Shown here: one piece after another, positions 1 to 64,000 of the stretch | How the letters are laid out: each line of letters opens with the position of its first letter | How positions within the stretch are numbered: position 1 is the first letter of the stretch | Origin: Nitrospirota bacterium | GTDB taxonomy: Bacteria; Nitrospirota; UBA9217 | Assembly: GCA_963751455.1 (NCBI GenBank) | Contig: CAVVUN010000015.1 | Location: 1,312,001-1,376,000, forward strand | Reading direction: 5' to 3' | Length of the DNA stretch: 64,000 nt | The notes under the pieces: model-generated | The model's database searches: none | What the model saw: only the letters and a program-made list of their open reading frames with translations | Told to the model about the DNA's origin: nothing | Made by a program: the position numbers and the translations under genes

Positions 1-450
1 CTCGATATTGAGCCAGCGGCCGCTTTTGGTGCGTAATTTTCCGCGAAACTTGTCATACTTACCCTCTTTGCGCAATCTAAGGAACTCCTCGGTTGTGCGG
101 CTCTTCTGTTCTTCGGGAATGACATCGAAGACGCTCATCGACAACAGCTCCTCCCGGGAATACCCTATCAGATCAAGGGCCTTCTTGTTCGCATCCACGT
201 AATTCTGGTGTTCGTCAACGACGAAGACGGCGTCATTGGCGTTTTCAAAAAGATCGCAGTACCGCTCACCGTTCCCGTTCATTGCCCTGATTGGGACAGT
301 GTTGTACCGGTCAAGGCGCGATATGATATCCTTCACCTTCTCAGCCGCTGCGGTAAATGCCGGCTGGACGTATTCGATATCCTTGAGCTTCCGGTAAAGC
401 AGGTCGACAAGGTCTCTCACTTCATTTTTTAGCGGGTCCTGGTCTTTCAT
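1..450 (-). CDS. PAS-domain sensor protein, N-terminal part (runs off the window's left edge)
   Basis: Manual translation from ATG at 450: MKDQDPLKNEV...DLFENANDAVFVVDEHQNYVDANKKALDLIGYSREELLSMSVFDVIP...; typical PAS signature; open to position 1. Confidence 0.8.
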   Translation of the reverse strand, partial: MKDQDPLKNEVRDLVDLLYRKLKDIEYVQPAFTAAAEKVKDIISRLDRYNTVPIRAMNGNGERYCDLFENANDAVFVVDEHQNYVDANKKALDLIGYSREELLSMSVFDVIPEEQKSRTTEEFLRLRKEGKYDKFRGKLRTKSGRWLNIE

Positions 451-833
451 GGCTTCATCCCGAATACGCTTGCCCTCTCTTTACAGAGCGGAAGCGTGGA
501 TCCAAAAAAGAAATCGGCAGGTCAATACATGGAGGTACACGCAGGAGGCAGGGAAAAAAATGCGGCACGACGAACAGACCATCAACCCGATAGCCTGATG
601 TAGCATACGATACCACCAACCCGGTCGTCTCGTCAGCGCTCCGCATGATAAAAGAGTACAACAAAGGGGCTATCCTGGCAAGGAAATAGTAGGTGCGAAA
701 CACGGAATGTTGCAGAAAATAAATTATTTCTTGCGAATGGGCGCGTAAAAATGGTAAGCGTCAAGTGTAAAAAAGCCGGTTCAAAAAGCCATTATTGCGA
801 TTTGAAATGAGTTCTTAGCAGCTGAGCGTCTCA

Positions 834-2219
834 TTACGCGGACTTGATCTGCCGACGCAGTGGTTCTGCTCCCACAGCCCCGCCTTTCCGAGTGCCGGTC
901 ACAATATCCCTGAGCGTAAGGTCCTCAACAGCCTTTTCGATTGCTTCGTCAATAGTGGCCACGATCAGGTCCACCGGTTCCAGTGCGACCATTTTCTTCA
1001 TTCCCGGTCTTTCATGATGGACGGCGGGATTGCGGGCAACCTCGTAAATTTCCCGCAGCAGGATCGTTCCCAAATCCCTGGCCGGCAGATAGGATGGCGG
1101 GTCCGCGGCGGTTTCGATGATAAGACGCTGCTTCAGCAACTCGTCGACGATCTCTTCAACGGGTTCTATGTTGACACCGAGCCGGTGCACCAGTGACGAA
1201 AGGGTCCATGGTTTTCTGCCCAGGTAGAAATTGTCCCCGATCAGGAACATTATCGAAACGGCAATCTGTTCGATAAGCCTGGCATGCGCCATGCCTGCAT
1301 CCCTGCGCAGAGAGAGAAATTGGGGATTCTGATGATAAAAGGAGACTTCAGCGCCGATCAGCAGGATAAGCCAGCTGAGGTATAGCCACATCATGAACAG
1401 GATGACAATGGCGAAGCCGGAATAGATGGCCGCATAGCGCGTGGAGGTTACGATGAAAGACCCGAAGCCCCATCCCACGGTTTCCCAGAGTACGCCGCCG
1501 AAGACCCCGCCGACAAGCGCCGAGGTCAACCGCACTTTCGTGTTCGGAATAAAAATATACAAAAAGGTAAAGGCGGCGCAGATCAAGATGTAGGGAACGA
1601 ATTGGCCGGCGTAGTACATGAGCGTACCGATAACATCGATTGAAACGAGGCGGCGCATGATCGAGGTGCTCAAGATCGAAGCGGTCAGCGCCATTGCCGA
1701 AACAACGAGCACCGGGCCGATGACGATCACGCTGAGGTAATCGCTGAACCGTCGGGCAAGGCTTCGGGAAGTTCGCACCCGCCAGACCGCATTGAACGCC
1801 TGTTCGACTTTCTGGATGAGGGAAATGACCGTGTAGATCAAGGTCGCCAGTCCTACGAGGCCCAGAACGCCGACCTTCATGTTGTCGATAAACTGCACGA
1901 TTGTATATGTCATTTCGGTGCCTTTGGGGCCGAGCGGGGCAAGGAGACTGAAAAGGAACGGCTCTATTTTGTTGTGGACGCCGAAGGCCTTGAGCACGGA
2001 AAAGCCGACAGCGAGCAGCGGCACGAAAGACAAAAGGGTCGTGTACACGAAGCTCATGGCCCACAGCGGGAGCGAGCCATTAAGAATGTCATCGGCGATG
2101 ACCACGAGGAATCTCAGGACCACAACTAAAAAAGTGTGCGGCCCCCGCCGGGAAGTGGTGTCGATCGCCCAAAGGTCTTTGGTGAAAAAGGCGCCTGCTC
2201 TGTTCCATAGTTTTATCAT
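834..2219 (-). CDS. YihY/virulence factor BrkB family membrane protein with C-terminal winged-helix-like extension
   Basis: YTTLLSFVPLLAV, IYSGFA...MWLYLSWLILLIGAE motifs; multiple TM segments. Confidence 0.88.
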   Translation of the reverse strand: MIKLWNRAGAFFTKDLWAIDTTSRRGPHTFLVVVLRFLVVIADDILNGSLPLWAMSFVYTTLLSFVPLLAVGFSVLKAFGVHNKIEPFLFSLLAPLGPKGTEMTYTIVQFIDNMKVGVLGLVGLATLIYTVISLIQKVEQAFNAVWRVRTSRSLARRFSDYLSVIVIGPVLVVSAMALTASILSTSIMRRLVSIDVIGTLMYYAGQFVPYILICAAFTFLYIFIPNTKVRLTSALVGGVFGGVLWETVGWGFGSFIVTSTRYAAIYSGFAIVILFMMWLYLSWLILLIGAEVSFYHQNPQFLSLRRDAGMAHARLIEQIAVSIMFLIGDNFYLGRKPWTLSSLVHRLGVNIEPVEEIVDELLKQRLIIETAADPPSYLPARDLGTILLREIYEVARNPAVHHERPGMKKMVALEPVDLIVATIDEAIEKAVEDLTLRDIVTGTRKGGAVGAEPLRRQIKSA

Positions 2220-2333
2220 TTGGTCTACCTTCGCCGTGTTCAGTGAACAGACGGCGTCATTCCATGAAGCTAGTGTAGTGTCTCACAAACGACTGGTGTT
2301 ATCATAGCGCGGCAGTAGGCCGCAGCCAAACTT

Positions 2334-2399
2334 GTAGGGCAAGGCTTTAGCCTTGCTGAAAGCGCCGGAACAGCAGCAACCCTAAAGGGTCGCCCTACA
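2334..2399. repeat. GTAG-type REP doublet (inverted pair)
   Basis: gtagggcaaggctttagccttgc ... gcaaccctaaagggtcgccctac: two short palindromes in inverted orientation with GTAG/CTAC ends. Confidence 0.65.
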
Positions 2400-2499
2400 A
2401 ATTCATCAGCAAACATTTACGCGAAGATAAGTTTTCGATGAGAAAGCATCATATAACACCGTCCATTTAAAAGACACTACACTAGCAGGTTGAGAGAAG

Positions 2500-3198
2500 T
2501 CACGTGCCTCCTCGAAATTTTCGCCATTTGCCACGGCGCGCATGCTTCCAAAAAACAGGAAGAAGCGCGAACAGAGCCATAAGTAAAAAGCCCACTAGTA
2601 CTTTTCCGGAAACAATATCGCCCGGCGTCTGAATAGTGCGCAGCTGTCTTCCTGCCAGCGAGTAGACGAATGCGCCCGGAAATATGCCGCAGAAGGTTGC
2701 CGCCGCAAAAAGCGGCGTTGAAATGCGGGTAAGGCCGGCGACATAATTGACCATAAAAGCCGGCATAAAAGGAATGATGCGCAACACGAAAAGATAATTC
2801 TGTCCATGTTGTGAGATCTCGTCGTTGAAGCGCTTCAAGTAAGGAGCGTACTGTTCCTGGATCCAGCTGCCGATTACGTAGCGCGACAGCAGGAAGGCCA
2901 TCGTAGCGCCCACGGTAGAAAAAACGGACGAATAAAATGCGCCGGGTACGATGCCGAACAGAAAACCGCCGGTCAGGGTCAGAATCAGAGCGCCGGGTAC
3001 CAGGAACGAGGTTGAGAGGATTGCGGCAGCGAACGTCAATACCGACAGCAGATAATGCATCTTGACGAATGCCGCAAGCTGTTCACTGTATATTTTGATT
3101 TTTTCAAAGCTCAGCTGTTCGCTCGCAGCCGACATGAGGAGAGCTGCGGCGAGCGCGATGAGAAACAGCAAAAGAATTCTTTTCCAGTACTTTTGCAT
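2500..3198 (-). CDS. TVP38/TMEM64 (DedA/VTT) family membrane protein
   Basis: PGALILTLTGGFLFG, LRIIPFMP...VNYVAG, F..AT..GI.PG motifs. Confidence 0.88.
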   Translation of the reverse strand: MQKYWKRILLLFLIALAAALLMSAASEQLSFEKIKIYSEQLAAFVKMHYLLSVLTFAAAILSTSFLVPGALILTLTGGFLFGIVPGAFYSSVFSTVGATMAFLLSRYVIGSWIQEQYAPYLKRFNDEISQHGQNYLFVLRIIPFMPAFMVNYVAGLTRISTPLFAAATFCGIFPGAFVYSLAGRQLRTIQTPGDIVSGKVLVGFLLMALFALLPVFWKHARRGKWRKFRGGT

Positions 3199-3371
3199 TG
3201 GCGCGGGTTAATGCTTTACAAAGTATCAAGTTCCGGAAATTGACGAAGTCAGCACCACGAAAAAAATCGGCTTTTTGGTCATTCGGTATAATTATATTAT
3301 AATCTGTCCATACAAGAACGAATTATAAATTAGGAAAGCGCAGCATGACCCGGCTGTTGCATATCTGAACC

Positions 3372-4112
3372 ATGCCCACAAGATTTTCCATCATGACCTA
3401 TAACGTTCACAGTTGCATCGGCAGCGATGGCGCTGCTTCACCGGCACGCATCGCCGAGGTCATAGCGTTGTACGGAGCTGATATAATATGCCTGCAAGAA
3501 CTCGACATACGCCTGCTGCGGTCGGGCAAGGAAGACCAGGCCAGGGAGATAGCGGACCGTCTGAAAATGGAATTCCATTTTCACCCGTCGCTTCGGTTTG
3601 AAGAGGAGGGAGAATACGGGAACGCGGTCCTGACGCGTTTTCCGCTGCGTGCGATAAAGGCTGGAGAGCTTCCGACCCTGGCCGGCAGACGCGATGTGGA
3701 GCAGAGAGGGGCGCTCTGGGTACGGGTGACCGTGGAGGGCCGGGATCTTAATATCATTACCACTCACCTCGGTCTTGCATGGAGAGAGCGCCTTGCCCAA
3801 ACCGAGGAGCTGCTGGGTCCCTCATGGACAGGGAGCGCGGAGTGCCGCCCTCCCGTTATCCTGTGCGGAGACTTGAATGCATTGCCTCTGTCAAATGTTT
3901 ACCGGAGGTTTGCGGCAGCGTTCGTTGACGCCTGCTGCGGCAGGACCTGGAAACCGGGAAACACATGGCACAGCCGTTTCCCGTTTATGCGGATCGACCA
4001 TGTATTCGTAAGCCACGATATCACTGTGGAGAAGCTGGTTGTTCCACGAACAAAGCTTACCCGGATCGCATCGGACCACCTGCCGGTTGTGGCAGTCGTA
4101 ACGGTTGACTAA
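3372..4112 (+). CDS. Endonuclease/exonuclease/phosphatase family protein
   Basis: MTYNVH, LQE, GNAVL, THL, GDLN, RIDH, SDHLP motifs. Confidence 0.92.
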   Translation: MPTRFSIMTYNVHSCIGSDGAASPARIAEVIALYGADIICLQELDIRLLRSGKEDQAREIADRLKMEFHFHPSLRFEEEGEYGNAVLTRFPLRAIKAGELPTLAGRRDVEQRGALWVRVTVEGRDLNIITTHLGLAWRERLAQTEELLGPSWTGSAECRPPVILCGDLNALPLSNVYRRFAAAFVDACCGRTWKPGNTWHSRFPFMRIDHVFVSHDITVEKLVVPRTKLTRIASDHLPVVAVVTVD

Positions 4113-4135
4113 CCGGACAACAAAATCATTTTAAA

Positions 4136-4556
4136 CCACTGATGAACACAGCCTGCACGCGCGTTTCTACTCGTAAACGCCGGCCGCAGGCGGATGAATA
4201 CAGATAATAAAATCGTCACGGTTCAGGTCATTTTTATCCGCAGATTACGCCGATTTCGCAGATCGAGGCACATTCGAATTCGGGTTTTAAAATCTGCGAC
4301 CATCTGTGAAATCTGTGGAGCTAAGCTTTTTCTCAGATTCGGCTTGTTCCGTTTGAGAGAAGCTGAGTAATTACATATATCAAATTTGATGGTTTCGTAA
4401 AAAGTCGAAAATCGCCGAAAGACCGTCATTCCGGCTTGTCCGGAATCCTTCTTTATCAACATGTTGTATGGCGAAACGATTCCCGACAAGCGGGAATGAC
4501 GACTTTTTACGAGTTCATCAAATTTACTTTGATTTCAATCCGTGTTAATCCGCGGC
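4136..4556. repeat. Cluster of nested palindromic repeats (family A plus three-layer element 4382-4525)
   Basis: atccgcagattacgccgatttcgcagat/atctgcgaccatctgtgaaatctgtgga; aaatttgatggtttcgtaaaaagtcg/cgactttttacgagttcatcaaattt enclosing cgtcattccggcttgtccggaatc/gattcccgacaagcgggaatgacg. Confidence 0.8.
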
Positions 4557-4574
4557 AAAAGGGTTTTTTACAGA

Positions 4575-6281
4575 ATGAACAAAATACTCGAACCCGGCAG
4601 AAACTGCCAGGGCATTTATGAGGTCGAAACCAGCGGTCTGCTGATCGACGGCCGGAATTATTACCGGGCTTTTTATGAGGCGGCTCTCCAGGCGAAACGA
4701 TACATTCTGATTGCGGGCTGGCAATTCGAGCGCAGCGTGAAACTACTCCGCGGACGAGACGAACGACAGGCGGGCGGGGATGTTCGACTGGGCATGTTTC
4801 TGAACAGTCTCTGTGAAAAAAAACCGCAGCTCGAAATATTCATCCTGATGTGGGATTTCAGCGCCTTTGTCTCCCTCGACAAGGAATGGTTCAACAAATG
4901 GGTCCTTGACTTGATGACAAGCAGCCGCATTTACTTCCGCTTCGACAGCAAGCACCCCGTGGGAGCGAGCCACCATCAAAAGCTGGTCGTCATCGACGGC
5001 GCTGTTGCCTTCGTGGGCGGACTTGATATTTGCGCCAGCAGCTGGGATGACCGGACTCATGCTTCAGAGAACCCGGACCGTTTCCTTGATGGAAAGCGCT
5101 TTGAGCCTTACCACGACGTCCAGTCCTTTCATACCGGTCCGGCTGCATGGGAAATGACACAGGTTTTCAAAAGACGCTGGATCCATGCGGGCGGCTCAGA
5201 CCTGCTTCTGCCTTCACCGGAGGAGGGCGAATGCCCGCGTATCGCGCGCTTTATTCGTATTGCCGGCCGCCGCGTCGCGATCAGCGAGACCAGGCCGCAG
5301 ACGGTTGTGCCGATGCTGAAGCCTGTCCGCCACATCCGCGAGCTGTATCGGGATGCGATTGCTTCGGCCGAGAAGCTGATCTACATTGAAAACCAGTATT
5401 TCAGTTCTCAGGCTGTTTACCAGGCCCTGAAGGACAGGATGACAGAGCAAAGCAGGCCTTGCCCGCAAATCGTGCTGATCCTTCCGAAACGCCTCCATAC
5501 CTTTGTTGAGGACGTTTCCTTGAGCGCGGTCCAGGCGAAAATGCTCAAGTCATTAACGGAAATCTCGGCACGGCACAACAAACCCTTCGGGGTCTATTAC
5601 ACAGCGGCGGCGGTCGATCAGGGAGCATCGGAGAAAGGCACCTACATTCATTCCAAACTGCTTCTCGTGGACGATCGTTTTCTGACCGTCGGTTCGGCGA
5701 ATACGACGAACAGGAGCATGGGGATGGATACGGAATTGAACGTGTCCTGGGAGGCTTCGCGCGACGAGCATGACCTTATAGCATCCATCCGGCGCGCGCG
5801 TGCAAGCCTGCTGGCCGAACACACGGGTATCCGGAAAGCATCCGGGCTCAGAAGACTCGCGTCTATGGACGGGCTGCACGAGTACCTCAACATGCTGGCG
5901 GACGATCCCGGGTGCCGTTTGCGGCATCATACGATGGGATCGTTTCTTGAAGAGGCAGGGTGGATCAAGTCGCTTATGCCTGATGAGCTGGCCATCGACC
6001 CGGAAAGCCCCGTGATCGAAGAGACGCTCTATGAATTGATTTCACGCGACAGAAACGGAGTGTTCGCGAAGGGCATCCTCTTTTTGAACGAACTCGCGCT
6101 TGAACAGTCAACAGAGCAGCGCGAAGCCGGTGAGCGGCACAAAGGGGAAGATGCCGCAGGAGATTCGGGGGCAACGATCGGAAACCTCGGTCATCGCGGC
6201 GTTCTCCGCTGGTATGTGCTGGCGGCAATCGGCATCATCGCCGCGATAGTTATCTGGCTGCTTTTGACGGTGAAGTCATGA
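4575..6281 (+). CDS. Phospholipase D family protein (cardiolipin-synthase-like), C-terminal TM anchor
   Basis: Two HKD motifs (HHQKLVVID, IHSKLLLVDD); start placed at ATG 4575 because the upstream extension lies in repeat sequence. Confidence 0.9.
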   Translation: MNKILEPGRNCQGIYEVETSGLLIDGRNYYRAFYEAALQAKRYILIAGWQFERSVKLLRGRDERQAGGDVRLGMFLNSLCEKKPQLEIFILMWDFSAFVSLDKEWFNKWVLDLMTSSRIYFRFDSKHPVGASHHQKLVVIDGAVAFVGGLDICASSWDDRTHASENPDRFLDGKRFEPYHDVQSFHTGPAAWEMTQVFKRRWIHAGGSDLLLPSPEEGECPRIARFIRIAGRRVAISETRPQTVVPMLKPVRHIRELYRDAIASAEKLIYIENQYFSSQAVYQALKDRMTEQSRPCPQIVLILPKRLHTFVEDVSLSAVQAKMLKSLTEISARHNKPFGVYYTAAAVDQGASEKGTYIHSKLLLVDDRFLTVGSANTTNRSMGMDTELNVSWEASRDEHDLIASIRRARASLLAEHTGIRKASGLRRLASMDGLHEYLNMLADDPGCRLRHHTMGSFLEEAGWIKSLMPDELAIDPESPVIEETLYELISRDRNGVFAKGILFLNELALEQSTEQREAGERHKGEDAAGDSGATIGNLGHRGVLRWYVLAAIGIIAAIVIWLLLTVKS

Positions 6282-6348
6282 GGAAGATCAAGAGGGGATG
6301 AGTGGTCGTCTCCAAAGGAGGCGTCGGAGGCAGGAGCGTCCGGTTTAT

Positions 6349-6426
6349 TCTCCTAACCGGGTGGCGATAATCACCGGCCTGTCCGGTTTTGGCAAGTCGT
6401 CGCTCGCTTTTGACACTCCCTATGCA
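6349..6426 (+). pseudogene. uvrA N-terminal Walker A remnant
   Basis: SPNRVAIITGLSGFGKSSLAFDTPYA closely matches UvrA ITGLSGSGKSSLAFDTxYA; the rest of the gene is absent. Confidence 0.6.
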
Positions 6427-6435
6427 TTGCAGGCG

Positions 6436-8556
6436 TCACCGCATCAGGCTTCCCAGCACGGTCTGCAGATCCTCCAGGCTGAAGGGTTTCCGCAGAAATG
6501 CCCGGAACCCGTGCTCTGCGTAGTTCGAGACCAGGGCATTGTTGGAATATCCGCTCGACACGACCGCGACCACAGACGGATCGATTTCCTTGAGCAAGCG
6601 AATCGCTTCCTCCCCGCCCATGCCGCCCCTTACCGTCGCATCGAGAAGCACGACATCAAACCGCGAACCCTCAGACAGTGCCGTGCGATAGCAATGGACC
6701 GCGGCAGCGCCGTCTGAAGAGTACTCCACCTCCTGGCCGAGCGTATCCAACAGGGCGCCGACAGAATCACGTATCACCTCTTCATCGTCCATGATCAGGA
6801 TCCGTCCTTTCCTGATCGCGGCAGGCTGTGCTGATCGGACGGAGCTGTCCGCGAGCGGCCCGCCGGCAGGCAGCCAGACGGTGAACGAGCTTCCCTTGTT
6901 CACCCGCGAAGAGACCTCGATCATGCCGCCATGGTTCTTGACGATGGAGTAGGACGTTGCAAGCCCCAGTCCGCTCCCCGTCTTTTTTGTCGTGAAATAT
7001 GGTTCGAAGATGCGCTGCAGATCCTCTTCGGGAATCCCGCATCCCGTGTCCCGGACCACGATCTCGATCCATTGACCCGAGCCCGGAACGCGCGTGGTAT
7101 GCGCATCGCCGCGTTCGCGGTTCCTTGCCGTGACCGAAATTATGCCGCCCCCCGGCATCGCCTGATCGGCATTGATCGCGATATTATGGATCACTTGTGT
7201 CAGCTGTCCCTCATCCGCATCGGCGGGCCAGAGCTCGCTGCCGATGTCGAACCGGCAGGCCGAACGGGACCCGCTCAGGGCGAATCGCGTCGCGTTCTCG
7301 ATCACGGAACCGAGCACGATTGATTTTTTCACCGGTTTGCCGCCCTTCGAAAAGGTCAGGAGCTGGGTCGTCAGGTTCACCGACATTTGGAGCGCCTTGT
7401 CAGCCTTTTCGAGCATAAGAAGAACTTTGTCGCGCTGGTCCACTTTCCGTTTTGCTACCGTCAGGTAGCTGAACGCGGCCTGGAGCAGGTTGTTGAAATC
7501 GTGGGCGATGCCGCCCGCCAGTGCGCCGATCGCCTCGATCTTCTGTGTACGCAGCAGTTCCGCTTCGATCCGCTTTCGTTCCGTGATATCCCGGGCGACA
7601 GCGATTACGACACGATTGCGCCCGTACGTTGCGGGTACAAACCGCACCTCCTGGGGAAAGGTTGTTCCGTCGGAGCGGATGCCGTAGAACTCTATGAGTT
7701 GGGGTTCTCCCTCAAGGGCTTTTCTAATCGCCGCCGTTACGTCCGCAAAAACGCTCAAACCCGGCGCGGCGAGCATATCCGGAGTCTTACCCAGCATGGC
7801 GGCGCGGCCGCAGCCGTACATGGTCTCTGCGCCCTTGTTCACATCAAGCAGCTTGCCGTTTTCGTCGACTACGTAGATGGCGTCGTTGATGCTGTTGAAA
7901 AGATTCCGGTAACCGGCCTCTGATTCCCGCACCTCCCCCAGCAGCTTAACGTTCTCGAACCGGAGCGCGATGGACGAGATGATCGTTGCATGATTGTTGA
8001 GTGATAACCCGAGAAGGGCGACAAGATAAATGATGCTCAGAATGCCCATGACATTTTCGTGTTCGCTGCCCTCTATGAAGCACCGGATTGCGAAGGGCAG
8101 AAGAACGGGGGTCATCCAGGCCGCGGGCGCGAAGCGGAGGGATGAGTGTGACACGGTCGTTGCTGCGGATAAACCGGCGATCATGAGCAGGAACATGGAA
8201 ATGAGCCCGTGATCTCCGGCAGGGAAAATGAGCACCGATGCAAGGCCCCATAGGACGCCGGAAGCAAAGACCATCTGCAGATAGACATTCTTCCAGGCAG
8301 TGACATTAAACTGTTCGTTCCGCACCCTGGTAAAGCGGGCATAATAAACGATCCTGCCGGTGACGATGAACAGGATCATGAGGGTCCATGCGGCGATATT
8401 TTTTAACGGAACAACGGTGCGTACAGAGTAGGCAAGAAGGAGTGCAACGACAAAGGAGCCCAGCTGCATCAACGGGAGATGACGGAGGGCAAGACGGACC
8501 TGCTCCCTGCCTATCGCGGCTTGGATTTCTTTGCCTGATGATGGCTCATTCCGCAT
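6436..8556 (-). CDS. Membrane-bound hybrid sensor histidine kinase (TM-PAS-HisKA-HATPase-REC)
   Basis: AGGIAHDFNNLL H-box, NA..AM, DTGCGI, FEPYFTTK, GSGLGL; C-terminal receiver ILIMDDE...D...KPF. Confidence 0.93.
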   Translation of the reverse strand: MRNEPSSGKEIQAAIGREQVRLALRHLPLMQLGSFVVALLLAYSVRTVVPLKNIAAWTLMILFIVTGRIVYYARFTRVRNEQFNVTAWKNVYLQMVFASGVLWGLASVLIFPAGDHGLISMFLLMIAGLSAATTVSHSSLRFAPAAWMTPVLLPFAIRCFIEGSEHENVMGILSIIYLVALLGLSLNNHATIISSIALRFENVKLLGEVRESEAGYRNLFNSINDAIYVVDENGKLLDVNKGAETMYGCGRAAMLGKTPDMLAAPGLSVFADVTAAIRKALEGEPQLIEFYGIRSDGTTFPQEVRFVPATYGRNRVVIAVARDITERKRIEAELLRTQKIEAIGALAGGIAHDFNNLLQAAFSYLTVAKRKVDQRDKVLLMLEKADKALQMSVNLTTQLLTFSKGGKPVKKSIVLGSVIENATRFALSGSRSACRFDIGSELWPADADEGQLTQVIHNIAINADQAMPGGGIISVTARNRERGDAHTTRVPGSGQWIEIVVRDTGCGIPEEDLQRIFEPYFTTKKTGSGLGLATSYSIVKNHGGMIEVSSRVNKGSSFTVWLPAGGPLADSSVRSAQPAAIRKGRILIMDDEEVIRDSVGALLDTLGQEVEYSSDGAAAVHCYRTALSEGSRFDVVLLDATVRGGMGGEEAIRLLKEIDPSVVAVVSSGYSNNALVSNYAEHGFRAFLRKPFSLEDLQTVLGSLMR

Positions 8557-8889
8557 ATGCTGTTTTCGGGACCAGTGTCATGTGAATGATCCTTGTTGGT
8601 TCGATGAAGAAGGGATGCGACCTGAAACTTTGGGGCTGTTGTGGAGTCCCAAGTGTCAATAGAGATCACCCGGCTAACTTATTTGCCGTGCCGACGTTCT
8701 CTCGCCAGGATACAGATTTTGGAATTGGCAGATTGAATTTCTGCAACTTTAAGTCAAATCGAGTATATTTTACACTTTAAACCCTGTCAAGATAAAGTTG
8801 TATGGAATTTGAAAAATAGTCAAGGCGATTATATGGCTGATTTAATTGAAGATTAAGGGGGCAGGCGAGGGGATGGCCCGTCGGTCGGG

Positions 8890-9765
8890 CTACATGACTA
8901 ACAACTTCTTCATCTCCAGCGGGTATTTCAGCAGTTTGAGCGGATTTTGCAGAGAGCCTGCGAAGCAGCCGCAGTTGGAGCAATCAAGGCCGGTAAAGCA
9001 CCTTCTTTTTTCCCATGCTACATCATAATGGAGGGCCTCATCACCCCAGTGGCAGAAGCCTGTGTGATTGGGGAATTCGTACCAATTAATCATCGGCGCG
9101 GTTAAGAGAAAATAATCGGGATAGAGCTTCTTTACCCGTTTCAGTTCACTGATGATGGTTTTTCTATTTTCTGTTTTTATAAATAAAGCGTCTCTCTTTC
9201 CAACTGTGGGCGTATAGAGATTGCAAACAACGCCGCGTAGGCCCTCTTCCTTTGCGATCTTAACGATATTTTCAACTTCATTATAGTTTTCATTGGTGAC
9301 GGTTACGTTGAGGATGACTCTTGAATCCAGTGAATAATTGGATATTGCCCTTGAAAAAACACCATCGCCTCTGATGGAATCATTTCTCTCACGGCTGCCG
9401 TCCAGGGAAACAAACAGGAGATGATTAAACTCTGTAGGCACCTTTATGGTGCCGTTAGTTATTATGAATATAAATGGGAAAATTCCGTCTGCCAGCATAA
9501 GAATGTCACTCCTCAGGGCCGGCTCTCCGCCAACGAAAAGAACTATTCTCACCCCGGTCTTGTGAAGCTCTTCGAATCTTCTGCGCCAGACATTGAGAGG
9601 CAATTCCTTGTTATTCAACTCCTCCTTACCCTTGAAATGATAGCAGTGCGTGCATCGAAGATTGCAGTTATCGGTTATATCAATTTCCGCAAAATATCTT
9701 GTCTTGAAGATAAATCTTTTCAGCTCCAGGAAAACCAAATGCAGCAAGTTGATATATTTTTTCAT
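8890..9765 (-). CDS. Radical SAM protein with Cys-rich C-terminus
   Basis: CNLRCTHC, GGEP, TNG, VSLDG motifs; C-terminal C..G...CF..LDCSNCGC. Confidence 0.88.
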   Translation of the reverse strand: MKKYINLLHLVFLELKRFIFKTRYFAEIDITDNCNLRCTHCYHFKGKEELNNKELPLNVWRRRFEELHKTGVRIVLFVGGEPALRSDILMLADGIFPFIFIITNGTIKVPTEFNHLLFVSLDGSRERNDSIRGDGVFSRAISNYSLDSRVILNVTVTNENYNEVENIVKIAKEEGLRGVVCNLYTPTVGKRDALFIKTENRKTIISELKRVKKLYPDYFLLTAPMINWYEFPNHTGFCHWGDEALHYDVAWEKRRCFTGLDCSNCGCFAGSLQNPLKLLKYPLEMKKLLVM

Positions 9766-9853
9766 CCGACCGCCGTTTTACCGCTGGTCCATAAGAAAAG
9801 ATGTTGAACAAGCCTCATAAATAAGTCTCTGAACCAGTGTTAATATGTGCGTG

Positions 9854-9882
9854 AATGTATCATTGAGTTATTTGAAAGTCAA
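9854..9882 (-). promoter_or_regulatory. Sigma70-like promoter upstream of the radical SAM gene
   Basis: TTGACT-17 nt-TACATT on the minus strand. Confidence 0.5.
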
Positions 9883-9939
9883 TGGCGTATGAAGTACGAC
9901 TTCATATTACAGGAAATTTACCATCCGTTGCATGCGGGT

Positions 9940-10134
9940 TTACACACGGCAACATCCGGAAACTCTGAGAACATGGCCGAATCGCCATCCGCTCTTACCG
10001 GGTCCATCAGGGGGCGTCAATTCCTCTATGAGCTTGGCTACCTGCTTATGTTGAGGCATTACGTCATTGCCGGCCGCTTGTGAGGCAGAATTAAATGATA
10101 AAATCATCGATAGGAGCATCAATAATTGCTTCAT
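9940..10134 (-). CDS. Small secreted-type ORF, possibly a truncated gene cassette
   Basis: Signal-peptide-like N-terminus; starts just downstream of the attC-like site at 10161-10226. Confidence 0.4.
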   Translation of the reverse strand: MKQLLMLLSMILSFNSASQAAGNDVMPQHKQVAKLIEELTPPDGPGKSGWRFGHVLRVSGCCRV

Positions 10135-10160
10135 CTATTATTATGGGTCCGTTTGAAATC

Positions 10161-10226
10161 TAATAACGCGCGGCTGAGGAGCCGGGCGGGCTTATCGCCC
10201 GGCCTCTTTCGAGCCGCTCGTTGGAA
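10161..10226 (-). other. attC-like integron recombination site
   Basis: Minus strand: TTCCAAC-gagcggctCgaaagaggccgggcg...cgcccggctcctcagccgcgc-GTTATTA; imperfect palindrome with AAC/GTT ends and an unpaired C in the left arm. Confidence 0.55.
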
Positions 10227-10252
10227 TCAATGTAAAAACCTGAAAAACCGGC

Positions 10253-10281
10253 TTGACTTACCAAAGTCCTTAGATTATAAA
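10253..10281 (+). promoter_or_regulatory. Sigma70-like promoter of the TA operon (probably leaderless)
   Basis: TTGACT-17 nt-TATAAA ending 6 nt before ATG 10288; no SD sequence. Confidence 0.6.
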
Positions 10282-10287
10282 TAAAGC

Positions 10288-10539
10288 ATGCAATTAACTC
10301 ATGAAGCAAAAACATCGCTTGAGCGAGAATATGCCCTTTGCTCAAGCGCCATCGCCTTCTATAAAAAGTCGCTCAAAGAGTTCGAGCGAAAATACAGACT
10401 TACGACTAGAATGTTTCTAAAGCGCTTTGAAGCCGGTGAAATCGGTGATGATAGCGATTACTTTGATTGGTATGCCTTTTCACGGCTTCTTGCTCAGTGG
10501 CAGAAAACTCAATCGGCTCTTCGTACAGCGATCCGATGA
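10288..10539 (+). CDS. Putative antitoxin
   Basis: 83 aa with FERKY..TT..F..RFEAGEIGDD.DY.DW pattern; ATGA overlap with the downstream toxin. Confidence 0.75.
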   Translation: MQLTHEAKTSLEREYALCSSAIAFYKKSLKEFERKYRLTTRMFLKRFEAGEIGDDSDYFDWYAFSRLLAQWQKTQSALRTAIR

Positions 10540-10922
10540 TTAAGCGATATCTCGACAACATCGAAAAAGTTATTGGATCACATCCCGCAGTTCTTTCCTC
10601 TACGCTTCAAAAACAAATCGGACCAGACAGCAAAACGATATACCTCAAAGGCGCAATTACCTTCGTTGACCTATCGGTTCTTGAATTATCTGTATTTGCC
10701 ATTTCACTCTCTAGCAGAGTTGTGCCGGAGAAATATCGATTTCAATACATGGACAAGAAGAGCCAAATTGTTTTCCGCTACGATAATGCCCCTCATCACA
10801 AGGAACTATCAACTTTCCCTCATCATAAGCATCTGACTGATAAAGTAATTCCTTCCGAAATGCCTACACTTGCCGATATTCTTGACGAGATCAGCACATT
10901 CATAATTGAGGAAATAAGCTAA
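10536..10922 (+). CDS. DUF6516/TumE-like putative toxin
   Basis: KYRFQYMD...FRYDNAPHH..LSTFPHHKH motif; ATG at 10536 overlaps the antitoxin stop. Confidence 0.8.
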   Translation: MIKRYLDNIEKVIGSHPAVLSSTLQKQIGPDSKTIYLKGAITFVDLSVLELSVFAISLSSRVVPEKYRFQYMDKKSQIVFRYDNAPHHKELSTFPHHKHLTDKVIPSEMPTLADILDEISTFIIEEIS

Positions 10923-10977
10923 TATTAGTGTGCTCTACACGATTGAGGAAATTATATCAGGGTCAGGTCCATACTCT

Positions 10978-11400
10978 TTACCTTTTGTAGTGTCCGCACA
11001 GAATTCTGCTCACGTATGTGGAGTGCACGCCGAGGTGATCAGCAATTGAACGCTGAGTGTATCCGTACTTCTCGACAGCCTCGGCAATTTTTCTGTCCCG
11101 CTTAGGTTTGTTGTCCAGTATACTCTGAGTGAATATTTTTTCAAGTGTTGGTCTGTTGGCGTAACGCTGGCTCTTTGGGATCTCGGGAATATCTTTATGC
11201 CTTCTGAGATGATCGGCCAGGCTGTCAACAAAATCATCTTCGCCGAGAAGGGCCTGGCCCTTAACCTCATTCCAGATGGTTTCCTTGCCGATCCCCCATT
11301 TCACAAATTGGCGATATTCTTTCTCTGCCTTGCCTCTTGTTCGGCTGAATTGTCCGAGTACCCAGTCTGTGGTAAGACAAGGGTGGGCCGGCTCTTTCCC
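10978..11400 (-). pseudogene. C-terminal fragment of a paralogous RAYT transposase
   Basis: KWGIGKETIWNEVKGQALLGEDDFVD...KYGYTQ..IADHLGVH aligns with the C-terminus of 11425-12294; lacks the HUH domain. Confidence 0.8.
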
Positions 11401-11424
11401 CCCTGTGGCCCGGGAACATTAGGG

Positions 11425-12294
11425 TCAAGTCTTTTTCGTTGCATTTTCGTATTCACGAAGCCAGCGGCTGATTGTAGAATAGTGGACAGCCACATGGCGG
11501 GCTAGTTCACTCTGATGATAACCGTATTTTTCCACGGCCTCGGACACCTTTTTCATCAGTTTGCGATGATTGTTCATGACTGAGTCGGGCAGCAAAACGG
11601 CAAGCGACGGTCGAGTCGAATATCGCTGACTCCGGGGAATTTCGGGAATGTCCTTGTGTTTTTTGAGATAATCTGTAAGTTTATCTACGAAATCGTCCTC
11701 ACCTAAGAGCGCTTGGCCTCGCACTTCCGTCCAGATCGTCTTCTTCCCGATCCCCCACTGAACGAACTGGCGATACTCTTTTTCCGCCTTATCTCGTTTT
11801 CTGCTGAATTGACCAAGCACCCAATCCGTTGCGAGGCAGGGATGAGATTCAGCCTTACCCGCCGTCGCAAGGTAACTGGACCACTTCCAGTCTTCCGGCG
11901 CTTCGACCATCCTTGCTCTTACCGGATTTAGAACCACATATCGGCAGACCTCAAGGAGATGACTGTCTTTCTGGATCAGGATAGCCTTATACCGGCCCTG
12001 GAATAAATGCCCGGACCTGCCGTGATACTTGTTGAAAAGTTGCGTATACACGCTGTTCAATTGGCGCATGCCTAGGGAAAGATTGCCCTCCGGGGTCTCG
12101 ATAAGAAGGTGGTAATGATTTGTCATGAGGCAATACGCATGACAGATCCAATTGTACCGCTTGTTGACGTGCTGGACCGTGTTCAGGAAGTTTTCGCGGT
12201 CCTGGTCGTTTTTGAATACGGGCTTCTTCTCATTGCCACGAGATGTTACGTGATAGACCGCACCGGCATATTCTATTCTTAGAGGTCGGGCCAT
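11425..12294 (-). CDS. REP-associated tyrosine transposase (RAYT/Y1_Tnp) with C-terminal HTH
   Basis: MARPLRIE..GAVYHVTSRGN, YCLMTNHYHLL (HUH), GHLFQGRYKA, YVVLNPVRA; stop codon lies inside the inner IR. Confidence 0.92.
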   Translation of the reverse strand: MARPLRIEYAGAVYHVTSRGNEKKPVFKNDQDRENFLNTVQHVNKRYNWICHAYCLMTNHYHLLIETPEGNLSLGMRQLNSVYTQLFNKYHGRSGHLFQGRYKAILIQKDSHLLEVCRYVVLNPVRARMVEAPEDWKWSSYLATAGKAESHPCLATDWVLGQFSRKRDKAEKEYRQFVQWGIGKKTIWTEVRGQALLGEDDFVDKLTDYLKKHKDIPEIPRSQRYSTRPSLAVLLPDSVMNNHRKLMKKVSEAVEKYGYHQSELARHVAVHYSTISRWLREYENATKKT

Positions 12295-12345
12295 GGGGCG
12301 ACTGTAGCAGAAATCAGAATAAACTGCAACGAAAAAGACTTGACC

Positions 12346-12666
12346 CTAAAGATTCCTCTTATACCGGCCCTGGAATAAATGCCCGGACCTTCCGTGATAC
12401 TTGTTGAAAAGTTGCGTATAGACGCTGTTCAATTGGCGCATACCGAGAGAAAGATTGCCTTCCGGGGTCTCGATAAGAAGATGGTAATGGTTTGTCATGA
12501 GGCAATACGCATGACAGATCCAATTGTACCGCTTGTTGACGTGCTGGACCGTGTTCAGGAAGTTTTCGCGGTCCTGGTCGTTTTTGAATACGGGCTTTTT
12601 CTCGTTGCCACGGGATGTTACGTGATAGACCGCACCGGCATATTCTATTCTTAGAGGTCGGGCCAT
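12346..12666 (-). pseudogene. Truncated duplicate of the RAYT N-terminus
   Basis: Protein identical to the start of 11425-12294 up to GHLFQGRYK, with synonymous DNA differences, then ends at an IR. Confidence 0.85.
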
Positions 12667-12850
12667 GGGGCGACTGTAGCAGAAATCAGAATGAAATGCA
12701 ACGAAAAAGACTTGACCCTAAAGATTCTCCTTCTATGCGTAATGGACGAGCCATAAAGGGGAGTTTAGCAGAAGTTTAAACAAAAGTCCAACAGTATGGA
12801 CCTGACCCTAAGTAGTTCTCGTTCTAAGTAGTTCCTAAGTAGTTCTGACC

Positions 12851-13681
12851 CTAAGTAGTTCTACCATGAATATATTCGAAGTCAGTCTTTTTTAGGTCTT
12901 CTCTCTTCGCGTACTTATAGTAAAATTTCAATATAGAAGGTTCATCATACAGCATTGTGACTTGACCATTTGAATTCATCAGAAATGGTTTTAGCCAAAA
13001 TGGTCTGGACGGATTTTGCTTTTTTATGAATGTATTTAGTTGCGATTGAGGGCTATGTGGAAATAATTTACAAAAAGTCATCTGCATTATAAGACGCTGA
13101 TGCTCCTTGTCATATTTCTCGTATTTGTTTTTCTCCTCAATCGTGGTGAAAAAATCGGAAATCACTTTTCTATCTTTATTGGGGTAAATATATGTGGAGT
13201 ACTCTGACTCATTTTCGACGATAAAGGATATACAGATATTATTTTCTCTATCCTCCTTGGTGCCATAATTCCATGACGAAATAAGATCGAAAAAATTCCT
13301 CGCATATTCGAGAGACGCAAAAGCGCATCCGACGACATTTAGCATGTTTGCCTCTGATTCGGCAGGAGTTGCGAAAGCCATCCCTTTCCATTCAGATGGA
13401 TCATACGTAAAATTCGGCATAGGCTGAACATATATGGATGTGTATTCAAATACAGCCCTTTCAAGGAATTGTTGAAATAGGAATAATGCAACGGCAAGTG
13501 ATAACGATATGTACCATGTAGGAATTGAAATGATGCTTGTAGCAATGCCCACTGCTGTCAATATCCGTATCGACCATTTAATTGGTCTCTCATATTGTTC
13601 GTGAACAACTAATTTGGGTATCCCTTTACGGAATCTTATATCTACAAGGCTTCTGAGAGCTACTTTCCACTTTCCTTTCAT
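12851..13681 (-). CDS. Hypothetical membrane protein (cassette-like)
   Basis: 276-aa AT-rich ORF with two TM segments and SD ggag; stop codon coincides with a copy of the RAYT end sequence. Confidence 0.7.
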   Translation of the reverse strand: MKGKWKVALRSLVDIRFRKGIPKLVVHEQYERPIKWSIRILTAVGIATSIISIPTWYISLSLAVALFLFQQFLERAVFEYTSIYVQPMPNFTYDPSEWKGMAFATPAESEANMLNVVGCAFASLEYARNFFDLISSWNYGTKEDRENNICISFIVENESEYSTYIYPNKDRKVISDFFTTIEEKNKYEKYDKEHQRLIMQMTFCKLFPHSPQSQLNTFIKKQNPSRPFWLKPFLMNSNGQVTMLYDEPSILKFYYKYAKREDLKKTDFEYIHGRTT

Positions 13682-13725
13682 TATTGGTCTCCTACTGATC
13701 TACATTTTCCACGTTGGTCGGAAAT

Positions 13726-14502
13726 TTATAGCCGACGAATAGCTGTTTCAATATAGTCGTCATTAAGGTAACCATTAATGATGCTAAACATCCCCAAAAC
13801 TTCAAAAACGTACTGGCCGATGTACTTCACTGGATCTCCCGAGTACATGTCGAGATTTTTCAAGAGATAAGGTCTTTGGCCAACACGTGTTAGGATAGCC
13901 AGCGCCTTGGTATCCTCAGTTTGAATCGTTCCCAATGCGTAATTTACCTGCTGTGCAAAAAGGTCGCTAACAACAAGAATGTCTTCGAGAAACTGTTCAT
14001 TAGACTGAAGTCCATTTAGAACATCGTACCATCGCTGCTTATTGTCTCCAGCAAAATATTCCCGAAATCGTTTGAAATTAACTAGTTCTTCCTCAAGTTT
14101 TGAGTCTGTTGAGTAGCCACCATTCATGCCCCTTAAGCACGCGCTAACAAGATCGCGCCTCCACTCATGATACTGCGCGCGAAGGTGTGCCCGTAGGGTT
14201 TCTTTCCTTCGGAACTCCTTATCTTCGTTGCTCTGACGGGCTACCGCATTGAGGAAAAGACCTATTGTCACAATACCAAAAACTGCTTCAAGAGCAGCGA
14301 GTATTCTGGCCGGCTCTGTTTGGGGTGCAATGTCGCCGTATCCTAATGTGGTGATTGTTACAACACTAAAATAAACGCTCTGTATGATCGTGAGAGGTTC
14401 TTTCCAAAAAGAAGGCTTAAGATAATAGATAACGCCAAACGCCGGTATCAACAGCAGATAGAAAAAACCTATGGCAACCGGGCTATGAAGTAATTTCTTC
14501 AA
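13726..14502 (-). CDS. Potassium channel family (Ion_trans_2) protein
   Basis: YFSVVTITTLGYGDIAP selectivity filter between TM helices. Confidence 0.88.
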   Translation of the reverse strand: MKKLLHSPVAIGFFYLLLIPAFGVIYYLKPSFWKEPLTIIQSVYFSVVTITTLGYGDIAPQTEPARILAALEAVFGIVTIGLFLNAVARQSNEDKEFRRKETLRAHLRAQYHEWRRDLVSACLRGMNGGYSTDSKLEEELVNFKRFREYFAGDNKQRWYDVLNGLQSNEQFLEDILVVSDLFAQQVNYALGTIQTEDTKALAILTRVGQRPYLLKNLDMYSGDPVKYIGQYVFEVLGMFSIINGYLNDDYIETAIRRL

Positions 14503-14515
14503 GATGACTCCAATT

Positions 14516-14575
14516 GAATAACACGAGGGTGAGGGGCGCGTTTGTCAGCGACCCGCTCGACCCTTATCGTTAGAA
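14516..14575 (-). other. attC-like integron recombination site
   Basis: Minus strand: TTCTAAC-gataagggtCgagcgggtcgc-tgacaaac-gcgcccctcaccctcgt-GTTATTC; 60 bp, unpaired bases in the left arm, between two co-oriented ORFs. Confidence 0.65.
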
Positions 14576-14593
14576 TCACTGTTTTCTATCGAG

Positions 14594-15031
14594 TTATTTA
14601 CTGAACGCATTCCAGAGACTAGCTATTGCCGCTATAGAACTGAGCAGCAAAGTGGCCCAGGGCAATATTACTGAATGTCTATCTTTCAACTCTGCCCTTA
14701 CGCACTTTCTGATTTCATTAAAACCTTTTTCCGTTAGAACATCTTGATCATTGTAAATGCTCTTTTTCCAAGCGTCCTTATCTGTGACTGGTGGGATAGG
14801 TATAGACTCGATATCAGCCTTCAAAAGAATATGTTTAGTTTTTAACTTTTCGATATCATCAAGAGTGTCAAAATAATCAGGTGAGAACTCCTGACGCAGG
14901 TTGTCCAATGCCTCAGCTTTGAGGCCTTTCTTCCTTCCTTTTTTAACCGCTTTTTCAGCTTTATAGTCAATCCAAAAGAGTTTCCATCTCAGCTTCTTCA
15001 TTTTAATGCGGAACAATAGATCATTGATCAT
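14594..15031 (-). CDS. Hypothetical protein with C-terminal TM (cassette-like)
   Basis: 145-aa AT-rich ORF, SD aggag, followed by the attC-like site. Confidence 0.7.
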   Translation of the reverse strand: MINDLLFRIKMKKLRWKLFWIDYKAEKAVKKGRKKGLKAEALDNLRQEFSPDYFDTLDDIEKLKTKHILLKADIESIPIPPVTDKDAWKKSIYNDQDVLTEKGFNEIRKCVRAELKDRHSVILPWATLLLSSIAAIASLWNAFSK

Positions 15032-15119
15032 AATATGCTCCTAAGAATTATGAACAACAAAGCAATAAAACCGTGATAATTGCAGGTGGACTATCCGAGT
15101 CAATGCTGAGTGTCCAGCA

Positions 15120-15503
15120 TTATTTTTTATAATCAATGCTAATCGTATAATCAAAGTGAACCCAGCAAGGATGACCACGGACTTTGTTTTGGCAGATTAT
15201 CTGGCCAGAGAATGAAGACGTGTTGTTCAGGATGAGTTCGTTGATTCTATTCCCAAGGTCAAAAGAACCCAAACAATCGACATGCGGACAGTCGTATTCG
15301 AATATTGCCGTGCTATCAACGTCGTACTTGTGCGGACCGCCACGCTTTTCTTTCCAACCACCAGTTTCATTCAAGGAAGTCACATATGAAACACTAATAG
15401 TCGCGACATTCGGATATATTTCCTTTATGGTTTTAGAATAAGTCATCATGAGATGCTTTCTTTCAGCACGTGATTGCTCGGGCGTCATCTTCTTTTTTCT
15501 CAT
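15120..15503 (-). CDS. Hypothetical protein, possible Zn-binding Cys residues
   Basis: 127 aa with CPHVDC and CQN...HPC; AT-rich. Confidence 0.65.
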   Translation of the reverse strand: MRKKKMTPEQSRAERKHLMMTYSKTIKEIYPNVATISVSYVTSLNETGGWKEKRGGPHKYDVDSTAIFEYDCPHVDCLGSFDLGNRINELILNNTSSFSGQIICQNKVRGHPCWVHFDYTISIDYKK

Positions 15504-15550
15504 TTATAGTTTTTCCTGAAGGTTAACAAGTTATTGACTATAAGCAAATG

Positions 15551-15608
15551 GTTTATGTTAGCATAAACAAGTTTATGATAGCATAAACCGGTTAATGGTA
15601 TCATAAAC
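15551..15608. repeat. Three tandem 18-bp palindromes at 20-bp period
   Basis: gtttatgttagcataaac, gtttatgatagcataaac, gttaatggtatcataaac. Confidence 0.85.
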
Positions 15609-15639
15609 TTGTTTGGGTTTTATGATATAATAAATTTTT

Positions 15640-15815
15640 CCAATTCTGTATTCCTGATTTTTCCAAATTCGATATACAGGCGCGAGTCTTAGGATTCCAC
15701 CTCCCCTGTACAGCCTTGGCCTTTCCCTCAAGTCCTTGTCGCTATACCCTATTCGGACCGGCACCGGACGCTGAGCGGCCGGAACCCACGGAGTTCTTTC
15801 GATGATCCGTTCCAC
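15640..15815 (-). pseudogene. Frameshifted remnant of a small basic protein
   Basis: ERIIERTPW...PVRIGYSDKDLRE continues in another frame as KAKAVQGRWNPKTR; family resemblance recalled, not searched. Confidence 0.4.
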
Positions 15816-15909
15816 CGTCTTGAGCTGAGTCCGGCTTGGATATCAAACAGCCACTCAGCATTAATGCAAACGATGTTATTTTTTCCACATCTTTTACTCC
15901 CCGAGCATC

Positions 15910-16890
15910 TTAAGGATGCGCCAGAAATATCGTGTACAGTTGCGTATAGGTCAGCACCGGAACCGGGCGGGGATCGTTATATTTCCATTCCTCTTGACTG
16001 TATTCAGGCAGGTAGTTAAGCCATTCGGCGGCTGGCGGCGACAAAATGAATGAAGCCTGCTGCACATTACCGAAGTAAGAATTTATCATGAGAGCATCAT
16101 ATGGATGACCGAACCAGATACGCAGAATTTGTCGATCATTGACATTGGTCGATGGATGGCTTGTTTCGGCTGCCTGCAGCCAGCTCGCATACCCGCTGTA
16201 ACCAAAACTGACAGCTTGCCATTGATCGTTCCTTCTTTCGACCTTCATCATGCACCGGTATTCGTTGTTCACTACTATAGGGAATGTCCATTCACTCCTA
16301 GAAATGGTTATCTGGCTGCTCTCTCCTGGATTATATATTGCGAAAACATGATATGGCGCGCCCAACTTCGCGGAAATAAGTTCGTCCTGATCCGCAAAGT
16401 GGCATGCTGCCGTTTCAGTCCCGACCTTAGCCATTTCTAGAAATGCGCTCAAACCGGACTGCGCGGCTTCCGTAATCTGGACGCTATATTCTGGATCCAC
16501 TGGTGTGCTGTCGATGGGTGGTTCAGTGCCTGACGACCCGCTCGTGAGGGTGAGCTGTATATTAAGAATGACTGTTGTTCCTTTGTAAATTGTAACAGTG
16601 TCCGTGTATGTGTTATACTCTGCTTTACTGGCTGTGATCGTTCTGCTACCCACTGTTAAGGTCTGTAACGTGAAAACCCCACTAATACCTGTAGTATTCG
16701 ACTTATCTCCAATCTGAACAGTTACTCCCAAAATAGCGTTACCGGTGGCCGAATCCGTAACTGTTCCTTCAACGTCGCCTACATCCGTTACAGTTACGCT
16801 TGTTCCGGAGGATATAGAATCACACCCGGCTATCATAAATACAATTGCCAGAGCAAATAAGGAATTAACAGTTGTGGGCTTATTAATCAT
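15910..16890 (-). CDS. Lipoprotein with carboxypeptidase-regulatory-like (Ig-like) domain
   Basis: Lipobox IAGC; VEGTVTDSATG.AI.GVTV...G.F...L..G...ITASKA.Y pattern. Confidence 0.75.
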   Translation of the reverse strand: MINKPTTVNSLFALAIVFMIAGCDSISSGTSVTVTDVGDVEGTVTDSATGNAILGVTVQIGDKSNTTGISGVFTLQTLTVGSRTITASKAEYNTYTDTVTIYKGTTVILNIQLTLTSGSSGTEPPIDSTPVDPEYSVQITEAAQSGLSAFLEMAKVGTETAACHFADQDELISAKLGAPYHVFAIYNPGESSQITISRSEWTFPIVVNNEYRCMMKVERRNDQWQAVSFGYSGYASWLQAAETSHPSTNVNDRQILRIWFGHPYDALMINSYFGNVQQASFILSPPAAEWLNYLPEYSQEEWKYNDPRPVPVLTYTQLYTIFLAHP

Positions 16891-17130
16891 GATAAACTCT
16901 CTCTGAAGATGATTGTTAAAGTATAAGCGGGCCTATGTGTTAAGTTAAACAGCCGCTATCATACGCAGCATGGTATTGTCGTGAGTGAAAAATCTTCGGG
17001 GAGGATTTCGGCGAGGCGGGAAAACTTCTCATGTTGTTCTCCCGATAATGAGAGTACTATACTTTAACGAAAGGGGCAAGAGAAAATATGAGGTCTGTGG
17101 CAGAGACTCTTTCAACACGATGTTTGTTAA

Positions 17131-20100
17131 TTACCGCGGCACAACCTTTTTAAAATAACGCAGAGCATGTTTGAACACAGGCAGCATGTCATCCGCCTTC
17201 ATGCTTCCGGTGTGGCGGAAGTGTGAAATCAGAAGGCCTCTTAACCGTTCAACGTCCTCGCTTTTCTGAACCCGTTCTATTTTTACGTATAATGCATTGA
17301 TCCTCCTGTCGAGACGATCATCCGGGTCCAGCACATAAATCTCTCCGCCGGTCATGCCCGCTCCGATATTATAGCCTGCTTCGCCGAGCACGACGACAAT
17401 GCCTTTCGTCATATACTCGCAAAGATGCTGACCGGCCCCCTCGATGACCGCCACAGCGCCGCTGTTCCGGACCGCAAAACGTTCCCCGGCCATGCCGGCC
17501 GCATAGAATTCTCCGCCGATTGCTCCGTACAGCACGGTATTGCCGACTATCACGTGCTTATGGGGCTCATCCTCGATGTCCGACGGGACGATCGCAATTC
17601 TGCCTCCGAACATCCCCTTGCCGGCATAATCGTTCGCGTCGCCGTACAGCGTGAGCGACACGCCGCGGTGGTTGAAGGCGCCGAAGCTCTGGCCCGCGGT
17701 CCCCGTGAAGGTGAGCCGTATGGTATCGTCAGGGAGTCCGGCCTCTCCGTATTTCCTGGCGATCAGGTGGCTCAGTTTTATTGGAACGCTGCGGTCGATA
17801 TTTCTTATTTCGTACCGGCGGGTCATTGCCGTTCCGCGCTCGATCGCGGGCAGCAGGTCAGCGGCGAGCCGGTCGTTCATAGAGGGCAACGGGTTATCGT
17901 TGCGCTCGATTGTGCAGTATCTGGCCGCATGCTCCGGATACCTCCGCGTAAGAACCCCGAGCTTAATCCGGAACGAACCGGGCGCCTTCTCAGAAGGCGA
18001 GGGGACCAGCAGGTCGGGCCTGCCGATGAGCTCCGCCAGGCTTCTTACTCCCATTTCGGCCATGATTTCCCTTACCTCGCGCGCGAGCGCCGAGAAGTAG
18101 GACATGACGCCCTGCGTCGTGCCGCGAAAGCGCTTCCGGAGTTTTTCATCCTGGGTGGCGATTCCCGTGGGACAGGTATTCATATGGCATTGCCGCGCCA
18201 TTACGCAGCCGGCTGATATCATTGTCGCCGTTCCGAACCCGAACTCTTCGGCCCCGAGCAGCGCCGCGATAATAACGTCGCGGCCTGTCCTTAGCCCTCC
18301 GTCGACGCGCAGGCGCACGCGTTCGCGAAGCCCGTTCTCCATGAGAACGCGCGCTGTCTCCGCGAGCCCGAGCTCCCAGTGGCTGCCCGCATTCTTGATG
18401 GAAGTAACCGCGGCGGCGCCCGTGCCGCCCTCGCACCCGCTGATCTGCACGATGTCCCCGTACGCTTTCGCGACCCCTGCCGCCACTGTCCCGACTCCGG
18501 TTTCAGCGACCAGCTTGACGCAGACATGCGCTTTCGGGTTCGCCTGCTTGAGATCATGGATCAGCTGGGCCAGGTCCTCGATCGAGTAGATATCATGGTG
18601 GGGCGGGGGAGAGATGAGCGGGATGCCGGGCTTGCAGTGGCGCAGCCGTCCGATATACGGCGTGACCTTGATGCCGGGGAGATGGCCCCCTTCGCCGGGT
18701 TTCGCGCCCTGAGCGATCTTGATCTCGAGGTCCTCTGCAGAAGTGAGGTATGCGGGGGTGACCCCGAACCTGCCGGATGCGATCTGTTTGATTGCGCTGC
18801 CTTTGATGGTGAAGTACCGGGCCGGGTCTTCTCCGCCCTCTCCGCTGTTGCTCTTGATGCCGAGCCTGTTGCAGGCTTCCGCGATGGTCTCGTGGGCCTC
18901 CGGCGAGAGGGCGCCCACTGACATGGCGCCGGAAAAGAAGCGCTTCAGTATGACGGCCTCCGGCTCTACCTCCTCGACCGCGACGGGATTTTTCTTTTTA
19001 TAGTCGAATAGCTGCTTGATGGACGTCGGATACTCATCCGCGATCCGGGAAAAATCCTTGTACAGGGCGTAGTCTCCGTTTTTCATGAACGTGTTGAGCG
19101 CCTGCACCGCCTGCAGAGACCAGCCGTGCCGTTCCCCGCCTTTACGCTGCTTGAGCGCCCCCCCGTATTCGAGCGCAGGCGCCGGTTTTTCATAGGCCGC
19201 ACGGTGCCTGGCAAGGAGCGAGGCCTCTATTTCCGCGAGCCCGTCGGACTCGAGCTGCGCCGGCGTTCCCGTGAAGAACTCCTCGATGAAATCCCTGTTC
19301 AGGCAGATGCTGTCGAACAGGCGGGCGCCATGATACGAAGCTACTGTGGAGATGCCCATGCGGGCAATCACCTTGAGAATTCCGTCTTCCAGGGCCCGAA
19401 CGTACCGGCGGCAGGCTTCCGGATAGGCCAGTGTTACGGCCGCAGTCCTGCAGAGCTCTCCCACGGTCCGGAAGGCAAGCCATGGGTATACTGCCGAGGC
19501 GCCGTACCCGATAAGGCAGGCTGTCTGGTGCACGTCGCGCGCTTCGCCGGTTGCCGCGATAATGCTCGCGCGGTTCGAAAGCCTCCGGTCGATCAGTGTC
19601 TTGAAACAGGCCGACACCGCGAGCAGGCTGGGGATCGCGGCCTTGTTGGCAGAGACGTCCCTGTCGGAGAGGATTATTATTTCGGCGCCACGCGTAACGG
19701 CCTTTACGACATGTTCCTGCAGCGAGCGGACGGCATCGGCCAGGTCACTCTCAGTCCACAGGTACGTAATCGGAATCGTCTCCGTGATGAAGATCTGCTG
19801 GTGCTCGATTTCCTTCAACTGGCCTTGGGTAATGACCGGCGAACGAAGCCCCAGGCGCCGGGCGTGGTCCGGCGTCCGGGTCAGGAAATTCCGTTTGTAT
19901 CCGAGGTTCATTCGCAGCGACATGGCCATGCGTTCACGGATGGGATCGATCGCTGGATTGGTCACCTGCGAAAACCGCTGCTTGAAATAACGAAACAGCA
20001 GCTGCGGTTTCTCCGAGAGCGGGGGGAGCGGGGCATCGTCTCCCATGGAAAAGACGAGCTCGCTGCCTGTTGACGCCATTTCCCTCAGCTGCAGCGATAT

Positions 20101-21453
20101 CTCCTCGGAGGTATATCCGAAGGCCGTCTGGGTGCTGGTGATGCCGGCGTCCGCTTCAGGGTCCCGCTCCGGCCGCGGCGGCACCTCGAGACGATGCTTT
20201 TCGAGCCAGATCCGGTACGGCTTTCTCGACGCGAGATAGCGCACGATATCAGCCGTGGTCCGCACAACGCCGGTTTTCAGATGCACAGAGACGATTTCAC
20301 CGGGCCCGAGCCGTCCTTTTTCGCGAACGCGCCTTTGGCCGAGGTCGACCATGCCCGTTTCCGACCCGAGTATAAGAAGCCCATCTTTGGTCAGGATATA
20401 TCTGAGCGGCCTCAATCCGTTCCGGTCCAGGTGGGCGCCGATTATATCGCCGTCCGTGAAGACGACGGCAGCGGGCCCGTCCCAGGCCCGCATGAGCAGC
20501 GAGTGAAACTCGAAGAACGCCTGTTCGTCCGGCTCGAGCTCGGACTGCTCCCATATCGGCGGAATGCAGGTCATTACCGCGTGTTCCGGCGAGTAGCCTG
20601 AAAGAACGAGTAATTCCACGATGCGGTCGAGCGAGGCCGAGTCGCTTTCATCCGGATCGATCAGGGGCCTGAGGGTATCGGCCTGCTCTCCGAATATCTC
20701 ATGCTGTATTTCGTGCTCCAACGCAGCCATCGCGTTTCGGTTGCCCTGGAGCGTGTTTATTTCGCCGTTGTGCGCCAGCACGCGGAAGGGCTGCGCCAGG
20801 GTCCAATCGGGCGCTGTATTGGTCGAAAATCTTTCATGGAATATGCAGAAGGCGGATTCGAAGGATTCATCCGCGAGGTCGGGAAAGCATGAGGCGAGAT
20901 GACGGGCGGTAACCATTCCTTTATAAACCATGGTGCGCGATGAAAGGGAACACACGTATATGCTTCGGCCGAGCTGCTTTTCCAGAGCCCTTCTGACAAG
21001 GTACAGAAGGGGTTCTTTTCCGGCTTCGGCTATCCCGTCCGTGTCTATCAGCAGTTGTCTGATCCTCGGCCGCGACCTGAGCGCGAGGGAACCGAGAGCG
21101 TCTTCATTGACCGGCACATCCCTCCAGCCGACCGGCTCCACGTTGAATCTGGCGATTGTCCGTTCGATGTTGGTTTCAACGTTGTCATACAGGAAAACGA
21201 ACGCGGCAGCGAGGTTTCCGGGCTTGGGGACGGCATAGCCGAGGGTGGTCATCTGCCGTTCCAGAAATATGCGCGGAAGCTGTGTGAGTATCCCGGCGCC
21301 GTCCCCGCTTTTCCCGTCGGCACTGACCGCGCCCCGGTGTGTTAGATTAGCGGCCGCTTCAAGACCCATTGACACGATCTGATGGCTGGCCGTTCCCGTT
21401 GTATCGCAGACGAGGCCTACACCGCATGAGGCTGATGAGTTGAAGTAGGGCAT
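17131..21453 (-). CDS. gltB: Glutamate synthase large subunit
   Basis: CGVG N-terminal GATase, HERFSTNT, AHNGEINT, SGEGGEDP, QGAKPGEGG, CVMARQCHMNTCPTG, GXGXG domain. Confidence 0.97.
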   Translation of the reverse strand: MPYFNSSASCGVGLVCDTTGTASHQIVSMGLEAAANLTHRGAVSADGKSGDGAGILTQLPRIFLERQMTTLGYAVPKPGNLAAAFVFLYDNVETNIERTIARFNVEPVGWRDVPVNEDALGSLALRSRPRIRQLLIDTDGIAEAGKEPLLYLVRRALEKQLGRSIYVCSLSSRTMVYKGMVTARHLASCFPDLADESFESAFCIFHERFSTNTAPDWTLAQPFRVLAHNGEINTLQGNRNAMAALEHEIQHEIFGEQADTLRPLIDPDESDSASLDRIVELLVLSGYSPEHAVMTCIPPIWEQSELEPDEQAFFEFHSLLMRAWDGPAAVVFTDGDIIGAHLDRNGLRPLRYILTKDGLLILGSETGMVDLGQRRVREKGRLGPGEIVSVHLKTGVVRTTADIVRYLASRKPYRIWLEKHRLEVPPRPERDPEADAGITSTQTAFGYTSEEISLQLREMASTGSELVFSMGDDAPLPPLSEKPQLLFRYFKQRFSQVTNPAIDPIRERMAMSLRMNLGYKRNFLTRTPDHARRLGLRSPVITQGQLKEIEHQQIFITETIPITYLWTESDLADAVRSLQEHVVKAVTRGAEIIILSDRDVSANKAAIPSLLAVSACFKTLIDRRLSNRASIIAATGEARDVHQTACLIGYGASAVYPWLAFRTVGELCRTAAVTLAYPEACRRYVRALEDGILKVIARMGISTVASYHGARLFDSICLNRDFIEEFFTGTPAQLESDGLAEIEASLLARHRAAYEKPAPALEYGGALKQRKGGERHGWSLQAVQALNTFMKNGDYALYKDFSRIADEYPTSIKQLFDYKKKNPVAVEEVEPEAVILKRFFSGAMSVGALSPEAHETIAEACNRLGIKSNSGEGGEDPARYFTIKGSAIKQIASGRFGVTPAYLTSAEDLEIKIAQGAKPGEGGHLPGIKVTPYIGRLRHCKPGIPLISPPPHHDIYSIEDLAQLIHDLKQANPKAHVCVKLVAETGVGTVAAGVAKAYGDIVQISGCEGGTGAAAVTSIKNAGSHWELGLAETARVLMENGLRERVRLRVDGGLRTGRDVIIAALLGAEEFGFGTATMISAGCVMARQCHMNTCPTGIATQDEKLRKRFRGTTQGVMSYFSALAREVREIMAEMGVRSLAELIGRPDLLVPSPSEKAPGSFRIKLGVLTRRYPEHAARYCTIERNDNPLPSMNDRLAADLLPAIERGTAMTRRYEIRNIDRSVPIKLSHLIARKYGEAGLPDDTIRLTFTGTAGQSFGAFNHRGVSLTLYGDANDYAGKGMFGGRIAIVPSDIEDEPHKHVIVGNTVLYGAIGGEFYAAGMAGERFAVRNSGAVAVIEGAGQHLCEYMTKGIVVVLGEAGYNIGAGMTGGEIYVLDPDDRLDRRINALYVKIERVQKSEDVERLRGLLISHFRHTGSMKADDMLPVFKHALRYFKKVVPR

Positions 21454-21509
21454 GACACCTCGAAATTCATGGGGGATTCAAAAAAGCTAAACCTGAAGCT
21501 TAAATAGCT

Positions 21510-21620
21510 ATCCGCAGATTTCGCAGATTTACGCAGATATATTTACTCGAGTCAAATCAATTAGCCGCGAAAGAACGCAAGGAACGCAGAGAATCTGTAA
21601 AATCTGCGCAATCTGCGGAT
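21510..21620. repeat. Family A dispersed inverted repeat
   Basis: atccgcagatttcgcagatttacgcagat ... aatctgtaaaatctgcgcaatctgcggat. Confidence 0.85.
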
Positions 21621-21625
21621 CACAA

Positions 21626-22540
21626 TCAGAATTCAAACAGCCGCTTATTGATGTCTATCGCGGCAACTGCGCCCTCACCGGCTGCTATGATTGCCTGGTC
21701 GTTCCCGGTGTTGAGCGGACCCACTATGTACAAGCCGTTCAGGGATGATTCATACGCCTGGTTTACCACGAACTTGAACCCCTTTACATCCCGCTGCAGG
21801 CCGAGGTCCTTCAGAAACTGATCGTTCAGTTTGTAACCGAAATTCGAAAACACCGCGTTGCACGGGATCACGGTCCCGTTCTTCATCTCGATTGCCTCGA
21901 TGGCGTCTCCGCCGGAGATCTTTCTTGGCTCGCCCTTGACCAGCCGGATGCCTTCGCCTCGCAGCTCTTCCTTATAATCATCGGGAGGGTCGTAGAAATA
22001 CAGAAGCAGGGTTATGTCCCGGGTATAGCGTTCCTTTATGAAAAAGGCGAGCCGAACCGATTCTATGGTATTGCCTATGATCACGAGCTTTTTGCCGATT
22101 GTCTTGTAACCGTCGCAGTCAACGCACGTAAAGAACGAGCTCCCCAGGTATGTGTGGATGTTCTGTATGGGCGGAAAATTATCCCGGACGCCGGAGGAAA
22201 CGATTACGAATTTTGACCGATGAAGCCTGTCATTGGCCGTAATCTGGAAATGCCCTTTTTTTGCAATGGAGGTGACCAGCCCATGCTCGATCCGTACATT
22301 AAAGCTTTTTGCCTGCTGCAGTCCGACTTCAACAAGTTGCCCGCCGGATATGGCTTTCTGCGTAAGGAAGTTTTCTATTGATCTGGCGTGCGCGGTCCTG
22401 CCTCCGCCGCGGTCGATCAGCAGAACCGAGCGGTTGAAACGTCCGAGGTATATGGCTGCCTGGAGGCCGCCCGGGCCCGCGCCTATGATTAAGCAGTCGT
22501 ACAGGACATCGTCTTGTGATTTCGGTTGGCTGTTTGTCAT
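21626..22540 (-). CDS. NAD(P)/FAD-dependent oxidoreductase, thioredoxin-reductase-like
   Basis: IIGAGPGGL FAD motif, CVDCDG redox motif, C-terminal A.GEGAVAA. Confidence 0.88.
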   Translation of the reverse strand: MTNSQPKSQDDVLYDCLIIGAGPGGLQAAIYLGRFNRSVLLIDRGGGRTAHARSIENFLTQKAISGGQLVEVGLQQAKSFNVRIEHGLVTSIAKKGHFQITANDRLHRSKFVIVSSGVRDNFPPIQNIHTYLGSSFFTCVDCDGYKTIGKKLVIIGNTIESVRLAFFIKERYTRDITLLLYFYDPPDDYKEELRGEGIRLVKGEPRKISGGDAIEAIEMKNGTVIPCNAVFSNFGYKLNDQFLKDLGLQRDVKGFKFVVNQAYESSLNGLYIVGPLNTGNDQAIIAAGEGAVAAIDINKRLFEF

Positions 22541-22588
22541 CGGATTATTGGCATTATGGAAAAAATCTTAACGCTTGAACCGTTTTTT

Positions 22589-22671
22589 ATCCGCAGATTA
22601 CACAGATTTCGCAGACACAACCAGACCCGAATCCAGGTTTTAAAATCTGCCGTCATCTGCGAAATCTGCGG
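22589..22671. repeat. Family A dispersed inverted repeat
   Basis: atccgcagattacacagatttcgcagac ... atctgccgtcatctgcgaaatctgcgg. Confidence 0.85.
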
Positions 22672-22684
22672 GGAGAAGCGTTTT

Positions 22685-23296
22685 TCAGCTGTTCATCAGG
22701 AAAGCGCATAGCCTTCGCTCGAAATCGTCATATGTCGTGTAATGGATCGTATGCAGACCCGCGCTTTTTGCCCGTCCGACGTGGTCAATATTGTCGTCTA
22801 TGAAAAGCGCTTCCCCTGTTGTTATTCCGAGATGGCCGCACACCTCCGCGAATATGGATGGGTCACGTTTGCTTTTGTGATACGTGAACGAATTGAAGAC
22901 CCGGTCAAAATGCCTGAACAGCAGCATGGAGCGGTCAAGTTCCTCTAGCCAGTTCGTCTGGTCGCTCAACAGCGCGACCGTCAGCGCTCTGGACCTCAGT
23001 ATATCAGCATAGGCGATGAGCGCCGGCCTCGGAACGAACCGTTTTAGTATTTCATCCCGAAGTTCTCGGTCCGTGCCGGTAACTCCCGTGCGTGCTCTCA
23101 GCAACTTCCAGTACTCGGGCTCTTCGTTCATCCCGCTCAGATACCCGCTTTCGAAAATCAGTGAATCCGCGGTTGCGTAAAAACTGTCCGGATCGAGCCG
23201 GTTCTTTTCGGCGATCGCCTTCAGGCCTTCCCGGAACCCCTCTTCGGCCAGAACGCCGCCGAAATCAAAAAGAACTGCTTTTATTTTGTACGGCAT
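22685..23296 (-). CDS. HAD-superfamily phosphatase
   Basis: FDFGGVL motif I, K.DP.IF, FIDD...V..A...G. Confidence 0.9.
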   Translation of the reverse strand: MPYKIKAVLFDFGGVLAEEGFREGLKAIAEKNRLDPDSFYATADSLIFESGYLSGMNEEPEYWKLLRARTGVTGTDRELRDEILKRFVPRPALIAYADILRSRALTVALLSDQTNWLEELDRSMLLFRHFDRVFNSFTYHKSKRDPSIFAEVCGHLGITTGEALFIDDNIDHVGRAKSAGLHTIHYTTYDDFERRLCAFLMNS

Positions 23297-23493
23297 CCAT
23301 CGCCCCCGATTCCCGTATTCGGCGGATAACTTCCTACATATAATTATAGCGGCTAATCTTGAGGCTCAGGACGACAAACGAACTAGGAAAGGAAGGTATT
23401 TTATTGGGGCGTTTCCGCGGTATGGGCAGAACAATATACGTTGTTTTTGGTTTTTCGGTTGTGGTAGAATGGGTCACGAAAAAAGGAGGACAG

Positions 23494-24156
23494 GTGAGAC
23501 GGCATTCCGAATTTGCGGTTGTATTGATTTTGGCTGTTGCCGCCCTTCTGGCAATGGGGGCGTCCCCGCGGATTACGCTTTCGCCCTACGCCGAGGCGGT
23601 TGCAAAGATTATCAAGTTCGATCGGAAGGTCATGATCATCATGAAGCAAGAGTCGGGGGCCACCATTCAGCGGCTCATCGGGTACGATGAAGATGATTAT
23701 CAGATAATCGCTGACGGCGTTTGCGTGGCCGTTCCTGATGACCGGACCGACATAATTCTGGACGTGCTGCGGAAAAAATTGACGCCTCTCAAGTACATGC
23801 CCTTTGTTGTCGAAATGAACGCAGGGATTAAGACGGACAAGATCGGGGTCCTCAAGGGGACCGACCAGTATGAAATATTGAGGATCATGCACACTGACGG
23901 CGAGGAGTATGACATTTCGAATGAGGATGTGATTGACCGGTTGAAGGAATGGGAAAAAATATCATCCTTCGACATAATCGGCGCGGATTATGACTGGGTA
24001 GAGATAGAGTTTAAAAAACTTCCCAAAGACTTGAAGGCGTTTTCCGAAGAGGTATATGATTTCTGCCCGGATGCCGTGGACCAGGGGCAGGGAACCCCTG
24101 CCGGGCTTGCAAAAGAGATCCAGCAGACAAAGAAGCTGTTTCTCTGGTGGGATTAA
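23494..24156 (+). CDS. DUF4253-domain protein
   Basis: C-terminal FCPDAVDQG...LA.....K.LFLWWD; GTG start after SD aaggagga. Confidence 0.8.
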   Translation: MRRHSEFAVVLILAVAALLAMGASPRITLSPYAEAVAKIIKFDRKVMIIMKQESGATIQRLIGYDEDDYQIIADGVCVAVPDDRTDIILDVLRKKLTPLKYMPFVVEMNAGIKTDKIGVLKGTDQYEILRIMHTDGEEYDISNEDVIDRLKEWEKISSFDIIGADYDWVEIEFKKLPKDLKAFSEEVYDFCPDAVDQGQGTPAGLAKEIQQTKKLFLWWD

Positions 24157-24181
24157 GGATGCGGTAACGCGCGAAGATAAA

Positions 24182-24209
24182 AAACCAGGCGGCAGATGCC
24201 GCCTGGTTT
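24182..24209. terminator. Bidirectional intrinsic terminator
   Basis: aaaccaggcggc-agat-gccgcctggttt between convergent genes with A/T tracts on both sides. Confidence 0.75.
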
Positions 24210-24280
24210 AATTTTTTATTGTTGCTTACAGGAAAACTTATTTCCGCTTTGTATAAAATGAATTAGCGGTATGGAAAAAA

Positions 24281-24478
24281 CTACTTTGTTGCCGTAGGTG
24301 CAGAAGCTGTATCTTCTTTTGCGGCTTTCTTTGCTTTCTTTGCCTTCTTTTTCTTCGCCTTCTTGGCCGGAGCAGCCTTCTCAGTCCCGGTCGGGGCTGT
24401 TGCCTGGTCCGCGGCAAACGCTACGCCGAGGGTCAATGCAAATATTGCTGCCGTGAAAAGAGCTATTAATTTCTTCAT
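24281..24478 (-). CDS. Small secreted Lys/Ala-rich protein
   Basis: Signal peptide ending AFA, KKAKKKKAKKAKK tract, strong SD ggaggtg. Confidence 0.85.
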   Translation of the reverse strand: MKKLIALFTAAIFALTLGVAFAADQATAPTGTEKAAPAKKAKKKKAKKAKKAAKEDTASAPTATK

Positions 24479-24650
24479 TTTTGTTCACCTCCTTCCTGCT
24501 TTGGAATGACATCAAGTTAACAAATCTGCATCTTGATGTCAAGTTTCAAATGATGAGATCGATTATCCGAATCCGGGCAAGGCGTTGTGCCGGCGAGCGG
24601 TCCTCGGGAACCGGGAGATTTAAATAAAATGAGCAAAAACAGACATTTCC

Positions 24651-24679
24651 TTGACAAATAATTGCTGGTCGGTTAAAGT
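24651..24679 (+). promoter_or_regulatory. Sigma70-like promoter
   Basis: TTGACA-17 nt-TAAAGT upstream of 24701. Confidence 0.55.
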
Positions 24680-24700
24680 ACCGCGCTAGGGGGGTGTTCC

Positions 24701-25099
24701 ATGAATCGTTATCCCATTCTGATTATAGCTGTTTTGTTTGCCGCCTTGATTACAGGGGCATGCTCAAAAGGATATGAATCGCAAAAAACAGTAAATGATC
24801 TCAGAATAACTCTTTCGGTCGACCGCTATCCGCTTGTGAAAGGCGACAATGTACTGAAAATAAAGACAGCGGACGCCTCGGGGAAGGCCTTCACTGATGC
24901 GGTCATCAGCGCACGCTACTATATGCCTCCGATGGCGGGCATGGCGCCCATGGATTTCAATACTCAGGCAATCCTTCAGGGCGACCACTATGCGTTCTCT
25001 GCAGATATCCCTATGGAAGGCGGATGGAAAGTTGAAGTGTCGATTGCCCGGGCGGGGAACGCCTCATCGCCGGTCACCTTCAATCTTGATGCACGATAG
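24701..25099 (+). CDS. FixH/YtkA-like lipoprotein (metal-efflux associated)
   Basis: Lipobox TGAC; P..KG.N, YYMPPMAGMAPM, PMEGGWKVEV motifs. Confidence 0.8.
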   Translation: MNRYPILIIAVLFAALITGACSKGYESQKTVNDLRITLSVDRYPLVKGDNVLKIKTADASGKAFTDAVISARYYMPPMAGMAPMDFNTQAILQGDHYAFSADIPMEGGWKVEVSIARAGNASSPVTFNLDAR

Positions 25100-25165
25100 T
25101 GGGCAGGAGCCTTTTCTATCGATCTGCGCAGGGATTGCAAATTCGATAGGGTATGCATATAGACC

Positions 25166-26272
25166 ATGAAGACATACCGGTTCAGCGGCTTTAAAGGCAT
25201 CAGGGCGGTCATTTTGGCCGGCCTTTTGACGCTTGTTACGTTTATTCATTACCTCGCAGGCGGCGCGCAGGCGGGCATGCTGCACAGCCTTCTCGGTCAT
25301 CTGTATATCGTGCCCATCATTATGGGCGCATACTGGTACGGAATCAAGGGAGGAGTCAGCGTTTCCATAGCTTCCACAGCGCTGTTCTCGCCGCATCTGT
25401 TTCTGCACTGGCATGATCCTTTTTTAGACGTATACAACTACATTGAAATTTTCCTTTTTCTGCTGCTTGGCGGTGTTACCGGCGTTTTGAGCCAGATGGA
25501 GCGGAATCAACGGCTGCGCCATGAGGATGCGCTTGTAAAGCTCGATGAGTCGCATAGAAAATTAAAAGAGCAGACGGATATCCTGTTCCAGACCGAGGAG
25601 CAGCTGAGGAGGGCGGACCGGCTGTCCGCGCTGGGCGAGCTTTCCGCCGGTATGGCGCATGAAATACGGAACCCGCTTGGATCGATCAAAGGCGCGGTCG
25701 AAATTTTAAAGGACGATTATTCGCCTGACGAGGCGAAGTACGAGTTCATACAGATTCTCCTGAAGGAAACGGACCGCTTGAATAACATCCTGCAGGAATT
25801 CCTCAGTTTTGCCAAGCCGAAGCAGCCGGAGCTTCAACGCGCTGATTTGAATGATTCGGTCGAGTCAGTGCTTACCTTGACGACGCAGCAGGCGAGGAAG
25901 GCGGGTGTCCGGGTTGAAAAAAAGCTCGATCCCGCAATCGGCGAGCAAAGCCTTGACGCGGGCCTGCTCAAGCAGGCCTTGCTGAACCTGATCTTGAACG
26001 CGATACAGGCCATGCCGGGCGGCGGTGTTTTGTCCGTTGAAACGCGCCGGCAGGCAGGTGCAGTAGAGATCAGGGTCGCGGACACCGGGACGGGCATACC
26101 AGAAGAAAACCGGAAAAAGCTTTTCAGCCCTTTTTTCACGACCAGAAAGAACGGCACCGGCCTGGGCCTCGCCATTACGTACCGGATAATCGAGAACCAT
26201 CACGGCAAGATAGACGTTGCCAGCGAGCCGGGAAAAGGCACTACGTTCACGATTACGATACCGATTCAATAA
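25166..26272 (+). CDS. Membrane sensor histidine kinase (His-rich TM region)
   Basis: AGMAHEIRNPL, NA.QAM, DTGTGI, FSPFFTT, GTGLGL. Confidence 0.92.
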   Translation: MKTYRFSGFKGIRAVILAGLLTLVTFIHYLAGGAQAGMLHSLLGHLYIVPIIMGAYWYGIKGGVSVSIASTALFSPHLFLHWHDPFLDVYNYIEIFLFLLLGGVTGVLSQMERNQRLRHEDALVKLDESHRKLKEQTDILFQTEEQLRRADRLSALGELSAGMAHEIRNPLGSIKGAVEILKDDYSPDEAKYEFIQILLKETDRLNNILQEFLSFAKPKQPELQRADLNDSVESVLTLTTQQARKAGVRVEKKLDPAIGEQSLDAGLLKQALLNLILNAIQAMPGGGVLSVETRRQAGAVEIRVADTGTGIPEENRKKLFSPFFTTRKNGTGLGLAITYRIIENHHGKIDVASEPGKGTTFTITIPIQ

Positions 26273-26286
26273 AAGAGGAAACCTCT

Positions 26287-26566
26287 ATCCGCAGATTACA
26301 CAGATAGACGCAGATTTAAAAGATTTAAGTTTGATGCATTCGTAAGAAGTCAGAAAACACCCGATTTCGTCATACCGGCGAACGCCGGTATCCAGTCTTT
26401 TCAATAAGTTCGATAACCACTGGACCCCGGTTTTCACCGGGGAGACGACTTTTTACGAGATCTTTAAGTTTTTCCAAGATATAATCTCTGAATAATAGAT
26501 TACCTCAGAAGAAATGAAACCGGAGTTCTAGTCTATGTCTCTGCGAAATCTGCGCAATCTGCGGAT
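26287..26566. repeat. Family A repeat with nested three-layer element (26330-26467)
   Basis: atccgcagattacacagat...tttgatgcattcgtaagaagtc-cgtcataccggcgaacgccggtatccagt...actggaccccggttttcaccggggagacg-actttttacgag...atctgcgcaatctgcggat. Confidence 0.8.
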
Positions 26567-26578
26567 TGAGAACTTGAC

Positions 26579-27931
26579 ATGAAAAAGCAATCAATACTTC
26601 TCATAGACGATGACGACAGCCTGCGACGGGTAATGGAGTTCAGCCTGACCGAGGCGGGGTACACGGTGCGCGCTGCCGCAAACGGCGAGGAGGGCCTCCG
26701 TCTCTTCGATCAGGACTCGTTTAATGCGGTCATCACCGACATTACGATGCCGGGCATGAGCGGCATGGACGTGCTTGCGAAGATCAGAAAACTGAATGAG
26801 CTGGTTCCCGTTATTGTCATTACCGCTTACGGGACTATCGAAAGCGCTGTGGATGCGATGAAGAAGGGGGCCTTCGATTATATTACCAAGCCGTTCAACC
26901 GCGATGAGCTGAGGCTTACGCTGGAAAAGGCCCTCAAAATGCGGCGACTCGAAAAGGAAAACGTTGAGCTTCGCGCGCAGGTCACCGAGCGGTACCGCTT
27001 CGAAAGCATCATCGGCGCCGGCCAAAGGATCAAAGACGTGCTGGATATGGCCGGACGGGTGGCTGTGAGCGACGCGAGCGTGCTGATTACGGGAGAAAGC
27101 GGGACCGGCAAGGAACTCCTGGCAAAAGGCATTCATTTTAACAGCCGCCGCACAGACGGCCCGTTTGTCGCGATCAACTGCGCGGCAATTCCGGAAAACC
27201 TCATTGAGAGCGAACTCTTCGGACATGTGAAGGGCTCTTTCACAGGGGCTGTCAAGGACCGGGAAGGCAAATTCGAGCAGGCCGACGGGGGCACCCTGTT
27301 CCTCGATGAGATCGGCGAGCTCCGTGTCGAGCTGCAGGCCAAGATCCTGCGGGCCCTCCAGGAGCGGCAGGTGGACCGGGTGGGCGGGACCCGGCCGATA
27401 GACGTGGACGTCCGCGTGATTGCAGCAACAAACAAGGATGTGGACCGGGCGGTCAAGGAGGGAAGCTTCCGCGAAGATCTTTATTACCGGCTGAGCGTGG
27501 TTACTCTCCAGATGCCGCCTCTCAGAGAACGGAGAGAGGACATACCGCTGCTGGTCAATTATTTTTTGAAAAAATTCAACCGGGACGAGGACGTAAGGCT
27601 CGATCCCGAAGCCTTGTCGGTTATGAAAGGATACGGCTGGCCGGGAAACGTGCGAGAGCTTGAGAATGTGATTGAACGGGCATCGGTGCTGAGGCGCAGC
27701 GCAGTGATTACAGGGTCTGATCTGCCTGACAAGCTGAAAAAGGAAAAAACAGACGTTTTACAGGTCATCCTCAATCTTCCGGACGAGGGCATCTCTCTGG
27801 AAGAGCTTGAGAAGAGCCTTATTATGAAAGCCCTCGATACGCACCACGGCAACCAGACGCGGGCCGCAGAATATCTGGGCATTACCAGGCCCACTCTCAT
27901 ATACCGCATGGAAAAGTACGGGATCAAGTAG
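26579..27931 (+). CDS. Sigma54-dependent Fis-family response regulator (NtrC/ZraR-like)
   Basis: REC domain, GESGTGKE, ELFGHVKGSFTGA, FLDEIG, WPGNVREL, C-terminal HTH. Confidence 0.95.
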   Translation: MKKQSILLIDDDDSLRRVMEFSLTEAGYTVRAAANGEEGLRLFDQDSFNAVITDITMPGMSGMDVLAKIRKLNELVPVIVITAYGTIESAVDAMKKGAFDYITKPFNRDELRLTLEKALKMRRLEKENVELRAQVTERYRFESIIGAGQRIKDVLDMAGRVAVSDASVLITGESGTGKELLAKGIHFNSRRTDGPFVAINCAAIPENLIESELFGHVKGSFTGAVKDREGKFEQADGGTLFLDEIGELRVELQAKILRALQERQVDRVGGTRPIDVDVRVIAATNKDVDRAVKEGSFREDLYYRLSVVTLQMPPLRERREDIPLLVNYFLKKFNRDEDVRLDPEALSVMKGYGWPGNVRELENVIERASVLRRSAVITGSDLPDKLKKEKTDVLQVILNLPDEGISLEELEKSLIMKALDTHHGNQTRAAEYLGITRPTLIYRMEKYGIK

Positions 27932-27934
27932 ATC

Positions 27935-28003
27935 AGTAGCCAGGAGTCAGGAGGACTTCGGCGAGCTCAGCCGAGCCGCAGGAGTCAGAAACAGAAGACA
28001 GAA
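27935..28003. repeat. Heptamer-periodic repeat with inner palindrome
   Basis: agtagccaggagtcaggag ... caggagtcagaaacagaagacagaag around cttcggcgagctcagccgag. Confidence 0.55.
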
Positions 28004-28031
28004 GCTTATTTCATTGAATGGAGGAATTTTC

Positions 28032-28238
28032 ATGGCGAATGTAACAATCAAAGTTCAGGGAATGACTTGCAATCACTGCTCCATGCGGGTGGCAAAGGCG
28101 CTCAAGGCCGTTCCCGGCGTTCAGGATGCGAAAGTAGACCTGCAAAAAGGGGAAGCAGCAGTAACTTACGATGAGGGTAAGGTCACTTTGGAAAAGCTTT
28201 CCTCGGCAATTGTGGACGCAGGATACAAAGTGTTGTAG
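28032..28238 (+). CDS. copZ: Heavy-metal-associated (CopZ-like) chaperone
   Basis: GMTCNHC motif; 68 aa; ends AGYKV. Confidence 0.85.
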   Translation: MANVTIKVQGMTCNHCSMRVAKALKAVPGVQDAKVDLQKGEAAVTYDEGKVTLEKLSSAIVDAGYKVL

Positions 28239-28270
28239 TTTTTGTGGTGCAGTTTTCCCGGCCCGCTTGC

Positions 28271-28299
28271 TTGACAAGCGGCGGGGCTGTCAGTATAAT
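28271..28299 (+). promoter_or_regulatory. Consensus sigma70 promoter of the aldolase gene
   Basis: TTGACA-17 nt-TATAAT, perfect match. Confidence 0.75.
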
Positions 28300-28358
28300 T
28301 CTGGTGCTGAAAAGCACCCATTCCGTTATTTCTAAAAAAATAAACTATGGAGGTTACA

Positions 28359-29435
28359 ATGGCCAGGAATCTTCAGGATCTCATGCCGGCAAATGCGAGG
28401 AAAAAACTGGGAGGCGCGACAAAACTGAATGTTATTTCCTCCCATGACGTTTTCAGGTGTTTGAAAGAAGACAAGGTCATCATCATGGCGTGCAATACGA
28501 GGATCAAGCATGTCATACCGGGCATCATGCGGGCGGCAGAAGACCTCGACGCAATTGTATGCTTCGAGCTTGCAAAGAGCGAAAGCAATCTCAAGGGGGG
28601 GTATACGGGAATGACCCCCGCACAGTACGCGGACACCGTTTTCGGATATGCGCAGGCCATAAAATTCACGAAGCCGTTTTTTATCCATGGCGACCACGTA
28701 ACGACGAAAAGCCCTGATGCGGCCGTCGTAGCGGATTCACGTGACTTGATCAAGGCGCAGCTCGACGCGGGCTACACTTCGGTCGCAATCGACGCTTCTT
28801 TTAATGAAACAGACGATAATATCAAGGTAAGCTCTGAACTGGGCCGCATGGTGCTGGATGCTGGCGCCGGGCTCGAGGCGGAAGTAGGCGAGATCAAATC
28901 CACGAAAGAGGGCGGCGAGATTACAACGGTGGAAGAGGCGGTGGAGTTCATCGAGGGAATGGAGAAAGCCAAGGTGCATATGGACCTTCTCGCGATAAAC
29001 AACGGGTCAAAGCACGGCAACTACAAACCCGGAGAAGAAGTCCATATCGAACTCAACCGGACCGGAGACATTTACAATTCCATCAAGAAGTGGGGCGTCT
29101 GCATTGCGCAGCACGGCATTACCGGAACCCCGCTGGACCTCGTGGGCCAGTTTGCGGATTACGGCATCAGGAAGGGCAACGTGGGAACGAACTGGCAGAA
29201 TATCGCCCATGACTGTCTGCCCGTTGACCTCATGAACAGCATGCGCGAGTGGTGCAAAAAAGAGAACAAGGACATCAAGTTCGCGACCAAGCAGTTCCTG
29301 TCCGACATCAACTCGTTGCCTGCGGCCTGCGTAAAGCAGATAGAAGAAGCGTCGTATAAGTCAGCCCGCGACTTTATCACCGCCTTCCGGGCCAAAGGCA
29401 CGGCGTCACTGGTTGCGGCACGGCTCTGCAAATAG
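28359..29435 (+). CDS. fba: Class II fructose-bisphosphate aldolase
   Basis: IHGDH, IDAS, EAEVGEI, NGSKHG, QHGITG, KGNVGT motifs. Confidence 0.9.
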   Translation: MARNLQDLMPANARKKLGGATKLNVISSHDVFRCLKEDKVIIMACNTRIKHVIPGIMRAAEDLDAIVCFELAKSESNLKGGYTGMTPAQYADTVFGYAQAIKFTKPFFIHGDHVTTKSPDAAVVADSRDLIKAQLDAGYTSVAIDASFNETDDNIKVSSELGRMVLDAGAGLEAEVGEIKSTKEGGEITTVEEAVEFIEGMEKAKVHMDLLAINNGSKHGNYKPGEEVHIELNRTGDIYNSIKKWGVCIAQHGITGTPLDLVGQFADYGIRKGNVGTNWQNIAHDCLPVDLMNSMREWCKKENKDIKFATKQFLSDINSLPAACVKQIEEASYKSARDFITAFRAKGTASLVAARLCK

Positions 29436-29484
29436 GACTTACTCAGATTGAAGAAGTAAAACCGGATTATTGATAAAGGCATTT

Positions 29485-29565
29485 ATCCGCAGATTAACGC
29501 AGATTTTGCCGATTAAAAAGAAACTTGAATCTTTTAAATCTGCGTTAATCTGCGTAATCTGCGGA
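29485..29565. repeat. Family A dispersed inverted repeat
   Basis: atccgcagattaacgcagattt ... aaatctgcgttaatctgcgtaatctgcggat. Confidence 0.85.
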
Positions 29566-29593
29566 TGTGTTTACGGATAACGAAAGGCGGCAG

Positions 29594-30349
29594 ATGGAAC
29601 CGAATTCCAAGTGGACCTTTATCCTTGCCCGCTTTCCGAAGCGAAAGCAGCTTGTTCTTGATGTCGAACACTGCTCGCCGATCGCCCTCCGCAGCATAAT
29701 CCTCGATGTTCGCACCCCGGACAGCATCCTCGAACGGATCGCTCAGGCCTATTTCGATAATGAAGATATCCTGAAGGACCTCGTTCGCTGCCCGAACCTC
29801 TCGGAAACGACACTGGCCTTCATCGCGCTCACGGCCTCCGACGCAGTCAAGAACTTCATCTCAGGGACCCGGGTCGTGGACGTTGTTATGGGCGACGCGG
29901 CCGGCGGACAGGAACAGGGAGACAAAAAGAAACTGAATGTAACGCAGATCATCCACAGGATGACGCCTTCGCAGAAAATCAAGCTCGCCCTGACCGGGGC
30001 CAAGGACGCCCGCGGCATCCTCATCCGCGAGTCGAGCAAGATAATCGCGCTGGGCGTGCTCGCAAATCCCCGCATCACGATCGGTGAAGTGGAGTTCTTC
30101 GCGAAATCGACCAACCTGAACGAAGACGTGATCCGGAAGATCGGGACGAATTCAGAGTGGTCCAAGAAATATTCGGTCGCCTCGGCGCTCGTGAATAACC
30201 CGAAGACCCCGGTCGGTATTTCTCTCGGTTTTGTAAACCGGATGACAGACCGGGACCTCGGCTTTCTGGAAAAGAGCCGAAGCGTTCCGGAGGCGTTGCG
30301 GTCAGCGGCCAGGCAGCTCGTGATCAAAAGAAAAATGGGCAAGGGATGA
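29594..30349 (+). CDS. Conserved hypothetical alpha-helical protein
   Basis: Long ORF with KIKLAL.G.K.AR.ILIR...VLANP.IT..EV and ALVNNPKTP segments. Confidence 0.75.
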   Translation: MEPNSKWTFILARFPKRKQLVLDVEHCSPIALRSIILDVRTPDSILERIAQAYFDNEDILKDLVRCPNLSETTLAFIALTASDAVKNFISGTRVVDVVMGDAAGGQEQGDKKKLNVTQIIHRMTPSQKIKLALTGAKDARGILIRESSKIIALGVLANPRITIGEVEFFAKSTNLNEDVIRKIGTNSEWSKKYSVASALVNNPKTPVGISLGFVNRMTDRDLGFLEKSRSVPEALRSAARQLVIKRKMGKG

Positions 30350-30438
30350 AAAGCCCTGAATTTTAAGGTCTCTCATTACATAATCACTTTTCCCCCGTTT
30401 TACCAGCCGGACCCCATCAGTCAACTCGAGGTACTTTC

Positions 30439-31440
30439 ATGAAGCGTTCTCCAATTCTTGTTTTTATCGTTGTTTTGATGGTGTCTGCATGCTCCCGGAC
30501 CGCGTCCAGGACCATGCAGAGAGCAGAGTCAATCATGGGTACGGAAGTCACTGTAACGGTCGTGGCAAAAAGCACGGCTGAAGGGGACTCCGCCCTCGAA
30601 GCCGCAATGACGGAGATAAAGCGCTTCGATCAAATGATGTCGCTGTACAAGGACGACAGCGAGCTCACGAAAGTGAACCTGGCCGCGGGAAAACAGCCTG
30701 TCGCGGTTTCTCCGGAAATGATCGAGGTTGTGGAAATAGCGGCCCGGGTGTCTCGTCTTACGAACGGAGCATTCGATGTAACCATCGGGCCACTCGTCGT
30801 GCTGTGGCAGATGCGGCTGAAAGAGGGCAGGCCGCCGACAGACGGGGAGATTGCGCACGTTCTTCCCCGGATCGACTACCGTGCAGTTATAATCGATAAA
30901 AAATCATCGACACTGTTCCTTGCGAAGCCGAACATGATCATGGATTTCGGCGGCATCGCGAAAGGTTATGCGGCCGATAAGGCGGCGGAGTTGCTCAGGA
31001 AGCGCGGTATTGAAAATGCCGTTGTCGCTATCGCGGGCGACATCCGCGTGCTGGGCCGCCGCGAGGACGGCTTGCCCTGGCGCATCGGCGTTCAGCACCC
31101 CAGGGAAAAGGACAAGCTGCTTACCGTTCTCGACCTCTCCGACAAGTACATATCAACTTCCGGAGATTACGAGCGGTTCAAGATGATAGGGAAAAAACGC
31201 TATCACCATATCCTCGACCCCCGCACCGGAAAGCCGTCCAAAGGGATGGCCTCGGTAACCCTGATCTGCGACCGCGGCTCCCTGGGCGACCCGCTGACCA
31301 CGGCCCTTTTTGTCCTTGGCACGGATAAGGGGATGAAGATAGTAAAATCGCTCGGCTATGAAGCGATTTTCGAGGATGATCGGGGAAACGTGGTCATGAC
31401 AGACGGGGTCAGGATAAGGGAGTACCTGTCATCCCGTTGA
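30439..31440 (+). CDS. apbE: FAD:protein FMN transferase
   Basis: Lipobox SAC; MGT, GAFDVT, DFGGIAKGY, STSGDYER, YHHILDPRTG. Confidence 0.93.
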   Translation: MKRSPILVFIVVLMVSACSRTASRTMQRAESIMGTEVTVTVVAKSTAEGDSALEAAMTEIKRFDQMMSLYKDDSELTKVNLAAGKQPVAVSPEMIEVVEIAARVSRLTNGAFDVTIGPLVVLWQMRLKEGRPPTDGEIAHVLPRIDYRAVIIDKKSSTLFLAKPNMIMDFGGIAKGYAADKAAELLRKRGIENAVVAIAGDIRVLGRREDGLPWRIGVQHPREKDKLLTVLDLSDKYISTSGDYERFKMIGKKRYHHILDPRTGKPSKGMASVTLICDRGSLGDPLTTALFVLGTDKGMKIVKSLGYEAIFEDDRGNVVMTDGVRIREYLSSR

Positions 31441-31774
31441 AATTTTAACTTGCAATCCCCCGCAGCTTGCTGGGGGGAGGTTCATTATTTGCTGCCGAGG
31501 AGTTCTAAGGCAGTTTTCCTTATCCAAAAAATTTGAAATACCAGCTTCCCTTCATTTCATATTTTTCTTCTCCGTTTTGAACTCAACTCAAACATCCTGC
31601 CTCGGAATTCGCCATGCCGTCATGCGTTATATCAAGTTGAAAATTGATTCGCTTAAGACAAGAATTCTTAAAAAGCGCTATATTTCTAAAAGCAGGATTT
31701 CACCAATTGATGCTGCAGGCTTTTATTCAGCAGGACGGAACATGACGGCAGCTGTTTCGATCGAGGGTTGACCC

Positions 31775-32914
31775 ATGCTTTATGAAAAAACCATGATGGG
31801 GGTAAGAATGCTTGCGCTGAAGGATGCAGTCGGTCAGGTGCTTGCGCACGATATAACCGAGATCAGGCCCGGAGAGTTCAAAGGCAGGGCATTCAAGAAG
31901 GGTCACATGATACGGGAAGAAGATGTATGCCGCCTCCAAACTCTCGGGAAGGAGCATCTTTTCATTCTCGATATCGGCGAAGACGAGATGCATGAGGACG
32001 ACGCGGCCCGTGCGCTTGCAAACGGGTTGACGGGCCCAGGCGTTAAGATCAAGGGTGAACCGCGAGAAGGGAAAATCGATATTATCGCTGACCGGGATGG
32101 ATTGCTAAAGGTAGATACAAACGCACTTCTTCAGCTCAATATGCTGGGCGAGGTAATGTGTGCAACGCTGCACGATAATACACTAGTAAAAAAAGGACAG
32201 GTCGTTGCCGGGACGCGGGCCATTCCGCTGGTTGTGAAGAAGAGCATCGTGGAAGAAGCGGTGAGGATTTTGGTCCATAAAGGTATTATTGAGGTGAAGG
32301 AAATACGCAAGCCCAGGGCCGGCGTGGTGATCACCGGTAACGAAGTCTATCATGGCAGAATCAAGGACGCCTTCGCGCCGATCATTACAAAAAAGATAAA
32401 AGAACTCGGGGGGGAGCTTGCAGGAATCCATTACGCGCCCGACGATACGGCGTTCATTGTTAACAGGCTCAGGGAACTGCTGAATGCAGGAGCGGACCTG
32501 CTGATTACTACCGGCGGCATGTCCGTGGATCCGGATGACGTCACGCGGTTCGCAATTCGGGAACTTGGGGCGACCGACGTAACCTATGGTTCAGCGGTAT
32601 TGCCGGGATCGATGTTTTTGATAGGATACCTCGACAGGAATGGACGCGGAGACGAAATGACACGGGGACACGAGGACCGAAATAACAACGGCGGCGAGGC
32701 GGACATTTCACTGCGCCCCCCCGTACCTCCCATTCCGATTTTAGGTGTTCCCGCATCAGGGATTTATGCAAAAACCACGATTTTCGACCTTGTTCTTCCG
32801 AGAGTTCTTGCCGGAGAGCGGATTGGGAGAAAAGAGGTTGCGGTCCTGGGTCACGGAGGGCTGTGCATGAAGTGCGATGTGTGCCGCTATCCGATCTGTC
32901 CTTTCGGAAAATAG
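31775..32914 (+). CDS. Molybdopterin-binding (MoeA/MoCF_biosynth-like) protein with C-terminal Cys cluster
   Basis: AVG.VLAHDITEI, TGNEVY.G.I.D.F, TTGGMSVDPDD, GHGGLCMKCDVCRYPICPFGK; start may be a downstream Met. Confidence 0.88.
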   Translation: MLYEKTMMGVRMLALKDAVGQVLAHDITEIRPGEFKGRAFKKGHMIREEDVCRLQTLGKEHLFILDIGEDEMHEDDAARALANGLTGPGVKIKGEPREGKIDIIADRDGLLKVDTNALLQLNMLGEVMCATLHDNTLVKKGQVVAGTRAIPLVVKKSIVEEAVRILVHKGIIEVKEIRKPRAGVVITGNEVYHGRIKDAFAPIITKKIKELGGELAGIHYAPDDTAFIVNRLRELLNAGADLLITTGGMSVDPDDVTRFAIRELGATDVTYGSAVLPGSMFLIGYLDRNGRGDEMTRGHEDRNNNGGEADISLRPPVPPIPILGVPASGIYAKTTIFDLVLPRVLAGERIGRKEVAVLGHGGLCMKCDVCRYPICPFGK

Positions 32915-33475
32915 GAATCAATGAATAGAGAACGTGCGACGAAGGAGTGTATAAATTCTTGCATCTGGAAAAACTGAATTAGAAATGATCAATCCGCTCG
33001 ACAGTCACCCTCCAAACCCTCGCGCAAAGAAAGCGGGACGGCGAAGTCCGGGCCGGAGAGCATCACTGAGGAGAAATCCTGCCTTGTCGACAGCGCTTAT
33101 TTGTTTTTTTTGCTTTTTTAGCCAAACAATCCCTCCTCAACTTTTTTCAGGACAGTATTAGTCTTCTATAGACTTTCTCGGGCGACAGATTTAGTATACT
33201 TAATGCTGACGTCCCTTTTCCTCATTTTACGCCTTGCACGCCCTTCCGCCGTGTTACAAGCCGTAAACCCTACAATATCAGTCCGCGAGCACGGCTATTG
33301 CATACTTCTTGGGGCTTTAAGCTATCGCCAGCTGTCGCGTCAAGCATGGAATGCCACTGTCATATTGATTCTGTTTCGATAAGGAGGTGAGAGAAAAATT
33401 ACCGGATAAAAGGCTGTTGTGTTTTGCATCACATTTGTTTGAAATGAATCAGAACAGAATAAAAAGAGGGGGAAC

Positions 33476-36099
33476 ATGAATACCAAAAGTATTTTCAAAA
33501 ACAAGAACAGGTTTCTTGTGATTTGCATTGTGTTGCTTGCCGCGGTTTTCCTCATGGCAGGCTGTAAGGGCAGTGATGGAACGCAAGGCCAGGCCGGCGC
33601 AGCAGGCTCTGACGGCTCGGATGGCCAGGACCTGACGGCAGGGCCGGCAAATGAGCAGTGTCTGCTCTGTCATGGCACGGGTGCAGTGGCCGATATAAAG
33701 GTCATGCATGCGCCTGACGTCACGGCTGAGCCGGTAATTGCATACAATAACCTGGTAGATATCCGCAACCAGAGCGCGGCTTCGCTGTCCGGGCTTACCA
33801 TGACGGGAACCGTGGATCTCGTTACGATCACGAGCGGCACCGTGGTTGTTAATTTCACCGTAAAGGATTCGGTTAACCGGGGCGTAACAGGCCTTGCTAC
33901 AGACTACATCGCGACAACCGGCAGCAGCGCCGGACAGACCCTTTTAGCGCATTTGCGTTTTGCAATTGCGAAACTTGTACCCGGGACGAGCGGCAGCCCA
34001 GATAAGTGGGAAAGCTATATGGTGACCTCCACCTCGCGTCCTACCACTGAGAACAGAGTGGATGCCGGCTACGGCGTTATCGACGATCTCGACAACGGCT
34101 CCTACACATACACGTTCGCGAAGAATGTGACGACAGTGTCGGGAGTCACCTATGATGCGAACGCAACCCACCGAATCGCTATCCAGATTTCAGGCGGCAG
34201 TTCCGCCGGATATCCGAATATCGTGAATCCATTGAACATCATCAAAGACTTTATTCCCGCGGATTTTGCAGGCGGAACGCCTACCTCGCGCAATATCGTC
34301 ACGGCTGCTGCCTGTAACGGGTGTCATTACAAGATCGGGACTACCACGCCGCACGGCGGACGCGTCGATACGAGCTCTGCGTGGTCTGCCATACCTATCA
34401 GCGGGGGATCGGCCGTACAGCCAAGGCCCCGGATGCGAGCGGGGTGCTGTCCACGCCGACGAGCACCGGCGTTCTCGCCTCGACGTACATTGTTTCCGGC
34501 CAGACCGGCACTATCGACGGCTGGGCCGGCCCTTCGCAACTCGAATTTGTCACCTATATCCACAAGATCCATAGAGGCAAGGAACTCGGGTTGCAAGGTT
34601 ATAATGTCGGCGGCGTTTATTTGAACGAGATCACCTTCCCCCAGGATATTCGCAACTGCGTCAAGTGCCATAACGGGACCGAGGGCGACAACTGGAAGAC
34701 AAAGCCCAGCCGGAAGGCATGCGGCTCCTGCCACGATACTACCACCTGGATCAGCCCTGCCCCTGCCGGATTCACGCTCCACAGCGGCGGAGCAATGACG
34801 GATGATTCGACATGCGCTGTTTGCCACGGGGCTACTACTGGGCTTGCGCCAATCGTGGACAACCATGTGGCTGTGGCTCCGCCGGCAACGTCGACCTTCA
34901 GCGGCAATGTCAATGCGGCGTATCTTGCCGCAGCCGGCGTAGTACCGCCCAGTGCAGACCAGATCACCTACGTCATCAGCAGCGTCACAACAACGAACAA
35001 TCGCCCCGCTATTACCTTCAAGCTGCAGAATAACGGCAGCGATGTAGTCTTTACGGCCCCGACTTCGACGACCAGTGAACTGGGTATACCCAATTTTGTG
35101 GGATCGCCGAGTGTCTACTTCGTCTGGTCTGTTCCTCAGGACGGCATCACTGCCCCGGCTGATTTCAATGTCAGTGCAAGCGGCTACATCAAGGGCATCT
35201 GGAACGACGCTGTGAACCAGGACACGAGCACAACCAACGGCGCCACGATAACAGGTCCGGTAGGAGGGTATTATACCATCACCCTTACCCAGGTGTCCGT
35301 GCCGAGCAGCGCTAAGATGCTGACCGGCGGCATCGGTTATTCCTATAGCCTGCCCAACACTCAGCCGCTCACCCAGACCAACCTGACGGAATACCCATAC
35401 AACTCGTCAAAGATAGGCGGCCTTATCGTTCCGTCGCCTAATGTATGGAAAGTAGCCACAGGGTTTAAAGGCCGGCGTGTGGTTGTGGATACGGATAAAT
35501 GCAAGACATGCCACGGTGCACTCGGGGCCGCGCCCACGTTCCATGCCGGGCAGCGGAATGATGCTCCTACGTGTTCGTTCTGCCATACACCGAACAGAAC
35601 CAGCAGCGGCTGGTCGGCTAACGTAAGCACCTTTATTCACGGTATCCACGCGAGTGCGAAGCGTACAGAGCCGTTCAATTGGCATGCGGTTTCCGCGACC
35701 GAGGACTTCTCGGAAGTCACCTACCCAGGCCTTCTCAACAAGTGCGAGCAGTGTCACGTTTCCGGCGGTTATGACTTCAGCGGAAGCATGTATACGGCGA
35801 ACAGCGGGGCGCAGGGAGTCGCAAATATGCTCTTCAGCACCGCTGCCACCGGCACGCTTTCCTCGAGTTCCACCAGTTCGTTTGCGTTCTCGCCCTATGT
35901 GGCACTGGATACGAACTACGGCAGCGGTTTCAGCTATAACGCCACTACAGGCGTTACCACGCCGGCTGCCGGCACCACGCTGGTCACCTCACCGATCACC
36001 GCAGCATGCTTCGCCTGCCATGACAGCTCCAGCGCCGCCGCGCATATGAAGGCAAATGGCGGAGTGATCTATCAGCGGAGGAGCGTTGCTATTCAGTAA
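33476..36099 (+). CDS. OmcA/MtrC-family decaheme c-type cytochrome lipoprotein (one frameshift near 34371)
   Basis: Joining ORFs 33476-34624 and 34321-36099 gives lipobox MAGC and 10 CXXCH motifs (CLLCH, CNGCH, CVVCH, CVKCH, CGSCH, CAVCH, CKTCH, CSFCH, CEQCH, CFACH). Confidence 0.88.
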
Positions 36100-36150
36100 G
36101 ACCGGACGGTTATTATCAGATACAATGATGGATGACCGGTAAATATGCAG

Positions 36151-36183
36151 GAGGCGGACCTTGCAAAAGGCCGCCTCTTTTTC
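36151..36183 (+). terminator. Intrinsic terminator
   Basis: gaggcggacctt-gcaa-aaggccgcctc followed by T tract. Confidence 0.7.
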
Positions 36184-36263
36184 TTCAAATCTTCAATCGC
36201 GACCTGGAATCCCTCGCTCGTGCCGGAGGAGACTCCTCGTGATATTACTGCAGATGCAAGGAG

Positions 36264-36623
36264 ATGAAACACATGAGACGCAGCGCAACGTTGTTTTGTT
36301 TATTATTGGTCATGTCATTCATTATGAACGTGGCCGGGTGTTCCCGGTTGTTCCAACCTTCGGATGCAGAAGTGCTCAAGGCAATAGACGATTCCGGAGT
36401 GTTAAAGGGGAGTTCTTTTTCCGTGAAATCGCCGATCGTTATTGTTGAACGCGGGCAGCGTAATCCGGACGGTTCGTGGCCGGTCAAAGTAAAAATGATC
36501 CTGACAATGGAGATGCCCGGAGGAAAAATATCGGAACCGCGGGAAAACACGACCCGGTTCAAGATTTTCAAATCGAAGGATGCCGGGGGCCGTTCTATCT
36601 GGAAGGCAAGGTTGGGCTCATAA
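36264..36623 (+). CDS. Hypothetical lipoprotein
   Basis: Lipobox VAGC; SD aaggag. Confidence 0.75.
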   Translation: MKHMRRSATLFCLLLVMSFIMNVAGCSRLFQPSDAEVLKAIDDSGVLKGSSFSVKSPIVIVERGQRNPDGSWPVKVKMILTMEMPGGKISEPRENTTRFKIFKSKDAGGRSIWKARLGS

Positions 36624-36741
36624 CTTCCTTACAAAGGCCGGCAGACAGTCACATTATCAAAACAGTAAAGCAAGGAGGAGATAATTCGCTAAGTACAGAA
36701 TTGTGTCCTCACAAGCGTCAAAACAATAAGAGGTGCAGTGT

Positions 36742-37572
36742 ATGTCACACATAAAGAAAATAACAATGCCGGCCATGGTCATGGTCCTGGTGTTGGGGTT
36801 CCTGCTGGCGGCCGGATGCGGGGATCCGAACTCGAACGTCGCGTTCAACCCGGACAGTGGAGCCCATCCGGTGGGGTGGCTTCCTTCAGGCCATGCAGTA
36901 CGGGCCAAGGCCAATGCAAACTCCTGCGCTGAGTGCCACGGCTCTGATTTATCCGGGGGAATCGCGTCCGTCTCCTGTTCGCCATGCCATCAGAAGGGTT
37001 CTCCTTATGCCTTTACTGATTGCACATCCTGTCACGGCAAGCCTCCGACGGGGACAGTTGCTCCCAATAGAAGCGGGGTTCACGCTGTTCACAACGCGCT
37101 GCCAACCGTTGCGACCGTGTGCGATACCTGTCACAGCGGCGCCGGGTCTGGGACGCCGACTCATGCCGACGGCGTTGTGGAGCTCAATCTTCAGACCCTC
37201 TACAGCGCAAAAAGCGGAGCAGCAGTCCGAAACAGCGATGGCACCTGCTCCCAGGTAAGTTGCCACGGCGGACAGACGACGCCGGCCTGGTCGTCAGGAA
37301 CAACCATTGATGTAAGTACGCAATGTACAGTGTGCCACTCCTTTGGCACTTCCGAATATAACAGCTTTTCGTCCGGCAAGCATGATATACATGTGAATGC
37401 AGCTAACTTTGCCTGCACCCGATGTCACGACACCTCGAAACTCGCCCTGAACCATTTTTCGTTCCTGAATACGACGATTATGGAAGGACCTGCCTCGTCA
37501 ACGATATACAGCAATTTTAACTACAACAACGGTCAGTGCGGAACGGTTTGTCACGGAACCAAATTCTGGTAG
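36742..37572 (+). CDS. Multiheme cytochrome c lipoprotein with CxxCH and CxxxxCH motifs (Geobacter-type)
   Basis: CAECH, CSPCH, CTSCH, CDTCH, CSQVSCH, CTVCH, CTRCH, CGTVCH; lipobox AAGC. Confidence 0.88.
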   Translation: MSHIKKITMPAMVMVLVLGFLLAAGCGDPNSNVAFNPDSGAHPVGWLPSGHAVRAKANANSCAECHGSDLSGGIASVSCSPCHQKGSPYAFTDCTSCHGKPPTGTVAPNRSGVHAVHNALPTVATVCDTCHSGAGSGTPTHADGVVELNLQTLYSAKSGAAVRNSDGTCSQVSCHGGQTTPAWSSGTTIDVSTQCTVCHSFGTSEYNSFSSGKHDIHVNAANFACTRCHDTSKLALNHFSFLNTTIMEGPASSTIYSNFNYNNGQCGTVCHGTKFW

Positions 37573-37611
37573 CACACAATGCAGTCTCTATTCAAAGACA
37601 CGTTATAAAAG

Positions 37612-37651
37612 ATGGCAGGACCGCCGCCGTTTCGCGGAGGTTCTGCCATTT
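37612..37651 (+). terminator. Probable terminator hairpin
   Basis: atggcaggacc...ggttctgccattt. Confidence 0.5.
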
Positions 37652-37688
37652 ATGCCGCGGATAATAAGGGGGACTTTAAAACAAGCAC

Positions 37689-37737
37689 TTGACAAAATTG
37701 GCTTTCCCTACTATCATATAAAAAATAATTGATATGA
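37689..37737 (+). promoter_or_regulatory. ars operon promoter with putative ArsR operator
   Basis: TTGACA-17 nt-TATCAT overlapped by the inverted repeat tcatat...atatga. Confidence 0.6.
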
Positions 37738-37740
37738 GGT

Positions 37741-38700
37741 GTGGGGTTGTTAAATGGTATTGCTCACTATCTGGTATATTCTGCGTTCGGCATGGAACAG
37801 GGCAATCGCTTGTCGAATGCCCTAGAGTTCTTTATTTACGACTCCATAAAGATATTCCTGCTGCTCTCCGTCATCATCTTCTCCGTATCCATTATACGGT
37901 CCTACTTTCCCCCGGAGCGCACCAAACGCATCCTTTCCCATAAACGACAGTTTATCGGTAACATCCTCGCTGCCCTTCTCGGCATTGTCACGCCCTTCTG
38001 CTCCTGCTCGGCGGTTCCGCTTTTTATCGGGTTCATGGAAGCAGGGGTTCCGCTGGGAGTTACTTTTTCATTTCTTATCTCGTCGCCCATGGTGAACGAG
38101 GTTGCGGTTGTGCTTCTTTGGGGGCTGTTCGGCTGGAAGATCGCTCTCATCTATATGACCGTCGGCCTTCTTGTTGCGATTATTGCCGGACTCATTATCG
38201 GCAGGTTGAAACTGGAGCACTGGGTTGAAGAGTACGTTTACAAGATCCAATCCCTCGGCATTACCCGGGAGGTCGCTAAACAGAAATTCCGGGAGCGGCT
38301 TATTTCCGCGCGCTGGAGTACGGTTGACATTCTTAAGCGTGTATGGCTCTACGTGATAGTCGCCATCGGTATCGGCGGGTTCATCCATGGATACGTGCCT
38401 GAGGACTTCCTCGTACGCTACGCCGGTCCGCAGAATCCCTTCGGGGTACCGGTTGCCGTCGCTCTCGGCGTACCTCTTTACTCAAATGCGGCAGGCGTTA
38501 TTCCCATTGTCTATGCGCTCATGGAGAAGGGGATGAGCATGGGCACGGTGCTGGCCTTCATGATGGCGGTGACCGCGTTGTCGCTTCCTGAAATGATCAT
38601 TCTCCGGAAGGTGCTCAACATCAAGCTCCTTGCAGTATTCGTTTCCATCATGACGATTACTATCATAGGCGTGGGCTATTTATTCAACGCTCTTTTGTAG
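37741..38700 (+). CDS. ArsP/DUF318 family permease
   Basis: TPFCSCSAVPLF, FLISSPMVNE, GVPLYSN, LSLPEM motifs. Confidence 0.9.
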   Translation: MGLLNGIAHYLVYSAFGMEQGNRLSNALEFFIYDSIKIFLLLSVIIFSVSIIRSYFPPERTKRILSHKRQFIGNILAALLGIVTPFCSCSAVPLFIGFMEAGVPLGVTFSFLISSPMVNEVAVVLLWGLFGWKIALIYMTVGLLVAIIAGLIIGRLKLEHWVEEYVYKIQSLGITREVAKQKFRERLISARWSTVDILKRVWLYVIVAIGIGGFIHGYVPEDFLVRYAGPQNPFGVPVAVALGVPLYSNAAGVIPIVYALMEKGMSMGTVLAFMMAVTALSLPEMIILRKVLNIKLLAVFVSIMTITIIGVGYLFNALL

Positions 38701-38764
38701 GTGATGAGAAATTAACAGCTCTACATCTGGAATTTTGAGTCAACGTAAAGTCAAATAATATTTT

Positions 38765-38870
38765 CGCGCAAAGGCGCCAAGACGCCAAGTACAGAAGTAA
38801 AATAATGGTCTGCGATTTTCTTTGCGCCTTTGCGGCTCAGTGTGGCCCTCTTTTTGGCCATTGCGCGAGA
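38765..38870. repeat. Family B dispersed inverted repeat inside the ars operon
   Basis: tcgcgcaaaggcgccaagacgccaag ... ctttgcgcctttgcggctc...ttgcgcgaga. Confidence 0.7.
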
Positions 38871-38922
38871 CGTTTTTGTTTTTTATTTAGTTAAACCCCC
38901 TGGTCTGAGGCAGTGGTAAAAA

Positions 38923-39252
38923 ATGATGATAACAAAATCTATTGCGTTCTTTGTGCTTGCCGGTCTTTTTGAAATCGGCGGCGGCTACCTGATGTGGCTT
39001 TGGCTGAGAGAAGGTAAAAGCGTCTGGTACGCGCTCTCGGGAGCGATCGTGCTGGCGTTATACGGCGTTGTCCCGACTCTCCAGCCTGCCCATTTCGGAA
39101 GAGTGTATGCCGCCTATGGAGGAGTGTTCGTCGTAATGTCCATTTTGTGGGGCTGGAAAGTTGATAAAATCGCACCTGATCGCTTTGACTTGATCGGAGC
39201 CGTTGTTTGTCTGGCCGGTGTATCCGTCATAATGTACTGGCCGAGAACTTAA
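38923..39252 (+). CDS. ynfA: YnfA (UPF0060) family small membrane protein
   Basis: [32 protein letters not shown]. Confidence 0.9.
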
Positions 39253-39267
39253 CCTGGGAGGAAATCT

Positions 39268-39510
39268 ATGGAAATCAAAGTGCTTGGTACCGGATGTGCA
39301 AACTGTCGCAAGATGGAAGAGCTGACGAAGGCCGCTGTCAAGGAACTCGGCCTTGAGGCAAAGATTGAGAAAATCACAGACATTGGACAGATTGCCATGC
39401 ACGGCATATTATCCACCCCCGGCCTTATCATCAATGGAAAGATAAAACACTCTGGAAAGCCGCTTCCGAGCCTGCAAAACGTGAAGGAACTGATCAAGGG
39501 AGAGGCTTAG
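39268..39510 (+). CDS. Thioredoxin-like redox-active disulfide protein (MTH895-like)
   Basis: IKVLGTGCANC, G.LSTPGL.ING. Confidence 0.9.
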   Translation: MEIKVLGTGCANCRKMEELTKAAVKELGLEAKIEKITDIGQIAMHGILSTPGLIINGKIKHSGKPLPSLQNVKELIKGEA

Positions 39511-39511
39511 G

Positions 39512-40144
39512 ATGAGTTTAGAAAAGAAAAAGGATTTCGACAAAGAAGCGGCTGCCTGGGACAACAACCCGGTCAGAATAAAACTTGCCCATGACGTAGC
39601 TGACGCTATTATCGCAGAGGCGCACCCGACAAAGGAGATGGAAGCGCTGGATTTCGGCTGCGGTACAGGGCTTGTCACGCTCCGGCTTCAGCCACTCGTT
39701 AAGGGGATAACCGGCGGGGACAGCTCAAAAGGCATGCTTGCCGTTCTCGAGGACAAGACAACAAAGCAGGGGCATGCGAATGTCAAGACGCAACTTGTGG
39801 ATTTCGAGCAGGGCGGAAAAGTTTCGGGCCTTTTTAATCTCGTTGTCAGCAGTATGACGATGCACCATGTGCAAAACACAGTGGCTTTGGTCGGACAGCT
39901 CTCGGACCTGTTGCATCCGGGTGGCAGCCTCTGCATCGCCGATCTCGACAAGGAAGACGGCTCGTTCCACGGCGACAATACCGGCGTCTTTCACTACGGT
40001 TTTGATCGTTTGCACATCAAGAGTCTCTTTGAAGCGGCCGGCCTTTCCTCGGTTCGCGATATTACGGCAGCGCGAATCGTACGAACCTCACAGAACGGAA
40101 CGAGGGAATTTCCCGTGTTTCTGATTACGGGCAGAAAACCATGA
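39512..40144 (+). CDS. Class I SAM-dependent methyltransferase
   Basis: LDFGCGTG, SSMTMHH, L.PGG.L.IADL. Confidence 0.9.
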   Translation: MSLEKKKDFDKEAAAWDNNPVRIKLAHDVADAIIAEAHPTKEMEALDFGCGTGLVTLRLQPLVKGITGGDSSKGMLAVLEDKTTKQGHANVKTQLVDFEQGGKVSGLFNLVVSSMTMHHVQNTVALVGQLSDLLHPGGSLCIADLDKEDGSFHGDNTGVFHYGFDRLHIKSLFEAAGLSSVRDITAARIVRTSQNGTREFPVFLITGRKP

Positions 40145-40156
40145 GGGAAGCGATAT

Positions 40157-40534
40157 ATGAACGAACTGGTACCCATTTTCAAAGCATTGTCCGATGAAAC
40201 AAGGCTTCGGATCATCAAGCTGCTGGAACAAGGCGAACTATGCGTTTGCGACATTACGGCCGCGCTCGACATTGTGCAGCCGAAAGTGTCTTTTCACTTA
40301 AGTACCCTGAAAGAGGCCGGATTTATCAAGGACCGCAAACAGGGCAAGTGGATACATTATAGCCTGGCAGACAAGGACTTGTTCAAAAGAATGCTGCTGC
40401 TGTCAGTCTGCGAAATGGCCGACGGGGCACTTGTGGCGGAAGACCGGAAACGCCTCGCGCGTTTTCTCAAGATAAAAACCACCGGCGCCGGTTTTGTTTC
40501 CAAAAAAGACAAGGCGTGCTCATGCGGGGTGTAA
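40157..40534 (+). CDS. arsR: ArsR/SmtB family transcriptional repressor
   Basis: [25 protein letters not shown]. Confidence 0.92.
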
Positions 40535-40576
40535 CGGTGAAACAGCTTTTTTTCTGACAATGAAAAGAGGAGAGCT

Positions 40577-41656
40577 ATGACGGACCCGGGTAAAAAGAGG
40601 CTGTCTTTTATTGATCGCTATCTGACCTTATGGATCTTCAGCGCCATGGCTATAGGAGTCAGCCTGGGGTTTTTCATTCCGGGCACCGAAGCCTTTATTA
40701 ACCGCTTCCAGGCCGGCACGACGAACATTCCCATTGCAATCGGACTCATCCTCATGATGTACCCGCCTCTCGCCAAGGTAAAATATGAGGAACTCGGGGA
40801 AGTGTTCAGAAATAAAAAGGTGCTCGGCCTTTCGCTGCTTCAGAACTGGATCATCGGGCCGGTCCTGATGTTCCTGCTGGCAGTGGTCTTTCTTCGGGGC
40901 TATCCCGAGTACATGGTGGGCCTTATCATGATCGGTCTCGCCCGCTGCATCGCGATGGTCATCGTCTGGAACGAACTGGCATGCGGCGATTCCGAGTACG
41001 CGGCAGGCCTCGTTGCCTTCAATTCAGTATTTCAGGTCCTGTTTTTTTCGGTTTATGCTTATGTATTCATAACCGTACTGCCGTCCTGGTTCGGACTCAA
41101 GGGGGTTGTGGTCGACGTCACCATCGGTCAGATCGCGGAGAGCGTCTTTATCTATCTCGGCATCCCGTTTCTCGCGGGAATCCTGACGCGCTTCGGTCTG
41201 GTCAGGATCAAAGGCCGTCAGTGGTACGAAAAGAATTTTATACCGAAGATAAGCCCGCTGACGCTTGTCTTCCTGTTGTTTACGATCGTCGTGATGTTCT
41301 CTTTGAAAGGCAACTATATCGTCAGGCTTCCTTTCGATGTTATTCGTATAGCTGTCCCGCTGCTTATCTATTTTGTAGTCATGTTCCTGGTCTCTTTCTA
41401 TCTGGGCAGAAAGATAGGCGCGGACTACGCGAAGACCGCAACGCTTTCCTTCACTGCGGCAAGCAACAACTTCGAGCTTGCTATCGCGGTTGCCGTAGCT
41501 GTCTTCGGGATCAACTCAGGCACCGCGTTTGCGGCAGTCATCGGCCCGCTGGTCGAAGTGCCCGTGCTTATCGGGCTCGTGAATGTCGCCAGGTATTTTC
41601 AGAAAAAATACTTTTCTGTTGAATACTGCAGGATCAAAGGGGCAGAACTTCCATAA
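40577..41656 (+). CDS. acr3: ACR3 family arsenite efflux transporter
   Basis: [41 protein letters not shown]. Confidence 0.95.
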
Positions 41657-41727
41657 GTACCTTGGATAGATTTGCGGGAAAAGGTTGATTTATTGAGAAA
41701 TACCCGAAAAAGTGTTATGCTTTTATT

Positions 41728-42162
41728 ATGAAGGATGATCGGCTTAAAGTGATGTTTCTCTGCACCGGAAATTCCTGCAGGTCGCAGATGGCAGAGGGGC
41801 TCGCGCGAGAACTCGGGAAGGAGCGCCTGGAGCCGCACAGCGCGGGGCTGATCCCTGCGGGGGTGCACCCGAGGGCCATTGCGGTAATGAACGAGCTCGG
41901 GATCGACATTACGGGCCAGAAATCAAAGCCGATCGACGAACGGCTTTTGAGGACCATGGACATTATCATAACGCTGTGCGACAATGCGCAGGAGGCGTGC
42001 CCCTGGACGCCGGCGGAAGTTAAGAAACTGCACTGGTCGATCAAGGACCCTGTCGGTACGAAGGGAAGGGAAGAAACGATCATGAAGGAATTTCGGCGCG
42101 CACGTGATGAAATTGCCGAAAAAATCAGGGTATTCCTCGCGGATAATGTTCAAGTGAAATGA
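41728..42162 (+). CDS. arsC: Thioredoxin-coupled arsenate reductase (LMW-PTP family)
   Basis: CTGNSCRSQMAEG, LCD.A.EACP, HW.I.DP. Confidence 0.92.
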   Translation: MKDDRLKVMFLCTGNSCRSQMAEGLARELGKERLEPHSAGLIPAGVHPRAIAVMNELGIDITGQKSKPIDERLLRTMDIIITLCDNAQEACPWTPAEVKKLHWSIKDPVGTKGREETIMKEFRRARDEIAEKIRVFLADNVQVK

Positions 42163-42169
42163 TGTTATG

Positions 42170-42550
42170 ACCTGAATCCCGCGACTTGTACTCGGCATAG
42201 ACCCGTTATAGTACCATCTCCCTGAGTAAGGCTTAGACCCTTTGTCGACCATCGCACTGAGAAACGTGCGACGGGAATCAATGACCGTAGAGACGGGAAT
42301 CAAGGGTGAAGCATAGACCCGTTATAGTACCATCTCCCTGAGAGACGGGAGACGGGAATCAAGGGTGAAGCATAGACCCGTTATAGTACCATCTCCCTGA
42401 GAGACGGGAGACGGGAATCAAGGGTGAAGCATAGACCCGTTATAGTACCATCTCCCTGAGAGACGGGAGACGGGAATCAAGGGTGAAGCATAGACCCGTT
42501 ATAGTACCATCTCCCTAGAGACGGGAGACGGGAATCAAGGACCGCATAAA
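42170..42550. repeat. MITE-like element (42170-42285) followed by about four tandem 59-bp units
   Basis: Unit gcatagacccgttatagtaccatctccctgagagacgggagacgggaatcaagggtgaa starts at 42311, 42370, 42429 and 42488 (last one variant); parent element also present inverted at about 56196-56355. Confidence 0.9.
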
Positions 42551-42645
42551 AAAACAGTTGCAATTGGCTGAATATGTTGGTATTATGCAATGTTTTTTGA
42601 AGTTCATATCGTTTGAGAAAGTACGCGGTTTGCAAGGAGGAAGTA

Positions 42646-42951
42646 ATGGTAAGTTTAACGGATAGCGCAGTAAACAAGTTCAAAGAAGTTGTACTGAAAC
42701 AGGGAACGAACGGCGACGGAGTTCGAATTTTCGCAGTTCCCGGCGGCTGAAGCCCCTCTCTGGCTATGGACATAGCCAAAACCGCCCAGCATGGCGATAC
42801 GACGCTTGAGATAAACGGGCTGAAGGTGTTCCTGGAAGAACGGGCAAAAGGCATGCTGCTGAACACAAGTATCGATTTTCATGAAGGGCAGGGTTTCGTG
42901 CTGACCGGTATGCAGCCAAGCTCATGCGGTTCCTCCTGCAGCACCTGCTAA
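42646..42951 (+). CDS. HesB/IscA-like selenoprotein (TGA 42748-42750 = Sec35)
   Basis: SD aaggagg; MVSLTDSAVNKFKEVVLKQGTNGDGVRIFAVPGG-U-SPSLAMDI...CGSSCSTC; TGA at the HesB GGC Cys position; hairpin downstream. Confidence 0.88.
42761..42778 (+). promoter_or_regulatory. Bacterial SECIS-like hairpin
   Basis: tggctat-ggac-atagcca perfect stem 10 nt after the TGA, G in the apical loop. Confidence 0.7.
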
Positions 42952-42973
42952 CCGGAAACCGATTGTATCCATG

Positions 42974-43010
42974 ACCGCTGTTCTCGAATTGAGAGCAGCG
43001 GTTTTTTTTT
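42974..43010 (+). terminator. Intrinsic terminator
   Basis: accgctgttctc-gaatt-gagagcagcggt followed by T9. Confidence 0.85.
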
Positions 43011-43049
43011 GCTCAAGAAAAAACAAGGATCATCCTGAAAAAAGCAGTT

Positions 43050-43330
43050 GGACACGGATAAAATCTGATCAACACGGATTTATAGGAAGTTACGAACAGT
43101 AATGGATTCACCCAAAAGGCGAGATGGCTTTTTGCTCTATCACATTGTTTTGATCCGCTGTTTCCGTGTTCATCCGTGTTCAAATGCCGTTTTTAGGATC
43201 ATGAACTTCCTGCCAGGAAGTGCAGCCTTTGTTTTAACGATTTTTCACGCACGGCAAAGCGCGGAACTGGTCACGCCCTACTCTCGCGCTGCGCACTTGA
43301 AGTCGTTGGGTGCAGGCGGGATTCAAGGGG
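43050..43330. repeat. Family A variant plus modular family C repeat
   Basis: ggacacggataaaatctgatcaacacggat...atccgctgtttccgtgttcatccgtgttc; cgccctactctcgcgctgcgcacttgaagtcgttgggtgcaggcgggattcaagg. Confidence 0.65.
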
Positions 43331-43360
43331 TTGTGGAACATCACAGGAAGTGGTGAGAAT

Positions 43361-43402
43361 AAAAAATCCGGCGGGAAGAGGGGGAGGGAACTCCCCGCCG
43401 GT
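43361..43402 (-). terminator. Intrinsic terminator of the ExtKL-like gene
   Basis: Minus strand ccggcggggag...cttcccgccgg followed by T tract. Confidence 0.7.
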
Positions 43403-43416
43403 ATGAATAGCGGCGT

Positions 43417-44727
43417 TTATACGCCGCCTTTTTCGATTGACACCTTCCTCGTAACTTTCTTCCAGGTGAAGGCGTCGCTGTCGGCGGTGCCGAAAGGAAG
43501 GTATATCAATTCAACATCTATTGTCATGTCGTTGTCGAGGATGGTCCTCGTTGTCTTGCCGTCCTTCTTCACTTCCTTCAAAGGGAAGGGGATGTCAAAT
43601 TTCTCGAATACTGTCCGGCCGGGCGGCAGGCCGTTGTCCCTGATGATGCCGCTCTTTTCATACGGTCCGCGTCCCATCTTGTCGCCCCGTCCGAGCTGCT
43701 GCGGGACAGGCATATATATCTTCGACTGCTTGAATAGTTCCTTTCCAGTACTGTCTTTCGCGGTCACTTCCAGGACCAGCCGGTTGGGTGTTGGTCAGCC
43801 ATCCGGTATGGAGTGACCGGTCCTGTTGATCATTTCGACCTTGACCAGGGCCTGCGGCACCATCGTGGTTCCGTTGCGCCACTGGTAACCCAGGGTTTCG
43901 ACCTTGAAATCCACAGCGGCGTTTGTCATGCCGGCATCACGGTAGCTCTGCATATTGTGGCCGAGGCCGCTCTTTTTCATATGGCATTCCTGGCATGTTT
44001 CCTGGCCGCCTTCCGCGCGATATGCCCAGAGATAGCTGCCGTAGAGCGTTCCGCACTGCGAGGGATTTTCAAGTTCGAAATTGGGGCCCAGGCCGTGGCA
44101 TTGGCCGCAGAGAATCGATTCGGACATGATCGGGCTTTTCTTCATGTTTGGATGCGCCGTGTCGGGATGGGCTCCGCCTTCTTTCGAGCCGTAAACCGTA
44201 TCCCTGGCCGGGAACCCGTCGACCCATTTATGGACGATCGCATTTCGCTGATGACAGACCAGGCAGTTGATGCTCACCTTGGAAAGTTTCGAGGCCGCTT
44301 TCTCACGCGCATCATCGCTCGCTTGAGAGTCCGCATAGACGTATGCATTCTTCACGATTTCGCGGGCCACATCGTCTGTCGCATCCGCCAGCTGGGGCAG
44401 ATGACATTTCATGCAGATCATGAGATGTTTGACCGTTACATCTTCAGGTTTTTTTACCCCTGAATACTGCCATCCCATGAGTCCGACCGCCACGGTAGTC
44501 TTAATGGTGGCTGCCGTTCTGCCGGTCCCGAATACAGAACGTGAATGGATTGATTTTTCCCAGTCCTTGTAGATGGCCTCATGGCACTGCTTGCACGCTG
44601 ATGAGTCGTACATCCCGGCCAGTTCGTCGATGGATGCCGCTTTCGCGCCTTCCAAAGCGTCCGCATGCCCAGGGGCAAAGGACAGCATCGATGCAGCCAG
44701 CAATGCTATATGCAGAACAATTTTCAC
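43417..44727 (-). CDS. ExtKL-family pentaheme c-type cytochrome selenoprotein (TGA 43795-43797 = Sec)
   Basis: ORFs 43795-44727 and 43417-43767 are one frame: GHSIPDG-U-PTPNRLVLEVTAKD; five CXXCH motifs; signal peptide; ggtcctggaagtgacc hairpin after the TGA. Confidence 0.88.
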
Positions 44728-45162
44728 AGACCCTCCTTTATAACTGATTGAAATTTTGCAAATAAAACAAGTATTAATTGAAGTTAATATAACTTATACT
44801 AATTGTAAATTTATATAGTAGGCAAAAAAATAACGCTATTGCGTAGAATGATTAATTAATGTGCTCTTATGCGTGTCCTGTTTTGGAATGGGTACGCGCT
44901 TTTTTTAATTTGAATTGTGTGGACAGATTATTTAAGGCTGCAACTGCTTGAATTACCGGGGGCTTATAAGACGGATGAGATAAGGCGATAGCAGGTGAGA
45001 TGTGCACTGATGATACTGGCCGGTCTTTATGGGCAACTGGTTTCATGGGACTTCCTCCTGGAGAGGTACATTCGGGGCGTGAAAGCGCAACTTTATTAAG
45101 TGTAATAATTCCAGCTTTAGATGTCAATCAAAAAATTAATTATTTTTATTGGGAAAACATAA

Positions 45163-46406
45163 TTAAGCAGATGCATGTTTCTTTAACAGGAGTGAGGCAT
45201 TCAAGCCGCCGAAGCCCAGGGAATTGGAAATAGCCGCCCGTACACGCTGTTTCCGCGCCGAATTCGGAACATAATCGAGGTCGCATTCGGGGTCGTTTGC
45301 TTCATAATTAATGGTCGGAGGAATGATGTCCTCTCTGAGAGCAAGGGCGGTTATCGCCGTTTCAACGGCGCCTGCAGCGCCAAGCATGTGGCCGAGCATG
45401 GATTTGGATGAAGAGACGGCGAGCCGGCGGGCATGCTTCCCGAACGTTTTTTTAAGCGCCAGCGTCTCTACCCGGTCATTCAGTACCGTAGCTGTCCCGT
45501 GTGCGTTGATGTAGTCGATCTCTTCAGGTTTCATGCCTGCATCCGAAAGAGCGAGCGCCATGGCGCGGCTCGGGCCGTCAGCAGCCGGGTCCGGCATCGT
45601 ATAATGGTAGGCGTCCGAGCACAGGCCGTATCCGGCAAGCTCGGCGTATATCTTTGCCCCCCTTTTTCCGCGTGCCGCAGCTCTTCGATTATGACCACCG
45701 CTGCGCCCTCGGACAGCACGAAACCGTCGCGGTCGCGGTCGAACGGCCTGCTCGCTTTTTCCGGATCGTTGTTCCGATGAGAGACGGCCTTAGCCTGGCA
45801 GAAGCCTGCCAGGACAAGCGGCGTAAGCGCGGCCTCGGACGCACCCGCGATCATTATGTCAGCATCGCCCCGCTGGATGATCTTCATCGCCTCGCCGATT
45901 GCATGCGTGCCTGTCGCGCACGCTGTGGATACATCCATGCACGGTCCTTTTGCGCCCAGCTTCATGGATATGTAACCGGAAGCCATATTTACGAGCGACA
46001 TCGGCGTGTAGAAGGGCGAGACAGCCCGGGGCCCTTTCTTCAGGAGCAGAGCCATGTTTTTTTCGGAAGTAACAACACCGCCCCGGCCCGACCCGACCAG
46101 GACCCCGGTCCTTACGGAAGAAGCCGGAGTCAGCGAAACGCCTGCGTCTTCCATGGCCATCAATGCGCACGCTACCGCATACTGGATAAAGGGATCGGTC
46201 CTGCTGACTTCCTTCGGAGAGAGATAGCAAAGAGCGTCGAATCCCCGGACCTCCCCCGCGATGCGGCTCGAAAAAGGGGAGGCGTCGAAGCGGGATATCG
46301 GAGCGATCCCGGAGCGGCCGCTGACAATATCGGCCCACGTGGACTCAATATTGTTTCCGAGCGGCGTCAGCGCGCCCATGCCGGTAATGACCACGCGCTT
46401 TTTCAT
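45163..46406 (-). CDS. fabF: Beta-ketoacyl-ACP synthase II (one frameshift near 45662)
   Basis: [49 protein letters not shown]; adding one A in the A-run restores [10 protein letters not shown]. Confidence 0.9.
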
Positions 46407-46646
46407 TCGAAAAGCCGCCTCGCGGCCGCTCGAGGATGAAGCTCCCTCCACGCTGGATGCAGTGCTGGATGCAGTTCATGACTATTCATGCATGCAGTAT
46501 AAATTTATTGCTGTTCATTGTCAAAAAATGATTCTCCGCGGGATTTATCCCTTTCTCGTATCCTATCCGGTTTGTACATTGCCGCTTTTTGTGCTATATT
46601 TTACCATAACATATGGAATTAAATTTATGAGGAAGGGAGTTGAGCT

Positions 46647-47561
46647 ATGAAAAAATCTGATCTGCTGACTATGGTCGTAATTGAACTCAAAGCCCTCGCC
46701 AAAAAGATGAATGTTACTTTGCCTACACGCGCAAAGAAAGCTGATATTGTTGATGTATTGTTAAATGCCTCAAAAACAAAAAAGGAGACCACGCAGGCAA
46801 AGAAAGCCTCTCCCAAAAATAGTCATACGTCAGCGTTGAAGAAGAAACCGGCAAAAAAAGAGACAACAAAACCGCTGGAACCGAAACGGATTCCAATCGA
46901 TAAAAAACCCGCTGTACCGGCCGGGGAATGGAAATTCCCACCGACGATCGAAGAACCTCTCCTGGCCCAGGAGCGCGTTGCCGATGCCAAATATTACACC
47001 GGTCCTGCCCGGGACGACCGGGCGAAGAAGCAGTATGACGATCTGCCGTTCGGCTATGGTGAAGATAAAATCACGCTGATGATCAAAGACCCCCATCTCG
47101 TTTATTCATACTGGGAGCTGTCGTCCGAGCGGATTCAGCGGGAAAAAGCCTGGTTCGGCTGGGACAGCAAGCTTACGGTGCGCATCTACGATGTGACCGG
47201 CGTCCAGTTCGACGGACGGAACGCAGTGGGGTATTTTGACCAGGAGGTAATGGAGCGGATCGGCAGCTGGTATTTCGATGTGGGGCGGCCGTCGCATTCC
47301 TTCGTTTCAGACATCGGTTTGCTTTCACCCGAAGGAAAATACCTTACCCTGTCGAGGTCGAATTATATCATAACGCCCAGGGAGGGAGTTTCCGAAGAAC
47401 TCGATAACGAATGGATGCTCGGTGATGAGGAATTCTGGAAATTGTACGGCTTTCCGGGCGGCGCTTCATCGGCGCAGATCCAGGAAATGATCCGGCTCAG
47501 GCGCATGCAGCAGGTTACCTCGCCGGGCTCGACCGTGAGGGAACGCGCAAGAAGGAAGTAA
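46647..47561 (+). CDS. DUF4912-domain protein with Rho-N-like N-terminus
   Basis: ELKALAK...KKADIV; LP.GYGED.I.LM.KDP...YSYWE; RIYDVT; SRSN.I.TP. Confidence 0.85.
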   Translation: MKKSDLLTMVVIELKALAKKMNVTLPTRAKKADIVDVLLNASKTKKETTQAKKASPKNSHTSALKKKPAKKETTKPLEPKRIPIDKKPAVPAGEWKFPPTIEEPLLAQERVADAKYYTGPARDDRAKKQYDDLPFGYGEDKITLMIKDPHLVYSYWELSSERIQREKAWFGWDSKLTVRIYDVTGVQFDGRNAVGYFDQEVMERIGSWYFDVGRPSHSFVSDIGLLSPEGKYLTLSRSNYIITPREGVSEELDNEWMLGDEEFWKLYGFPGGASSAQIQEMIRLRRMQQVTSPGSTVRERARRK

Positions 47562-47629
47562 CAACGGTCATCAAAGGAGTCATGCAAGAAAGTCCATCCA
47601 TTTTGGATGGACTTTTATTTTGTAACAGG

Positions 47630-47850
47630 ATCCGCAGATAACCGCCCTGCACACCCTATTCTTGCGCTGAGCACACCCTATACTCGCGGTTCAACTCGTA
47701 ATCACCGGGTGCAGGCTCGAAGGCATCGGATGCAGGCTCGCGGGGCCACTCGTCAGCGCCGGGTGCAGGCGGATTTTGCAGATAATTAAACCGGTATTCC
47801 AGCTTGTAAAATCTGTGTCAATCTCGTAATCTGCGGATTGCCTAATCTGC
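47630..47850. repeat. Family A repeat with family C modules nested inside
   Basis: atccgcagat-ccgccctgcacaccctattcttgcgctgagcac...ctcgaaggcatcggatgcaggctcgcg...gtgcaggcgg-attttgcagat...aatctgcggat. Confidence 0.7.
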
Positions 47851-47890
47851 GATTTTTCTTGATGCCGTGAGAGGAAGCACGTGAACATAT

Positions 47891-49468
47891 ATGGATAAAG
47901 GCTATCTTGCACTCGTGCTCCATAGTCACCTGCCGTTTGTAAGACACCCGGAACACGATCAGTTTCTCAAGGAAGACTGGCTGTACGAAGCCATCACTGA
48001 AACCTACATCCCTATCCTCAACATCTTCGAAGGACTCGTGAAGGACGGAATCGACTTCCGCATCACCATGAGTCTGTCGCCCAGCCTGATCGCAATGCTC
48101 GTTGACCCCCTGCTGCAGGAACGGTACGTCGGGCACATCACCAGACTCGTCGAGCTGTCGGAAAAAGAGGTGGAGCGGACCGCAAACCAGCCCGATTTCA
48201 ACGCCTCGGCCCGCATGTACCGGGAATTGTTCGGGAACGCGCGGTCAATGTTCGAAGAGCAATACGGCCGCAACCTTGTGGCCGCCTTCAGGAAATTCCA
48301 GGACCTCGGCAAGGTAGAGCTTGTCACTTCTTCGGCCACGCATGCGTTCCTGCCGCTCATGCAGAACGACAAGGCCGTCCGCGCCCAGATCTTGATTGCC
48401 GTGGAGCAGCACAAAAAGCATCTCGGCCGCGCGCCGAAGGGCATCTGGCTTCCGGAGTGCGGCTATTACGAGGGGCTCGACGAGATTCTGAAAGACGCGG
48501 GCATATCGTTTTTCTTTACGGACGCGCATGCCGTGTTTCACGCTTCGCCGCGGCCCAAATACGGCGTGTACGCGCCGGTCTATTGTCCGTCCGGAGTGGC
48601 TGCTTTCGGCAGGGACATTGAATCGTCAAAGCAGGTATGGAGTTCGCTCGAAGGATATCCCGGGGATTTCAATTACCGGGAATTTTATCGCGACATAGGA
48701 TTCGATCTCGACTACGAATACGTAAAGCCGTATCTCCATGACGGGATGCGGGCGAACATCGGAATCAAATATTATAAAATCACGGGCACAACCGACCGGA
48801 AGGAGCCGTACATCCGCAAAGCCGCCCAGGACAGGGCCGCTGAACACGCCGCGGATTTTCTGGTTCACCGCCAGAAACAGGCGGAGTGGCTGTCGGAGCT
48901 TTTTCAGGACCGGAAACCGCTCATCGTTGCCCCGTATGATTCCGAGCTCTACGGACACTGGTGGTTCGAAGGCCCGGACTGGATCAATTTCCTGATCAGA
49001 AAAATGGCGTGCGACCAGGACCTTGTCCGGCTTACAACGCCCGGGGAATACCTGGCCGAAAACCCCAAATGCCAGGTGACCAGGCCTTCCATGTCAAGCT
49101 GGGGCCAGAAGGGCTACTCAGAAGTCTGGCTTGACGACTCGAACGACTGGATTTACCGGCACCTGCATAAGGCCGCGGACCGCATGATCGAGCTTGCAGC
49201 CTCATATCCACATGCCGACGGGGTCCGCTTGCGCGCCCTCAACCAGGCAGCGAGGGAACTGCTCCTGGCGCAAAGCTCGGACTGGGCCTTTATCCTCAAA
49301 ACAGGCAGCCACGTCGAATACGCAACCAGGAGGACCAAAGACCATATCCTCCGCTTTACCAGGCTGTACGACACCATCAAAGGAAATCATATTGACGAAG
49401 CATGGCTCCGCACTATAGAATGTAAAGACACAATTTTTCCTGATATCGATTATCGCGTTTATGCTTAA
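47891..49468 (+). CDS. GH57/DUF1957 1,4-alpha-glucan branching enzyme
   Basis: LVLHSHLPFV, ETYIP, GIWLPECGY, PYDSELYGHWWFEG, LAQSSDWAF. Confidence 0.92.
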   Translation: MDKGYLALVLHSHLPFVRHPEHDQFLKEDWLYEAITETYIPILNIFEGLVKDGIDFRITMSLSPSLIAMLVDPLLQERYVGHITRLVELSEKEVERTANQPDFNASARMYRELFGNARSMFEEQYGRNLVAAFRKFQDLGKVELVTSSATHAFLPLMQNDKAVRAQILIAVEQHKKHLGRAPKGIWLPECGYYEGLDEILKDAGISFFFTDAHAVFHASPRPKYGVYAPVYCPSGVAAFGRDIESSKQVWSSLEGYPGDFNYREFYRDIGFDLDYEYVKPYLHDGMRANIGIKYYKITGTTDRKEPYIRKAAQDRAAEHAADFLVHRQKQAEWLSELFQDRKPLIVAPYDSELYGHWWFEGPDWINFLIRKMACDQDLVRLTTPGEYLAENPKCQVTRPSMSSWGQKGYSEVWLDDSNDWIYRHLHKAADRMIELAASYPHADGVRLRALNQAARELLLAQSSDWAFILKTGSHVEYATRRTKDHILRFTRLYDTIKGNHIDEAWLRTIECKDTIFPDIDYRVYA

Positions 49469-50860
49469 GCCGGCTGTCGTCAAAAAACTTAAATCCATCG
49501 TCGGTTCCGACAACCTGTACACCGCACCCGAGGAACTTCTGGTCTATTCCTACGATGCCACGCGCAGGGAATCCCTGCCCTGGGCCGTGGCGCGCCCAGC
49601 CTCAGCCGATGAGATCTCGAAGATACTGGTACTGGCAAACCAGGAGCTTTTCCCCGTAGTGCCGCGCGGAGCAGGCACGGGCATGTCAGGCGGGTCCGTG
49701 CCGATCGCCGGCGGGCTCGTTCTCTCGCTCGAGCGCATGAACAGGATCCTTGAAATCGACGAACAGGACCTCATCGCTGTGGTCGAGCCGGGTGTTGTAA
49801 CCGGTGATCTGCAGCGCGAGGTGGAATCCCGGGGCCTGTTCTATCCGCCGGACCCTGCGAGCAGCAAATTCTGCACGATCGGCGGCAACGTCGCGGAATG
49901 CGCGGGCGGACTCCGGGCCGCAAAGTACGGCGTTACCAGGGACTATGTGCTTGGGCTGGACGTGGTGATGCCTGACGGAGAATTCATCAAAACCGGCGCC
50001 CGGACGCTCAAGACCGTGGCCGGCTACGATCTCACGAGGCTCATAGTAGGTTCCGAGGGAACCCTGGGCATCGCCACCCGTATCATCCTGAGATTGCTGC
50101 CGCTGCCTGAAACAGTGCGCACGCTCTCTGCTTTTTTCAAGACAGCCGGAAACGCGGCTTCCGCGTCTGCGGACATCATCCGGAACCGGATCATCCCGCG
50201 GGCCATGGAATTCGTGGACAAAGAGGCGCTTCGGGCCGTGGAGAATTATTTAAAGGAAGACATCAGCAACGGCGCGTCTGCTCTGCTGCTGGTTGAGGTG
50301 GACGGACCCGCGGAAGCGGCCAGCCGGGAGATTTTGCGCGTGGAAGAGGTCGTGAGGCAGGCGGGCGCGGTGCGAATCGAGAAGGCCGAGACCGAAGAGC
50401 ACCGCCAGCGGCTCTGGAAGGCGCGCCGCTCGATTTCGCCGGCGCTGTACGCGATCAAGCCGAGAAAAATCAACGAAGACATTGTTGTCCCGCGAAGCAG
50501 GCTTCCGAGGATACTGGAAGCGATCGGGAAGATTGCCGACCGGCACAAGCTGCTTATCGTAAACTTCGGGCATGCGGGCGACGGAAACATCCATACGAAC
50601 ATCATGCTTGACGAAGGCGACCAGGCAAAGGCAGAGGCAGAGGAGGCGGTGCGCGAATCTTCCAGGCAGTGCTGGACCTTGAAGGAAGCATCTCCGGAGA
50701 ACACGGGATCGGGCTTTCCAAAGCGCCGTACCTGGAAATGGAATTGGGGGCAGGGGAGATCCGGACGATGAAGAGGATCAAACAGGCGCTGGATCCGAAT
50801 AATATCCTGAATCCGGGAAAGATATTTCCGGAAATGAAATCCGAAGCTCGAAATCAATAA
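49461..50860 (+). CDS. glcD: FAD-linked oxidase, GlcD/D-lactate dehydrogenase-like (one frameshift near 50657)
   Basis: PRGAGTG, YPPDP.S, GYDLTRL.VGSEGTLG, GHAGDGNIH, and in the second frame SGEHGIG...LDP.NILNPGK. Confidence 0.85.
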
Positions 50861-50868
50861 AGATTTTT

Positions 50869-51088
50869 ATCCGCAGATTACGCCGATTTTGCAGATTGAA
50901 GCCGAGATTAATCAAGCTTTAAAATCTGCGCTTATCTGCGAAATCTGCGGATAAAAGTTAGATAATGCCTATCAACCTCCAAAGCATAGGAACTGTATTT
51001 GCTATTATACAAATTTCGCCGATTGAAGATTAAACCAACGCCTAAACAAGCTTTTAAAAATCTGCGCTTATCTGCGAAATCTGCGGAT
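50869..51088. repeat. Two family A repeats with a duplicated gene start between them
   Basis: 50913-51009 is a near copy of 51047-51146 (repeat arm plus the first 15 codons of the L,D-transpeptidase gene). Confidence 0.8.
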
Positions 51089-51101
51089 AAAAGTTAAAAT
51101 A

Positions 51102-51734
51102 ATGCCTATCAAACTCCAAATTATAGGAACTCTTTTTGCTGTCATATTCAGCCTGACGGCTTTCCCCGCATGGGCAGGCGATCACCCGTCGATCGACGAG
51201 CTCAGGACCCGCGTCAATGAACTACAGCAGGAAGCCGCGCTGCTGGAAGAAGAGAACCAGGGGCTCAGGAACCGGATCAAGGCATTCGAGGACAACGCGG
51301 TCTACCTGGTCGTTGACACGGAAAGCAACAGGCTGACCATGAGGCAGGCTGGAAGCGTTCTGCTGCGCGCGAAAGTGGGGACCGGCAGCAGGCAGATCGT
51401 GAAGGAAGAAACCGGACGGAACTGGTATTTTGAAAGCCCCATGGGATCGCTCGCTGTTCTCGGCAAGGAGCGGAACCCGGTCTGGATCAGGCCTGACTGG
51501 TCCTATGTCGAGGAGAACATGCCCGTGCCGAAGCCCGAGGACCCGGACAGGATCGTGCGCGGAGTGCTTGGGAAATACGCGTTGCTCCTCGGGAACGGCT
51601 ACAAAATACACGGAACCAAGTGGACGAACCTGCTCGGTACGCATTTTACGCACGGGTGCATATCGTTGGACGACAAGAACCTTGAAACACTGTACAAATC
51701 CGTAAAGATCGGGACGAAGGTTTATATTTATTAG
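51102..51734 (+). CDS. L,D-transpeptidase (YkuD family) with coiled coil
   Basis: Signal peptide; YKIHGT...LG...THGCI; V.IGTKVYI. Confidence 0.9.
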   Translation: MPIKLQIIGTLFAVIFSLTAFPAWAGDHPSIDELRTRVNELQQEAALLEEENQGLRNRIKAFEDNAVYLVVDTESNRLTMRQAGSVLLRAKVGTGSRQIVKEETGRNWYFESPMGSLAVLGKERNPVWIRPDWSYVEENMPVPKPEDPDRIVRGVLGKYALLLGNGYKIHGTKWTNLLGTHFTHGCISLDDKNLETLYKSVKIGTKVYIY

Positions 51735-51750
51735 GGCACGAAAAGAAATT

Positions 51751-51878
51751 GGACGCAGATGAACGCAGATACTCGCAGATAGAATAAAAGCTTTTTGCTT
51801 GAAGCAAAATTACCTGTTTTAATTAAAAAATTATTTTGTGCAGACTTTATCCACTCTTATCCGTTTTTTCTGCGTCCG
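51751..51878. repeat. Family A dispersed inverted repeat
   Basis: ggacgcagatgaacgcagatactcgcagat ... atccgttttttctgcgtcc. Confidence 0.7.
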
Positions 51879-51899
51879 AAATGGTTTTAAAAATTGAGC

Positions 51900-52415
51900 A
51901 TGAAAAAATTAATGAAAATACTACACCTTTATTTTATGCTTTTCGTCCTGCTGCTGCTCACCGGCTTCACTATCGGGGGAGGCTCTGACGACGAACGCTC
52001 ATCGCTTCTGCAGCAGGAAAAAGAGCTGAAAGTCCGGATCGAAACGCTCATGCGTGACCAGGAATACCTTCGCTTCCAGAAGGTCATGCAGGCTCTGGAT
52101 TCGAAGTACCTTCTTCTCGACTTCAAAGGAGAAATCGGCCAGCTTAGATACAAGAACCGGATACTCAAGCATTTCAGCTTCAAAACAGGAAAACCGGCTG
52201 TCCGCCAGGAGGGCATCATTACGGTTACAGAAAGAGTAGAAGGAATAAAAGGCCGGCATGCAATCGTATTCGGCTCATCTCTCATTCTCCACGGCAAGCG
52301 CACGCCCTCCGAAAAACTCGACCCCGCCATCCCGCGCATTTCGCTTGCTCAAAAGGATTTTCTTTCCGTTTACTACGCCCTTGAAAAAGGCTCCCAGGCG
52401 TATATCCTCCGTTAA
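51900..52415 (+). CDS. Hypothetical exported protein, possibly a degenerate YkuD-like fold
   Basis: Signal peptide and coiled coil; layout parallels the upstream L,D-transpeptidase (ILHG...PRISL) but lacks the catalytic Cys. Confidence 0.65.
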   Translation: MKKLMKILHLYFMLFVLLLLTGFTIGGGSDDERSSLLQQEKELKVRIETLMRDQEYLRFQKVMQALDSKYLLLDFKGEIGQLRYKNRILKHFSFKTGKPAVRQEGIITVTERVEGIKGRHAIVFGSSLILHGKRTPSEKLDPAIPRISLAQKDFLSVYYALEKGSQAYILR

Positions 52416-52575
52416 CGTTGCTCAGCAGCATGTCAGGATGCAAAGCGGCAAAACGGATTAGCCTGCAAGTCAGACAGTAGCAAAAACCTGAATTAATTCG
52501 CATCATGGTAATAGTATTGCAATCCTACCGAATATATGTTATGATCGGAATGCAATACTATCGGAGGCGCGGGGC

Positions 52576-53811
52576 GTGATCGAGGAACTTGTTCGGTTGA
52601 GCCAGGACTTCATCCGGCTCTATAACCGTGACTATGTACGGTACTTTTTGAAGGAGAACAGGCTGGACAGCCGGTTCTCCCTCATCGTTGGCCAGCGGGG
52701 TGTCGGCAAGACTACGGCCATCATCCAGCACCTTCTTGCATCCTACCGAAACGACCCCTTTACCGACAAGGCGCTCTATATCCAGGCGGACCATTTCCTG
52801 CTCGGCAAGCGCAGCCTCTATGAAATCGCGGAAGAATTCCATTACCTGGGCGGAGAACTGATCTGCCTCGATGAAATTCACAAGTACCCGGACTGGGCGG
52901 CACACCTCAAAAGCATCAACGACACGTTTCCCAAGCTCAGAATCGTCTCGTCCGGAAGCTCCGCCCTGGAAATCCATCGTGGGAGCCATGATTTGAGCAG
53001 GAGGGCCGTAGTGTACCGGATGTACGGCATGTCGCTACGGGAATTCATCGAAATGACGCAGGATGTCGCACTTGGGAGCTTCAAGCTCGAGGATATCCTG
53101 AAAAGCCACCAGCGGATCAGCCAGGATGTCATTGGGGCGCTTGAAAAGAAGGATAAAAAAATCCTCGCGCTCTTTCGCGAATATCTTGAATATGGCTACT
53201 ATCCGTACTTCCGGGAATATAAGAACAAGAAGCTCTTTCACATCACCCTGGAGCAAAACGTCCACACGACACTTGAAAGCGATCTGATCACCATCTATCC
53301 TTCCTTGAGCGGAGCGAGCATCAAGAAGATCAAGAAGCTCCTGGCCATCATCGCCGTGTCCGTTCCGTTCACCCCGGATCTTAAGAACCTGAAGACCGCG
53401 CTCGACATGGGCGACGAACGTACGCTGAAGAATTATCTGAAATACCTTGAGGATGCCGGCATCATCCTGACTATATCAAAAAGCGGCAGGGGACTCCGGG
53501 AACTCGAGAAGCCGGAAAAGATATACCTGAATAATCCGAACCTGATCCACGCGATTGCGGGCCGCGCGCCGGCAGAAACCGGCAATATCCGCGAAACGTT
53601 CTTTCTCGCCATGATCCATGCGCAGCATAAAGTAACTTCGCACACTGATGGTGATTTTTTTGTAGACGGGAAATATGCCTTTGAAGTCGGTGGAAAAAAT
53701 AAAGGCCCCGGCCGGCTCAAGGCGGCTAAGAACGCATATTTGGCCGTCGACAATATAGAAATTGGCGTTGGAAACAGAATCCCTCTCTGGTTATTCGGGT
53801 TTCTGTATTAA
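52576..53811 (+). CDS. AAA family ATPase (AAA_14/DUF4143-like)
   Basis: GQRGVGKTT, LDEIHKY, SGSS, DLSRR, KPEKIYLNN, RETFF, FEVGGKNK, IPLWLFGFLY. Confidence 0.9.
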   Translation: MIEELVRLSQDFIRLYNRDYVRYFLKENRLDSRFSLIVGQRGVGKTTAIIQHLLASYRNDPFTDKALYIQADHFLLGKRSLYEIAEEFHYLGGELICLDEIHKYPDWAAHLKSINDTFPKLRIVSSGSSALEIHRGSHDLSRRAVVYRMYGMSLREFIEMTQDVALGSFKLEDILKSHQRISQDVIGALEKKDKKILALFREYLEYGYYPYFREYKNKKLFHITLEQNVHTTLESDLITIYPSLSGASIKKIKKLLAIIAVSVPFTPDLKNLKTALDMGDERTLKNYLKYLEDAGIILTISKSGRGLRELEKPEKIYLNNPNLIHAIAGRAPAETGNIRETFFLAMIHAQHKVTSHTDGDFFVDGKYAFEVGGKNKGPGRLKAAKNAYLAVDNIEIGVGNRIPLWLFGFLY

Positions 53812-53847
53812 GAGTTTTGGCGAGGATCTGCGAACAATAATCTGGTA

Positions 53848-53876
53848 TTGACAATGACTCTAAAAGGTAGTACATT
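53848..53876 (+). promoter_or_regulatory. Sigma70-like promoter of the TA operon
   Basis: TTGACA-17 nt-TACATT. Confidence 0.6.
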
Positions 53877-53917
53877 TATTAATAGTAATGCTTTATTGAA
53901 AGGTAAGGTAAATTACA

Positions 53918-54172
53918 ATGACGACGTCAGCAGTGAAAATCACCCGGAAGGGACAGGTTACGATTCCTAAGGAAATCCGGGATAAATTGCAGGCAAATGC
54001 CGTTTATTTTGAGGTGAAGAACGATATCGTCATGGTAAAGCCGGTACGGGACGCTGCCGGTTCACTCCGGGAATACGCTCGAAACGTCAAACCCGGCGTC
54101 TCCATGAAACAGATGAAAGAGAAGGCGTGGGGGGAAGCCATACGTGAAAAAGCCGGCAAGAAGTCTGCCTGA
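53918..54172 (+). CDS. AbrB/MazE/SpoVT-family antitoxin
   Basis: KITRKGQVTIPKEIRDKL. Confidence 0.9.
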   Translation: MTTSAVKITRKGQVTIPKEIRDKLQANAVYFEVKNDIVMVKPVRDAAGSLREYARNVKPGVSMKQMKEKAWGEAIREKAGKKSA

Positions 54173-54545
54173 TACGAACGTCATCATCAGGTATCTGGTC
54201 GAAGACGATACCGCTCTATACGCAAAAGCGAAGGAATTCTTTGACAAAGTGAAACAGGGCAGCGTCAAAGCCGTGATCCTCGAAAGCGTCATTGCCGAAT
54301 GCGTTTATGTTCTCACGAAGATCTATAAAGTTCCCCGTGATCGGGCCGCATCGAGTCTCATTGATGTCCTTCGCTATAAGGGGATTGCCAATGGCGACCA
54401 GCAGGAACTAATCCGTGCGCTGTCAATGTTCTCGGACCAGGGCCTCGATATCGTTGATTGCATCTTATGCTCCAAAGCATCAGCCACCCAAGGCCAGCTC
54501 TTTTCTTTCGATGCAGATCTGAACAAAACCATGCGACGTACGTAA
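54144..54545 (+). CDS. PIN-domain (VapC-like) toxin
   Basis: DTNVIIRYL, E..YVL, D.VDC, SFD.DL; overlaps the antitoxin. Confidence 0.9.
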   Translation: MKKPARSLPDTNVIIRYLVEDDTALYAKAKEFFDKVKQGSVKAVILESVIAECVYVLTKIYKVPRDRAASSLIDVLRYKGIANGDQQELIRALSMFSDQGLDIVDCILCSKASATQGQLFSFDADLNKTMRRT

Positions 54546-54649
54546 CAATTGAGAATTACAGCCTGCTCCATTCTCCAAGATTATAACCCCTGTTCTCCTA
54601 GACTGCTGTAATGCTGTCATCCTGAGCGAAGTGAAGGATCTAAAATCTT

Positions 54650-56038
54650 GGTAGCGTTGTCAAGTGGAGACCTGACAAAAGCCCCCCATTTTACGCGCAT
54701 TATGCATCAAATCCGTTATAGTAATAAGCCAGCCGGACTTTCATGACATTCAGCGCTCCGGCCTCGGTCCACTTGCTCACGTTTACCCGCATATTGACCG
54801 TGCGCATGAGTCGCTCCACCTTGCTCGTGGTCTTACCGTCTAATCTCTTCTTGATCGCCGTAAACATATCCGGGCGGGCATTTTCAAGATAAGCGGCTGT
54901 GTGAGTATATTCTCTCTCAGCGCACCGCTTTATCAGTTCATCCAGCCGGGCCTTCTTCGAAGCGATCATCGCGGCTATCGTCTGCTTGTCGTCTACAAAC
55001 GGCCGTATCGCGCAGATTTCCATCAGCTCCACGATCACATACAACCAGTCCTCGCTCTTACGCTTCACTTTGTCCTGCCACAACACATACTTCGCTTGAT
55101 AGGGAATATGCCACAAGCAGCGCTGAACAATTATCTTCACCTTCCCCTTAAGAGCATCCAGGATGGAGGTGTCGCCGTCGGTGATTAAGGAAAACGGACG
55201 GGTGAAGCTCCCCAGAGCCTTGAGACTCTTCTTGAAAAGGTTGTCCCAGGACCCGTTATAATTCCCGATATCAAGGCCCGCCACCCGCACGCCGCCACCC
55301 TTCTTGTACTGTATGAACGCCTTCAATTCCTTCCCGCGCTTCTTGATTCCCTTGATGCCGATCCCGGTCCCGTCAGCCTCGCCCTGGGGAAGCTCCTTTT
55401 CATCAACCTTGAACTCTATTTCCGACCCCGTCTTTTGGACAGCGCTCCAGACCGTCATCTTGTCCACGGCCCAGCCGAACATCTTGCCGATCTTCTCCGC
55501 CACACGAAAGGTTGTCAAGGAACCCAGAAGCCCAAGCTTTCGATAAATTTCTGCCGCTATTCGCTTTTTCGGCTTCATTCCGAGCAGCTTTCGGGTGATG
55601 TAGAGCTTACTCCCACAGCGTTTGCAAACAACCTGGAGCTGCTGTAACCAGACCCATTGGTAAAAGGCATGAATCTTAGTCTTTTTCCCGTGCCGCGTCT
55701 TCCATGTGAATTCCCGATCATTGCCGCACCCGCAGGCAAAAGGCTTTTTCTTAAGAGCCATCACATGCTCGCCAAAGCCTACAAGCACTTTCTGAATGAA
55801 GTCCGTCAAAATCTGCGGCAAAAGCTCGGCAAAGGCGGCGAGTATTGATGAAAGAGAGCTGTCCTTCAAATGCACTTCAAATTGACAATCAAAACTGATG
55901 GTGATACCTTTCCTTTGTGGGGTAACACCCATATTGCCCTCCTGTTTTATGGTTAGTTTCGTCCAAAACTATTATCCATAAAATGGAGGGCAATTTGTTG
56001 TTACTTCATGTCCAAAGTCTCTCCTTTTCTACACTACC
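54650..56038 (-). mobile_element. ISH6-family insertion sequence (1389 bp)
   Basis: Imperfect TIRs GGTAGCGTTGTCAAGTGGAGAC / GGTAGTGTAGAAAAGGAGAGAC; 8-bp target duplication AAAATCTT at 54642-54649 and 56039-56046. Confidence 0.85.
54700..55932 (-). CDS. DDE transposase (ISH6/UPF0236-like)
   Basis: EADGT, ITDGD, QRCLWH, TTSKVERLMR motifs; bounded by TIRs and a target duplication. Confidence 0.85.
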   Translation of the reverse strand: MGVTPQRKGITISFDCQFEVHLKDSSLSSILAAFAELLPQILTDFIQKVLVGFGEHVMALKKKPFACGCGNDREFTWKTRHGKKTKIHAFYQWVWLQQLQVVCKRCGSKLYITRKLLGMKPKKRIAAEIYRKLGLLGSLTTFRVAEKIGKMFGWAVDKMTVWSAVQKTGSEIEFKVDEKELPQGEADGTGIGIKGIKKRGKELKAFIQYKKGGGVRVAGLDIGNYNGSWDNLFKKSLKALGSFTRPFSLITDGDTSILDALKGKVKIIVQRCLWHIPYQAKYVLWQDKVKRKSEDWLYVIVELMEICAIRPFVDDKQTIAAMIASKKARLDELIKRCAEREYTHTAAYLENARPDMFTAIKKRLDGKTTSKVERLMRTVNMRVNVSKWTEAGALNVMKVRLAYYYNGFDA

Positions 56039-56118
56039 AAAATCTTTGGAAATGCGAGATTATTTCATGTGCTCAGAATGACATTTCGCCGGCTAATCGT
56101 AATATTTCAATAGCCCGG

Positions 56119-56160
56119 TACGCCCTTGAACAAGGCTCCCAGGCGTATATACTCCGCTGA
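56119..56160 (+). repeat. 42-bp direct repeat of the 3' end of gene 51900-52415 (att-like)
   Basis: 38 of 42 bases identical to 52374-52415; both encode YALE(K/Q)GSQAYILR-stop. Confidence 0.85.
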
Positions 56161-56195
56161 TCCGCACCCATTTCCTCAACCCGTTTACACCCGCG

Positions 56196-56355
56196 TTTAT
56201 GAGGTCCTTGATTCCCGTCGCGCGTTGCTCAGTGCGATGGTCGACAGAGGGTCTAAGCCTTACTCAGCGAGATGGTACGACAATGAGTCTAAGCAGTGTG
56301 GCGCGAGCCTGTACTCGATGCCTTCGAGTGCTCAGCGCGAGAATAGAGTATGCAG
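56196..56355 (-). repeat. Second copy of the MITE-like/family C element
   Basis: Reverse complement matches 42195-42285 (tagac...accatc...ctgagtaaggcttagaccct.tgtcgaccatcgcactgag...gcgacgggaatcaa) and modules at 43270-43325 and 47650-47740. Confidence 0.8.
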
Positions 56356-56536
56356 AGTGCATTCCGCAATTCGCAATTGAATGTCCCTAAAACCACATAC
56401 CCTTAAAATACCCTTATTTTGTCCTTTATATTCAAATCAAATGTAACTATAATTTGCCACGATTGCGGTTTTTCGATAAGAATCTGTTGTGCGAATCAAC
56501 AAGTCAATAACCCAGACAGAATCCACGGAGGATTAT

Positions 56537-56761
56537 ATGCTTTACAAGGAACTTCTGAACAGTTTGGTCGGCAAAAAAGGCATATTGTATTCAAGAAACG
56601 AAGGAACAAGCATATTCATATTTCATGTTTCAGACTCACCGCGAGATGATGATCAGATAACTGAAGTGCATGATGATTATGTTGTTATTGCAAAAAAAAT
56701 GGCTTCAAGCGTTCTAAAAAATGTCATACCGATGTCTTTGTTCATTGTTGAATATTATTAA
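56537..56761 (+). CDS. Small hypothetical protein
   Basis: SD ggagga; 74 aa; AT-rich. Confidence 0.6.
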   Translation: MLYKELLNSLVGKKGILYSRNEGTSIFIFHVSDSPRDDDQITEVHDDYVVIAKKMASSVLKNVIPMSLFIVEYY

Positions 56762-56896
56762 TTTCTTCATCTTCAGTAAAGGGACATATTACGTTAATGT
56801 AACAATCCGTAAAATACCAGAGAACTTGTAGTCCGATATGAATTAACGGAGCAAAAAAACCATCCGTCCAATTAATCGGAGGCACAAGGTGCACTT

Positions 56897-58594
56897 ATGA
56901 GAAAAAGTAACGCAACATACCTGGCTGTTGCACTGCTCATCCTCATAGCGTTTGTCCTGATCGTCCGCCTCTGGGCAAGCGGACGGGCCGCGGCCGTTGT
57001 CGGGCCGACGCAAATACGGCTTGGGGAAAACGGCATTATTTATCTGCTGAGCGACAGAAAGCTCTATCTGCATGACAAAGACGGAGATCTCGTTGATATA
57101 ATACCGATTGCAAAATTCGGGATCAGCGGTCTCGTCATCGGGGATTTCTGGGTCTACAAAAACGGAGATATTCTCCTGCGGCGGCAGGTTGACCGGGCGC
57201 TGACGGTTTCAGGAGAAGCTGAAATGTTTGCAAGGACCGGGGCGGGCGTAAATGACAGACTCGGCACCGGTGAAAGCATCCTGCAGCGCTGCAGTACGAC
57301 AACGTTTGCGTGCGAAACATTCGGCAAGGGCCGCGACGTCTTCGACAGGATCACGACGTACCGTCTCGCCGTGGACGAGGAAAAAGGATTGACCTATCTG
57401 TCCGACACCATCGGCCATGAGTTGCTGATGCTTGACGATCACGGCATTGTAGCTGCAAAGTCCGGCGCTTCCTTTCAATTCCCGAACCAGATACTCCTGG
57501 AAGAGGGCGGCCTCCTCTATGTCGCGGACACCAACAACCACAGGATAGCAGCGGTAAAGACGAATAGAAATGCGTTCGGCGCGCTCGAGAGAGAGTTCAA
57601 GATAGTGCATCCCCGGATTCCTGGCAAGATGACGTGGCCCATGGCAATTGCCCATACGCCTGACAGGAAATGGTGGGTCATTAATGCAGATGACAATATG
57701 GGAGACGGGATCGTGATGATCCACAACGAGAAGGGAAGCTTCGAGAAAATCGTTTCCCTGCCGCCAAACGCGGACCCGCTCTGTCTTGCTGTTGTCGGCG
57801 ACCGTATTTTGCTTACGGACCGGACGCTCATGAGAGTCTACCAGGCGGACCTGAACGGCCAGTTACTCGATGATTTCGGTTCCCTGCTTTTAAAGCTCGA
57901 TTTATCCGAGCTTCGAAGAAAGCAGCGGCTCTACGATTCGCTGGCGCAAATTTCTATGTGGCTGCTGCTCGTTCTTCTGGTGTCCTCATTTTTCGTGGCG
58001 CGACAGGCGCGGCTTGAGCAGGCTACGCAGCCACAGAGACAGCCGGATCAGCGGCTGGCAGCGGGTGCATTGTCCAGCGGGGCACTACTCAACAAACAAT
58101 ATGACTATCACAGCATCCTTGGACTGCATAGAATACAATTCGTTGTTCTCACGATTATGCTGCTCACTGCGTTTGCATTCTTCATCATGATCAGCAGGGG
58201 TATGACTGTTGTCCATAAACAATTCATGCCTCTTGTATTAGTTGCGCACGTCGGGTCCTCGCTCGCAACGTATTATAAATTAAAACACTCCTCCGTAGAA
58301 TTAACCGAACAGGGCATCACCTGTAATGGATGGAAGAAAAAAATCACTTCGCCCTGGATGGCTGTAAAAAAAATCAATGTGTATGGCAGGAACGTGAAAA
58401 TAACGACTGATTACGGCAATTTTTCGATAGGCATGGTTGAGCCTGCGGATAGTCCAGCGCGGGGCTGGCTGGACCTGCTCAAACCAGAGCGTGCGAAGTT
58501 TCTGAAACAGCTGGTCAATGAGATCCAGAAACGGGCACCCGGCGCAAAGGTAACCATTTCACTATTAGTGAGGCGGCAGTGGAATCGGCTTTAA
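56897..58594 (+). CDS. NHL-repeat (beta-propeller) membrane protein
   Basis: F.FPNQI...LYVADTNNHRI repeats; N-terminal anchor and three C-terminal TM segments. Confidence 0.82.
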   Translation: MRKSNATYLAVALLILIAFVLIVRLWASGRAAAVVGPTQIRLGENGIIYLLSDRKLYLHDKDGDLVDIIPIAKFGISGLVIGDFWVYKNGDILLRRQVDRALTVSGEAEMFARTGAGVNDRLGTGESILQRCSTTTFACETFGKGRDVFDRITTYRLAVDEEKGLTYLSDTIGHELLMLDDHGIVAAKSGASFQFPNQILLEEGGLLYVADTNNHRIAAVKTNRNAFGALEREFKIVHPRIPGKMTWPMAIAHTPDRKWWVINADDNMGDGIVMIHNEKGSFEKIVSLPPNADPLCLAVVGDRILLTDRTLMRVYQADLNGQLLDDFGSLLLKLDLSELRRKQRLYDSLAQISMWLLLVLLVSSFFVARQARLEQATQPQRQPDQRLAAGALSSGALLNKQYDYHSILGLHRIQFVVLTIMLLTAFAFFIMISRGMTVVHKQFMPLVLVAHVGSSLATYYKLKHSSVELTEQGITCNGWKKKITSPWMAVKKINVYGRNVKITTDYGNFSIGMVEPADSPARGWLDLLKPERAKFLKQLVNEIQKRAPGAKVTISLLVRRQWNRL

Positions 58595-58790
58595 GTTACG
58601 ACTTTGCATCCGTGTACTAATCAACTACAACTATAATCCCAGCATCTCTATTTCCGAAGGGCTTTCTCCGCGTTGTATACCCGATTCCTGCCTCATCGCT
58701 GATATCATATCCTGGGTTAAGTTTATCCACTTTAGTTCGCTTGCCCTCAAATTATAAATTTAATACCCCGAAAATACCCCTTTTTTTGAA

Positions 58791-58819
58791 TTGACGAGAA
58801 ATCTTAGTCATGCTACAAA
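58791..58819 (+). promoter_or_regulatory. Sigma70-like extended -10 promoter
   Basis: TTGACG-17 nt-TACAAA with TG at the extended position. Confidence 0.45.
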
Positions 58820-59029
58820 AGTATCATTCATAAAGTAAACCTTCCTCAAGTTACCCGCTGGTCCAGCGAATCCCAGCATGCAGATCTGGCCAGTTCGAAG
58901 CTACGATTGCGAATTAGCCAATACAGATCCTTCTTCGCATTTTTGCGTGGAATGTACTTTTTTAACGGCGTGAAACGCATTAAGTCTCAATCGACCAATT
59001 GTAATAAAACTGAATACATGGAGTGTGCC

Positions 59030-62000
59030 ATGCGTGTAAAGACCTTCTTTCGTTTTTTAAGAATCGTCTCGGCAGTGGTATTATTTTTCTTCGTTTGGAC
59101 TTTCAGCGAAATCTGGCAAGCAGTGGCTTGGGCGGCTGCGCCGGCGCAGGTTAAGACGACGCAGGCCCGGAGCGAAAAGCCGAAACCGGCATCCGCTGCG
59201 GAGCAATTCGAGGCAGCGCTTGAGGGGCTGATGGAACGAATCGGCAAAACCGGCGAAAAGGCCGCGCGCAATGAAGACATCACCGAAGATCTCGGACAGC
59301 TCAAAACCGTTAAAGCCGCTATCGAAGCGCTCGATGGGGAATTGAGAAAAGAATTTTCAAACACGGAAAAGCGCCTCATTGATTCAAAGCTCCCAAAAGA
59401 AATACTCGCCAGACATGCTGCATTCGTGAAAAATTGTGAGAACAATCTTTCCCAGCTTAAAACCGAAATAGATGACCTCGACAAGGCAAAGACTAAGGCA
59501 GACCGCAAGTCGAAGATCGAAAAGGTTCGTCTGCACCTCGAAAAAACCAAAGCCCCGTCGCGTCATCAAAAACTCGACCCCGAAAATTTACCGTTCAGGG
59601 CAAGGAAGGCCGCAAAAGCCCGCGAACCGCGACTTAAAAAGGAAGACTTCAAAGAGTTCGGGCCGCAGAAGCGCACGAATTTGGCCGCAGATGAACACAG
59701 ATTGACACAGATTGCTTCGGGGATGCAAGATGCAGGATTTAGGATGCATGATAAAAATATTTCATATAGATCCGTTCAAAAGCCTCTCCTCCTCGCCTAT
59801 AACGCAGAGACCGCCACCGACGCTCCTCTGTCTTTTTATCAAAAACCCGAAACTCGAAACGCTGAACTCGAACCGTTTTCTACTATCGCTTTCTCCGAAC
59901 CAATTTTGAATATTGAATCCGGCACTTTGAATTTGGCGCAAGCCGTAGGCGCGCCAACTGCAGACGATCTCGCGCAAACGCCTGATGTTCAGTTTACTTC
60001 TGAAATCCGTGCGAAGGCTCAGGAACTCGGATACAATCCGGTCAAAATCTACGAGTATGTCAGGAACAACATTGAATATGCCCCTCTATACGGGTCCATC
60101 CAGGGAGCAGACCAGTGCCTTCAGTCGAAGATTTGCAATGATTTCGATACGGCGTCCATTCTAATCGCCCTTCTTCGAGTATCGGGCATATCAGCGAGAT
60201 ATGTATATGGAACAGTCGATATCCCTATGGAACAGGCAATGAACTGGGTTGGCGGCGTGACCGACCCCAAGATGGTCGGAACGATCCTCGCTACAAATGG
60301 GGTTCCCGTCACGCTCCTTAAGACCAGCTCTGGTGTCTACAAATACGTGAGGATGGAGCGTGTCCTCGTCAGCGCATTCATCGACTATATCCCAAGCCGC
60401 GGGGCGGTCCACAAACAGGGTGATACATGGATTCCGCTCGATCCGAGCTTCAAACAATACGACTTCAAACATGGTATGGATTTGTATACCGCAATGGGGA
60501 TTAATGGCGAGCAATATCTTCAGAGTTACATTACGGACACATCGTCTCTTACAATCCCAACAGAATTACAAGCATCATTTCCAGCATATACCATAAGCCC
60601 GTATCAATATTACAGCAAAAGGCTGTTCAATTACCTCGACACTAATTTTCCTTCCGCAACTTATCAGGACGTATTTGGTGCAGACACGATTGAGGCTTCA
60701 AGAGCAATAATCAAGAAAGAATATCCGTATCTTATGGGTACTCTGCCCTACAGCGTAGTTACGCAAGGCGCATCATTCGCATTCATCCCGGACAGTCTTA
60801 GACACAAAGTAAATTTCCTGATTGGAGACACGACCTTATCTGACGCAAGCTTAACCTACACGGCAAGCTTGCCCGAAATCGCCGGTAAAAGAATAACCCT
60901 CTCATCTGTTCCTGCGACGGCATCAGATGAGTCACTCGTGAACCAGTATGGTACAATGCTGAACGTTCCGCCATATCTTCTCTCTGTGAAAATGGCGTTG
61001 AAAATCAATGGGATTGCCGTGGCGACTGGTAGCCCTGCTGGTCTCGGCAAGGTGCAGACATTTAACATGAGTTTCACCATCCCCAACATAGGAACGGAAA
61101 TCGTTATAAACACGGTAACTGCGGGAGATTACTCAGCAATTCCAATTATCTCCTGCAACGTTCCCTTTACTTTGGTAGGGGATAAAATGGAAACTCTTAT
61201 CAACAACATCGGAAGCTCTGATCTCGATGATCTGTTAGGCCAGATGCTTTACAACGTCGGAGTATCGTACTTCCATCATCTTAATTTTGAGGAAGAGCTG
61301 TATGCCAAGAACTTCAAGATGATCATAACCAAGGGTCTCTCAGAGGCTATCGTAACCTCTCACGCTGAAACCGATTCGCTTTGGGGTGTGCCATATAAAA
61401 TCTCAGAAGGCGGAATAGGGATCGATGTAGGCAAGAATGAATACTTCCCCTTCCCTTACGACGGCAGCAGCAATCGGGCACGCGATTTCATGATAGTATC
61501 AGGCCTCGGCAGCTCAGCATGGGAAGATAGAGTGCTTCAAGCTTTCTATGATGTACCGTCCGTCTCGGCAGCACGACTTCTCAGATATGCCAGTCAGCAA
61601 GGCGTGCTGATTTACACAATTGATGGAACTAACATTAGCGATATTCTGCCGCAACTTCTGGTTTCTTCACAAGTACTAGACGATATTAAAAATGCTGTGA
61701 ATGCCAGCAAAAAAGTAATCATCTCGAAAACCGGTGTCCAATATGAGGGGATGGACAGTATAGGCTATATTGTGCTCGATCCGGGAACAGGAGCGGCTGG
61801 TTATATGATTAGCGGTGGGCTCGCAGGGGGCATGAGCAGCCAGCCAGATGATATGTCGGTAAGAGATATTACTCAATATTTGCGTGATGGATCAGCACTC
61901 AGAACAATTTATGGAAGATCGATGGTTGTTATGTATGCTTTAGCACAATTAGGCACTCCGTATCGTACCGGGTTTGAAGACCCCGGTCCCATGGGTGGGG

Positions 62001-62380
62001 CAGATCCAGACAAGGGGTTTGATTGCTCGGGGCTCATATATTATTTATTCACGACTGTTTACAATAAACATATTTTTGGACCTGAGAGATTATGGACAGT
62101 AGACCGTCAACATAGATATTTATTGGAAAAGAAAATGACTCATCTTTATGAGGAAAAACTCGACGGCGATATACTGTGGAGCGATAACTACGGCCATACT
62201 GGAATATATTATGGCATTCATGCACTTCTGCCAGGGGAAACTCTTGTTACAGACTCTGTAATTCACGCAAATCGCGGCAAATGGTTTAGCGCGGTTATTA
62301 TTACATCTACAAATAACGCAGCCTTTACGGGTGCGCCAAGTGGCAGTCGTATGCCTGATATAGGAAGACCAGTTCCTTAA
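59030..62380 (+). CDS. Large secreted transglutaminase-like protein with C-terminal NlpC/P60 domain (candidate polymorphic toxin)
   Basis: Signal peptide; IYEYVRNNIEY...GS.QGA...CNDFDTASILIALLRVSGI.ARY...W.PLDPS; junction GYIVLDPGTGAAGYMISGGLAGG; tip LGTPY...GFDCSGL...GHTGIY...VIHA; start at ATG 59030 after ggag. Confidence 0.82.
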   Translation: MRVKTFFRFLRIVSAVVLFFFVWTFSEIWQAVAWAAAPAQVKTTQARSEKPKPASAAEQFEAALEGLMERIGKTGEKAARNEDITEDLGQLKTVKAAIEALDGELRKEFSNTEKRLIDSKLPKEILARHAAFVKNCENNLSQLKTEIDDLDKAKTKADRKSKIEKVRLHLEKTKAPSRHQKLDPENLPFRARKAAKAREPRLKKEDFKEFGPQKRTNLAADEHRLTQIASGMQDAGFRMHDKNISYRSVQKPLLLAYNAETATDAPLSFYQKPETRNAELEPFSTIAFSEPILNIESGTLNLAQAVGAPTADDLAQTPDVQFTSEIRAKAQELGYNPVKIYEYVRNNIEYAPLYGSIQGADQCLQSKICNDFDTASILIALLRVSGISARYVYGTVDIPMEQAMNWVGGVTDPKMVGTILATNGVPVTLLKTSSGVYKYVRMERVLVSAFIDYIPSRGAVHKQGDTWIPLDPSFKQYDFKHGMDLYTAMGINGEQYLQSYITDTSSLTIPTELQASFPAYTISPYQYYSKRLFNYLDTNFPSATYQDVFGADTIEASRAIIKKEYPYLMGTLPYSVVTQGASFAFIPDSLRHKVNFLIGDTTLSDASLTYTASLPEIAGKRITLSSVPATASDESLVNQYGTMLNVPPYLLSVKMALKINGIAVATGSPAGLGKVQTFNMSFTIPNIGTEIVINTVTAGDYSAIPIISCNVPFTLVGDKMETLINNIGSSDLDDLLGQMLYNVGVSYFHHLNFEEELYAKNFKMIITKGLSEAIVTSHAETDSLWGVPYKISEGGIGIDVGKNEYFPFPYDGSSNRARDFMIVSGLGSSAWEDRVLQAFYDVPSVSAARLLRYASQQGVLIYTIDGTNISDILPQLLVSSQVLDDIKNAVNASKKVIISKTGVQYEGMDSIGYIVLDPGTGAAGYMISGGLAGGMSSQPDDMSVRDITQYLRDGSALRTIYGRSMVVMYALAQLGTPYRTGFEDPGPMGGADPDKGFDCSGLIYYLFTTVYNKHIFGPERLWTVDRQHRYLLEKKMTHLYEEKLDGDILWSDNYGHTGIYYGIHALLPGETLVTDSVIHANRGKWFSAVIITSTNNAAFTGAPSGSRMPDIGRPVP

Positions 62381-62397
62381 TCAAAGGAGAAATTATT

Positions 62398-63384
62398 ATG
62401 GTTATCAGAATTATTATTAGCGTGCTGCTAATGTTGGCATGCGCAACATCTTCAAGGGCAGAAGAGTTTTCCGTCAGAAAGGTCATACTATCTCGATTTA
62501 AAGTAAAAAACGACGTGATAGTAGATTTGCCAAAGATGTCACCCTATTGGCCTGAGGTAAATAGAGGTATTCTCGCCATAGATAATCAGGGGCGGATATA
62601 TATTTTGAATTTATGGAATAATGAAATTCTCGTTTTTAACGATCAGGGGAAGTTGCGAGATAAAATTAGTTTGCCAATGAGATTGTATAGATTTGAACAT
62701 ATGAATGGAGAAATAGAAGTCTCTGGTGATGGTAAACGATTATTTGTGGAAGGATATGACCAATCCAATAAAATGAATCAAATTCTTTTAGATCAAAATG
62801 GCAAAATTGTTAGGCAATTTATTAGTGATAATGAAATCATTTGGAACTTTCCTGATGCTCGCCTTTGTAATAAGCCTTATTATCTCTTCAAAAAAGGTGG
62901 TCTTCTTTATGATGAGAATTTTTATAAATTAAGCGGTCAGTATCAAGGATTTGTCGACTCAGAAGGAAAATATACATTTGATTTCGAGAAACGGCTGCTG
63001 ATTAAGCTTCGACAGGATGGTGGGAGAATATGGGAGAAACAGTTTAACACTAATATTGAAATCGTCGGTCTTGATGCAAACAGTTTCCTTTATATTGTTA
63101 CACGTCTAAAAAATGACGATCCTGATTATTTATATAAACTCAATTCAAAGGGTAAAATTCTGGCAAAGGTTCCCATTCCTAAACCATTTCCCCTTCTGAC
63201 ACAAGAAGAAAAGGAAGACTTTTATGCGCTGATATCTGAGGAGCCGTTTGCCTCTTTCAAGCTTACTTGCAATGGCGACGTATATTTGATATTTCGTCTT
63301 AACAAATTGCCTGAGCCTGCATTCAAACGTTGGCTAAAGGGCGGAGAATATTTTATTTATAAATTCGAGACACTTGGTAAATAG
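62398..63384 (+). CDS. Exported beta-propeller-like protein, putative immunity protein
   Basis: Starts 17 nt after the toxin-like gene, SD aaggag, signal peptide, AT-rich, AID.QG.IYIL...N.EI.VF..QG repeats. Confidence 0.7.
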   Translation: MVIRIIISVLLMLACATSSRAEEFSVRKVILSRFKVKNDVIVDLPKMSPYWPEVNRGILAIDNQGRIYILNLWNNEILVFNDQGKLRDKISLPMRLYRFEHMNGEIEVSGDGKRLFVEGYDQSNKMNQILLDQNGKIVRQFISDNEIIWNFPDARLCNKPYYLFKKGGLLYDENFYKLSGQYQGFVDSEGKYTFDFEKRLLIKLRQDGGRIWEKQFNTNIEIVGLDANSFLYIVTRLKNDDPDYLYKLNSKGKILAKVPIPKPFPLLTQEEKEDFYALISEEPFASFKLTCNGDVYLIFRLNKLPEPAFKRWLKGGEYFIYKFETLGK

Positions 63385-63642
63385 TAAAGGATATGGTTTT
63401 TTATGGCTATGGTGCTACCTGTACCTTAATTTGTTTCATTATGGCATTAATCTTAAGGAAAATTAACATCAAAGGAAAAACGACAACCATTAATCTTCGA
63501 TTCACAAGATAACGTTTAATACTTGGTGCGGCAAACAGAGCTAGGGATCATACGTGCTGACTAAGCGATTGAGGCGTGGTATCAATGCAAAATCTTACAA
63601 GTTTCGGCATGTAGTGCTCACTGTCTGAGACCCGGAGGAGCT

Positions 63643-64000
63643 ATGCGGAAAAGATCACTAAGCTGTATCGTTTTCATCATCTTCTCTATCGTTAGTTCTT
63701 CAGTCTTCGCCCAATCTCCGCAAATATCGACCGGCCTTACCTGGCTCTACTCTGCTCAAACATCGAGCGGTAACTGGCCGGAAGTGGCGACCACCGATTA
63801 TTACTCCACTACCACAGCGCTTGATGCGGTTTATGCACTCGATTCCTCAAGCCCGGCATACTCTGCGGGCTTCCAGTGGATGACCGGCCAGATCTTTTCT
63901 CCGGTGGATTATCTCTCACGCCGGGTCATTGCACTCACGCGTTCAGGGCAGGATATATCAACCGAATTATCCGGACTTATTCTTTATCACAATTCCGATG
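63643..64000 (+). CDS. Secreted protein with prenyltransferase/squalene-oxidase-like repeats, N-terminal part (runs off the window)
   Basis: SD ggagga; MRKRSLSCIVFIIFSIVSSSVFA-QSPQISTGLTWLYSAQTSSGNW...AGFQWM...DYLSRRVIAL; G..WL...Q...G.W repeat; open to the window end. Confidence 0.7.
   Translation, partial: MRKRSLSCIVFIIFSIVSSSVFAQSPQISTGLTWLYSAQTSSGNWPEVATTDYYSTTTALDAVYALDSSSPAYSAGFQWMTGQIFSPVDYLSRRVIALTRSGQDISTELSGLILYHNSD

Follow-up and report, generated by a model that had tools for sequence, protein, structure and literature searches.

Does the locus at the end of the window, by which we mean the whole 64,000-nt stretch of Nitrospirota DNA that was analyzed, encode a weapon used against other bacteria, and if so, which of its genes protects the producer? 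An earlier proposal made from the letters of the DNA (hereafter the sequence-only reading) was that of a polymorphic toxin system. Our analysis indicates that the locus probably does encode an interbacterial polymorphic toxin. The carrier contains a dead transglutaminase core and ends in a swappable tip, and a periplasmic inhibitor is the likely product of the next gene. A conserved carrier and junction, a tip and next gene that vary, and a conserved partner gene for a prenyltransferase-barrel (PT) protein support this reading, and from this arrangement we infer toxicity, binding between tip and immunity protein, and a role for PT. The relevant features are listed below.

56897–58594, forward strand: possibly associated upstream gene (565 aa) with an NHL repeat region and a membrane-linked C-terminal part.
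59030–62380, forward strand: carrier-toxin ORF (1116 aa), from sequence, Pfam, AlphaFold model, and structure comparison.
59030–59134, forward strand: predicted Sec signal peptide or N-terminal anchor, with a basic start, a hydrophobic helix, and an AWA motif.
59993–60442, forward strand: inactive transglutaminase-like core.
61763–61831, forward strand: conserved junction GYIVLDPGTGAAGYMISGGLAGG (aa 912–934), where carrier homology stops.
61832–62380, forward strand: NlpC/P60 tip (182 aa), from its catalytic residues, Pfam, and a fold match.
62398–63384, forward strand: gene (35.7% GC) for a 328-aa protein predicted to be exported, from an N-terminal hydrophobic helix, and to fold as an NHL-like beta-propeller, from a structural model.
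63643–64000, forward strand: start of the PT + CARDB protein gene (916 aa), which ends past the window at G000:C15:1378393.

The carrier ORF starts with an ATG that has a GGAG sequence 6 nt upstream. Its product, previously described as a secreted protein of about 1100 aa with a transglutaminase-like core, carries a predicted export signal (aa ~1–35) and matches the Pfam Transglut_core family at aa 322 to 407 (E 4e-11). An N-terminal hydrophobic stretch is also present in 77 of 101 aligned carrier homologs, and 66 of those 77 have an A-x-A motif. In the AlphaFold model of the ORF (pLDDT 83, pTM 0.81), a helical bundle (aa 56–173) and a disordered linker sit between the signal and the transglutaminase core, which is followed by beta/alpha carrier domains up to aa 934 and then by the NlpC/P60 tip. 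Searches with the whole model left the carrier's middle and C-terminal domains without a structural match, which does not by itself indicate a new fold, and the best ESM Atlas match to aa 560 to 934 was unnamed and below threshold (0.76). The Pfam search of the ORF found no MafB, haemagglutinin, or RHS domain, and promoter and terminator scans of the region gave results at chance level. A look-up of sequencing runs covering the region came back empty.

The suspicion that the core might be noncatalytic was borne out. When catalytic positions are read from an alignment to 3ISR, the Cys-His-Asp triad of active transglutaminases and cysteine proteases is incomplete in the carrier, with D371 in place of the Cys, R444 in place of the His, and D471 retained. 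The Cys of a CNDFD motif, which the sequence-only reading had associated with the catalytic position, does not align there, as the nucleophile position is occupied by D371. Homologs never have Cys at this site; the residue is D, A, S, or N in 119 of 122 rows of the carrier alignment, and the remaining 3 rows have a gap. Thus, an active transglutaminase is ruled out by the absent nucleophile. As far as the excerpted texts go, the BTLCP proteins (PMC7777525) and the 7TM-fused inactive transglutaminases (PMC12096838) are families other than this carrier.

The Gly-rich junction reported at about 61760 to 61830 was located precisely at nucleotides 61763 to 61831 and is kept among homologs, with the consensus G-Y-I..D-P.T-G-A-G-A-Y-M-I-S-G-G..G. 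This motif may resemble a double-glycine leader or an Rhs DPxG autocleavage site, but both identities were rejected. In the AlphaFold model it forms a strand and then a hinge of Gly residues. The DNA past the junction had been called visibly AT-richer, and a drop in GC content does exist, but it is modest (47.9% in the carrier to 42.8% in the tip; Fisher p=0.13 when the tip is compared with the final 549 nt of the carrier). The next gene, with a GC content lower still (35.7%), is more AT-rich overall than the tip and not its equal, although the GC3 values of tip and next gene are indeed alike (33.9 and 32.5, versus 50.9 for the carrier). In the homolog set, GC content is higher in the carrier than in the tip in 98 of 106 cases, and higher than in the next gene in 100 of 106.

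An NlpC/P60 domain had been read past the junction, and the AlphaFold model agrees. Residues ~960 to 1115 match NlpC/P60 structures (VIA versus 7CFL: Z 16.6, rmsd 1.8, 120 aligned), and this papain-like NlpC fold has a full Cys-His-His set (C999, H1056, and H1079), with a Pfam NLPC_P60 match at aa 988 to 1067 (E 1e-4; 22.7 bits, cut-off 23). The tip is therefore a predicted peptidoglycan endopeptidase. Tips are less conserved than carriers among 67 NlpC-tipped homologs (mean identity 30% versus 54%). One pair (P0013/P0016) has carriers that are 90% identical and tips that are 26% identical, whereas another (P0006/P0052) has carriers at 52% and tips at 66%.

Such an enzyme could instead act at home, with the carrier tethering a protein that remodels the producer's own cell wall and the next gene serving as its regulator. 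Structurally, the tip does match housekeeping autolysins best, including LytE with its partner IseA and MepS with NlpI; all of ~66 close homologs retain the NlpC tip; and a protein with this export signal would meet its own wall first. We nonetheless judge self-remodelling to be very unlikely, given that the same carrier also occurs with nucleases, HINT domains, RHS repeats, and hydrophobic tips, and that it is spread patchily (50 of 401 genomes of the phylum) amid differing flanking genes, nearby transposases, tandem arrays, and orphan modules.

The pattern of variation argues for the toxin reading. The sequence-only reading had predicted that tip and next gene would vary while carrier and PT stay, and this is what we found both within this genome and over 113 distinct carrier/next-gene pairs. 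The locus is the first unit of a tandem array. Just past the window come two further carriers, each with another tip and another partner, and also a tip module without a full carrier, an orphan (G000:C15:1393104–1394171) that starts at about carrier aa 817. The three full carriers of this genome are ~39 to 40% identical over aa 1 to 940, and their tips and next genes differ. Orphan-like modules exist elsewhere too, for example at loci L035, L036, L044, L045, and L109. Among the best 120 homologs, carriers are 42 to 76% identical and conservation stops at the junction. The homologous carriers bear NlpC/P60, M23, SLT, hydrophobic-helix, HINT-nuclease, and RHS tips, and recognized toxin modules on the same carrier comprise Tox-REase-5, AHH, PT-HINT, RHS+NucA/NucB, M23, and SLT, as well as DUF6531+RHS+HNH with a DUF4265 gene after it. 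Short hydrophobic segments that lack a Pfam family and are paired with membrane proteins make up many of the tips; of the tips that are neither NlpC nor hydrophobic, 30 of 40 scanned had no Pfam family.

Tip class mostly is inherited with the carrier clade, with 2 class changes among 111 close homologs on a FastTree carrier tree, and most exchange occurs within a class. The carrier also occurs in cultured Gammaproteobacteria and in Bacillota, and its profile retrieves 4,137 clusters (50% identity) at E<=1e-30, a count that includes fragments and RHS forms. A locus search of the genome contigs with a single protein returned 1 locus.

If the tip cuts cell walls, which protein restrains it? The gene at 62398 to 63384 begins 17 nt past the carrier stop codon and its N-terminal hydrophobic helix predicts export, in keeping with the original description of a tightly linked exported protein. 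Its product is likely the periplasmic immunity protein. Among homologs, which include kin and so are not independent, the adjacent gene varies with tip class and fits the site of toxin action. A multi-pass membrane protein comes next in 48 of 55 cases when the tip is hydrophobic and in 1 of 30 when it is NlpC (Fisher p 5e-15), although carriers with the same class of tip group strongly together on the tree, such that these are not 85 independent events and the p value overstates the association.

Strict cognate pairing is weakened by what follows the nearest relatives of this tip. The three closest tips (55–58% identical; L034, L041, and L074) are followed by a YARHG family gene, with DUF4424 in L041, whereas homologs of the 62398 to 63384 gene come after tips that are only 30 to 37% identical to this one. 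Moreover, NlpC tips pair with at least four unrelated next-gene families. These observations would fit a toxin system wherein the adjacent gene is a noncognate immunity gene, left over from an earlier swap or broad in range, and wherein PT is an adhesin that merely travels along and makes no contact with the carrier. We consider this version unlikely. The gene lies close behind the tip and shares its low GC3, and its homologs follow NlpC tips (L035, L075, and L077; more distantly L083 and L138), with none after a hydrophobic tip among the compared loci. Farther upstream, the C-terminal part of the 56897 to 58594 product is 38% identical to the product of a gene after a hydrophobic-tip carrier elsewhere, and this gene is possibly a fused spare immunity gene.

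The downstream protein was said to have G-x-x-W-L-x-x-x-Q repeats, and GLTWLYSAQ-type repeats are present along with SQHop/Prenyltrans and four CARDB matches. Squalene-hopene cyclases have a DxDD motif, and alpha-2-macroglobulins have a CxEQ thioester motif. In PT domains, DxDD occurs in 1 of 51 and CxEQ in 0 of 51, and an enzymatic prenyltransferase or cyclase is ruled out by the missing motifs. The PT gene is located <=4 kb downstream of the carrier in 42 of 57 loci; the carrier is present in 39 of 41 PT-positive genomes, and PT in 2 of 351 carrier-negative genomes. A mere co-traveller would explain why PT is absent from some loci: no PT match was found in 11 of 50 carrier genomes, and no annotated PT gene stands beside the carriers of Paraglaciecola, Methylomonas, or a Burkholderia gladioli plasmid. 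Against this, PT is kept beside the carrier across phyla, and in Spartinivicinus ruber a PT homolog immediately precedes a transglutaminase-RHS gene. PT-domain similarity tracks carrier similarity (rho 0.53), which may reflect shared ancestry, and the region after PT does not track it (0.09), a correlation lowered by the frequent nonhomology of that region.

PT partners are giant adhesin-like proteins of up to 7038 aa. Together with the many short hydrophobic tips paired with membrane proteins, this would suit a system for kin recognition or adhesion, wherein carrier and PT adhesin display variable tips to cognate receptors to signal identity rather than to kill. Display of this kind is highly improbable in our estimation, since the catalytic His is present in 67 of 67 NlpC tips (the Cys was a selection criterion for the set) and nucleases or wall hydrolases are found among the other tips.

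Returning to an interbacterial toxin, we built a mechanism on features that are observed: the carrier with its junction and variable tip, a low-GC partner gene and a PT gene that are both linked to it, and tip modules that occur as orphans. Sec would deliver the carrier to the producer's periplasm, such that a wall-cutting tip must be blocked there; quite probably the exported beta-propeller does so, with small membrane proteins paired with hydrophobic tips. The folded protein might then exit via a type II-like secretin, or else be released in vesicles or on lysis, although we are somewhat doubtful about this step. This genome has five secretins, and one cluster adjoins the C1 remnant locus. 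A secretin gene is found in only 1 fetched locus (L073), which leaves the export route without neighborhood support, and a T2SS cluster as a regular carrier neighbor was rejected. There is perhaps an even chance that the noncatalytic PT barrel binds the carrier, with the variable CARDB/FG-GAP/Ig remainder anchoring or aiming it. The tip would damage the wall or membrane of a neighbor, and new tip-immunity pairs would be exchanged by recombination in the conserved carrier.

A bolder and more tentative idea, which we rate as less likely than not, is that carrier and PT barrel form a two-part export/display machine, wherein any carrier-toxin could be attached through the barrel to a giant adhesin of modular build. 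If true, the killing module (tip and immunity protein) and the aiming module (CARDB/FG-GAP/Ig tail) would be shuffled independently, and thousands of sequence clusters would represent an undescribed delivery route for toxins against walls, membranes, and nucleic acids, one that needs neither an RHS shell nor an injection needle. The carrier family is widespread, and the literature found amounts to one paragraph, in an excerpted source, on its RHS-bearing form. The junction offers a clean handle with which new antibacterial domains and immunity proteins can be mined, and the system suggests a new and testable way for toxins exported by Sec to arrive at other cells. If the toxin reading is true, this would be a main competition weapon of mostly uncultured Nitrospirota-type bacteria.

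MafB, CDI, and Rhs systems have a conserved N-terminus, a junction, a variable tip, an adjacent immunity gene, and downstream orphan modules. The layout here is alike, but carrier fold and partner gene differ. Streptomyces umbrella toxin particles are exported assemblies of a degenerate enzyme domain, modular binding domains, and a polymorphic toxin; they are possibly a functional analogy at most, with no homology claimed.

The general polymorphic-toxin scheme appears in PMC3482391, where Zhang et al. (2012), in the excerpted text, describe proteins of the Sec/T2SS class with a signal peptide, a transglutaminase core without catalytic residues, and a variable C-terminal toxin, wherein RHS repeats follow the transglutaminase domain. 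Signal, dead core, and variable toxin are common to those proteins and this carrier, whose profile indeed matches RHS-bearing proteins from its own genome (L071), from L073, and from plasmids of Methylomonas, Spartinivicinus, and Burkholderia. RHS is found in the relatives L071, L073, and P0240 and not in the product studied here, wherein the tip is fused straight to the junction and the shared unit is a conserved carrier of ~650 aa that extends beyond the transglutaminase core. The same excerpts mention no prenyltransferase, squalene, or CARDB partner and list no immunity protein for Tox-NLPC/P60. The claim of a little-described carrier family thus holds in part: neither RHS-free carriers nor the PT partner turned up in our literature search, which covered few subscription papers, although the full tables of PMC3482391 may list such architectures, but the carrier shares homology with the N-terminal part of the transglutaminase+RHS proteins.

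The T6SS amidase effector-immunity pattern (Tae/Tai, Tse1/Tsi1) does not apply, as the carrier has an N-terminal signal and no match to the VipB family was found in its own genome, which is listed as 100% complete. The closest parallel for the inhibitor is in Pseudomonas aeruginosa, where, according to the excerpted report (PMC3391265), the T6SS-injected peptidoglycan hydrolase Tse1 is blocked by the periplasmic immunity protein Tsi1, a partial propeller. In the system described here, the toxin would be the tip of a signal-peptide carrier, and its putative partner models as a full NHL-like propeller.

The locus is very probably a polymorphic toxin system, in which an exported carrier ends at a Gly-Gly junction and is followed by a variable tip. 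The sequence-only reading had placed a carrier and two linked genes here, and three ORFs are indeed present:

59030–62380, plus strand: carrier ORF, 1116 aa
62398–63384, plus strand: second ORF, 328 aa, 17 nt after the carrier ORF
63643 onward, plus strand: third ORF, a prenyltransferase-barrel (PT)/CARDB gene, 916 aa

Pfam places Transglut_core at aa 322–407 of the carrier and, slightly below the cut-off, NLPC_P60 at aa 988–1067. The AlphaFold model (pLDDT 83, pTM 0.81) predicts, from the N terminus to the C terminus, a helix, a helical bundle (56–173), a disordered linker, a compact body (~300–934), and a separate tip. The modelled tip superposes on NlpC/P60 enzymes over 120 residues (Z 16.6, rmsd 1.8) and retains C999, H1056, and H1079, which bears out its proposed identity. 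The core, suspected of being non-catalytic, is indeed predicted to be catalytically dead: when aligned to 3ISR, D371 occupies the nucleophile position, where Cys is absent from all 122 aligned rows, and Arg replaces the His found in 110 of these rows.

A variable tip and next gene behind a conserved carrier had also been proposed, and homologs are conserved up to the junction and divergent after it. The best 120 of 638 carrier homologs, mostly Nitrospirota by source name, show 42–76% identity across aa 290–940, with carrier conservation among aligned homologs ending at the junction. Mean identity among 67 NlpC-tipped homologs is 54% in the carrier versus 30% in the tip. Because the two values diverge in individual pairs (90% carrier and 26% tip; 52% carrier and 66% tip), tip exchange is indicated. 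Since the tip class switches only twice across 111 carriers (FastTree), NlpC and hydrophobic carriers form clades, with exchange mostly within a class.

A profile search with the carrier yielded 4,137 clusters at E ≤ 1e-30. The tips of 137 new top representatives comprise 70 hydrophobic, five NlpC, and 54 other examples, the remaining eight proteins being cut or without the junction. When 40 of the 54 other tips were scanned, 30 had no named domain and 10 were named: M23 (two), SLT, M15 (below cut-off), Tox-REase-5, PT-HINT (two), AHH (two), RHS with NucA/NucB, and CBM9, with HINT and AHH together in one protein. Members with organism names include Ruminiclostridium hungatei, Paenibacillus soyae, and a Bacillus, and a Paraglaciecola mesophila plasmid encodes a carrier copy without RHS. 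One recurring tip without a Pfam family (loci L051, L063, and L064; proteins P0201, P0205, P0206, P0224, and P0235) has His-Gly and Cys motifs that, by eye, are suggestive of a caspase-like peptidase, and in the three loci it is paired with one family of ~310–340-aa proteins. Other tips without a Pfam match (P0170, P0174, P0223, P0237, P0246, P0265, L056, and L067) contain a hydrophobic segment, then R-[HK]-Y and G-x-Y-[LF] motifs, and by eye resemble ADP-ribosyltransferase-fold toxins.

The 328-aa protein, modelled as an NHL-like beta-propeller preceded by an N-terminal helix, is probably the cognate immunity protein of this tip. We surveyed next genes after 127 ORFs (this one, 54 in genome loci, and 72 in metagenome loci) that encode carriers or orphan modules, the latter being tips with only the last part of a carrier. 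Excluding 14 that were cut, short, duplicate, or had no next gene left 113 distinct cases, in which the tip (≥60 aa) and the next gene are both complete. By a crude hydropathy rule, proteins after NlpC tips (n = 30) have only an N-terminal hydrophobic segment in 26 cases, are multi-TM in one, and have neither in three, and those after hydrophobic tips are multi-TM in 48 of 55. This pattern, in counts inflated by kin, is as would be expected of compartment-matched immunity genes. NlpC tips in the surveyed loci have at least four unrelated partner families, and the three tips closest to this one (55–58%) precede a family with YARHG/DUF4424 matches, which argues against strict pairing. Relatives of the propeller stand after tips only 30–37% identical. 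A partial propeller blocks the wall hydrolase Tse1 (PMC3391265), and its likeness to the 62398–63384 product is an analogy only. Directly upstream of the carrier, a 565-aa gene (56897–58594, plus strand) has an NHL-repeat region and a C-terminal part. Its aa 398–559 match the small membrane protein after a hydrophobic-tip carrier in locus L039 (38% identity, E 6e-31), and it is possibly a fused spare immunity gene.

GC content is 47.9% in the carrier and drops to 42.8% in the tip and 35.7% in the next gene before rising again to 49.9% in the third. Thus, the second gene, described earlier as equally AT-rich, is low in GC but not equal to the tip in total GC. The suggested shift to AT-richer DNA past the junction is clear in GC3 (50.9 to 33.9) but weak in total GC against the 549 nt before the junction (p = 0.13). 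Of 106 cases compared, GC is lower than in the carrier in 98 tips, and lower in 100 next genes.

The window truncates a 34-kb array of carrier units on contig C15 of the source genome (G000), which continues as follows:

G000:C15:1379741–1382920: carrier 2, hydrophobic tip, after the 916-aa PT/CARDB gene and with a two-TM protein
between the carrier 2 unit and carrier 3: 924-aa PT/CARDB gene
G000:C15:1388549–1392022: carrier 3, a different NlpC tip, paired with another exported propeller
G000:C15:1393104–1394171: orphan module, starting at about carrier aa 817, with a third NlpC tip at its end
array end, after the orphan module: two short ORFs, then a 3223-aa PT protein

The three array carriers share 39–40% identity as far as the junction and diverge beyond it. 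Contig C4 holds two more carriers with Ig-like/phosphodiesterase extensions, another C15 locus (L071) a carrier with DUF6531 and RHS repeats, and C1 a carrier remnant adjoining a PT gene and a cluster of secretin and pseudopilin genes. A divergent subfamily (L069 and L070 at G000:C4:30172–72616, L065, and L066) combines Ig-like extensions with a tip of the nucleotide pyrophosphatase/phosphodiesterase type. Exported proteins of ~290 aa and a PT protein of 7038 aa are encoded next.

The same 410-aa transposase-like ORF (weak MULE match) occurs upstream of the array (54700–55932, minus strand) and at G000:C1:701637–702869, where it splits the PT gene next to the carrier remnant. At the left island edge (52576–54545, plus strand), an AAA_14/DUF4143 ATPase precedes 84-aa and 133-aa ORFs resembling, by eye, an antitoxin–toxin pair of the AbrB and PIN types. 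Three G000 loci have DUF4379 zinc-finger-repeat and HNH-associated-repeat ORFs placed between carriers and PT genes:

L001:11568–13130
G000:C4:40997–42235
G000:C1:709030–713740

The PT protein begins with an alpha/alpha barrel of ~265 aa without cyclase or thioester motifs, and its gene lies ≤4 kb downstream of the carrier in 42 of the 57 loci reaching that far. Among 401 genomes of the phylum, the carrier occurs in 50, the PT domain in 41, and both in 39, leaving 11 of the 50 carrier genomes without a PT match; of 24 PT-positive genomes outside the profile-building set, 22 have the carrier. In Spartinivicinus ruber, a PT homolog (HHalign probability 99.2) is the immediate upstream neighbour of a transglutaminase-RHS gene. 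In a comparison of 43 loci, similarity in the barrel tracks similarity in the carrier (rho 0.53) despite the variable tip cassette between them, and the region behind the barrel gives rho 0.09. PT paralogs in the array are ~51–56% identical in the barrel and 82–86% in the CARDB region. These comparisons fit a PT protein that binds the carrier as an adaptor and whose tail is exchanged separately; shared ancestry may also account for them, and we give physical linkage of the two proteins an even chance. PT genes inside arrays (L001:643–3393, L001:8872–11646, L039, L035, L046, and L048) are short (~250–940 aa), and terminal ones are usually 2,000–7,000 aa. The ~920-aa form has the same ending in two genomes and so may represent a working short version, not a decayed gene.

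The carrier would be exported by Sec into the periplasm, where the propeller would inhibit the tip. It would then cross the outer membrane and be displayed or aimed by the PT adhesin, and the tip would harm the peptidoglycan of neighbouring cells. Export by a T2SS route is conceivable but somewhat doubtful: G000 encodes five secretins, and secretin genes are not regular neighbours of carrier loci. A search of G000 for VipB gave no match. In a Methylomonas locus (L154:11145–11600 and 21646–22152), a small protein whose C terminus resembles a sorting tail precedes a transglutaminase-RHS gene and exosortase XrtM follows, an order that hints at surface anchoring by another route.

In the portions of the literature available, we found no account of RHS-free direct tip fusions, of the ~650-aa carrier as a shared unit, of NlpC tips paired with propellers or YARHG-type proteins, or of the PT partner. 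Zhang et al. 2012 (PMC3482391) describe inactive transglutaminase domains between the signal peptide and RHS repeats of polymorphic toxins. The carrier is homologous to transglutaminase-RHS proteins of this architecture, but it lacks the RHS repeats that mark the group. Within this literature, the proposal of a little-described carrier family holds for the RHS-free form, the RHS-bearing architecture having been described before, and the PT protein is a plausible new delivery partner.
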